Assembly: GCA_964645535.1 (NCBI GenBank)
Contig: CAZYCQ010000005.1
Coordinates: 61,394 to 108,025 of the forward strand
Reading direction: 5' to 3'
Origin: an uncultured archaeon
GTDB taxonomy: Archaea; Asgardarchaeota; Heimdallarchaeia; Heimdallarchaeales; Kariarchaeaceae
Length of the DNA stretch: 46,632 nt
The notes beneath the pieces were generated by a model, which ran no database searches, was not told where the DNA came from, and saw only the letters and a list, made by a program, of their open reading frames with translations. Within the stretch, counting starts at the first letter, position 1, and each line of letters starts with the position of its first letter. Below are positions 1 through 46,632 of this stretch, piece by piece. A program made the position numbers and the translations under genes.

Positions 1-2
1 CA

Positions 3-1790
3 GACGGAAAAGATGGTATTTCTATCTATCTGATCGATCAGACTGGGACTTTGATTCCGCTACGTCGTCTCTCTGGTGATGGCTTCTCCAGTTTTTCTGG
101 TATTGATGTTCAGGAAGAATCCATTATTGTCTTTGATGATTCCATTAGGCAATTGAAAGCTTATGATCGCAATACTTTGGTAGAAATAGGGTCTGTATCT
201 ATAGCTACGGTCACCAACCTAAGGGGTCTTTTAGTAGAGAATGGTCTTGTTTTCGCTTATGGAAACGGGCTTGGTATCTATGACAGCTCTAGCTTAAGTG
301 AACTGTTCCTCAATTCCAGTATCTCTGTCTATGATATTGGTGTGGTTGCTGATGCCACATATTTCTTGACTGATCAGGGCATTCTGATGTATGACCGGAT
401 CTCTTCAACAAATTCATTGCATAGGGTTAACGGTACTCCTACATTCACACAAAGGGATCGTTTTCTAAAAACTCCTTCGAATCTTTTTGTTTTTACCCAA
501 GGTATCGTGTTTAAAATAGTAAATGGAACACTCATGGAAGAGGGATCCTATTCTTTCGAAATCAATCAATTGTTTGCTTATCGGGATTTTAACTATCTAT
601 TGAATTCACAGGGTCTCTTTTTGCTTAACTCTGACTATTCCCTCGAAGAAAAAATGCCTTTATGGGGGGTTGGATTAATCAACGACATTGTTTTCCATAA
701 TGGCTACGCTTATGTGGCACAAGGGATCATGGGCATAAATCGGTTTATCGTTTCCAATTCAGGAACTTTTAGATTTGTGGACTACACTGACCTCCCTTCA
801 AATAACGTCAAATTCGTTGATTTTTCCCCTAATGCTTTTTTCACTGTCTTGGTCTCAGAATACGACCGTATTCGTTTTTTCTTTGGGTTGGATGATGGTG
901 TTTCCGATATGTCGTATCGGTATGAGGTCTTGGATTTAGAGGTGTTCTATCCCTATGTCTTTCTGATCAATTCAACTCACTTGACAATTTTGGAATACCA
1001 AGCGGATTCCTCACTTCATGTCATCTATTCTTCTAACAACTATGCCGGCTTTTCAATCTCTCTTTATGGTAACTTATTGGCAATTGCCAACTCACAGGAC
1101 ATTCTGCTACTTGATGTCTCATCCCCCGAATCTCCGGTCTTGCTAGATAAAGCTAGTCTTTCAAATGTTCAACTTCTGAAACTAATGGACAATGTTTTGT
1201 ATTACGCAACAAACTCTTCAGTCGGCCAGATTACATTGACCCCTTCCCATTCTCTTGAATCGTCTGCAACAACTTCTATACCTGCAATGAATACGATAAA
1301 CGATCTCAACGTTGCTGATGGATTTCTTTTCTTGACTGGTAATCCTTACAGCCTGTTACGGGTGACTCTCCCGATTTCACAACTTTCTCCAATTCCATCG
1401 GTCTCTGATTTTGATTTCGGTGTTTCTCTGTTTCCATTCAATAATGAAAGTATACTTCTTGTAACCATGACTCGAATTTCCTTTATTCATCCACTAACAC
1501 TCAATTCCTTGTCAAATTTTTCTTTGTCTCAAATTTCCTTTGATGCTGCCTACCTCCCATTCGAGGATAATCCTGCAGTTGTTGTCGCGAATGGTGAGGT
1601 GGGTTATTCGATAATTTCCTTTTTATCTCCCCTCAATCCGGATATCTCTCCTTTTCCATTTGTCTCCATGTTGCTATTGGCAGTTCCTCCTCTCCTCCTC
1701 ATATTGGGGGGGTATCACATTTGGAAATACTTTTCGCGGAGGAGACGACATCTGTCCCCTAGTCTGGAAAATGATTATCTTGGTAAATGA
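3..1790 (+). CDS. LVIVD-repeat/beta-propeller surface protein with C-terminal membrane anchor (5'-truncated by window edge)
   Basis: Frame is open from nt 3 (DGKDGISIYLIDQ...). LVIVD-like units (INDIVFHNGYAYVAQGIMGI; ILLLDVSSPESPVLL; VVVANGEVGYSII), then a hydrophobic helix and a basic RRRR tail. Confidence 0.7.
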   Translation, partial: DGKDGISIYLIDQTGTLIPLRRLSGDGFSSFSGIDVQEESIIVFDDSIRQLKAYDRNTLVEIGSVSIATVTNLRGLLVENGLVFAYGNGLGIYDSSSLSELFLNSSISVYDIGVVADATYFLTDQGILMYDRISSTNSLHRVNGTPTFTQRDRFLKTPSNLFVFTQGIVFKIVNGTLMEEGSYSFEINQLFAYRDFNYLLNSQGLFLLNSDYSLEEKMPLWGVGLINDIVFHNGYAYVAQGIMGINRFIVSNSGTFRFVDYTDLPSNNVKFVDFSPNAFFTVLVSEYDRIRFFFGLDDGVSDMSYRYEVLDLEVFYPYVFLINSTHLTILEYQADSSLHVIYSSNNYAGFSISLYGNLLAIANSQDILLLDVSSPESPVLLDKASLSNVQLLKLMDNVLYYATNSSVGQITLTPSHSLESSATTSIPAMNTINDLNVADGFLFLTGNPYSLLRVTLPISQLSPIPSVSDFDFGVSLFPFNNESILLVTMTRISFIHPLTLNSLSNFSLSQISFDAAYLPFEDNPAVVVANGEVGYSIISFLSPLNPDISPFPFVSMLLLAVPPLLLILGGYHIWKYFSRRRRHLSPSLENDYLGK

Positions 1791-1838
1791 CTCCACTACT
1801 TTTTTATCCAAATGATTTATCTTGTCTAGAATCCAACA

Positions 1839-4124
1839 ATGATTCAAATGAAAGAGATTACGGACATGGAACGGGAAGTCATTATTTCCGAACTCAAAAA
1901 TAATCAATACCTTTCCTCTATCGATGCCCAATCTGGTCGGTATCGTGAAATCCCTGAATATCAAATAATTTCATTCATTTTTTCACATGAATCTGTCTCC
2001 ACTGAAGAGATCGAGCAAAACCATCCAGACCTTCCTTCAATCCCTCTGTTGCTTTCAAATTTACAAAATGATGGATTGATCTCTCAATCACCCAATAATT
2101 ACAAATGGGAGATAAGTGATGCTCTTTTGGCGAAGATTGAAAAGATGATGCAAAGTGTTCTCCCATCCCAAGAGGTAGAAACTGTTGATAAAGACGCAGC
2201 AATACAGGAAGTTCGGCGTCGTGAACTCAACCAACTTGCCCAAATTCTTGAAAAAAAAGGTGTGCCTATTGATTGGACACGTGGAAATTTGCTAAACATC
2301 CCTGAAGTTGAGGTTGTCTATAAACTGTGGAAAGCGGGGGAACTATCCACAGACAGGCTTGAACAGGTCATTGTCAGTACAGATTCAATTTCATTGGTTC
2401 TGTCAAATCTCCAAGCTGATCGTCTTATAGAACAAACTTCAAATTACAATTGGAAACTTAATACTGAACTGTTGGATGAATTCAGTAATAAAATTTCTGT
2501 TCTTCCTGAAATGTCCGAACCATCCCCCCCTTCTGAAACTGAACCCATGGTAGAACCTGCCAATCTCTCGCATTTGGCCTCCTTAAGTGATGTAGCAAAA
2601 CTTCTGAAGGTTCTGAAGGAACATCCAAGTTTCAGACATCAACCAGAACAAACCTTAATCCATGATGATTCATTCAAGATTCTTCAAATTATTATGGAAA
2701 ATCAACCGATTTCAACTGAGCAAATCCTCCAGACAATCGGGGATGATGTCCCAATTTCCCTTCTCTTAAGCAACTTGGCTGCTGATGGATTGGTAAGGGC
2801 TGATGAATCTTCTTACAACTGGCACCTGAATGAAGACCTTTCAATCAAACTTCGAAAGATTTCTCTTGAAAAAGATGATCTTGAACGCGTCAAGGAACTT
2901 CTTCAATCGAAAATGAACCGTCCTTCTTCTTCAGTTTCTCCTTCCGATGATCCTGTAAAGATGGGCGAAGCTAGGGATCCGGAAATTGTTGTTTCTGCAA
3001 AAGAGGAATCTTCCCCTGAAATGCTTGGTGATCACTCTTCCCAAATTGATTCTACTCCGACTGAGATGAGTGCGGACGATGAGGATGTCTCTCCTGTAGG
3101 AGACTCCGCTTCTGATAGTCCTTCTGCCACGATTGAAGACGTTGAACCACCCGCGGATGAACCAATTGAGAAAAAGTTAGGCAAGGCTCTTGAGGAATTG
3201 GGTCACTCTCTTCCCCCCGAAAGTGGTGAATTCCATATTCTTCTTCAACTCTTACAACATGGGAGCTTGAGCGGAGACCAAATTGAACATCTTGTTGAAG
3301 TTCCCGTTTCTGTTTCCCTGAGTTTAAGCAACTTGGTTGCAGATGGCTTGGTGGTTGAAGAAAGCTATATGTATGAACTTTCTCCTAAATTGACTGCATT
3401 CCTTGCTACTCCTCCTGCCGAAGAGATATCTCCTGAACCAGAACCGGAAACACCTCCGGAATCGGAACCTGTCAAGACCGTGGATGAAGAGGAACTTGCT
3501 TTTCAGAACGCCCTAAAGAAACTTGGTTATATTAGGGATGGTGAACCCTTGGAAGAAAATATCAATTATTCGATCATAAAAACCATCAAAGATCATCCGT
3601 TAATTGACCAACAAGGCATTAAGCAACGTAATCCCTCAATTTCTCCAGTTCTGGTCACTCGTACATTAACTCAATTGGAAATTGACGGAGTTATTGAACA
3701 AAAAACTGAGGACAGCTGGCAATTGACCCAAAAAATCAGCAGCATTCTGAATGAGGATGAGAGAAAGGTCAAGGAAATGGCAGAAGAAGAAAGGAGAAGG
3801 AAAGAACGGATTGAAAGGGAACAGAAATTCTCTGAAAATAGAGAACGCCTCAAAAAAATTTACCGATCCTTGATCTCCGATGGATTGCTTCCCCCGAATG
3901 AATCGTTTCATCCCGAAAATCTAATGCAATACCCTCCATATGAAATTTTAGTAAATATGAACTTGTTTGGGCTTTATTCCATCAATGAGTTGAAAGGGAA
4001 GGTAATGTCTGCATCCCCTGTGATCATTTCCCGAACAATTATTCAATTGCTAGAACGGGGGTACCTGATCGAGGAAAGTCAAGACACTTTCTCCCTAACC
4101 GAAAAAGGCAAAGGAGAACGGTAG
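1839..4124 (+). CDS. Hypothetical protein with six tandem winged-helix-like repeats and acidic/Pro-rich linkers
   Basis: Six copies of the pattern I-x3-I...S(T)xxI...(I/V)sLxLsNLxxDGL(I/V)...(W/Y/F)xL; 761 aa. Confidence 0.75.
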   Translation: MIQMKEITDMEREVIISELKNNQYLSSIDAQSGRYREIPEYQIISFIFSHESVSTEEIEQNHPDLPSIPLLLSNLQNDGLISQSPNNYKWEISDALLAKIEKMMQSVLPSQEVETVDKDAAIQEVRRRELNQLAQILEKKGVPIDWTRGNLLNIPEVEVVYKLWKAGELSTDRLEQVIVSTDSISLVLSNLQADRLIEQTSNYNWKLNTELLDEFSNKISVLPEMSEPSPPSETEPMVEPANLSHLASLSDVAKLLKVLKEHPSFRHQPEQTLIHDDSFKILQIIMENQPISTEQILQTIGDDVPISLLLSNLAADGLVRADESSYNWHLNEDLSIKLRKISLEKDDLERVKELLQSKMNRPSSSVSPSDDPVKMGEARDPEIVVSAKEESSPEMLGDHSSQIDSTPTEMSADDEDVSPVGDSASDSPSATIEDVEPPADEPIEKKLGKALEELGHSLPPESGEFHILLQLLQHGSLSGDQIEHLVEVPVSVSLSLSNLVADGLVVEESYMYELSPKLTAFLATPPAEEISPEPEPETPPESEPVKTVDEEELAFQNALKKLGYIRDGEPLEENINYSIIKTIKDHPLIDQQGIKQRNPSISPVLVTRTLTQLEIDGVIEQKTEDSWQLTQKISSILNEDERKVKEMAEEERRRKERIEREQKFSENRERLKKIYRSLISDGLLPPNESFHPENLMQYPPYEILVNMNLFGLYSINELKGKVMSASPVIISRTIIQLLERGYLIEESQDTFSLTEKGKGER

Positions 4125-4222
4125 GTCCGCAATTGGAATTTTTTCACTGTTCCTTTTTCTCAAAATAACAAACCTCATTGCAAAAAGTTATATTTTCTTC
4201 AACTCAAAACAATCCAATACAT

Positions 4223-5431
4223 ATGAAGTTGAAACCAGTTACTTGGCTAATCTTGGCTGCAATGTATGAGAACCCTGATCGAACTACCGAAGAAATTTTG
4301 AATGAAATCAGAAAGGTTACTGATAGGCGGTATTCTCTAGCTACTGTCTCTCGTCATATTCAAAAGCTGAAGGAGGAAAAGGTCGTTACTGTTGCCCAAG
4401 CCAATATTGACCTCCAAAAGCTGGGTCTTGACCTTCATTTCTTTTTGCTTATCCCTGATGACCGAAATAAGGAAGAGAATATCAAGCTTATTGAACTCTT
4501 TTGTGATGCCCATCCATATACCATCTACCGAAACATGGTCTTCGGGGATGTCAATGGAATGTTGGCCATGTTTATCCTTCCCTCGGATCATGACAGCCTT
4601 CGATATTTGGTTCACGCATTCGATATTCTCAAAAATGAATATAGAATCATCTCAGACTATGAAATATTCGTCGAAGCAAAGAAATTGGATTCCAGACGCG
4701 GCAATATGGCAAAATGGAATATCAAGAAAAACAAATGGGACTTCGATCTCTCTCAATTGGAAGAGATATTCAATCAAGCAGTCATCAAGACTCCTTTGAG
4801 AGAATTGCCCCAATCCATACTCCATAAACTGAACTATTATGATATCATTCTTATTCGGGAGTTGACTCGGAATACTCTCCGAACTCAAAAGGAAATCATT
4901 CAAGACATGCTCACAAAATATGCTCATGAATACGATCAAGAACGCCATATCATCGAAAGATCCCAGCAGACAATTTCAAGACACTTCCGATTATTAAAAG
5001 AATGGGGTGTCTATAAAGGCAGCGAACTTTCTGTCAATCCTGAGTACTTTGACTTGTTTATTCAAGCTATGTATATCATCAAATATGAAACATTGGAAGT
5101 CAGCCAACTCCTGAAGGCAATTGATGATGCAGCCATTCCATTCCCCAACATCCTATATCAAAGCGAGGACAAAATTTTCTTATGGGTACAACTCCCTCCA
5201 AAAGATTTTGCTGAATTGACTCGATTCTTTTATGAAAAGTTCACCCAAATCCGCGTACTCATCATGGGCGGAACTGCAATGCGATATTATCTTTGGCATC
5301 GAAATTATGACACGGTCACAAAATCATGGAAATCATCGATTGACTGGATTGCCACTATGCCCCTAAAAGAATTGCAAAAGACTAATCTTTTCCCTGTTGA
5401 ACTCTCAACCACTCTTTCTAAAGAATACTGA
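4223..5431 (+). CDS. Large AsnC/Lrp-like winged-helix transcriptional regulator (two HTH-containing halves)
   Basis: N-terminal HTH (SLATVSRHIQKLKEEKVV), second HTH (SQQTISRHFRLLKEWGV), HPYT motif. ATG at 4223 lies downstream of an AAAAAGTTATAT BRE/TATA-like element. Paralog of 34671-35825. Confidence 0.75.
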   Translation: MKLKPVTWLILAAMYENPDRTTEEILNEIRKVTDRRYSLATVSRHIQKLKEEKVVTVAQANIDLQKLGLDLHFFLLIPDDRNKEENIKLIELFCDAHPYTIYRNMVFGDVNGMLAMFILPSDHDSLRYLVHAFDILKNEYRIISDYEIFVEAKKLDSRRGNMAKWNIKKNKWDFDLSQLEEIFNQAVIKTPLRELPQSILHKLNYYDIILIRELTRNTLRTQKEIIQDMLTKYAHEYDQERHIIERSQQTISRHFRLLKEWGVYKGSELSVNPEYFDLFIQAMYIIKYETLEVSQLLKAIDDAAIPFPNILYQSEDKIFLWVQLPPKDFAELTRFFYEKFTQIRVLIMGGTAMRYYLWHRNYDTVTKSWKSSIDWIATMPLKELQKTNLFPVELSTTLSKEY

Positions 5432-5873
5432 CCAATAATTGGGGTGGGTTGTTGTTGACTCCTCCTGGTGGATCAAAAGTATAGCTGTGCATTGTTGCAT
5501 AATCATCAACTTGGGCAAAAGCTGCTGCATGAATTGTATACCAACCTGATTCAATTGCAGAATCCAAAAATGTCAATTTCATGACAAAATAGGATTCATA
5601 CACACGCAAATTGACAACATACCAAAGTTCTGTCCCACTAGGGAGCGTTAATCCTACATACACCTCCAAGCTCATCCCATAATATCCCCAAAAAATATCT
5701 ACACTAACATATGCAATAACGTCATCACTATATCCGTCCAAATCGGAATCAGTGTAATATCCATCAAGAACTGTTGTTGTCGCACTGAAGTTTGCGGATG
5801 CCGTAATGCTGTTCTGTAGAACAATGAAGGTGAATGCCACAAAAATGAGTGATCTGATTTTTTTGTGCATCAT
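5418..5873 (-). CDS. Small secreted protein with DxDxDG acidic loop and FDPPGG motif
   Basis: Signal-like N-terminus MMHKKIRSLIFVAFTFIVLQ; motifs YYTDSDLDGYSDDV, LPSG, GWY, FDPPGG; paralog of 35837-36319. Confidence 0.75.
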   Translation of the reverse strand: MMHKKIRSLIFVAFTFIVLQNSITASANFSATTTVLDGYYTDSDLDGYSDDVIAYVSVDIFWGYYGMSLEVYVGLTLPSGTELWYVVNLRVYESYFVMKLTFLDSAIESGWYTIHAAAFAQVDDYATMHSYTFDPPGGVNNNPPQLLVSIL

Positions 5874-6116
5874 TTCGTACCTGCCGTCCATTATTCGTTC
5901 TGCTAACTTCCGCTGTTCCTAAATCTATTTGTATCTTTCTCTTCCCATTTTCTACCAATAATTCGCTGTAATGGCTCAGAGATGCAACTTGTGTAGGTGT
6001 AGTGAAATATTTTCGGATTTCGGCAAACCTTTTATGATTGCCGCTGGAAATCGATAGGTAATGACAGGAACCCTTATTTTCAATCAGGCTGATTCTTATT
6101 TGGAAGTGGAAACAAT

Positions 6117-6455
6117 ATGGCAAGAAAAAAGAAGTCAAGGCAAAGTGATGACGGTCAAGTGATTCGGGTTCGCCTTCCCGATCCCGAAAAAGGTGAGGTT
6201 TTAGGCCAAATAATTCAATTGTTGGGCGGAAATCTTCTATTGGTTCGGTGTGTGGATGGTCATGTTCGTAAAGTTCGGATTCCTGGAAAATACCGAAAAC
6301 GGATGTGGTCGCGAACAGGAGACGTTGTTTTGGTGATTCCCGAATATGGATTGCATCCCGAAGAGAAAGGAATCTTGGAGCACAAATATTCCGCCAACCA
6401 AGCAAAGTTTCTTTATGAACAGGGACTTATCCCTGAAGAATATATCTCAATTTAA
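6117..6455 (+). CDS. eif1a: Translation initiation factor aIF-1A
   Basis: RVRLP...GEVLGQIIQLLGGN...VRCVDGHVRKVRIPGKYRKRMWSRTGDVVLV is the aIF-1A OB-fold signature. Confidence 0.95.
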   Translation: MARKKKSRQSDDGQVIRVRLPDPEKGEVLGQIIQLLGGNLLLVRCVDGHVRKVRIPGKYRKRMWSRTGDVVLVIPEYGLHPEEKGILEHKYSANQAKFLYEQGLIPEEYISI

Positions 6456-6513
6456 CTTTTTGACTACTCTCCCGAAAGGGATTCTTAAAAAATGCTGAAA
6501 CCACATTGTAAAT

Positions 6514-7644
6514 GTGAGTGTTGCAATTGAAGTTGTCCAGATTGTGGCACTGTCTGGACTTTTCACATTATTGACTATTGTATTTTATTACAGAAAGGAC
6601 AAATATGAGCCTGAACCTTTTACTCGGATTATTCTTGCTTTTTTTCTTGGTGTACTTTCTGTCATCCCTGCATTGATTGGTGAACTCCTCATTGCCCTAA
6701 TCGGAGGTGCACTTACCTTTGGATTGCTTGCCTCAGAGCCAATATTGGCGATCTTCATAGCCCCTCCTGTAGAAGAACTTTCAAAGGCAATGATGGTTAT
6801 TTACCTCTCTCGACATCGTGATTTCGATGGCCCTCTTGATGGGTTGATATATGGTGCAATGGTTGGCTCTGGTTTTGCCATGGCTGAAAACGTGGTCTAT
6901 GGCTTGGGTGCATTTTATGAACTTAATCTCAATGCTGCATTGGGGCTGACCTTACTTCGAGGAATTACCCAAATCTTGGGTCATCCATTATACACTGGTC
7001 TCATCGGGATTGGTATTGGAGGATACAAGGTCGGTCTTTACCGATCGAAATACCAAAAACTAAACCAAGGAATTGGTTTGCACATGCTCTGGAATTTTGC
7101 AGCCACCATCAGTGGCATCACCCCTGTGGGATATTTGGCTTTAATTGGAATAATGGTTTATGGAATCATCATTCTCCGAAAGGAATTGCGATTTGTCACA
7201 GAACTCGACAGAATGGCCTATGAAAATGGATATTATCGGTTTAAGAAAACTTTTCCGCCCCATGCAACTTCTGTACCAGTTCAAATCAGTTCTCCTCAAC
7301 CAGTTATTTCTTCTCCAATGGTTCCTCCAACTCCACCTCCCAACTCTCAATATATTACATGCCCCAACTGCAATAATGTATTTCAGGCTACTGCAAAATA
7401 TTGCCCATTTTGTGGAATCCAGAACCCACAATGGGTCTCTCCCACAGCTGCCGTCAATATCGGTGTTTGTGCAGTTTGTAATGGCCCTCTCTTTCCTGGT
7501 GACACCGTTTGTCGAAGATGTGGCAGCGTGACTGCTGTTTCTACCCCTTCCAAGGTTCCTGTTACACCAATCTGCGGTAATTGCGGAAGTGAAAATTATC
7601 CCGATGCAAAATTCTGCCGGTTCTGTGGAACCCCACTTCGGTGA
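6514..7644 (+). CDS. PrsW-family intramembrane protease with C-terminal zinc ribbons
   Basis: DKYEPEP, PPVEELSK (EExxK), GFAMAEN and HMLWN motifs; Pro-rich linker; six CxxC motifs. Confidence 0.9.
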   Translation: MSVAIEVVQIVALSGLFTLLTIVFYYRKDKYEPEPFTRIILAFFLGVLSVIPALIGELLIALIGGALTFGLLASEPILAIFIAPPVEELSKAMMVIYLSRHRDFDGPLDGLIYGAMVGSGFAMAENVVYGLGAFYELNLNAALGLTLLRGITQILGHPLYTGLIGIGIGGYKVGLYRSKYQKLNQGIGLHMLWNFAATISGITPVGYLALIGIMVYGIIILRKELRFVTELDRMAYENGYYRFKKTFPPHATSVPVQISSPQPVISSPMVPPTPPPNSQYITCPNCNNVFQATAKYCPFCGIQNPQWVSPTAAVNIGVCAVCNGPLFPGDTVCRRCGSVTAVSTPSKVPVTPICGNCGSENYPDAKFCRFCGTPLR

Positions 7645-8069
7645 TGACCATGCTTGAGTATCGTTTTTCCCCTCGTTTTTCTGATTTGGATTCATATGGG
7701 CATGTAAACAATGCCGTTTATGCAACATATTTTGAAATGCTTCGAACCCAATGGCTAAAACATGAGGAGTGGAAAGAAGTTTTGGATGAACATGGTACTG
7801 TCGGTTTCGTTATCGTTCATCTTGAGATTGATTTTCTTTCACCTATCTTTTTTGACAATGAAATTCTTGGAAAGATCTACGTCTCCCGAATCGGTGGGAA
7901 ATCTTGGGATTTTTCATATGAACTCATCAACCCCGCCGATGGCTCTCGCTATGCTACTGGTCTAACTACCCAAGTTCTTATTGACCGAAGGGAAGGTCGA
8001 TCTATCCGCCTCCCTCAAGAGACTATTGACTCACTCCAAAAATATCATCTGACCCCTCCTGCAAACTGA
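7641..8069 (+). CDS. Acyl-CoA thioesterase (4HBT/YbgC hot-dog fold)
   Basis: RFSDLDSYGHVNNAVYATYFE motif. Confidence 0.9.
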   Translation: MMTMLEYRFSPRFSDLDSYGHVNNAVYATYFEMLRTQWLKHEEWKEVLDEHGTVGFVIVHLEIDFLSPIFFDNEILGKIYVSRIGGKSWDFSYELINPADGSRYATGLTTQVLIDRREGRSIRLPQETIDSLQKYHLTPPAN

Positions 8070-8148
8070 TGGCTTAATTTTCTTCTTAGATTCTTTCCCG
8101 TCCTTTTTCTCTGATAGTTATCCTAAAATACTCCTCGGAGATTTCTCA

Positions 8149-9291
8149 TTGATGGTCACTTTCTTTGCGATTGGATATTATTTCGCACATCTGTCCGGAA
8201 TATTCGGTGGTTGCGTTCTTGCCTTGGTCAATCATCGAAAAGAACGACAGACACACATCCAATTCCTCCATCTTATGACAATGGTCATTGTCAATTACGT
8301 CATGGTGAATATCTTACTTTTACTTCCTAATTTTATGCAGATGGACAATTCTACAGTCATGATCGTCGGATCATTCACCATTGTCCTTATGGCCTCAAAC
8401 ATTGGATTTCTTATTTTCTTCTTTGAGATATTCAGTGGTGATGTAAAGGTATGGAGATTATCGCATGGTGTCATTTCCATTACTGGTGTCTTTACGCTTA
8501 TGCTTGCTTCTTATTTTTTCGGGGATTTTTCTCTTATGCATACTCCTGTTGTCAGGGAGGGCGTTCTCATCTTCCTTTGGTCTCCTTTCTCCTATCTGTT
8601 CATGGTTCCTCAGATCACATTGTTGGCCACCTGGACTCTTCGAGAGCTTAGAACTTCCATCAAGGAAACCAAAAGCTATCGCCACCGAAACCAACTTAAA
8701 CTCATGGCAAGAGGTGTTGCGACCGCTTTTCTTGTAGGTCCCCTCCTTTCCTTCATGGGAGATGCCATCTCCCTTTATTTTAGCGCTGAAGTGGGCTTAT
8801 GGATCTCTGAATTTGCCGGTTTTCTTTTTATGTCCCTAGGCATTGCCTTCATTCTTCTTTCATATGCCTTGGACAACAGCTTACTCTTTCTCCAACCGAA
8901 TAAGGTGGAACGTTTGTTGGTCATACATGAATCGGGAATGCCTCTCTTCGATTATGAATTCAAAGCTTTCCAAAATGATGATGTCAATGAAATGATGCTC
9001 AGTGGGCTGATTTTGGCAATCAAAACCGTGGCCTCTGAAGTTCTAGGAAAGAATGGTATCCTTGAAGAAATCAAATTTCGGGGCATGGAAATCCTTCTCC
9101 TAGTCCATGAAGAAATTATCTTCATGTTAATTGCACAAAAACGATCTTCCTTCCTGAGATCCGCTCTCAGAAAATTCAGCCAAGCATTTATTGCAGAATT
9201 CGGAAATACCTTGACTTCCTATGAAATTGATCAGAAAAAATATACTGTTATCTCATGGGAACTTGAGAAAAACTTTGGTCTTATTAGCTAA
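8149..9291 (+). CDS. Multi-pass membrane protein with C-terminal longin-like domain
   Basis: About 7 hydrophobic segments, then LLVIHESGMPLFDYEF...MLSGLILAIKTVASEV...LEEIKF...LRSALRKFSQAFIAEF, a longin-like beta-beta-alpha-beta-beta-beta-alpha-alpha pattern. Confidence 0.65.
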   Translation: MMVTFFAIGYYFAHLSGIFGGCVLALVNHRKERQTHIQFLHLMTMVIVNYVMVNILLLLPNFMQMDNSTVMIVGSFTIVLMASNIGFLIFFFEIFSGDVKVWRLSHGVISITGVFTLMLASYFFGDFSLMHTPVVREGVLIFLWSPFSYLFMVPQITLLATWTLRELRTSIKETKSYRHRNQLKLMARGVATAFLVGPLLSFMGDAISLYFSAEVGLWISEFAGFLFMSLGIAFILLSYALDNSLLFLQPNKVERLLVIHESGMPLFDYEFKAFQNDDVNEMMLSGLILAIKTVASEVLGKNGILEEIKFRGMEILLLVHEEIIFMLIAQKRSSFLRSALRKFSQAFIAEFGNTLTSYEIDQKKYTVISWELEKNFGLIS

Positions 9292-9343
9292 TCTTCCAAT
9301 CCTGACAGGAAAGATTAATTTTTATTCTTTAGATTTTCTATTG

Positions 9344-9784
9344 ATGGCTCTTAATCCCTTTCTTACTATCATCCTGATCATAGCAATAGCCTTTCTTGTC
9401 TCCTTTTTTGGCACTTATCTTGTTCTTTCCTACTGGTCTCGTGAAAAGGCTGAGGATTCCTCGCCCCCATCCCCAAAAAAAGTCTCCAAAAAAGTTAAAT
9501 CTCTTCTACAAAGAAATCTCGCTGATGAACTGCTCAAATCCGTTCCTCTAGATCAGCTTGACCCATCATCAATTGTTGAACTACAGGAGAAATTAAACAA
9601 TGGGTTGATGCAGGCAAGAAAGTCAACTTCCAGTCCTGATCGTTTGTTGGATGCACTGCAAATCATGAGAAATGAGGTTGAGCATTGGGTGATTCAACAG
9701 GGTTCCACGAATTTCGATATTTCCAGACAAGTTTATGATTTTTTCTTTGCTTGGTATCGTGAAATTGAACGTGAACTTTATTGA
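9344..9784 (+). CDS. Hypothetical single-pass membrane protein
   Basis: ATG at 9344 (MALNPFLTIILIIAIAF...), N-terminal TM and helical soluble domain. Confidence 0.6.
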   Translation: MALNPFLTIILIIAIAFLVSFFGTYLVLSYWSREKAEDSSPPSPKKVSKKVKSLLQRNLADELLKSVPLDQLDPSSIVELQEKLNNGLMQARKSTSSPDRLLDALQIMRNEVEHWVIQQGSTNFDISRQVYDFFFAWYREIERELY

Positions 9785-12234
9785 CGGGTTAGGTGCTTGA
9801 TCATCTCCAAATTTTCTAACCCCACTTCAATGGCGTCTGCAATACTTGGATTTTTCTTAAGATAACCATTGAAAAACTCCTTAACATCGTTCTCCTTGTC
9901 AACAGACCTTGAGATGATGCTGACAAGCGCAATCTGATACATGAACGGATGAAGCTTTTCAAAGTTGTCAAGATTTGCCAAGTACCATTCCCAAAGGGTT
10001 TCTTTTGCAACAGGATTGCTGGCAAGGAGTGCAATGGCTCCCCCTCTGTTTCTGTAAGGAATTTCCTCAAAAATGAACTCCTCTACCTTGGGGATCAGTT
10101 CCGGATTCGAAACCTGTGTGATGGCAGCACCATAATTGACAATTTCTTGTTCATTCTGGGCTGATCTGAGCTTTTCGGCAAACCAATCAAAATCGTTGGT
10201 TTTAAGAGCCCCTACCTTCAATATGGTTGCAAGAAGATCTGCACTAATGTTCTCTCCTTCCTTCAGTTTATTGAAAAGTTCCATTGCCCTTGAGCTGATT
10301 GTTTCTGATCCGAGCCTTACCGCTGCCCAAAGAATGTCCGGTCGAGCCATGGAAACTGCAAGATCTTCTCCATCCACAGGGTCAAAACCAATCTTCTCAA
10401 TTGCCTGTTCAAGAATCTTCTTTCCTTGCACTGCAACCTTCTCTCTTCTGCCATCGTCAAAAAATTCAAAAAGAGTTGAAAGATGCCCTGCAATGTTCTT
10501 CAAAGGCATGGCATGATCCTCTTGGTCATAGAATGATAGAAAACCAAGGTACTCCTCCAAGGTTATGTCTCTGCTCCTTAGGAACCCATACATGTCCTCT
10601 TCTAAGCTCCATCTGTCAGTAGCTGAAATTTGTTTCTTCCGGATCAGTTCTCCAAGAAGCTCCCACTCTGTTTTTTCATATTGAACTCTGTAAAACCCCG
10701 TGGAATCCATGTTCACTTTGAATGCATCAAACTCTTCCCCAAGGTCAAGACTTCCTTCCCGATCCGTAAGCATAAAGGACTTTTCAATCCCCTTCTCTCC
10801 CTTGAATACCTTTACTGAAATTGGAACCATCCATACCTGTTCCGAATCGTTTGGAAGGAAGGTAAACCTTCTTTGAGAAAACAGAAGGGTATTCCCATTT
10901 CGTTTTACTGAAACGACAGGATAGCCCGGCTGCAAAACCCAACTTTCCATCAAATCCACAACCGGTTTTCCTGAAGCCTCCTGAATACTCCTCCATAAAT
11001 CTCCTGATGAAGCTACGGAATACTTGAACTTGTCAAGGTAATGCCTTAAACCTTTCTGAAAACTCTCTTCTCCAAGATAGGCCATCATCTGCCTTAAGAC
11101 ACTGCCTCCTTTGTTATAGAGGATGTTCACATTCTTGATGGTCATTCCCTGTCCTGTATCCTCTGGAACTTCTATTGGGAGGGTGGCGTGCCGACCGTCG
11201 GCATTGAGTGCCGGTGCGGTTTCTGAAGCAACAAAGAATTCCCAAACTCGCTTGTGTGGGTAGTAATGGTCAACAACAAGAAAACTGAAAAAGGTCGCAA
11301 AGCTTTCGTTCAACCAGAGATATTTCCAAGAAACCGGTGAAACAAGATTCCCAAACCATTGATGGACAACTTCATGTGCAATGACTTCCTCAATTCTTAA
11401 TTCCTGCATTTTTGAGGTTATGCCTGGATAATGCAAAAGCAGATTTTCCCTGAAAAGAATGGCTCCCCAATTTTCCATTGCTCCATGCGCAAATGCCGCA
11501 GTGCCTATGAAATCAAGCTTGGAAATAGGATAGGGTATTCCAAACCAATCCTCACAATATTCCAATGATTTGATCCCGAAATCCAATCCAAATTGTCCAT
11601 ATTTACTGGCATTTCCGGGGGATGCAATCAGTCTGATCGGTCTGCCACGTGATTCCGCCTCAATTGCTTCAAATTCTCCAATTCCAAAGAAAACAAGATA
11701 GGTTGACATTATTGGTGTACGTTCAAATTTGACCAATTTCTTCCCATTTCCAAGATCCTTTTCCTCAATAATCGAGGTATTGGAAATGCAAAACAGATCC
11801 TTGTCTACCACATACTCAATGTCGAATGTAGCTTTCTTCCCTGGTTCATCAAAACAGGGGAACGCTCTCCGGGCATCATTCTCTTGGAATTGCGTCACTG
11901 CCACAAATTTTTCCTTACCTTCTGAAATGAATTTACTACGATAGAGGCCTACCAACTTGTCGTTGATTTCTCCCTTGTAATCAATTTCCAATTTCAGATT
12001 TCCTTTGGTCTTTCCGTCAAGAAACAAAATCAATTTCTGTCTCTCCAAGGACAGTTCATGTTTGACTTCTTTGTTATTCACCTTGCACTTGGCTACCTCT
12101 AGGTCAAGTGCATCCAATTCGATCCTGTCGATTTCTTCATCGACGGTGACTGAAATCTCAACATTCCCGGTAAACCCAAAATGCTCTAGATCCGGTTCCA
12201 GATGTATGGAATAGTGTGAAGGAAGAACACCCAT
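9778..12234 (-). CDS. M1-family zinc aminopeptidase (tricorn-interacting factor/puromycin-sensitive type)
   Basis: GAMEN motif, HEVVH...E zinc motif, ARRAFPCFDEP, YNKGGSVL; ERAP1-like C-terminus. Confidence 0.95.
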   Translation of the reverse strand: MGVLPSHYSIHLEPDLEHFGFTGNVEISVTVDEEIDRIELDALDLEVAKCKVNNKEVKHELSLERQKLILFLDGKTKGNLKLEIDYKGEINDKLVGLYRSKFISEGKEKFVAVTQFQENDARRAFPCFDEPGKKATFDIEYVVDKDLFCISNTSIIEEKDLGNGKKLVKFERTPIMSTYLVFFGIGEFEAIEAESRGRPIRLIASPGNASKYGQFGLDFGIKSLEYCEDWFGIPYPISKLDFIGTAAFAHGAMENWGAILFRENLLLHYPGITSKMQELRIEEVIAHEVVHQWFGNLVSPVSWKYLWLNESFATFFSFLVVDHYYPHKRVWEFFVASETAPALNADGRHATLPIEVPEDTGQGMTIKNVNILYNKGGSVLRQMMAYLGEESFQKGLRHYLDKFKYSVASSGDLWRSIQEASGKPVVDLMESWVLQPGYPVVSVKRNGNTLLFSQRRFTFLPNDSEQVWMVPISVKVFKGEKGIEKSFMLTDREGSLDLGEEFDAFKVNMDSTGFYRVQYEKTEWELLGELIRKKQISATDRWSLEEDMYGFLRSRDITLEEYLGFLSFYDQEDHAMPLKNIAGHLSTLFEFFDDGRREKVAVQGKKILEQAIEKIGFDPVDGEDLAVSMARPDILWAAVRLGSETISSRAMELFNKLKEGENISADLLATILKVGALKTNDFDWFAEKLRSAQNEQEIVNYGAAITQVSNPELIPKVEEFIFEEIPYRNRGGAIALLASNPVAKETLWEWYLANLDNFEKLHPFMYQIALVSIISRSVDKENDVKEFFNGYLKKNPSIADAIEVGLENLEMIKHLTRQ

Positions 12235-12368
12235 ACCTCAGTATCAGTTTCGTAATTTATATGCATATAGCAAAAATACAGGATTTCCACCCATCTCCTA
12301 GTCACAACCAAACAAATCGAATGCAGTATTATCGTATGGTTTTTTACGCTTTCAAACCTCTCTGCACT

Positions 12369-13118
12369 ATGGCCGTTATTGAAATTAATGGATTGAACAA
12401 GTTCTTTGGAAAATTTCAGGCACTCCGTGATGTAACGCTCAAAATTGAAGAAGGTGAGGTCTTTGGGCTTTTAGGCCTGAATGGTGCAGGTAAAACAACT
12501 CTCATCCGTATCCTGATGGGACTTCTAAAACCAACTTCTGGCTCTGTTCGTGTTTTTGGGATTGATCCATCCAAAGAGCCTCTTCCAATCCGAAAACGAG
12601 CTTCACTGCTTCCTCAGGAATGTCAAGCATATGAAAATCTGACGGCCTTCGAAAATATTGTCTACTATGGGCTGATGCAAAGTGTATCCCCTAAAGAAGA
12701 AATAATAGACCGAGCACAATACCTGATTGAGCTTATCGGCCTTAAGGGAAGGGAAAATGAATTGACCAAAAAATTCTCTGGAGGGATGAAAAGAAAAGTT
12801 CTAGTGGCTCGATCTGTGGTGGGGAACCCTGAATTGCTCTTCCTTGACGAACCGACAACTGGAATAGATGTATTGGGTGCTCGTAAGGTACGAAATTTAA
12901 TCCACCGATTGAGCAAGGAGGAACGAAAAACCATTATTCTTACCACCCATGACCTTACGGAAATCAACTTACTATGTGATAGAGTCGGTATCCTGGTTGA
13001 TGGTGAACTTAAAGCAATTGGAAGTCCAGATGAACTTGAAGACCAGTTCCGATCTGCAAACATCGAAGAAATCTTTGCCGCACTCGTGGAAGGTGAAGTT
13101 GGAGGTGTCGATGCATGA
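12369..13118 (+). CDS. ABC transporter ATP-binding protein
   Basis: Walker A GLNGAGKTT, FSGGM signature, Walker B LFLDEPT, H-loop TTH. Confidence 0.95.
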   Translation: MAVIEINGLNKFFGKFQALRDVTLKIEEGEVFGLLGLNGAGKTTLIRILMGLLKPTSGSVRVFGIDPSKEPLPIRKRASLLPQECQAYENLTAFENIVYYGLMQSVSPKEEIIDRAQYLIELIGLKGRENELTKKFSGGMKRKVLVARSVVGNPELLFLDEPTTGIDVLGARKVRNLIHRLSKEERKTIILTTHDLTEINLLCDRVGILVDGELKAIGSPDELEDQFRSANIEEIFAALVEGEVGGVDA

Positions 13119-14353
13119 GACGGCAATTAATGACCCTTGTGATGCAAGAACTTAAACAAGCCATGAGAAATAAAAGTCTCATGTTCATGTTTGTAATCTT
13201 CCCACTCTTTATGTGGGGTATGCAAGGGAGTATTCAATTTCTCGCAACCAGTAGCAGCGTTTCCGAAGGACAAACCTTTTTCATCATCAATAATGATGAG
13301 GGGAACTCGACAACCAATATGGGTGATATTTTAATTCATGCACTGGATCTGACTATCAAAACCAATGGTACCTTGCTTTATGGTGCAATCATGAACCGCA
13401 CCCTTTCCGCGGACAATTTCGATCAGGCAGTTTCTCTGGTCAAAGACAAAGGACTTTCTCCTCTGATCTACATTCCAAAGAATTTCACAGAAGCTCATGA
13501 AAATTTCACCTCGATTATGACATCCCCTACTCCTTTCATTGTTTTACTGAGCAGACCTGATGATGACGCTCTTTTTCTCAATGATCTGTCCATTACTGTC
13601 CGAACCATTCTTTCAGGCTCCCCTTTCACTGAAGTCACCTATCACAAAACTGCCAAATTGGTACCTCAACGTATTGTTTTTGAGGGTGAGGAAGAAACCA
13701 GCTTCTTTTTCCTTGGACTGATTGCCTTCATCGCAACGCTAATCGCAGTACAGGCACCTGCAAGCTACATTTCAACTGCATTTTCAGGAGAACGAGAAAA
13801 GCACACTTTGGAGGCGTTGCTGGCATTGCCTATGAAACCCATACACATCCTTTTGGGAAAGGTGATCGCAGCCTTTATCCTTACCCTTATTTTTGCAACA
13901 TCCAATATCTTTGGAATGATTGTCTTCGCAAAATTGGTCAATGCGGAAAACATCCTGACACCATATCAGATGGCAGTGGTCACTCTTGTTCTCGTCATCA
14001 CTGCATTTGTGGCAACTGGATTGGGGATCTCAATCACCAGCTTTGCCAAGGACACTCGAACTGCAAACACAGTCTATCAATTCGTAATGCTAATTCCAAC
14101 TATTTTTGTCGGCATTTCCGCAATCTTCGGAACAGTCCCGGAAACATTGACATGGGTTTACCTCATTCCTTGGATGCATACCATCGCCGTGCTGCAAAAA
14201 GCATTGTTCCCCCAAATCCTCTCCAACTCAACACTTACTGGGAATATAGGGCTGGATATCCTTTTCCACCTTCTCTACCTCTTATTTTTTGTAATGGCTA
14301 GTTTCGTCCTTGCTGCCCGTCTTTTCAGTCGCGAAAGCATTCTTAAGTCCTAG
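13115..14353 (+). CDS. ABC-2 type permease (NatB-like)
   Basis: ATGA overlap with the ATPase gene; GEREKHTLEALLALPM...ILLGK motif; multiple TMs. Confidence 0.9.
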   Translation: MRRQLMTLVMQELKQAMRNKSLMFMFVIFPLFMWGMQGSIQFLATSSSVSEGQTFFIINNDEGNSTTNMGDILIHALDLTIKTNGTLLYGAIMNRTLSADNFDQAVSLVKDKGLSPLIYIPKNFTEAHENFTSIMTSPTPFIVLLSRPDDDALFLNDLSITVRTILSGSPFTEVTYHKTAKLVPQRIVFEGEEETSFFFLGLIAFIATLIAVQAPASYISTAFSGEREKHTLEALLALPMKPIHILLGKVIAAFILTLIFATSNIFGMIVFAKLVNAENILTPYQMAVVTLVLVITAFVATGLGISITSFAKDTRTANTVYQFVMLIPTIFVGISAIFGTVPETLTWVYLIPWMHTIAVLQKALFPQILSNSTLTGNIGLDILFHLLYLLFFVMASFVLAARLFSRESILKS

Positions 14354-15519
14354 ATCAGTGAATGCACTGCCTCGCAGAACCTCTCAATCTCCTCAATTGT
14401 GTTATAGTAGTGGACTGACGCTCTTACAAGTGACTCCAGTCCTCTTCTCTTCATGTCCAGATATGCGTTGGATTCTTGTGTAACACTTACATTGAAGCCA
14501 TTTTCAATCAGCCTATCCCTTAATTCAAAATGATCTTGACCCTTGACTTCAAAGGTCACGATCCCTCCCCTGATTTTTCCCAAGTCTCTTACATTTACCC
14601 CTTCCAGTTGGTCAAGCGATTCCCTTAGATGCGATGCCAACATCTGTATCCTCTTCCATCCTTTTTCCACCCCAATCTCCATGGCATACTCGACCGCTCT
14701 TCCCAATCCCAAAAAAAGTCCTGGATTAAACTCAAACGTCTCAAAACGCCGCCTATCCAAATGAGGTTCATAATCGTTGGTAGTGTAGCTTGCTGCAAAA
14801 GCATCTATGATGGGTGGATGCAATTCTCCAAGCCTCTCTTCCCTTACATATAGAAATCCGGTTCCTCTTGGACCTCGAAGGAATTTTCTTCCTGTGGCTG
14901 AAAGGAAATCGCATCTCAAGCGATGGACGTCAATGGGCTTTTGCCCCACTGATTGGCATGCATCCAAAAGATAGAGTGTTCCATACTCTTCTGCAAGCTT
15001 CCCCACCTCCTCTGCTGGATTAACCAAACCCGAATTGGTCGGAATGTGGTTGATGCTCACCAATTTTGCACCTCTTTCAAGTTCCCGTTCCAATGAGGTG
15101 AGATCCAATGCTCCCTCTCCATCGTCTTCAACAACGTGGATCTCAATTCCCTTGGTTTTTGCCAGATGCAAATAGCTGACATAATTGGAGCAATACTCTG
15201 TGAAGGTAGTAAGAATCCTGTCACCTTTTTTGAAATCGATCCCATAGAACGCCATTTCCCATGCCCTTGTAGCGTTTTCTGCCCTTGAAATCTCTTCCGC
15301 TTTTCCTCCAATCAATGAAGCTATGGATCCATACACTTTGGCAATTTCCTCTGCTCTTGCAGCAGCCAGCTCATACCCTCCAACTCGGGATTCCTCTTCA
15401 AGGTATCCCAAAACAGTCTCTAAAACGGCCTGTGGGGGAAGAGATGCTCCTGCATTGTTGAAATGGACTCTCTGGAAACAACCTGGGGTGTCCTTCCTCA
15501 CTCGATCGACATCAATCAT
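14350..15519 (-). CDS. Class V PLP-dependent aminotransferase (cysteine desulfurase-like fold)
   Basis: HFNNAGAS, DACQSVGQ, SATGRKFLRGPRGTG (PLP lysine), RASVHYYNT; GAGGAGG RBS upstream. Confidence 0.9.
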   Translation of the reverse strand: MIDVDRVRKDTPGCFQRVHFNNAGASLPPQAVLETVLGYLEEESRVGGYELAAARAEEIAKVYGSIASLIGGKAEEISRAENATRAWEMAFYGIDFKKGDRILTTFTEYCSNYVSYLHLAKTKGIEIHVVEDDGEGALDLTSLERELERGAKLVSINHIPTNSGLVNPAEEVGKLAEEYGTLYLLDACQSVGQKPIDVHRLRCDFLSATGRKFLRGPRGTGFLYVREERLGELHPPIIDAFAASYTTNDYEPHLDRRRFETFEFNPGLFLGLGRAVEYAMEIGVEKGWKRIQMLASHLRESLDQLEGVNVRDLGKIRGGIVTFEVKGQDHFELRDRLIENGFNVSVTQESNAYLDMKRRGLESLVRASVHYYNTIEEIERFCEAVHSLI

Positions 15520-15566
15520 TGTTCCTCCTCATCGTGTGTAATTTTTTCTTTTGCCCCTGTTCTGTC

Positions 15567-15905
15567 TCATTTTGCCCGTTCTTCCTTAATTTTATTCCAA
15601 CTGGACTTCAGATCCTCTTCTTCCTCCATGGATGTCCGAATAAGCGTAAACAGGAGTTCAATGGCAATCGCCGAGTTATATGCATAATATCCGAATTCCT
15701 TGTACCAATTGCCTTCCTTCAGATGCCATTCTGTGATCAGAAATGTGGGGCAATTGTCTACAAGTTCTATCATATATCGCCTGTGCCTTATATTGATGTC
15801 AATCATTATGCATTTTTCTTTAATCATTTTTTCCTTATTTGCCTGAAGTGTCTCCTCAAAAGCGGAATGGATATCTGAACGAGTAATAGGTGCTTGCTTG
15901 TCCAT
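15567..15905 (-). CDS. Hypothetical protein
   Basis: 112-aa ORF filling the gap between two minus-strand genes; no recognisable motif. Confidence 0.4.
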   Translation of the reverse strand: MDKQAPITRSDIHSAFEETLQANKEKMIKEKCIMIDINIRHRRYMIELVDNCPTFLITEWHLKEGNWYKEFGYYAYNSAIAIELLFTLIRTSMEEEEDLKSSWNKIKEERAK

Positions 15906-16047
15906 TTGTCCTCATAAATAATGGGGCGATGCCTTGATTAATTCCAATCCATTCACATGGTTCTGAAAAGTTTAGATCCAAATCTTGTTTTCATCTTTGA
16001 AATGTCTTATCTTGCAATCATGGCATAATTTTAGTTTAATTTTCGTT

Positions 16048-17856
16048 TCATGCACAAGGGTCAAAAGATGCTGAAGTTATTCCGGAACTTGTATCCCATA
16101 CATATCCATCCAACGTTAAACCTGTCACGTCTAGCGTATAGGTTCCACAACTATTGGAATTCCATGAGAAAACAACCTCGCCATTGGCATCTGTTGTGCC
16201 ACTTCCAGTACCGATTGACCCATCAGGAAAGGTCACTTGAACATCTACAATAACTCCTTCTAGGGGATTGCCAGCTGCATCAACAACAGTCACCGTTGCG
16301 TAAGTGGTATAAGTTCCTGCAAAGAAGGTCTCAACAAAGGTTATGCTAAGAACATACATGGTGGTTGTGCTTGCATCAAGGGTGGTTGCATTTACTGGAT
16401 CTGATTTTGTACCTTCATTTGAAGACGTGTCTACTGCAGAAACCTCATATGTATATGTTGTTGATGCAGAAAGACCTGTGTCGCTGAAAGAATTGGTTGT
16501 GGGCTGTGCAATCAGCACTCCATCTCTATATACATTGTAGTGACTCAGATCACTCTCACTGTTTGCATCCCATGCCAAATCAATTTGGGAACTTGAAATC
16601 ACACTTGCAGTCAATCCAGTTACCTGTGCAGGAGGGGTTGTGTCATTTATCGATCCACCTCCTCCAGTTGCCAATGCAACAGCAGCTTCTGCATCAACCA
16701 ATCCATATCCATAATAATCATCTTTTCCTGGAGCACCCAGATCTTCTGCTGAATTCTGCAAAATTGACCTTACATCAACATTGGTCAAGGATGGATCCGC
16801 TGAAAACACCAATGCTGCTACTCCGCTGACATGTGGCGTTGCCATTGAGGTGCCGGACCATGTATCATAATTTAACGCAGGTGCAAAAATTCCGTTACCC
16901 ACTTTGTAGGTGGGTGTGGTGGAAGTAATGTCGACACCCGGTGCTGAAATTTCCAGTTCCGGTCCGAAGTTTGAAAAGTCTGCAATTTGGTCATTAATGT
17001 CCGTAGCACCAACTGCAATGAATTCCGGAAATGCCGCGGGATATCCTACTTCTGCTCCGTCATTTCCAGATGCTGCAACCAAAAGAACTCCTGCCGCATA
17101 GGCGTTTTCACCTGCAATTTGAATCGTAGTGCTTGGTGAGCTGGATCCCAGTGATAATGAAGCTATTTGCATCCCGTTTGCTGCAGCCCAATCAATCCCC
17201 GCAGCAACATCTGCAGACGAACCACTTCCCCTATTATCCAACACTTTGACCGCGTAAATTGAAACTTTAGGTGCTGTACCTATTAAGGAACCTGCCAATG
17301 CATTTGGTTCATCATCCTGTGCCGCGATTGTTCCTGCAACATGCGTACCATGACCTTGATCATCAAGCGGATCATTGTCATCATTGACAAAGTCATAACC
17401 CCCTGCATATGCAGCTGCCAGGTCTGGATGTGTATAGTCAATTCCCGTGTCAATGACTGCAACCTTAACTCCAGATCCTGCAATAGATGTGGTGACATCA
17501 AGGGCTCCGTCTGAACCGCCCCATACAATGTCTGCATCAACTCGATCCACACCCCAATCAAGTGTGTCTTCGAGAAGATAAACTTCTGTAGCTATTTCCA
17601 CTGTCTTGACAAACGGAATGTTCGCAATGACTTCTACCAGACCCTCTGGAATGTATGCATTAACTGCCGGAAATGTGGAGAATTCATAGGTAATTTCCAC
17701 ATCGTAGTTTTTTAGGATATTCAGATTTACTTCCTCATTGAAGATGATGCTTACTTCCACCATTTGTGTATTGGTTTGGGGTAGAAGTGCAACACTTCCG
17801 AAAGCGAGGATTGTAAGCAATAAAATCGTATTTTTTCTTGGTTTCATAATGTTCAT
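16048..17856 (-). CDS. Secreted S8 subtilisin-like protease with FN3 and Ig-like C-terminal domains
   Basis: Signal peptide, I9-like propeptide, triad VAVIDTG / HGTHVAG / GTSMATPH; FN3 (DTTPPAQVTGL...YNVYRDG...TYTYEVSAVD). Confidence 0.95.
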   Translation of the reverse strand: MNIMKPRKNTILLLTILAFGSVALLPQTNTQMVEVSIIFNEEVNLNILKNYDVEITYEFSTFPAVNAYIPEGLVEVIANIPFVKTVEIATEVYLLEDTLDWGVDRVDADIVWGGSDGALDVTTSIAGSGVKVAVIDTGIDYTHPDLAAAYAGGYDFVNDDNDPLDDQGHGTHVAGTIAAQDDEPNALAGSLIGTAPKVSIYAVKVLDNRGSGSSADVAAGIDWAAANGMQIASLSLGSSSPSTTIQIAGENAYAAGVLLVAASGNDGAEVGYPAAFPEFIAVGATDINDQIADFSNFGPELEISAPGVDITSTTPTYKVGNGIFAPALNYDTWSGTSMATPHVSGVAALVFSADPSLTNVDVRSILQNSAEDLGAPGKDDYYGYGLVDAEAAVALATGGGGSINDTTPPAQVTGLTASVISSSQIDLAWDANSESDLSHYNVYRDGVLIAQPTTNSFSDTGLSASTTYTYEVSAVDTSSNEGTKSDPVNATTLDASTTTMYVLSITFVETFFAGTYTTYATVTVVDAAGNPLEGVIVDVQVTFPDGSIGTGSGTTDANGEVVFSWNSNSCGTYTLDVTGLTLDGYVWDTSSGITSASFDPCA

Positions 17857-17988
17857 CTCGCATTGATTGTGTCGGATTCGGAACCCGTTAATGCATGTAT
17901 TTACAAATAATTTAAAAATATTTCGAAAAAAAATGTAGAATGTGGGGTCTCTGAATAGTCTTATATCTTTTGCCGTCCCTTACAAACT

Positions 17989-19173
17989 ATGACAGAAACA
18001 AAACTCCACATCCATAACTTTCGCCTGTTTGTATCATGCTTTTATCGAAAGGAGCATCTTCCCTCCGATATTTCCCAATTCATTCGATCCTATATTGCGA
18101 TGGATATGCGAAACAAGCCGAAACATTTCAGACTTGTCCATCTCGGAGATTTCAGCTATGGAGCATTTGATTCCCTCGGGTCTCTTGAAATCGATCTGGG
18201 AACCGTCGATACGGGGAATGAGCCCAAACCCTCCGACCCATTTCTTCTAAGCAAGGAGATCAAGAATGCCTTGGAAAAAATCAATGAAGATTCTGCCGAA
18301 TTCCGGTTCGATACATTCAGTCTCTATCCCTATGCCGTTATCCATGCAAATGCCCTCCAAGGACATCCTGACATTCTTTGGACAACTGAAACAATCCGTG
18401 AACACAAAAGGGTGATCGGTCCTTGGATCGAATATTACTCCGGACAATGGGACGATTACTCTGAAGAGCTCTATGATTCTCGAATCCAAGGAAACCTTTC
18501 CAATCGACTTTCAGAACTTCATTTTATAAGAGCGAATTCCGCATTCATTTTCATGCCCACAACCGATCCCGGATGGGAAACCTTCATGGACTATATGGAA
18601 AAAAACTTCATAACCCCCATCATTCTCTCTAAGGCAATCGTCTTCGCCCTGATGACCATCAATGAAGAATTGGATGGACTTGCAGAACGTATCTCCGAAA
18701 CCAAGGGTCAGATCCCCCTTGCCAAAATTGAAGAAGAACTTGAATTCATTGAGCAGATGAAACTCAGTGTCTCCATTATCTCCACACGTCTTGATCGAGA
18801 AAAACTCATGAACCGTCTTCAACATGCCACTGCTGTCATCAAGGAATGCTTCAGGATATTTTCCCTCAATGAAGCCAATGCAACCATCAATCGGAAGGTT
18901 GAGACCCTCAGGGAAACTCTACAGGCTTTGCAGGAAAAAACAAAATTAAAACTCCAAGCCCAACAAAAGAAATGGGTTCTGATACTCAACGCCCTCATCG
19001 GTTCACAAGTCCTTTTCACCATCAGGGATAATATCGTCGGATTGGACATTGTCCAACAAAAGGGATGGGCAAACACCATCAGTGTCCTTACTTGGTTGCT
19101 TTTCGGAATCCTTGTGATCACCAGCCTTGTCGGACTTGCAATTTCGTATCTCCGAAGGACAAGGGAAATCTGA
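17989..19173 (+). CDS. Hypothetical protein with coiled-coil and two C-terminal TM helices (CorA-like topology)
   Basis: Soluble N-terminus, long heptad region, two terminal hydrophobic helices; no GMN motif. Confidence 0.6.
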   Translation: MTETKLHIHNFRLFVSCFYRKEHLPSDISQFIRSYIAMDMRNKPKHFRLVHLGDFSYGAFDSLGSLEIDLGTVDTGNEPKPSDPFLLSKEIKNALEKINEDSAEFRFDTFSLYPYAVIHANALQGHPDILWTTETIREHKRVIGPWIEYYSGQWDDYSEELYDSRIQGNLSNRLSELHFIRANSAFIFMPTTDPGWETFMDYMEKNFITPIILSKAIVFALMTINEELDGLAERISETKGQIPLAKIEEELEFIEQMKLSVSIISTRLDREKLMNRLQHATAVIKECFRIFSLNEANATINRKVETLRETLQALQEKTKLKLQAQQKKWVLILNALIGSQVLFTIRDNIVGLDIVQQKGWANTISVLTWLLFGILVITSLVGLAISYLRRTREI

Positions 19174-19257
19174 AATATGGAATAATGGCCAAATTCTTCC
19201 GAAAATGCAATGTCTAAATGTTTTTTTGCAATAAAGCACTTAATCTTGGAAAAATAC

Positions 19258-20466
19258 ATGGATTTGTTGAACGGCATTGGGATTTTAATCTACATTTTCC
19301 CATTCTTGCTTGCAGGTGCCCTTGTCAATCTCATTCAGCTATTGCTTGTCCTAAGACGATTCTCCTCATTTGCCATTCTTCGCATCCTTTTGGGATACGT
19401 CCTACTGTCCATCTGGGTTGTTCTCTCTGTTGTAGTTGTCATTCTCCATGAGGAAAACATCATCATGCTCCAGACATCTGCACCTTATGTCACACTGCTG
19501 TTCATCATGACCATCCAGACCCTTATCCTTGCAAACTATCCGCTCACCCCTAGACCATTCCGACTGACCAATTTTGCCCTCGCCTTCGGTTGGATACTCT
19601 TCGGATTGGCACTCGCACAATTGGTGTTCCCCCAAGCAACATTTGTTGTCCCAAAAACCGTAAATGGGGCATATTCCCCAAAAGTACACCCTCTCTTCAT
19701 CATCCTTTCCGCATTTAGGGGTGCTATATTCCTTTACCTGCTACTTGGGACCGCATTGCGGATTGCATTGAACAATGACAGAAATCCATTGGTCTCCATT
19801 TCCGGCTTCTTGACAGCATTGGTGGGATTCATCCTCGTTTTTGCCCCCAATCTCATTCAAAACACAACGATTTCCCTATATCTCTATCTCTTCGGAAGAT
19901 TCATGATCATCACTGGAATCACCATCTTCCTTGAAAAAATACGTAAAGATCCCGTAAATCAATTGGGAGCAATCCTCGGAATAAACCTCTTCTTCCAAAA
20001 ACAATTTGTCCAGTTCGCACTTTTTGGATACGGTGCCAAAGGGGTTCAGGTCATGTTTCACTCCAAGTTTCCATTCTATTCAAATGAAGACGAAAAATAT
20101 GAAAACATCCTCTCTCTCGGAATGGCCGGAATAACCGCACTAGGTAGAGGTGAGGAATATATTGAAGGGTCTGCAATCCTCCCAATCATCTCCCCCTTCC
20201 AAATGACCGGACTCGTCATGACTGCATGGATAAACGACCCACAACAAACTGACCCGCGATTGATGGGAAGAACATATCTCGCTCTCATTGTTCTCATCGA
20301 TCGACAGTTCGATTTCCTCTTCAGAAACAGAAAACATTGGGAACGACAATTCAAAAAATTCCTTGAAAAACAAAAATCATTGGCCAGAATTTTCCCCGAA
20401 AATACTATGATGTTCACAAAAAAGACCCTTATCGAAGCCGCAATAACTCTCCCAAGATATCCCTAA
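19258..20466 (+). CDS. Multi-pass membrane protein with C-terminal uDENN/longin-like domain
   Basis: About 7 TMs, then FALFGYGAKGVQV...GITALGRG...ILPI...MTAWINDPQQTDPRLMGRTYLALIVL. Confidence 0.6.
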   Translation: MDLLNGIGILIYIFPFLLAGALVNLIQLLLVLRRFSSFAILRILLGYVLLSIWVVLSVVVVILHEENIIMLQTSAPYVTLLFIMTIQTLILANYPLTPRPFRLTNFALAFGWILFGLALAQLVFPQATFVVPKTVNGAYSPKVHPLFIILSAFRGAIFLYLLLGTALRIALNNDRNPLVSISGFLTALVGFILVFAPNLIQNTTISLYLYLFGRFMIITGITIFLEKIRKDPVNQLGAILGINLFFQKQFVQFALFGYGAKGVQVMFHSKFPFYSNEDEKYENILSLGMAGITALGRGEEYIEGSAILPIISPFQMTGLVMTAWINDPQQTDPRLMGRTYLALIVLIDRQFDFLFRNRKHWERQFKKFLEKQKSLARIFPENTMMFTKKTLIEAAITLPRYP

Positions 20467-20496
20467 GCTCACTCCTCCCAAAAACAGGTCGAAAAT

Positions 20497-20679
20497 ATGC
20501 CTGTCGAATATCAGCAATTTCATACCCTCTTCGAAGGATTCCTCAAAGGATTGCCCGCAAGAATACCTCAAGACCTAAAACTCTCGGAATTCATAAGCAA
20601 TGTCGGAGAAGAACTGTTCAAAAGAGGAAATGAAATACTCGTGGCATTACTTGCTAAATTGGACAATTTCAACCCGTAA
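20497..20679 (+). CDS. Small hypothetical protein
   Basis: 60-aa amphipathic ORF between the previous gene and the tRNA. Confidence 0.35.
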   Translation: MPVEYQQFHTLFEGFLKGLPARIPQDLKLSEFISNVGEELFKRGNEILVALLAKLDNFNP

Positions 20680-20683
20680 AAAA

Positions 20684-20756
20684 TGGGCTCGGCCGGAATT
20701 GAACCGGCGATCTTCCGCGTGTGAGGCGGACGTCATTGCCCCTAGACCACGAGCCC
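20684..20756 (-). tRNA. tRNA-Val (anticodon CAC), intron-less, CCA not encoded
   Basis: Minus strand reads GGGCTCG TG GTCTAGGGGCAATGAC G TCCGC CTCACAC GCGGA AGATC GCCGG TTCAATT CCGGC CGAGCCC A, a full cloverleaf followed by a T-run. Confidence 0.97.
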
Positions 20757-20785
20757 TATTCAATTTGGTGATATTTTTCTTTGAT

Positions 20786-21532
20786 TTAATCTTTTTCGGT
20801 AGTTATTGCTTTTGTTTCTTTTGGGAGTAATTTAATTAGGAATGTTTTGAGTTTTTCTAGTTCGTTTACTGGGAATACAGGTCCTAATATTTTGTTGTAG
20901 AGGTATTTTTCGATGCTGACGAAGATTTTGTCATTTTTCCATCCTATTTTGTTTAATTTTGTTATGGTTGCTTGTATCATTGGTGTTGGTCCTACGACAA
21001 ATGCGAATTGATGTTCTGTTGTTTGAATTAGATCCGTAACGTTTCCTGTCGGTGTATCCTTTTGGAATATTATTTTTGCGTTCCATGTTTTGATTTCATC
21101 TTTGTATGGGATTGTCGATTTGTTTTCTGTTCCGTAGAGTATTGTTACTTCTCCTTGTTCAAGGGATTTCATGAGGGATCTTATTGGTGTTATTCCTGTT
21201 CCTCCTGCAATGCAGAGTACTTTTGTTCCTGCCAATTTGGTTAATGGGATGGCAGTTCCTTTTGGTTCACTTACTAACATGGTGTCTCCTTCCTTCAGTT
21301 CAAAGAGTCTGTTGGTGACCTCGTTTCCTTTACGTATTGTGAAGAGGAGGAACTCTTCCTTTGTTCCGGATGCGATTGCCATGGGCGAGTATTCATGCGG
21401 CAGGACTCGTGATCCGACGAAGCAATATTGTCCTGGTGAAAAGATGAAGGTCGGTGGTTTTTCGAGGTAGAATGATTTGATATCCTTTCCTTCATCTACA
21501 ATTTTCAGTATTTTGAGGTGGTATGTATCCAT
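20786..21532 (-). CDS. FAD/NAD-binding FNR-family oxidoreductase (PyrK/hydrogenase-gamma-like, no Fe-S cysteines)
   Basis: FSPGQY, SPMAIAS, IAGGTGITPIRS, VVGPTPMI, SIE...GPVF. Confidence 0.85.
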   Translation of the reverse strand: MDTYHLKILKIVDEGKDIKSFYLEKPPTFIFSPGQYCFVGSRVLPHEYSPMAIASGTKEEFLLFTIRKGNEVTNRLFELKEGDTMLVSEPKGTAIPLTKLAGTKVLCIAGGTGITPIRSLMKSLEQGEVTILYGTENKSTIPYKDEIKTWNAKIIFQKDTPTGNVTDLIQTTEHQFAFVVGPTPMIQATITKLNKIGWKNDKIFVSIEKYLYNKILGPVFPVNELEKLKTFLIKLLPKETKAITTEKD

Positions 21533-21750
21533 TAGGGTTATGATGGTTTAATGCTTATTAACGTTGGTGGTGTAAATTTTTTATAATTTGTTCTTTTTTC
21601 TATCAAGGATGTATGTAGTGTTTTTTTTTTTGAAAGTGGGTTATGTTTCGGCAGAGTTGCTATTTGTGGGGAAAGGTCTTTATAATTGCGGAGTGCATTT
21701 TTTTTGTGGCACGTGATTACCGACAAATTCTATCGCATGTACGATGTTCA

Positions 21751-23502
21751 ATGGGGGAGACGGCACCTGATCTTCTTTTGCTTGGAGGTACAGTCGTAAA
21801 CACGCTTACCGGTGAATTGATGGGGGCAGACATTGCAATCAAGTCAGATCGCATTGTTCGTGTTGGGGATGTGAGTGATCTTCTTTCATTTTCCCCACCC
21901 CAAATGGATTGTAGTGGTTCCTTTCTGCTTCCGGGACTGATTGATTCGCATTTGCATACGGAATCGTCTCTTCTGACTCCTTCTCATTTTGCCCAGGTAG
22001 CGTTGACTCGTGGTACTACCACTGTAGTCGTTGATCCGCATGAGATTGGAAATGTACTGGGAATTGAGGGGTTGAAACTGTATCTTGATGAGGTGCGATC
22101 ACTTCCGCTTGAATTTTTAGTGGAGGTTCCCAGTTGTGTTCCAGCCGCTCCTACTTTGGAGACCGGCTCTCACATCATTTCCTCGCATGAATATCCTACT
22201 CTCTTCTCCCTTGATTTTTTTGGTCTTGCGGAAATGATGAATTTTCCGGGTGTTATTCATGGTGAGGAAGAGGTGCTAAAAAAATTGGCTTATGCAGAGG
22301 CTTATGGCAAGATTCGAGAAGGTCATGCCCCGGCTTTGACTGGGAAGGAATTGCAGGCCTATCTTACGGCAGGTATTTCCTCGGATCATGAAAGCTTCTC
22401 TGTAGAAGAGGTGGTTGAAAAGCTCCGTTCCGGTTGCAAGATTCAGTTGCGGGAGGGGAGTTTTGCAAGGAACCTTGTGAAACTGGCAACCGGCATCAAG
22501 GAAAAATTGAGTTCTGCCAAAAATCCTTGGGATCAGGTCATAATCTGTACGGACGACAAGCATGCCGATGATCTGTTGTATTCGGGACATTTGGATCATT
22601 CTTTGAGGCTTTTGGTCAATCAGGTCGGACTTGACCCAATCACTGCGATTCAGATATGTACGCTTAATCCTGCGCGACATTTGAAAAGGGATGATTTGGG
22701 GTCACTTGCTCCCGGAAACGTTGCCAACATAGTTCGGGTTGACAATCTCACTGACTTTAAAGTATTGGATGTCGTATCCAAGGGTCAACATGTGGCTACA
22801 GAGGGTCGACTATTGGTTGCTATTGAACCTGTGACTTATCCAGATTGGGCATTGACAACAGTCCGACCCAAATTTGTCCCCTCTAGGGACGATTTCCACA
22901 TTGAGGCTCCCATTTCCGACGGATATATTGATGCGCATGTCATTGGTGTTCTGGAGCATTCCTTGGTGACTGATCATCTAGTTGAGAAAGTTAGAATACA
23001 GGGTGGGAGAGTTGTTCTTGATGGTTCCCGGGATCTTGCCTATTATTTCCTTTTGGATCGTCATGGCAAGACGAATCACTTCTCCAAATCCTTGGTTCAT
23101 GGATTCAAATTCGAAAAGGATGTGGCCGTAGCATCAACTGTGGGTCATGACAGTCATCAAATCTTGATTGTGGGCAATTCTCCCGATTGCATGGAATTTG
23201 CACTTACTAAATTAATGGAGACTAATGGAGGCCAGATCATCGTAAAAATGACTGATGGTGAATTCGACTACCGCATGCTTCCCCTTCCTTATGCCGGTCT
23301 TATGTCTCTTGAACCTCCTGAAAAGGTCGCCGCAATGATGCATGAGATGAAACGATTTTCCGCAGAAGTATGTAGGGGCATTTCTGAGCCGTTCATGTCT
23401 CTTTCATTCATGGCATTGCCTGTCATTCCCAAGCTCAAGCTTTCGGATTTGGGTGTAGTAGACGTTGACCAGTTCAAGGTGATTGATCTTTTCGTCATGT
23501 AG
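21751..23502 (+). CDS. ade: Adenine deaminase
   Basis: PGLIDSHLHTESS, DPHEIGNV, EMMNFPGV, GHAP, SDHE, LREGS, CTDD, GHDSH, LPVIPKLK. Confidence 0.95.
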   Translation: MGETAPDLLLLGGTVVNTLTGELMGADIAIKSDRIVRVGDVSDLLSFSPPQMDCSGSFLLPGLIDSHLHTESSLLTPSHFAQVALTRGTTTVVVDPHEIGNVLGIEGLKLYLDEVRSLPLEFLVEVPSCVPAAPTLETGSHIISSHEYPTLFSLDFFGLAEMMNFPGVIHGEEEVLKKLAYAEAYGKIREGHAPALTGKELQAYLTAGISSDHESFSVEEVVEKLRSGCKIQLREGSFARNLVKLATGIKEKLSSAKNPWDQVIICTDDKHADDLLYSGHLDHSLRLLVNQVGLDPITAIQICTLNPARHLKRDDLGSLAPGNVANIVRVDNLTDFKVLDVVSKGQHVATEGRLLVAIEPVTYPDWALTTVRPKFVPSRDDFHIEAPISDGYIDAHVIGVLEHSLVTDHLVEKVRIQGGRVVLDGSRDLAYYFLLDRHGKTNHFSKSLVHGFKFEKDVAVASTVGHDSHQILIVGNSPDCMEFALTKLMETNGGQIIVKMTDGEFDYRMLPLPYAGLMSLEPPEKVAAMMHEMKRFSAEVCRGISEPFMSLSFMALPVIPKLKLSDLGVVDVDQFKVIDLFVM

Positions 23503-23907
23503 CTAGGATGTTCTTTGACAGGAATCAAAGGCATCTCCGATCGCGTTCTGAAGGTTTTCCTTCATTAAATCCTTGAATCGATGCAGGGTTTCATCCCAAA
23601 ACAATCCTTTGCAAAGTTCTTCGGAAAAGATCATTGTTCCATGGAGAAGGATCAATTTGACAAATTGAATGACCCCTTCTTTTCCTCCCTCAATTTTCAG
23701 TTCATCATCATTTTCTCCATGGCGGGTCAGCTTGATCTCTTCTTCCCCATATTCCATGACGATGATCTTTGAACTGCTTGTAGTTGAATCGAACTGCAAT
23801 TTCAGAAAAAACCCATTGCTTTGATCCTTGTCAATGGATTCTACAATTTTTTTCAGGAATACCCCTGTAATGATTTGTGAGTTTTTGATCTTGATCGATA
23901 CTGTCAT
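23503..23907 (-). CDS. Hypothetical protein
   Basis: 134-aa ORF downstream of the antiporter with a GAGGT-type RBS. Confidence 0.5.
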   Translation of the reverse strand: MTVSIKIKNSQIITGVFLKKIVESIDKDQSNGFFLKLQFDSTTSSSKIIVMEYGEEEIKLTRHGENDDELKIEGGKEGVIQFVKLILLHGTMIFSEELCKGLFWDETLHRFKDLMKENLQNAIGDAFDSCQRTS

Positions 23908-23948
23908 AATTACTCATACCTCTTCGGACATTATAACCTGTTTTTTCC

Positions 23949-25253
23949 CTATAGCTTCAGGGTTTCTGGTTTTTCGTCTTCAGTCTTTTGTCGGGTGATG
24001 ACCATTTTCATTGAAAGTGGGACGAATATGGCCGTGATGGCTACAGTCAATACCAGCATGCCAAAGACCGCGGGCGAAAACACTCCTATTGAAAGACCTG
24101 TTGTCGCAATGACGATGATGACTTCTCCTCGTGGTGCCATTCCTAGACCTATTTCAATGGCCTCCATTTTCGTATTTCCATTGGCTAATGCTCCTATTCC
24201 TGCACCAATTAGCTTTGAAAGTATCGCGATCAGTGCCAATATCAGCGAGAGTGCCACCACCTCCATTCCCGAAACCACCCCCAAATCCACTCGAAAACCT
24301 ACAGATATAAAGAAAAAGGGTATCAACCACTTTGAAAGAGGTGTGATGAGGTCTTCTATCAGCTCCTTCAACTCTTCATTTTGTGTTGTCAGAACCCCTG
24401 CAACGAAAGCTCCGATGATGGGACTCAACTCAAGCGTTCCCGCTAGCCAAGCAAAAACAAATACAAGACCCATAACAAATGTCAATCTCTTGTATGTATC
24501 CTTTGTCTTCAAAAGACTGTTGACAATCCATTTCTGAAGGACAAAATGGATCATCAACGCAATAAGGGCAAATGATAGAATCTTTGCAAAGATAATGGTC
24601 ATATCAACCAATGCGCCTGCACCAAATGCTTTTTCCTCCTCTACAAACCCTAAGGCAACTGAGAATAACACAAGTGCAAGAATGTCGTCAATAATCGCGG
24701 CTCCGATCAAAATTCCTGTTGATTTTGCACCAAATCTTCCCAATTCAATAAGTACTCTGATGGAAATTCCTATGCTTGTCGCCGTCAAACCCACCCCCAA
24801 AAACAATGCCGTGTCGAATGTGGTAAATTCTTCCACGGCCACTGTCTTCGAAAAGATCAATCCAAACGTGATCCCTGCAATCAAGGGAAGAATGGTTCCC
24901 CCTATGGCTACATTGGTGGAATCCTTCCCCAATTTCCTAAGCAGTTTCAGATCCACTTCCACACCTACCTGCAAAAGCAAAAGAAGTCCTGCCATTTCGG
25001 AAATGAAGGCAATTATCTCTGTTGCTGACGCAATTTCCTTTGATGAAACCAATCCTATGGTTGAAAGAATCGAATACGAGGGATCTGAAAAAGAAAGAAT
25101 GCGGAGGAAAGTCGGTCCCAAAATTATTCCCAACAGAATCTCTCCCAATACTTGGGGAATGGACAGTCTTTCGGATATGTATTGAGCCATTTCAATCAGA
25201 AATGTCAATACTCCGATCAACAGGAATATGAAAAGGAAGGGCGTCTCTGCCAT
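23949..25253 (-). CDS. Cation:proton antiporter (CPA2/NapA-like)
   Basis: PQVLGEILLGIILGP, ATSIGIS, AAIIDD, IIGAFVAG, PFFFISVG, MAPRGEV. Confidence 0.93.
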   Translation of the reverse strand: MAETPFLFIFLLIGVLTFLIEMAQYISERLSIPQVLGEILLGIILGPTFLRILSFSDPSYSILSTIGLVSSKEIASATEIIAFISEMAGLLLLLQVGVEVDLKLLRKLGKDSTNVAIGGTILPLIAGITFGLIFSKTVAVEEFTTFDTALFLGVGLTATSIGISIRVLIELGRFGAKSTGILIGAAIIDDILALVLFSVALGFVEEEKAFGAGALVDMTIIFAKILSFALIALMIHFVLQKWIVNSLLKTKDTYKRLTFVMGLVFVFAWLAGTLELSPIIGAFVAGVLTTQNEELKELIEDLITPLSKWLIPFFFISVGFRVDLGVVSGMEVVALSLILALIAILSKLIGAGIGALANGNTKMEAIEIGLGMAPRGEVIIVIATTGLSIGVFSPAVFGMLVLTVAITAIFVPLSMKMVITRQKTEDEKPETLKL

Positions 25254-25467
25254 ACGACCAATCCGAATTCACCCTATCAAAAACTCTTCTTTGAACACCA
25301 ATCCTTGTATGGTATTTTGGTCGTGAACGTTCATTGGTCTCATTCTTTCTCCATTCCAACTGTCTTTCTTCGATGATTGGGGTTTGGTGAATTGGTCTTG
25401 TCCCAAAAATGCCAATATTTGGCTGAAATGGGTTATCCTTTTATAATGGTTGATGAAAAATCGAACC

Positions 25468-27033
25468 ATGGGTTACGAAGCTCATCGGCTGAATGTTGCT
25501 TCTCTTTTGGAAAACAGCGCTCGAGATTTTCCTGAGAAGGTTGCCGTAATTTACGGAGATATGAGGTTGACCTATCATCAGATCAATGCGATGGCATCTC
25601 AAGTGGCAAACGGGTTGAAATCGAAAGGTATTGGAAAAGGTGACAAAGTCGCCCTGTCCATGTTGAACCTGCCATATTTCCCGATCATCTATTATGGCAT
25701 TCTCAAAACAGGTGCAACAGTGGTTCCGCTTAACGTACTTTTCAAACGTAATGAGATTTCCTACCATCTAAAGGATTCAGATGCAAAGGCCTATTTCGCT
25801 TTTATTGGGACTGAACAACTCCCCATGGGGCAAGAAGCTCTTGCTGGTTTTTCTGAGGTTGACTCCTGTGAGCATTTCTGGATCGTTCTTCCACCTGGTG
25901 TTGATAATCCGTTCGATGGTGTTCAAACCCTTGATGACTTGATGAATGGTCAATCTCCCAATTTCTGGAGTGTGTCTGTTGATAAGAATGATCCTGCAGT
26001 AATTCTCTATACCTCTGGAACAACGGGTCAACCAAAAGGGGCCGTCCTTTCCCATTCCAATATTTACTTCAATGCATTCGTGGTTCAGGGACTTTTCAGG
26101 CAAACATCTGATGACATTCATCTTGTGGTTCTTCCTTTGTTCCATAGTTTCGGTCAAGTCGTTCAGATGAATGCTGGATTTCTGTCAGGGTGCACATTGG
26201 TACTTATCCCGCGGTTTGATCCCGCAGCTGTTCTAAGTGCTCTTGAAAAGGAAAATGTCACGGTCTTTGCTGGTGTTCCCACCATGTATTGGGCTCTCCT
26301 CAATTTTCCCAACGCAGATGAATACGATCTACAAAAAATTTCCCGTACTCTCCGATTGGGTGCTTCTGGAGGTTCTGCGATGCCCGTGGAAATCATGAAA
26401 GGATTTGAGGAAAAATATAATGTCACTATCCTTGAAGGATATGGGCTTTCTGAAACATCTCCTGTAGCGAGCTTCTCTAGAATGGATCTACCAAAGAAAC
26501 CTGGTTCAATCGGTGTACCGATCCAAGGGGTCGAAATGGCCATTATGGATGAAAATGGGAATATGCTTGGTCCCAATGAAATTGGGGAGATCGTCATTCG
26601 GGGTCATAACATCATGCTAGGATATTACAATAAACCTGAAGCAACTGAGGAGGCATTCCGCAATGGATGGTTCCATAGTGGTGACCTTGGAAAAATTGAC
26701 GAGGATGGCTACTATTATGTGGTTGACCGACTCAAGGATATGATCATACGGGGTGGGTTCAATGTATATCCGAGAGAAGTTGAGGAAGTTATGTTGACTC
26801 ATCCCAAAATCTCCTTGGTTGCAGTAGTTGGTGAAAAGGACGAGGAATATGGAGAAGAGGTTGTTGCATATGTGGTTCTGAAGGAAGGTGAAACAGCAAC
26901 TCCTGAAGAAATCATTGAATGGTGCAAAAATCAAATGGCAAGCTACAAGTATCCTCGAAGAGTTTACATCAAGGAATCACTTCCAATGACTGCCACCGGC
27001 AAAATCTTGAAACGAGTCCTTACTAATGGTTGA
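25468..27033 (+). CDS. Long-chain fatty acid--CoA ligase
   Basis: YTSGTTGQPKG, EGYGLSETSP, GWFHSGDLG, DRLKDMIIRGGFNVYPREVE, TATGKILKR. Start is 25453 or 25468. Confidence 0.95.
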   Translation: MGYEAHRLNVASLLENSARDFPEKVAVIYGDMRLTYHQINAMASQVANGLKSKGIGKGDKVALSMLNLPYFPIIYYGILKTGATVVPLNVLFKRNEISYHLKDSDAKAYFAFIGTEQLPMGQEALAGFSEVDSCEHFWIVLPPGVDNPFDGVQTLDDLMNGQSPNFWSVSVDKNDPAVILYTSGTTGQPKGAVLSHSNIYFNAFVVQGLFRQTSDDIHLVVLPLFHSFGQVVQMNAGFLSGCTLVLIPRFDPAAVLSALEKENVTVFAGVPTMYWALLNFPNADEYDLQKISRTLRLGASGGSAMPVEIMKGFEEKYNVTILEGYGLSETSPVASFSRMDLPKKPGSIGVPIQGVEMAIMDENGNMLGPNEIGEIVIRGHNIMLGYYNKPEATEEAFRNGWFHSGDLGKIDEDGYYYVVDRLKDMIIRGGFNVYPREVEEVMLTHPKISLVAVVGEKDEEYGEEVVAYVVLKEGETATPEEIIEWCKNQMASYKYPRRVYIKESLPMTATGKILKRVLTNG

Positions 27034-27316
27034 CTTTTCAACAGTTCTTCATTTGGATCTCCGTAACAATTCAATCAACAATTGGGCAACTTGCATCCAT
27101 TTCATTCTTGTTATCGACCTAATAGGAATCTTGGGCGTTTTTCCAACTAATACAAACATAGTTCATTTATTTTTTACATATATCTCTTGTCTCTTATTAT
27201 CGTTTTTATTTATCGATTTTGTTTTCATAAGTTAATGATAAATCTCATCGATTAATGTATTTTTTTCGGTTTTCCTACAAAAAATTTTTAAATTATGTCG
27301 GGGTCGTCTAGTTACC

Positions 27317-27952
27317 ATGAATAGAAAATATTTGGTTGCAGGGTTGGGTTTTGTAACCCTTTTCCTGCTCATTAATTCTGTTTCCGCTGCCATTGACACC
27401 ACCAAAATTGGTGTGGCAGTCGGCGATAAATTTACCTATGAAAGTAAGTCTTTTGTCTCCGGTTCTTCTGAAGAAACAGGCTTTGGCAATGGCACACTTG
27501 TCTTGGAGGTTCTTGGACTTCCTGATTCCGACAATCTTGCGGATGCAAGCCTGACATTTCCCAACGGCACAACTGAAGAAGGTCATGTCAACATGACTGC
27601 CCTTGGTGACTTTTTCATCTATACTGATTGGGATTATTGGACGGGTGATGAGGCATCTCTCGGATTTTTTGAAGGTGCCAACGTTACAGATGATGGAAAT
27701 TCTGTTGAATTCTCCTACTTGTTGGATGCATTCGGTATTTCCTTCGAATATACCGCCAGATACCGGAAATCAAATGGCGTTTTGGAACTCTTCAATTTTA
27801 CGTCTTCAGGCTTTGGTTCTTATTCAAATTTCTATTACGGTTTGATTGAAAGTAAGGCTGAAGGTGAATCCACGCCTGGATTTGAATTGATCGCATTGGC
27901 ATCCCTCCCCATTGTTGCAATGATTGCCTCAAGAAAACGAAGGATGGAATGA
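27317..27952 (+). CDS. Secreted glycoprotein with PGF-CTERM-like sorting signal
   Basis: Signal peptide, GVAVGDKFTYE start motif, N-x-T sequons, C-terminal STPGF + hydrophobic helix + RKRR. Confidence 0.8.
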   Translation: MNRKYLVAGLGFVTLFLLINSVSAAIDTTKIGVAVGDKFTYESKSFVSGSSEETGFGNGTLVLEVLGLPDSDNLADASLTFPNGTTEEGHVNMTALGDFFIYTDWDYWTGDEASLGFFEGANVTDDGNSVEFSYLLDAFGISFEYTARYRKSNGVLELFNFTSSGFGSYSNFYYGLIESKAEGESTPGFELIALASLPIVAMIASRKRRME

Positions 27953-27990
27953 TCCCTTAAACCTATGAATTCAATAAATTCTTACTTTCA

Positions 27991-29232
27991 TCATTGATCA
28001 GATTCGGTTTTATCTTCACTTGAATTTTTGATTGCAGCTTGTTCATTTGTTCCCATTTCTACCTTCTCCTCATCTGTAGATGTAGCTTCATCTTGAGTTG
28101 GCATTGCATTGCCAGCAGTCTTTTCATTGTTTGTTTCCAATGTGCCTGTTGTATTTTCTAGAAATTCCACGTCTGCATTTTTCTCTGCCTTTGGGGTCTT
28201 TTCTTCTTTGATATATCGTTCTTCTGTTTCATTCTCCTTCTTTTGATCTGGAACCTTCTCTTTTGTTTCCTCCTCTTCCTCCTTCTTCTCTACAATCTCT
28301 CCCTTTTCTTTTGGTTGCTTCTCTCTACGCAATCTCGCCAACTTTTGCACGATCTCCTTTTCATCTGCATATGGATTGTCCATTAATTCTCTGAATACCA
28401 AATACTCTTCATAGTCCTCTATCTTTTCAGTTCTTGCAATGGGGAGGACTAGGTTTTCCCGGATGTCCTCTGTGATTTTCCCTCGAAATCTTGCGAAATA
28501 AATGCCTGTCAATAATGTCAGAGGATATACCAAAAGGATAACGCCTTGTATCAAAATTGATCCGAAAAGGGTGATGTTGTCAATAAATGATGGTGCCCTT
28601 TCCTCTGTCAATACAAGCCCGGCTGTCAATGCACCTATTGCTATGAAACTGTTGAAACGGGCGCGATAACGGTCTGCAACCATCCAAGCAATGTCTTTCT
28701 TGCCATTCCAGACTTTAAGGCCAAGATCCTCCATTGCCCACGTCACCGGAATGATCGGTGTCAGGATCAACGGAACAACTGTCAGCAGGAGAACCCAAGT
28801 GATGACACTAGTCCAGCTCTCTGTAGGGGTGTCGAAGGTAATGAAATTGAAAGACCTCAATGCTTTGATGATTGTGGTTGCTAAGGCAAGGAACGCGATA
28901 AGGATGGAAATCAATCGGCCTACTGGTGTAAAGAACCCTACCGGCAATTCCAACCTCTTCTGTTCAAAATAAACGTCAGTTCCTCCTGCAATAAGCTTCT
29001 TACCTATGAAATTTCGGCAAACAAACCAAAACACCTTCTGTGAATATTTCGCTATGAACTTACTCCAGATCCAAAAGGTGCCTACAGTACTTAATGTTGC
29101 ATAGATCAAAAGAACAGTGGCTCTAGCAACATCTTCTGTAAACAGAAATATGATCTGAAGGTAGATTCCCAATGCCAAAATGACCAAAAGGACTACAAAA
29201 TGCCTGTTGCGTAGTATCGTTTCCTTATCCAT
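27991..29232 (-). CDS. Multi-pass membrane protein with long acidic low-complexity tail
   Basis: About 6 TMs followed by an E/K-rich disordered C-terminus. Confidence 0.7.
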   Translation of the reverse strand: MDKETILRNRHFVVLLVILALGIYLQIIFLFTEDVARATVLLIYATLSTVGTFWIWSKFIAKYSQKVFWFVCRNFIGKKLIAGGTDVYFEQKRLELPVGFFTPVGRLISILIAFLALATTIIKALRSFNFITFDTPTESWTSVITWVLLLTVVPLILTPIIPVTWAMEDLGLKVWNGKKDIAWMVADRYRARFNSFIAIGALTAGLVLTEERAPSFIDNITLFGSILIQGVILLVYPLTLLTGIYFARFRGKITEDIRENLVLPIARTEKIEDYEEYLVFRELMDNPYADEKEIVQKLARLRREKQPKEKGEIVEKKEEEEETKEKVPDQKKENETEERYIKEEKTPKAEKNADVEFLENTTGTLETNNEKTAGNAMPTQDEATSTDEEKVEMGTNEQAAIKNSSEDKTESDQ

Positions 29233-29433
29233 GACACTTACGCATTATTGATTTTGTTTAAAAAATTGTCGCGTCGCTCATGCATTTTATTGAAATGCGG
29301 GTTCCATTGTGGGACTCGATCCTCTGTTTTGGGATGATCGTGGTGTTTCTCGATCCGTTTTTCCCTCTACAATATTGGCTGTTTTAAAATGGTGTAGGAT
29401 AGAAATACTTTTTCAAAAATCTCATTCTTAAAG

Positions 29434-30219
29434 TTATTTATATACGCTTCCTGATCCACCACATGTTCCACAGGTGGTGTAACCCCCATTACACATGCAA
29501 GGAATAAATTCTTCCCGGTAGATCGGAGTTCCATCCCAATCATAATCCATCCTAGTTTCCGACCTTCCTCCCATTCCATAGCATGAGGAACAGGTGGTTT
29601 GTCCGGATCCGGCACATGTCCCACATTGTCTATATGCATCTGGTGACAGATCATGGACTTTTGTGGAGGATGACCTGCCTCTTTTTTGTACTCCTGGTTT
29701 TTTGGCCGGTTCTTTCGGAAATCGTTTCATCATCTCTTTCTCATAGGCAATCGCAAATTTGGTGAAAATCTCCAATGCATCTGCTGAAAAGGATTTCTTG
29801 TATTCCAGCATTTCAAATAACGCTTTCATCCGGTTTTTGGAAACATATCCGTCATGGATAATTTCATAAAGGAGATAGGTAATCTGACGAGGATAGATCA
29901 TTTTTTGCAATCCGTTTTGGACATTTCTGGCAAGTATCGCCTCAATGGTCTTTGGAAAATCAATACGGAGTCCGATTGATCCCCGTTTGCCGAGTAGTCC
30001 TTCCATGAAACCATTGTATACTTTCACCGCATCCTCTGTCATGTTTCCATAGGTATATCTTTTGATATCCTTCAATCCTTGCATTTCCACAGAATCAATG
30101 GTTCCGTCCAGCATTGCATAGACAAGGAGATCCTGCAGATCATAGACGTCCAGCTTGGATCCTTTTCCCTTTCCTTTCTTTTTCAGCATGTCTTTTGCTG
30201 CTCTCTTTACGTCAAACAT
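29434..30219 (-). CDS. Hypothetical protein with two helical DG-motif repeats and a DnaJ-type CxxCxGxG zinc finger
   Basis: LLVYAMLDGTIDSVE / LLYEIIHDGYVSKNR repeats; CGTCAGSG, CSSCYGMG, CMCNGG, CGTCGGSG. Confidence 0.7.
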   Translation of the reverse strand: MFDVKRAAKDMLKKKGKGKGSKLDVYDLQDLLVYAMLDGTIDSVEMQGLKDIKRYTYGNMTEDAVKVYNGFMEGLLGKRGSIGLRIDFPKTIEAILARNVQNGLQKMIYPRQITYLLYEIIHDGYVSKNRMKALFEMLEYKKSFSADALEIFTKFAIAYEKEMMKRFPKEPAKKPGVQKRGRSSSTKVHDLSPDAYRQCGTCAGSGQTTCSSCYGMGGRSETRMDYDWDGTPIYREEFIPCMCNGGYTTCGTCGGSGSVYK

Positions 30220-30290
30220 TGAAATGAAATGGAGAACCGCTTATATTAATATTTTCTCAAGAAATGGTGGGATTGAATCCCTATGGTAAT

Positions 30291-32237
30291 TTACAAGGTT
30301 ATTGTCTTTGAATCCGTGGTTACCATTGTACTTGTTCCATTATAGAAGGATATCTCCGCAGTGATAATATGTGGTCCTGCTGGAACATTTTTCCATTCCG
30401 TCACCAAGGTCAAGGTGAAGGAATCTCCTGCACTGACGAAAGATGTGATATCCACACTGAATGTATTGCCGGCAACATTCATTGTCAAATCGAAAGTTGT
30501 CCCACCGACATCAAGCGTTGCACTTCTTAATGCCTTGAGTGACCATGAAGCAGGAAATGTAAAGGAAACAATGATGTTTGTCGGTGAACCGGTTACCGTT
30601 CCTGATACTGAGGAAACCATCCCTTTAAGTTCACCTTTCCGTGCCTTATATTGTCCTGGTGTTTCACTGTGACCTGTAATCGACACATCTGCTGTTGGTG
30701 GTGGTGGTACTGTGTTATCTACTGTGAACGTTCCGCTGTCAGATCCCATATTGCCTGCTGCATCGAACCCCTGAACCACGATCGTATGTACTCCATTTGT
30801 CAATGTAGTTGTGTCCAATGTTGCAGTCCATGAATTGCCGGCTCCTTGGGACATCGGGACAAATGCTCCTCCATCAACACTATATTGGGCTGTACTGACT
30901 CCTACATTGTCCGTAATTGTTGCTTCAACTGTCACTGTTCCTGACACGGTTCCAATGGGTGAAACAATGGTTACAGAAGGTGCAACTGTATCTGGAGGTG
31001 GTGGAGCACCCGCAGTAAGTGCCTTGAAAACATTCAATCGACCTCCTGAAACAGTAACTCCCTGCATCGAAGGCACTGGATCCACATTATCCAATATCCT
31101 TGCCTTCAACTGTGCTGTGGTCAAGGTTGGATCATGACTGAGGATTAAGGCAGCAGCTCCTGAGACATGAGGTGTTGCCATTGATGTTCCTGAGATGGTG
31201 GCATAGGAATTCGCGGGATATGTACTCAAAATACTTGATCCCGGTGCCCCTAGATCAACTGAGGTTGCTCCATAATTTGAAAAGCTTGATCTGGCGTCAG
31301 TTGCGGTTGTCGATGCAACGGAGATGATGTTGGGAGAATCATAGCTACTCGGATAATGAGGGGAGATGTCTGTATCGATTCCACTGTTACCTGCGGCTGC
31401 AACAAAAAGCCCTCCAAATGCCTCGATGGCATTCTTCAATGCCAAGCTGAACCCTCCTCCTCCCCAAGAGGCGGAGATGATGTCTGCTCCCATCATGGTT
31501 GCATACTCAATCGCTGAAATGGCATCTGCTGTGCTGCCTCCGAAAGGCCCAAGAAACTTCAATGGCATAATCTTAACATTCCAATTCACCCCAACAACCC
31601 CAACTCCATTGTTGCCAACTGCTCCTATGGTTCCTGAAACATGCGTTCCATGGGTGTCTTGACTCGGATTTCCTCCATATACTTGGTTGTTATTGTCAAT
31701 AAAATTCCATCCGTTGACATCGTCTACGAAACCATTCCCATCATCATCAACCCCGTTATTCGGTATCTCGCCCGGATTTGTCCAGATATTGGCTGCAAGA
31801 TCCTCATGGTTGATGTCAACACCTTCGTCAATCACGGCTACAATGACTTGACCGGATCCGGTATGCACATCCCATGCTTCTGGCGCTTGGATGATGGACA
31901 TTCCATAGAGTGATCCGAATTGCGGATCATTGGGCACAATATCCTTTTGATATTCCATGTTCTGCTCAACTGCGATGACTCCCGGTAACCGAGCAACATG
32001 TTTGATCATGATTTCAGGAATCATGATATGCATGGACGGGATAAGATTGTATTTCTCTAGAATGGTTGCTCCGAATTTGGTCAACGCATTCTCGTTAACG
32101 TGGTCAAAATCTGAAAATGTGACTATGAAATCTTTCATTTCCAGATTGACTCCGCTCGTATCCACTTGGGAAACAAAGATGACTCCTGCCGTAACCAACA
32201 ATGTGATCGACAGGATGCTGATTGTTTTCTTATTCAT
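30291..32237 (-). CDS. Secreted S8 serine protease with Ig-like C-terminal domains
   Basis: VAVIDEG / HGTHVSG / GTSMATPH triad, NGVDDDGNGFVDD Ca-loop, GGRLN; Ig-like DTVAPSVTI...DAAGN. Confidence 0.95.
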   Translation of the reverse strand: MNKKTISILSITLLVTAGVIFVSQVDTSGVNLEMKDFIVTFSDFDHVNENALTKFGATILEKYNLIPSMHIMIPEIMIKHVARLPGVIAVEQNMEYQKDIVPNDPQFGSLYGMSIIQAPEAWDVHTGSGQVIVAVIDEGVDINHEDLAANIWTNPGEIPNNGVDDDGNGFVDDVNGWNFIDNNNQVYGGNPSQDTHGTHVSGTIGAVGNNGVGVVGVNWNVKIMPLKFLGPFGGSTADAISAIEYATMMGADIISASWGGGGFSLALKNAIEAFGGLFVAAAGNSGIDTDISPHYPSSYDSPNIISVASTTATDARSSFSNYGATSVDLGAPGSSILSTYPANSYATISGTSMATPHVSGAAALILSHDPTLTTAQLKARILDNVDPVPSMQGVTVSGGRLNVFKALTAGAPPPPDTVAPSVTIVSPIGTVSGTVTVEATITDNVGVSTAQYSVDGGAFVPMSQGAGNSWTATLDTTTLTNGVHTIVVQGFDAAGNMGSDSGTFTVDNTVPPPPTADVSITGHSETPGQYKARKGELKGMVSSVSGTVTGSPTNIIVSFTFPASWSLKALRSATLDVGGTTFDLTMNVAGNTFSVDITSFVSAGDSFTLTLVTEWKNVPAGPHIITAEISFYNGTSTMVTTDSKTITL

Positions 32238-32261
32238 GGGTCATTCCTCATTTACGATTAT

Positions 32262-32367
32262 CGTCTCTTCTTTTGAGACGGTGTTTGTTATTCGTCCAAA
32301 CACATACGAGATTAAAAATATTGTCCAAAATTAACAAATATTGATAAAAATATTTAATTTAGGACAA
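32262..32367. promoter_or_regulatory. Two adjacent hairpins plus a 14-bp-arm inverted repeat upstream of the subtilase gene
   Basis: CGTCTC/GAGACG (32262-32280), GTGTTTG/CAAACAC (32281-32303), TTGTCCAAAATTAA-N19-TTAATTTAGGACAA (32321-32367, 13/14 match). Confidence 0.45.
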
Positions 32368-32525
32368 ATAATCTGATTGTGAATATTTTGGTGATTTTCG
32401 CCACATTCTACAAAGCCATGAAATGATTGGTGGTATTGGGGAATGTGTGTTGTGATGAAAAATATATTCAGATATGCTTTTTCCTCTCAAAAAGGTTATA
32501 TGTGCAGGAGAGCCATGCATAAGTA

Positions 32526-33323
32526 ATGGAGACAGAAAAATTCTGGACCATCGCAATTGGATCTTTACTCATAATTGCAGGACTTTGGTTCAGTCTATTT
32601 TTTGACATCCAAACTGATTCATATGATGTCAAAGACTTTCCGTCGGCTTATGAATGGGATTTCTCCTCCGTGGACTCAATGACGAATGGTCTAGGCAGTG
32701 CTGATAGAAGTCTCATTTACTTCAAAACCAGTGCTCTACAGATTATTGATTTCAGCGGAGAGGAAAATTACGCTAGCGAAACTTGTTCTCAATCATCCTG
32801 TACTGACCTTCCCTTTTCGATCACTTTCAAAGCTATTTCATTTTTCTTAAACAACGTCAGCGAGTTGAGGCTTTTAGAAGATATGGACGGAAACAAATGG
32901 GATGGTCTTATGGCCATGAACCCTGAGAAATCATATTCTGAGATGCATTTTGTTCTTCCACAGGGAGAATTGACCGATCTGCCCATTGCATTGGCTGAGG
33001 ACTTGGCTGCAATAACGAATTTCCACAACCTTACCCAGTATCAATATCGTTACCATTTCATTGAGGTTACATACAAAAACAATACTGGCTTGAATATCGA
33101 GCTAATCTTTGATGATGGAACTCAATTGATTATGGACATTGTCGGAAACTCCTTTTTCCTTAAAGTAGAGCATTTCATGGCTTATTACTCGAAAAATGGG
33201 GAACTAATTCTGAAACCTGATGGTCGTCCACAAGAATATTACTTTGGCTTGTTAGGAACTCCCGTCGTGAATTATGTAACAGAAGTGAATGACCTGATCT
33301 CTTTGATTTTGGATTTGCCGTGA
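32526..33323 (+). CDS. Membrane-anchored exported hypothetical protein (tandem paralog A)
   Basis: N-terminal TM; WDF, IYF, C-x4-C, DMDG..W.G and YV..VN.LI.LIL motifs shared with the next gene. Confidence 0.75.
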   Translation: METEKFWTIAIGSLLIIAGLWFSLFFDIQTDSYDVKDFPSAYEWDFSSVDSMTNGLGSADRSLIYFKTSALQIIDFSGEENYASETCSQSSCTDLPFSITFKAISFFLNNVSELRLLEDMDGNKWDGLMAMNPEKSYSEMHFVLPQGELTDLPIALAEDLAAITNFHNLTQYQYRYHFIEVTYKNNTGLNIELIFDDGTQLIMDIVGNSFFLKVEHFMAYYSKNGELILKPDGRPQEYYFGLLGTPVVNYVTEVNDLISLILDLP

Positions 33324-33416
33324 TTTGCACATGGTTCGCTGTTTTTTTGAGCGTTCAGGGTCTGAACAGTTATGTACCCAATATAGCTATAAATAGGCTG
33401 TCTTCAAAGAACAATC

Positions 33417-34220
33417 ATGTATCCGATCAAACCTGTTGGTTCTGCCTTTATTCTTGTTCTTGTATTGGCTATTGCATCACTTGCCATTTCCACCCAATTC
33501 GGGGAAAAGGTACCGTCTTATCCCCTTGTTCCCGTTTCCTCCTCCAGTGTATGGGATTTTACCTCCAGTTTAACTTTGGCTCAAGGTTTTATCTCTGATG
33601 AACATGAGGTTATCTACTTTTCGACTGAAGGAATCCTGATTGATGCCGTATTGGGGGAATCCTCCAATATCGAGGCTTCATGTTCTCCAGAACCCTGTGA
33701 AGGGTCAACCTTTGCATACGCGGGAACTGGAACCCCGATCTATACCCATGACACTCATCATGTGTCAATCAGGCAGGATATGGATGGTGGTGGATGGATA
33801 GGGGATATCACATATAATTCGTCCACTTTCGGGTGGAGAAGCATAAATTTTGCGTTTGAGAATGTGGATCTTGACAATATCTCATTTGCGCTTACCAAAG
33901 AGGTTTCTGGAATGAAGAATTTACGGCAAGTGAATGAAAGCTCCTTTGGGACTTTATGGAGAGACCAAATTCATCTTAACAATACCGAAATCCGGATTCA
34001 CATTGCCTATACCGATGGAGTTTTTCTCTATATCTCTATCATTGAAGGGAAATTTTTCTTGCGGGTCTCGTACTTTTCTGAATACTATTCAAATTACGAA
34101 GGTGCAAGATTCCGATCATCAGATCGTCCTGACGCATATTACGTTGCTGAATTGGAAACATTCTTCCCTGTCTATGTAAACGCTGTCAACAATCTCATTG
34201 AATTGATTCTGGAGGATTGA
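33417..34220 (+). CDS. Membrane-anchored exported hypothetical protein (tandem paralog B)
   Basis: Same motif order as 32526-33323. Confidence 0.75.
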   Translation: MYPIKPVGSAFILVLVLAIASLAISTQFGEKVPSYPLVPVSSSSVWDFTSSLTLAQGFISDEHEVIYFSTEGILIDAVLGESSNIEASCSPEPCEGSTFAYAGTGTPIYTHDTHHVSIRQDMDGGGWIGDITYNSSTFGWRSINFAFENVDLDNISFALTKEVSGMKNLRQVNESSFGTLWRDQIHLNNTEIRIHIAYTDGVFLYISIIEGKFFLRVSYFSEYYSNYEGARFRSSDRPDAYYVAELETFFPVYVNAVNNLIELILED

Positions 34221-34678
34221 TGGTGATGAATGACACCAATGGGGTCTTCCATAACCCGTTAACTCTTGAATTGTTTCTCCATTGCAAAAATCAACCAAAT
34301 CCCGTCGGTATCCGCGAAACCCAACGGGCATTGGGTATTTCAAGCCCTAGCTCCGTTCATTGGCACTTCAACAAACTTATTGACATGGGTTTACTTGAGC
34401 GACTGAAAAATAATAGATTCGCTCTTACTGAAGAGGGGAAAAAATTGCGCATCCTCCACGTTCCAATCAATTTCCCTTTCGTAATCATAAAGGGTCATTT
34501 GGTGACGATGTCAATTTTTCAAATTGCCTTCTTGATCTTTGCCATATTATTTGGCGTTCTTTTGTCGATATCGAACCCAGTCGCGCTCAATGTCTTCTTC
34601 TTTCTTGTCCTGCTAGTAGAAATGGGCATCGCTCTTCGTTTCTATAGACTCATTCAAGGTAGTTCTCGGATCAGTTAA
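34217..34678 (+). CDS. Membrane-tethered wHTH regulator (HTH + 2 TM)
   Basis: PVGIRETQRALGISSPSSVHWHFNKLIDMGLL HTH followed by two hydrophobic helices; start overlaps the stop of the previous gene. Confidence 0.8.
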   Translation: MMVMNDTNGVFHNPLTLELFLHCKNQPNPVGIRETQRALGISSPSSVHWHFNKLIDMGLLERLKNNRFALTEEGKKLRILHVPINFPFVIIKGHLVTMSIFQIAFLIFAILFGVLLSISNPVALNVFFFLVLLVEMGIALRFYRLIQGSSRIS

Positions 34679-35825
34679 TTTTGAAATGCCTTTTCACAAA
34701 TTCAATCCCCATCCACTCTGAACCCACTTTCCATCCTTCCTTTGGGACGAAATTCCGATGCCAGATCGGAAATGTATAGCTGTTTTCCGGCTTTGTGTCC
34801 AGATGAAGGACTTCAAATGTGCTTGAGATTGAGAATACAAATCGTGTCATTTCGGAAATCAGGGATGGGGGGATGTGTAGAAGCCAATAAAAAGTTCCGT
34901 CTTCTAGAATCCTCAGTTGTGAATAGAATGGGAATTCAGGATCCATTATCCTGTTCATGAGCCTTTTGACATATTCTTTTTCAATATGTCCCGTATAGAT
35001 CAAGAAATGGTCAATGCCAAGATACCTCTTGTCGAAAAGAAGTTCATAATCCTCAATGATTCCATGCCTTTCAATGAACTCAAACCGTCTTGAAACCTGC
35101 CTCCTCCTTTCTTGTGTGAATGGGGATTTTTCTTCCTCACTGTAATCATCGCTTGAATTGATATCTTCAATGATTTCTGTATGTTTTCTTCTGGAATTGA
35201 TCATCATTTCCCTGATAATGATGATGTCATCCATTCGCATTCGTTTGAAAATTAATGTGGGATCTTGACGTGTCTGATGTTCATTTTCCCAAACCACATT
35301 GTTATTGTCTGCGGCAAACCAACTGTCCACATTAAATTCCCAATTCTTTTCTCCCCAATACCCGAGGTTGATCTCTGTTTGAAAATGGAACATTTCATCT
35401 TTGAATTGCAGAACCTCGCTTTTTGTATGGGCTTCAATCAGTTTCAATGCCTCTGCAAATTCCCTTTCGCCTTTCATCGGGATATTGAACTGAAGAATGA
35501 CCCCGTTTTTTGATCCATACAATTGGTTGATATATGCTGTATAGGGATGGTCTAATGCAAACTCATAAAGGTTGCTCAATTGCTTCTTTAGCTGTTTCCA
35601 ACTTTCAAAGGTCAAAATACATGTCCATTTTTTCATTTCAAGGCTACTGAGTTTCGGTTTTGCTACCACATTCTTGATTATGCCCGTCTGCCCATTCGTC
35701 AATTGAAGGAATTTCCGTTTTGCTGTTGGGGGCGTTATTCCCAAAAAATCCGCAACTTCAACAAAAGTAGCCATGGGGAACTTTTGGAGGTATTGGATGA
35801 GTCGCCTCTCCTCGTTTGTAATCAT
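34671..35825 (-). CDS. Large AsnC/Lrp-like winged-helix transcriptional regulator
   Basis: ATFVEVADFLGITPPTAKRKF HTH; HPYT, DIIIIREM and WHRNF shared with 4223-5431. ATG at 35825 (alternative TTG at 35840). Confidence 0.75.
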   Translation of the reverse strand: MITNEERRLIQYLQKFPMATFVEVADFLGITPPTAKRKFLQLTNGQTGIIKNVVAKPKLSSLEMKKWTCILTFESWKQLKKQLSNLYEFALDHPYTAYINQLYGSKNGVILQFNIPMKGEREFAEALKLIEAHTKSEVLQFKDEMFHFQTEINLGYWGEKNWEFNVDSWFAADNNNVVWENEHQTRQDPTLIFKRMRMDDIIIIREMMINSRRKHTEIIEDINSSDDYSEEEKSPFTQERRRQVSRRFEFIERHGIIEDYELLFDKRYLGIDHFLIYTGHIEKEYVKRLMNRIMDPEFPFYSQLRILEDGTFYWLLHIPPSLISEMTRFVFSISSTFEVLHLDTKPENSYTFPIWHRNFVPKEGWKVGSEWMGIEFVKRHFKIN

Positions 35826-35836
35826 CTTAACCCCTT

Positions 35837-36319
35837 TCAACTTTTGAAAACATCAATTGTAGGAATCCCTCCATGCTGACCGCCAGGTGGGTCAAAAATT
35901 ACATAGTGTGCCAAGATTGGTCTGTCCACTCTCACTTCCCTATAGGCTCCCGCTGAGTAAGCTTCATACCACCCGTTTTCCGTGGCATGATTGAGGAGAT
36001 GGAAGCTTAAGTATAGGGTGGGTCGATGGTCTGTGTCCTGCAATTGATACCAAAATTCTTTTCCAGAAGGTAACACAAGTCCAATAAGAATTGAATATTC
36101 TATTCCATTAATGAAGTCACTTTTTCCAAAATTTAGAAAATCTACTTGCACACCAAGAAATACATCATCACTTTGGCCATCTCCGTCGAGATCCGTATAA
36201 TATGCTTCCTTGATAGATGCCCAAACTGTCCTATCGGATGCTGAAGTCACGTTGATTCCAGAAAATCCCAAAAGGGCGAATATGAGTAGCACAAATGCCT
36301 TGCTAAACGTTCGTTTCAT
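35837..36319 (-). CDS. Small secreted protein with DxDxDG loop and FDPPGG motif
   Basis: Signal MKRTFSKAFVLLIFALLG with a TTTAAATA box ~30 nt upstream; YYTDLDGDGQSDDV, LPSG, GWY, FDPPGG. Confidence 0.75.
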   Translation of the reverse strand: MKRTFSKAFVLLIFALLGFSGINVTSASDRTVWASIKEAYYTDLDGDGQSDDVFLGVQVDFLNFGKSDFINGIEYSILIGLVLPSGKEFWYQLQDTDHRPTLYLSFHLLNHATENGWYEAYSAGAYREVRVDRPILAHYVIFDPPGGQHGGIPTIDVFKS

Positions 36320-36699
36320 GCTGTCTAATGACCGTTTAAAATCCAAGTATTTAAAGGTGTCCCAAAATAAATAAAATTTCACTGATGTCATTATGATTGG
36401 GCAAAAAATCCATCGATCCAATTCAGCACATGCACTTGATTTTGCAATTTGAATGATTTCCTGCGACCTTTCTGGAAAAAATGGGTTCTTTCGATCCATC
36501 AGTTCCAGTGGAAATGATGTTTTGGTTTTCATATTTTTACGGTTTTACGGCTTGTGATCGGTTTTTGTCTGTTGGTATTGGAAAATTTCCCTCGTAACTC
36601 CGACCGCAATTATTGCGTATAGTCGCAACTATGTGCAATTACCTGTAATCCGGATCCGAAACCTCTTCGAGGAAAGTTAGATACTTGGATTTCATGTCC

Positions 36700-36849
36700 G
36701 AGATGCATTCGGTGCCCATGCCTTGGAAGTATCCAGCTGAAATCGAAATCTGCTAGTTTCTTCAATGACTTCACCTGTTTCTCCCAACTCCACCAATTAT
36801 ATCGGCGGGTTGCCCGAAACCAGTTGCCTCGGCAGTACAAGTGATCTCC
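36700..36849 (-). pseudogene. C-terminal remnant of a ferredoxin-fused MBL-fold metallo-hydrolase
   Basis: GDHL...RATRRYNWWSWEKQVKSLKKLADFDFSWILPRHG (canonical PGHG mutated). Confidence 0.7.
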
Positions 36850-36852
36850 TCT

Positions 36853-37571
36853 ATGGAAAGACAGTTTCGTGGGGTATGTTGGCGGATATGGTCCGCATTT
36901 CCAAATCCAACCGCCACTACATGCTGGGATGTGAATCATCCAAAATCACGGAACTCACGATGCAATCGGGGAAAGCCATTGTTTCCTTTGATGGCAAAAT
37001 CGAACCCATATTGGGTGCATTGTTTATTTCAGCAGCTCTAACAAAGAGTGTAGGGTTATTTGGAAAATTCCTTAATAGGCTCAATCAAGTCATGAAAAAT
37101 CCTAATGCCTATTCAAGGCTTTACTTTAGCATGAATGAGGTTGTTTACCATGCGCCATCTATCGTTACAGGGGTGGCAGGAGTTGTATTTGCCTTAACAC
37201 TTGCTGGTGTTGGAGAATTAGTAAATAATATTCGTTTCTTTGCTGCATCTGTTTGGATTTTTAGTCAAGCAACTAAGGATATGCAGGTTTTCCTTGAAGG
37301 AATCTACCAACAGGATGCCTATAAAGTTCTTAGAGTGATTTTGGCAGTTGGAAAGTTTATATACAATGTAATATTGAAGGCAATTGGAGCTTTGCCATGG
37401 TGGAACCGTGCAAAAGCTACTGCATACGCTGCTGCGGACAATGCAGCAATTGCTGCAACTCCGTACATTACCGCCTTGACATTGGTCTATTCATTGTATG
37501 GGCTGTGGCTGAGTATCAACGCAGCCCTTAAGGATATAAATGATCCAGATCCATACATTACATCCGTATAG
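36853..37571 (+). pseudogene. 5'-truncated gene: possible caspase/CHAT-like Cys half plus hydrophobic Ala/Gly-rich C-terminal domain
   Basis: VSWGMLADMV...HYMLGCES...VSFDGKIE, then amphipathic/hydrophobic helices. The ORF part upstream of ~36850 is antisense to the MBL remnant. Confidence 0.4.
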
Positions 37572-37595
37572 ATGTTGCTTGTGGTGTGGGTGCAA

Positions 37596-37931
37596 ATGGA
37601 TATCAAACGAATAATTAACAGATGGAGGATCGAAATAATTTTGATCTTCTATTTCGTTGTGCTCTATGCCTATAATCCTGCTTGGCCAACAGGTGTCCAT
37701 ATCTTTTGGCTTAGTGCTCTTGTAGCAGTGACCCTTTTCCTATGGTTTTTCCCCCTGATTTTCTTTAGAGAGGAAACCATGCAAAAACAGCGAAAATTGA
37801 TTTCACAATACTACCCAAATGGCGTCACCATAAGCAGACGAACAAAAATCCTTGTCAATGTTATCCTGCTGGTCTTGATCACCTTCCTTTTCCTGCGATC
37901 CTTAATATTGCAGGGGATTATTGATTTGTAG
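37596..37931 (+). CDS. Small membrane protein (about 3 TM)
   Basis: ATG at 37596 after a GGTG-rich RBS-like element; three hydrophobic segments. Confidence 0.6.
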   Translation: MDIKRIINRWRIEIILIFYFVVLYAYNPAWPTGVHIFWLSALVAVTLFLWFFPLIFFREETMQKQRKLISQYYPNGVTISRRTKILVNVILLVLITFLFLRSLILQGIIDL

Positions 37932-38383
37932 AACTAAATTTCCTGAAAACGAAAGGCCGGTTAGGTTTGTTGCTGGAACCTTTTTCAGAGAATATTACGT
38001 TTATATGTAATTATCAGTCACCACACAAGCATGGCAGATCTTCTGTAGGTGAACAACCCCTATTGTTCCATTTTTTCAAGCCGTTCATAGAATACGTTAT
38101 GTCTGCGTGCCACAATTGATCATTCCTCAAGCTCTTTCCCTGTATCTGACGTTTACACAAAAAATACAATTGGGTCTCTTCACCCTCACCCAATCTTTCT
38201 TATTGCATGTTCCCTTCCTCAAAGATACCCAAAACTTCTAATGGAATTTCTGTATCCACATCAATACCGCTTCAACCTCGATGAGGGTGGTTCTTCCGTC
38301 AAATTGCAGAAAATTATCCTGATGAATTGGGAAGGGATCTGGTCAACCGATTGAAAAGGTGAGATCAGATCCTGAGTGTTAAG

Positions 38384-38456
38384 GTCATCGCAATTGATGC
38401 AGGACGTGTCCACGAAAATATGGATCAGGTACATTTAACGGATGACGGGAAGTCAT
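38384..38456 (-). pseudogene. N-terminal ferredoxin-like remnant of the same MBL-fold hydrolase
   Basis: MTSRHPLNVPDPYF-(+1 nt frameshift)-VDTSCINCD matches the RxxxNVxGxFYVDxxCIxCD start of this family. Confidence 0.65.
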
Positions 38457-38600
38457 GCTTGTTGTTTGCCTTGCTTGATAAAAAGGTTTTTCTCCTTCGA
38501 GAAATGGCTTCATCTCTAAATTTATGGTGCTTATGTCATTTTTCAATCTGTTATGGGGGGTTGAATAGGGTTTATATTTCACTACTTTCCATCTTTTTAT

Positions 38601-39095
38601 ATGCTTAAGCTATCAGATGAATTGCTGAACGCACTGCAGGCACAAGTCAAGTTGGAAATGGAGGCCTTCTACACCTACCATGCACTCGCAGTTTGGCTGG
38701 AATCCCGTAACTGGCACTATGCGTCCAAATTTTACGAAGAGCAATCCCAAGAGGAATTTGCACATGCAAAGGAATTCGAAAAGTTCCTTATTGATATGGG
38801 GCGGAATGTGGAGTTCTTCTCTCTCGATGCCCCTCCCTCTGAATATCCTGATGTCAAGACTGCACTTCAGGCAGTACTTGACCACGAGATCAAGGTAAGC
38901 AAGGCCATCGAAAAACTCTATGAGATTGCGGTCAAGAACGATGACCACTATGCCATCCCTCTAATCCAGAGATTCCTTGAAGAACAGATCGAGGAAGTGG
39001 CCATTGCTGCCGAAATTTTGGAAAGATATGATCATTTTGGCGGAAACGACCTATATTGGGATCACCGCATGAAGAAGAAAGACTTGGGAGAATGA
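38601..39095 (+). CDS. ftn: Ferritin (non-haem)
   Basis: Ferroxidase ligands: LEMEAFYTY, EEFAHA, HEIKV, FLEEQIEEV. Confidence 0.92.
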   Translation: MLKLSDELLNALQAQVKLEMEAFYTYHALAVWLESRNWHYASKFYEEQSQEEFAHAKEFEKFLIDMGRNVEFFSLDAPPSEYPDVKTALQAVLDHEIKVSKAIEKLYEIAVKNDDHYAIPLIQRFLEEQIEEVAIAAEILERYDHFGGNDLYWDHRMKKKDLGE

Positions 39096-39145
39096 ACGCT
39101 GTCCTATTAAAGTACCTTTATCATTCAAGCAAATGAAAACGTATT

Positions 39146-39340
39146 ATGCAGACAAATCGCAATGAGATCTCCAAGGGTCAACATGTCGAAATAATTGAAA
39201 AACATAACCAGCGCACTGGAAAACCAACTGAGGGGATTGTGGAAAAAATCCTTACCAATTCCTCCCGACATCCGCGGGGAATCAAGGTTCGGTTGACTTC
39301 TGGTCAGGTAGGTCGCGTCTTGCGTATCAAAAGGACTTGA
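39146..39340 (+). CDS. YwbE-family protein
   Basis: QRTGKPTEGIVEKILTNSSRHPRGIKVRLTSGQVGRV. Confidence 0.9.
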   Translation: MQTNRNEISKGQHVEIIEKHNQRTGKPTEGIVEKILTNSSRHPRGIKVRLTSGQVGRVLRIKRT

Positions 39341-39380
39341 AAATGGAAGGATTAAATATCATTACTTGCATCAAGATTTG

Positions 39381-40364
39381 ATGCATCCTGTAATTAAGCG
39401 ATGGGCGTTCCTGCTCTCATCCACATCTGTTATGGTCTATTTTTCTGAAAAGATGTACTGGTACGTCCAAGGGTATTCCTACCTTGAATTGATATTGTTT
39501 TACCTTTTTGCATCCTATTCCGTTTTTTGGGCAATAGACCATTTCAAAATCAATGATGTGTGGGGTTTGGCATTGGCCGGTATACTTTATCCACTATTTG
39601 TGGAAGGCGTCTTTACAGGGATTATCACCGCAGACATCACTGGGATCATGCTTTCATATTTCGTGGGATGGCATACAACACTTGCTGTGCTTATAGGCTG
39701 GTTTTGGCATCGCAAACTTCTCATTGAGCGCCGGACTCGAACCATAATCCTGAGCTCAGTTCTTCTAGGTCTTCTTCTTGGCTTTTGGGCAACGGTCTAT
39801 TGGTTGCCTGAAAATATCAATGACCCCGAATTGAGCCCTGAAAACGGATTCCACTCCGGAAAATGGCTCTTGATTGACTATGCCCTCCTCCAACTTTATC
39901 TTGGTGCCATTTATATATTCAGTCATTTTATACTTTCAAAGACTTGGATTGAAAGATTTCAACCGTCTAAATGGGAAAACTATACAATCTTATCCCTTGT
40001 TCTTCTTCTATCGTTGATACAAGCACTTTCATCTTCCTTCTTCATTCTATGGTTGATATTTCTTTATGCGATTGTCCTCCTTGCTCTCCGAAAATATTCT
40101 CAAGGGCATTCCGAGGTGACTGTGCTGGAGCAGCTTGCTGGTGAAGTTAGGGTTCGAGATATTCTTTTGCTGTCCCTTATCAATCTATCTGCGATTGTCG
40201 CATATGCTTTAGTCGATGCAATTGAATTGTCTGAAGAAGTGATCCGCAAACTTTTCCTGAATGGGATTGTTGGCATTCAGGTGATCTATGGTGCAGGTAT
40301 CTTATTGTATTCAATCATCAGAGTTTGGAAGAGAAAAGATCGAACCATCTCTCAAACTGAGTAA
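39381..40364 (+). CDS. Multi-pass membrane hypothetical protein
   Basis: About 9 hydrophobic segments; FSEKMYW, VEGV and WH motifs. Confidence 0.75.
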   Translation: MHPVIKRWAFLLSSTSVMVYFSEKMYWYVQGYSYLELILFYLFASYSVFWAIDHFKINDVWGLALAGILYPLFVEGVFTGIITADITGIMLSYFVGWHTTLAVLIGWFWHRKLLIERRTRTIILSSVLLGLLLGFWATVYWLPENINDPELSPENGFHSGKWLLIDYALLQLYLGAIYIFSHFILSKTWIERFQPSKWENYTILSLVLLLSLIQALSSSFFILWLIFLYAIVLLALRKYSQGHSEVTVLEQLAGEVRVRDILLLSLINLSAIVAYALVDAIELSEEVIRKLFLNGIVGIQVIYGAGILLYSIIRVWKRKDRTISQTE

Positions 40365-40410
40365 AAATTTTACTGGATGCTTATATTTTAACCTTGCAAA
40401 TATTGTTGTA

Positions 40411-40992
40411 ATGACAATGAATTCAGAGACCTCCCTTGGCCTGCTTAAGGGTTTTCAATCTTTTCTTTCTTTGATCATCGTCCTTTCCTTCCTGCAAACA
40501 ATTGGAGGACAGGACGTAGTTCAGATCAATGATCCAGATAAACCTTTGTTGGTTCTTCCATGGGGTGGCCATCATTTTATTTGTGGGGTCTTCGCTCGCT
40601 TTTTAGGGCGTTCATAAGAGAATCTTGAAATTGCGCAATGAAGATCTTGACCTTGGCCAATCTCCATTCCCAATCACGAAGACCTCTGCTCTAATGGCAA
40701 AGGAAACTGAGAGGTTAAACAAGACAATAGGGCTGTTGGATTTTGTTGCTTCCCTGACTTTGGGTTGGACATTGGTACTTATTCCATTTTATATTGTGTT
40801 CATTTTGCTATGGATTGTTTCCCTATTTACCGATAAGATTTTAGTGGTTCGTGGCGTGACATCCTCGGAACAATTGTTGTTTGGGGAATCGCAAACCTGC
40901 TATTCATGTTAATATTAAGGCTGTATCGCATTGGGCGGCGGTTAGCAACGTATTCTAAAATTATCGCAAAATTGGATCCTGAACTGCTTTAG
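40411..40992 (+). pseudogene. Degraded multi-pass membrane protein gene
   Basis: Hydrophobic reading continues across a frameshift at ~40562 (PW|GVAIILFVG), a TAG at ~40604 and a frameshift at ~40855 (|ILGTIVVWGIANLLFML...DPELL*). Confidence 0.55.
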
Positions 40993-41001
40993 GTGTTTGT
41001 A

Positions 41002-41286
41002 ATGGGTCGTGAGGAAAGGCTTCTAAAGGTTTTGGCAGGACTTTTTGTAGCCGTTTCCGAAATCTCAACGTCCGGATGCACTAGGGATCAAGTAAATTCC
41101 GGTATCCTTAGATTGGGCTTTAAGGCACATAACCCACATCAACTCAGAAAGGATTTGAATTGGTTAATTGAACGGAAATTAGTGAAAATGGTTAAGGATT
41201 CCCCCAAAAGAAAATACCTTCCAACTCTGAAAGGACAACGGCTTGCAGAAAACATTATTCATGTTTGGAAAGAGCTGATGAAATGA
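41002..41286 (+). CDS. Small winged-helix protein
   Basis: LRKDLNWLIERKLVKM...YLPTLKGQRLA recognition-helix/wing pattern. Confidence 0.6.
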   Translation: MGREERLLKVLAGLFVAVSEISTSGCTRDQVNSGILRLGFKAHNPHQLRKDLNWLIERKLVKMVKDSPKRKYLPTLKGQRLAENIIHVWKELMK

Positions 41287-43220
41287 AGTCCTGTAAGATT
41301 GTTTTTTCCGAAAAATACTGTAGGGATTGACCTCATTTATCAATTTCATCCATGATTGCAAGTTTATCATCTTTTTGCTCTTACTTCTTATCATTCCCAT
41401 AATGCTCATGATGGCCTCTTGGATCTATCTTTCTCACGAATTTGACAATCTTTTTATTCTATTTTGGTCATAAACCTGCATGAAACTCTCAAACTTAATG
41501 ATTCTATTGCTTTCGGCAGCAAGTGTCACTTTGACCAATTGGTCACATCCCATAATTTATGTGCCCAACTCCATATCTTTGGGGACAACAGATTCATCTA
41601 ATGTACCGCATCTGATCCCAGAAACTGACCAAATTATCGGAGCGGTTGTGCAGGATCCTTCCCATAAAAATAATGCACTTGATCGAAATCAACTTTCAAG
41701 TCGTGTTCTGAGTCAATTTGCTCTCACAAAACTTAAGAAAATTGGTACTAATCTTCCAGATTCAATCCACGTTTCCTCTGCTCCTACAATCGATCCTATT
41801 GTTATTGTTGGAGATCAGGACTTGGTCAGTCAAGCTGCAGCCAGAGGATGGTAGGGATCTGGCACTGCTCAATTTCCGATCACGATTACTGGGGAAAGCA
41901 TCACTGAAAACAGTACGGTGAAAACACCTGTTTACATTAAGGATACCACGTTAGCAATTGATTTCAAGGTCAATACCATACACAACGCTACAAACCCCAA
42001 CAATCAGTTAGGCATTGGTGGTGTGGTTTTGGACAATGTCTCCAATGTATTCTTTTACGATAACGTAATCGGTTCAAATAAGGAATTTGGTGTTTATGCT
42101 GTCTACAGCAGGAATATCTGGTTTATTGGGAACACATTCCAATATAACCATAGATCCAATATTTTCTTATCACAATCTTCAGAGATACGAATTATCAACA
42201 ACACTTTTCTTTCAACTGCACTGTTGGATGATGATTACGATTATTATAATGCAGAGATATTCATCCAAGACTCCAACCAAATAACGATCGAAGGAAACAC
42301 TTTTGCAAAGGGGAGTACCAGCAAAGGGATATTTACCACGTTGGTAGGGAATGTCACCGTTGTCGGGAACAATTTTGCAAACAGTACCCAGAGTGTAAAT
42401 GATTTGGGAAGGATTGTCTTTGAAGATGTTCTCGGAGACAATCTTATTGAAAACAACACCATTACCAACAACTTGGGGAGTGGAATCGTCTTTTATGGAT
42501 CCTACGACCCGAAGGTAAGTATCGTAAATAACAATACCATTGCGAACAATCAAGGTTCTGGTATCGTCATCAATCCTGGTAGCTATGCGGCAAATAATAT
42601 TCCTCTTATAATCGCAAACAACAGTATTTTCAACAATCTCGGACATGGTGTCTATGCTGACAAGGGGTTGGCAAACTCTACAATCAGTTCGAACCTTATT
42701 GAAGGAAATGGGGGAACCGGGATTTTCCTTGAACATTACCAGACCATCTTTCTAATGTTGAATATCACCCTTTCAGGCAATACCGTTCGATCCAACAATT
42801 TAGGAGTCCATTTCAAATACGTGGAGGGCGTAACCCTCCGAAATGGTGTGGTTGATAAGAACAAGCAGTATGGAATTCATCTTGAAGCCTCAGAGAACAT
42901 AACGGTATCCCACATTGTTGCAGATGAAAATGGAATGTCTGGCATCTATATCAAGGGTGATACCTATTCAGATGGTGCAAACAATACACTTGAATACATC
43001 GATGCAAATCGAAACAATGAAAGTGGAATTTATATCCGAAGCGACTTCAATGACCTATTTGCAATAAGTGCTGTGGCCAACAAGCTGTATGGTCTCTATC
43101 TCCGATTTACAACAAACACGACCGTTATTGATTTTTCAGCTGGCTTCAACCAAGATAAGAATGCCTATCTCTACTATTCTACAAATGGAACATTCAATGA
43201 TTGGGATGTTTCTGATGGTT

Positions 43221-43868
43221 CATATGTTTCGTTTCCCCCTTCAATCGCAATTCCCGTGTTCTTAACTGTAAATGTATTGTTTATTATCTTGGCATTGGTT
43301 GAAGATAACGAATAGATACCTTCATTGATACCAGAAGTGAATATGTTTTCCCGGATTTCTGCATAGCGTGAAGAGTTATCCAAGTAGATACCAGCACTCC
43401 CATTGTTGTAGGAGTTATAGAATTCGTTATGACTAATGGTTGTTGCCTCATCTCCATCCAAAATGACCCCATAGGCGGATCTCGGCAACTCTGTGGCGGG
43501 TATGAATGGGGCGATGAAATTTTGAGTGATGTTTGTTGACTTTGAATTGGTTCCTACTCGGATATATGCCATGAAAAGGTCATCCGATGTACCTTCTGAT
43601 TGAAAACTATTACCCCAAATTGTGACGGATTCAGTTTCAAAAAGATAAATGGCATCAACAACGGTTTTCCTAAAGATCGTATCAAAAATGGTAATATTGG
43701 TTGAATAGGCGGCATAGAACCCATGGGTATTGTTTTCGAATGTCGAATCGGAGATCGTCAGGTTTGAACTCCAACTGTAGGCCACATAAACACCATAACT
43801 AGTATGATCGTAGATGGTTGCCGTTTTTATAGCGTTGTTGGAGCCGGCATATAGGTAAATCCCATATG
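43221..43868 (-). other. Intragenic inversion bounded by CATATG palindromes
   Basis: CATATG at 43221-43226 and 43863-43868. The 636-bp interior encodes beta-helix repeats on the minus strand, and re-inversion gives in-frame junctions on both sides. Confidence 0.92.
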
Positions 43869-44599
43869 TCTATGCAAACACATTCCAACGAAATTCTTAT
43901 GGTATTGCGATATTGAACGGAGTGAATATCTCGATTACGGAAAATTCATTCAAGGACATTTCCATAGGTGGGATCTCGATAGGTGACAGCTTCTTCGGTA
44001 ATGGCGGGTCCACTGATTTTCCCCTCGAGATTACAAACAATCAAATGGTAAATGTCTCAACCGGGATTGAGTTGGACTCCTTCAGGAATGTCAAAATAAT
44101 TCACAACGATATCTCGTTAGCAAGCTCTTATGGAATCTACATTTTTGATTCTCCGAATGTCGACATAGAGGACAATTTAATCCATCACAACACGATGACG
44201 GGGATAGTCCTCAATGGCAGCAATGTGGATGCCATTTCCATTCTGAGGAACACCATCTATTACCAATACTACAGTTATGCCATCGAACTGCATGGGACAA
44301 AAGGGGTAAGTATATCCGACAATATATTCCTTATCAACGGCCTGATGAGGAAGTCCCAGATTCTTGACAATGGACAGTCGACAACCCTTTCCAATAACTA
44401 TTGGGATGATGCAGTTCCATTCAACGAGGATGCCAACAACGATGGTATCGGTGATGTGGAATACAAAACTGAAGGAAGTGCAGGTTCAATGGATTCTTCT
44501 CCCCTGCTTACCCCTCCAGTTTATTCTTACGATAGCCATTTCTTGCTTGAAGCAATATTTGTGGCCTTTCCTCCCATAACACCAATCAATGGAACCTAT

Positions 44600-45150
44600 C
44601 GTCTTGGATGGAGGATTGCGTTCGATTCCAATTACCATTCCGTCACCTATTCCCTCTTTTACAGCAATGACAATGGGGCAACCTTCACGCAAATTGCCAC
44701 AGGATTGACTGAACAAACCTATGACTGGAATACCGCATCCCTTCCAAATGGACAATACAGGTTGAAGATCGTCGCGAATGATGGAAATGGACTAACTGCG
44801 GAACATGTTTCGAATGTCTTCAACATAGGTGATCCCAATCAACAGACTCATGAACTGAAGGTTCCCACACTTCTCAATCCCTTGGGAGGTGAAACCCTGT
44901 CCGGTACCATAGAGGTTCGTTGGGATGCTGCTGTGGATACGCTTGGCCATTCCATCACCTATTCCCTCCATATTTCTTCAGATAATGGTGCCACTTGGGA
45001 ATTGATTGCTGATGGACTGAATGGAACTATCTATCTCTGGGATACCTCCTCTGTTGCCAATGGTCAGTACCTGATGAAGGTGGTGGCTGATGATGGTAAT
45101 GGTCTTACCGCTGAGGATCAAAGCGAAACGGCATTTACTATTCAAAATGC
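44600..45150 (+). repeat. Tandem duplicated Ig/FN3-like domain
   Basis: HSVTYSLFYSNDNGATF...WNTASLPNGQYRLKIVANDGNGLTAE vs HSITYSLHISSDNGATW...WDTSSVANGQYLMKVVADDGNGLTAE. Confidence 0.8.
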
Positions 45151-45296
45151 GGAAACAAGTACCTCCACGACCTCAACAGTCTACACCTCCCTCTACCTCG
45201 TCAACAAGTGAAAACGACGGGATTGCCCCGTTCTTCATTATGGTCTTTACTCTCGGCATGATTGTCCTGCGAAAGAAGAAGAAATGGTTCAAATAA

Positions 45297-46463
45297 TTAA
45301 TGTTTGAAAAATTGATCCAATGTTTTTCTGTTCTGTTCCACCAGTTTGACCAGTTCATCCGTAAGTTCCGTCATGTGGGAAAGATTGGCACTGACATCTT
45401 CCATTGTTGCGGCAATCTCTTCTGATGATGCTGACGTCTCTTCAGAAATCGCAGCAATCTGTTCCACATCGGTTCTCATCTCATTAAAGTACCTTTCAAG
45501 AGTCTGGGTGGCCTCTTCTGCTGTTTCCTTGATCTGATCCGCAATTGTGGTCGAGCTTTCTGCAAGACGTCTCACGTTTTCTGCAACCACCGCAAATCCT
45601 CTACCATAATCTCCTGCACGTGAAGCTTCGATACCTGCGTTCAGTGCGAGAATATTGGTCTGAATGGCAATTTCACTAACCTGCTCGGTGTTTCTCTGGA
45701 TCTGCTCAATAATCTGCCTGACCAGTTTTTCTCCTTCTGCCTGCTTGTTTGTCATCTCCAACAGCATATCTGTCTGACTGGATGCACCCTGTGCCATGGA
45801 TTGTGTTGAAGCCGTCACCTCCTCCACTGATGCACTGAGTTCTTCAGTATTGGCACTTAACGAATCGACAGTTCGAGATATGATCTGGTTGCTTTTCACC
45901 ATGGTTTCTGTCAATGTAGCCGTAATATCCAGAATGTCATTGACAACCTTGGCATTTTCTCCTAGGATCTTGTCGTTCAAGACTCTTTTTCCAGTTATTC
46001 TTGCTACCAGATCTCCATTTTCAATCTTGGATCGCAGTGCAATCAGCTCATCCGAAAGTGGCTTGATCGTATCAAAAATGCTGTACACGGCTCCCATTCC
46101 AATGAGAATGTGGATCAAGGCAATCCCTATGAAAACCGGCACGTAGCCAACAGGAAATGTCTGACCCTCCGGGGTATCTAGCACCGTAGCTGCTGAAAGT
46201 GCCAAAAAGACGATTACCAGAACATGCAAAGATACCTTGAACCTGAAATCGCTTGTTCCTAACCTGAAAACCAGAAACAGAAGGACGATGGAAAGGACAA
46301 CTCCATCACGGATGATCTCATCAAGCACCGCTGCTGGTGTTCCAAGAACTGGTATTCCCAAGGTCGAAAGATAATAGTTCATCACCACCAATGGAAAAAT
46401 CAAGAACTCCGTCTTTGTATACCATGGAGCTGATTTCAATCTTTCCTTGAATGATAATTCCAT
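45297..46463 (-). CDS. Methyl-accepting chemotaxis protein
   Basis: [38 protein letters not shown] hairpin-tip signature; about 4 N-terminal TMs. Confidence 0.93.
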
Positions 46464-46487
46464 GAATAAATAAAATCAATGGATTAT

Positions 46488-46631
46488 TTATGTTGAATGC
46501 CTTGCGTTCATAAAAAACTCAATGAAATGCCTGATGTGTTCCATTACTGCCTGATGTGATTTCCCCCTTCCAATCCTGCCGTGAAGTTGTTGAATGGAAA
46601 CTTCTTCCGGCAGTTCTTGTAGACAAATCAC
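46488..46631 (-). CDS. Possible 3' end of a gene entering from beyond the window
   Basis: Open minus-strand frame VICLQELPEEVSIQQLHGRIGRGKSHQAVMEHIRHFIEFFMNARHST*. Confidence 0.3.
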   Translation of the reverse strand: MICLQELPEEVSIQQLHGRIGRGKSHQAVMEHIRHFIEFFMNARHST

Positions 46632-46632
46632 G

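Follow-up and report, generated by a model that had tools for sequence, protein, structure and literature searches.

Inversions between short inverted repeats in E. coli are said to have been described by Schofield et al. in 1992. Microhomology 'U-turn' inversions are known from organelle DNA (PMC4417113). Events of both types are exact, have only a few inverted bases at each breakpoint, involve no enzyme or site of their own, and arise as rare single events. The intragenic invertons of Chanin et al., of which one archaeal case has been reported (10.1101/2023.03.11.532203), are the other close relatives. In those of the premature-stop type, the inversion lies wholly within a cell-surface gene, and one of the two orientations truncates the product. 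These invertons are recognised by their longer inverted repeats and are flipped by invertases.

In this study, we describe an inversion in a large beta-helix gene of an uncultured Asgard-group archaeon. Like the E. coli and organelle inversions, it is exact, has few inverted bases at each breakpoint, has no evident enzyme or site, and appears to be a rare single event. However, the repeat is only 6 bp long and is itself a palindrome. U-turn events leave one junction, whereas this inversion keeps both reciprocal junctions. Furthermore, unlike E. coli or an organelle, the host is an archaeon known from metagenomes only. The locus also shares with the invertons of Chanin et al. its wholly intragenic position, a truncated product in one orientation, a cell-surface gene as target, and possibly the presence of both orientations in one sample. 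In contrast to those invertons, it has 6 bp of repeat, no nearby recombinase, and two other inactivating lesions. The first-pass annotation of this DNA had been aware of no intragenic switch in such archaeal genes, which is partly outdated in view of the reported archaeal inverton. On our reading, the locus provides a clean, base-exact example of a short palindrome that may mediate inversion, and of the decay of a large surface-protein gene in an uncultured Asgard-group archaeon.

The window, by which we mean the whole stretch of DNA analysed, is 46,632 nucleotides long and is part of the 108-kb contig C5 in a genome of 3.6 Mb (G000, GCA_964645535.1). The genome encodes ribosomal protein L24e, a family that matched archaeal controls only, which marks the organism as an archaeon. 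The parts of the gene are listed in Table 1. On the plus strand, a frame that begins with GTG at 41918 runs to DVSDGSY, continues through 30 unrelated codons, and ends at a TAG (43313-43315). The 636 bp between the two CATATG cores are reversed end for end and are readable on the minus strand only, in a frame that is open from 43869 down to 43177. A minus-strand TAG (43872-43870) stands immediately outside the right core. When the interior is reverse-complemented, a single open frame of 1097 codons results, from 41918 to the TGA that ends part C, with no base gained or lost. The restored frame is no additional coincidence, because reversing any exact inversion returns the ancestral frame. The junctions read GGTTCATATGTTTC and ATCCCATATGTCTA in the inverted form, and GGTTCATATGGGAT and GAAACATATGTCTA in the restored form, GAAACATATGTCTA being the restored right junction.

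Table 1. Parts of the gene, breakpoint cores, and blastn alignment to the orthologous locus L011 (positions in the window).
Feature	Positions	Strand	Basis or remark
5' part: hydrophobic signal-like N-terminus and N-domain, closed by in-frame TAG 41852-41854	41480..41854	+	
Beta-helix part A (Pfam Beta_helix/NosD), collinear with ortholog	41855..43220	+	
Left CATATG core, palindrome at left breakpoint	43221-43226	.	
Inverted interior (part B), beta-helix repeats	43227..43862	-	blastn, Pfam
Right CATATG core at right breakpoint	43863-43868	.	
Part C: beta-helix end, two Ig-like/Asp-box modules, Ser/Thr linker; early TGA 45209-45211	43869..45211	+	
Hydrophobic C-terminal anchor and basic tail (SENDGIAPFF...RKKKKWFK, then stop), now in the +1 frame	45207..45296	+	matches the in-frame C-termini of both orthologs
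blastn piece 1, L011 6357-7801	41782-43226	+	
blastn piece 2, L011 7796-8443	43868-43221	-	
blastn piece 3, L011 8438-11044	43863-46463	+	

Comparison by blastn with L011, the locus of a closer relative, gave three pieces that abut one another, the middle one in reverse orientation (Table 1). The overlaps between neighbouring pieces are exactly the two 6-bp cores. An exact in-frame inversion between two CATATG motifs, as the first-pass annotation had claimed, is thereby confirmed together with the flipped frame, and the stop-free minus-strand interior with a TAG just outside the right breakpoint was also correctly seen. The same applies to the claimed lack of inverted homology outside the core; between the two window sites there is no inverted identity beyond the 6-bp CATATG, and the adjoining bases differ on both sides. 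By rough arithmetic, blunt breaks at random positions would show at least 6 bp of inverted identity in about one of 10^3 cases. The 6 bp found at both breakpoints are therefore more than expected of blunt joining.

Right-handed beta-helix proteins of the Pfam families PF13229 (Beta_helix) and PF05048 (NosD) are common as adhesin-like proteins in archaea and bacteria. P0001, the intact 1290-aa ortholog, scores 227 bits with PF13229 and 192 bits with PF05048, above the gathering score, with seven stretches assigned to Beta_helix and six to NosD. Parts A, B, and C of the window gene each score over the Pfam cut-offs, and the interior is 82% identical in amino acid sequence to residues ~601-814 of P0001. 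The gene shares with beta-helix surface proteins these Pfam matches, the N-terminal hydrophobic leader, the Ser/Thr linker, and the C-terminal anchor. However, the window copy is broken three times, and a full protein is impossible.

P0001 is encoded at the loci L011 and L012, which come from the Logan runs DRR684994/5. These loci are syntenic with the window; a ferritin gene and the same small genes are followed by the beta-helix gene and then by a convergent MCP-signal gene. In G002, a genome of the same genus, the end of part A, the interior, and part C lie on one strand of contig C58 (locus L002), in an open frame of 817 codons that is cut by the contig end. The three parts are collinear in one open frame in L011/L012 and in L002. 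The inverted state is therefore derived, and it is base-exact. A comparison with sister genomes, which the first-pass annotation had proposed, thus yielded a collinear and intact gene at the Logan locus and a collinear one in G002. The inverted-segment protein had no match among JGI metagenome contigs and GTDB genome contigs. Inversion driven by a paralog was ruled out, as no close paralog of the interior occurs elsewhere in the genome and each 30-mer at the break points is found only once.

The dN/dS values against L011 are 0.14 for part A, 0.22 for part B, and 0.11 for part C, indicating that the gene was under purifying selection until recently and that its decay is recent. A block of ~720 nt is 92-97% identical in nucleotide sequence to L011, compared with ~80% in the remaining gene, and its synonymous sites are also conserved. 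In restored coordinates, this tract spans ~43540-44260; in the window, it is divided between 43227-43549 (minus) and 43863-44260 (plus). Since the inversion has to be undone for the tract to be continuous, the tract predates the inversion. The tract itself looks like the product of recent recombination between lineages, or an unusually constrained stretch.

The inversion is one of three independent lesions when the gene is compared with P0001 and L002. The second is the nonsense codon that closes the 5' part. This TAG is codon 125 and stands where the ortholog has CAG (Gln). The frame continues beyond it; the window reads RGW, the stop, and then GSGTAQFPITITG, and P0001 reads RGWQGSGSAQFPITITG. 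The third lesion lies in the Ser/Thr linker, where a frameshift between 45152 and 45206 puts the anchor and tail in the +1 frame up to 45296, whereas they are in frame in the orthologs. Each of the two NCBI assemblies, that of the window and GCA_003696825.1 (contig L013), carries the full set of three lesions. L013 is identical to the window at the TAG and at the frameshift, and the Logan contigs L014 and L016 are identical to it at the TAG and the frameshift, respectively. The neighbouring genes are intact. Because the TAG and the frameshift add to the inversion in comparison with the intact ortholog, the gene appears to be a pseudogene, and the four ORFs called here would be parts of this one pseudogene. 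The restored orientation still carries the TAG and the out-of-frame anchor, and therefore flipping back would give no working gene; neither orientation would yield a functional product. That the gene might be decaying had been among the options of the first-pass annotation. Decay is supported, and by two lesions, the early TAG and the 3' frameshift, that had gone unnoticed.

TAG is an ordinary stop codon in this genome and ends 183 of 924 long frames. A reading of TAG as pyrrolysine was ruled out, given that no PylS scored above the cut-off and that TAG is a common stop. As a separate observation, 16 of the 183 long frames (at least 400 codons) that end in TAG are followed by at least 200 open in-frame codons, against 30 of 741 for TGA and TAA. 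This roughly twofold excess could reflect nonsense pseudogenes arising by CAG/TGG to TAG changes, or some read-through.

The inverted junctions are found in more than one assembly. The left-junction protein, whose tail is specific to the junction, clusters with a single other protein, which comes from GCA_003696825.1. In that assembly, L013 is 99.992% identical to the window over 12.7 kb, with one SNP (41825), and contains both inverted junctions. It has the same four split ORFs, its contig breaks are different, and it runs past the end of the window's contig. The next 2.6 kb, which G000 has on contig C153, contain five more SNPs between GCA_003696825.1 and G000. A third assembly, Logan contig L014 of run SRR7905022, corresponds to window 40287-43250 and reads through the left junction in its inverted state; the three assemblies possibly come from one site or overlapping read sets and are not fully independent. 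Since a 6-bp repeat cannot confuse graphs of k of at least 31, the junction k-mers must occur in the reads at contig-level coverage.

The contig ends in SRR7905022 carry additional information. Logan contigs are built from k=31 graphs from which singleton k-mers are discarded, and they are broken at branches (PMC12424806). L014 is unbroken through 43226 and ends at 43250, the last 31-mer that still contains one left-flank base. L016, from the same run, corresponds to window 43863-46632 with one SNP (45724), and its first base is the first base of the right core; the right junction lies outside the coverage of these two contigs. The 30-mers at both break points (43250 and 43863) are unique in the genome. 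We simulated the k=31 graph for three k-mer sets and predicted the contig breaks. The inverted sequence alone gave no breaks. Addition of the restored right junction gave a contig end at 43250 and the next start at 43863, as observed. Addition of the restored left junction gave breaks at 43226 and 43839, which were not observed. The ends of L014 and L016 match the graph with the restored right junction, and therefore the ancestral right junction is probably present in the SRR7905022 reads. The restored left junction seems to be absent or pruned in this run. An exact look-up for the presumed interior Logan contig product gave no match. Judging by the contig ends alone, the ancestral orientation probably coexists as a minor allele of low abundance in at least one sample. 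The implied junction fits a minor ancestral allele (strain polymorphism) and flipping equally. As illustrated here, per-run contig ends can reveal structural polymorphism.

We searched the genome for signs of a recombination system. The 3.6-Mb genome contains 1060 pairs of CATATG at a spacing of 90-4000 bp, and the pair described here is the only one that restores a through-frame when flipped. A general scan for two open flanks around an interior that is open in antisense, with an inverted core of at least 5 bp and at least 100 open codons in each part, gave six cases with a long interior and no other convincing one. The five other candidates were rejected, being either normal adjacent genes or antisense frames open by chance. 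The whole of contig C5 gave no hit to a tyrosine or serine recombinase, which extends the absence noted earlier for the window. Matches to PF00589 (tyrosine recombinase) occur only on contigs C87 and C78, and those to PF00239 (resolvase domain) only on C80, C60, and C100; nothing links these candidates to the CATATG site. Both of these scans, for further CATATG-bounded inversions and for recombinases, had been suggested by the first-pass annotation.

We consider it probable that a single inversion at a 6-bp short inverted repeat, guided by microhomology, took place in a decaying beta-helix gene and is still polymorphic in the population. The ancestor would have been a gene of ~1290 codons that encoded a right-handed beta-helix protein, secreted and anchored in the membrane, and is now a putative pseudogene. 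The 636-bp reciprocal inversion may have occurred by illegitimate recombination between the two CATATG copies. Since a palindrome is its own inverted repeat, the two copies can pair head to head, and strand exchange can then flip the interior cleanly; such an exchange would involve no gain or loss of bases. Possible routes are strand or template switching during replication, or microhomology-guided rejoining of two breaks. The molecular route is not readable from the sequence, and microhomology is what we infer. A dedicated invertase would be unnecessary. The inverted allele would be the major form in the sampled population, and the ancestral orientation would be the minor allele in at least one sample. 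Among the three readings that the first-pass annotation had left side by side, the evidence favours that of a single microhomology inversion in a gene undergoing decay, because of the three lesions, the 6-bp core, the lack of a nearby recombinase, and the lack of a second event in 3.6 Mb.

The switch, another of these readings, is unlikely. Here, the locus would be a reversible intragenic inverton of the premature-stop type, in which a recombinase flips the 636 bp at the CATATG cores and turns the surface protein off and on. Surface proteins are the usual class of phase-variation targets, and intragenic invertons have been described, including the archaeal case mentioned above. However, the two sites share 6 bp only, and an inverton would be expected to have flanking inverted repeats of ~10-30 bp or more as recombinase sites. 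Coexisting orientations are also expected of a switch, and the contig breaks in SRR7905022 are consistent with reads of both the inverted form and the restored right junction, but the latter is only one of the two restored junctions. The sister-species ortholog L011 has CATATG at both sites as well. On the other hand, G002 has it at neither, and in DRR684994/5, despite both CATATG sites, contigs of 205 kb and 86 kb span the gene without a break. The genome does encode tyrosine and serine recombinase domains at other places, but the 108-kb contig is free of them and the genome shows no second event. The stop at codon 125 and the out-of-frame anchor, which the restored form keeps, also argue against a switch.

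A more specific version, which we regard as distinctly unlikely, is a live reversible inversion through a minimal 6-bp palindromic crossover core, carried out by an unlinked or unidentified recombinase, with the restored right junction in SRR7905022 as its other state. In that case, an adhesin-like gene that used to be phase-variable would either have been damaged recently by the TAG and the frameshift or tolerate them. True flipping would matter much more than a single accident, because, to our knowledge, archaea offer hardly any documented cases of programmed DNA inversion and Asgard lineages none.

It is highly doubtful that a resident or incoming enzyme cleaved the DNA at both CATATG sites and that the fragment was religated in reverse. 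Enzymes of the NdeI type recognise CATATG and leave a palindromic overhang of 2 nt, and cutting and rejoining would account for the same 6-bp palindrome at both breakpoints and for a base-exact inversion. However, any 6-bp inverted repeat would be equally good for microhomology. Moreover, the genome contains CATATG about as often as expected (1016 occurrences for 1041 expected, ratio 0.98) but avoids CTGCAG (ratio 0.32), and there is no sign of a CATATG-specific system. The PstI-type site CTGCAG (338 seen against 1047 expected) has by far the lowest ratio among the 64 six-base palindromes, and its avoidance suggests a resident CTGCAG-specific restriction-modification system.

An assembly artefact, that is, a misassembly or an amplification or library chimera covering a true genome in the restored orientation, is very unlikely; the genome is a 176-contig MAG and the restored junction seems to be present in the reads, but the inverted junctions occur in assemblies from three different pipelines (both in the two NCBI assemblies, the left one in Logan), both reciprocal junctions are exact, the repeat is too short to mislead graphs of k of at least 31, and the adjoining TAG and frameshift mark a gene that is decaying anyway, so that the chimera considered in the first-pass annotation finds little room.

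Single-base differences separate the assemblies. Position 41825 is G in the window and in Logan and C in GCA_003696825.1, and position 45724 is A in the window and C in Logan. There are thus at least three haplotypes with evidence of inverted junctions, namely G000 and GCA_003696825.1 with both junctions and the Logan haplotype with the left only. The start of L014, at 40287, falls within the preceding gene and directly follows a small hairpin, CTGAATG-N10-CATTCAG (40257-40280); the 30-mers there are unique in the genome. Exact look-up for the contig to the left of L014 gave no match, and neither did an exact 34-mer of the right flank in metagenome contigs. The window's contig C5 and Logan contig L016 end at the same base (window 46603-46632). 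GCA_003696825.1 continues past the end of C5 into C153 of G000, with a 55-bp overlap and 5 SNPs in 2.6 kb, which suggests either a true branch in the graph or a difference between strains at this point.
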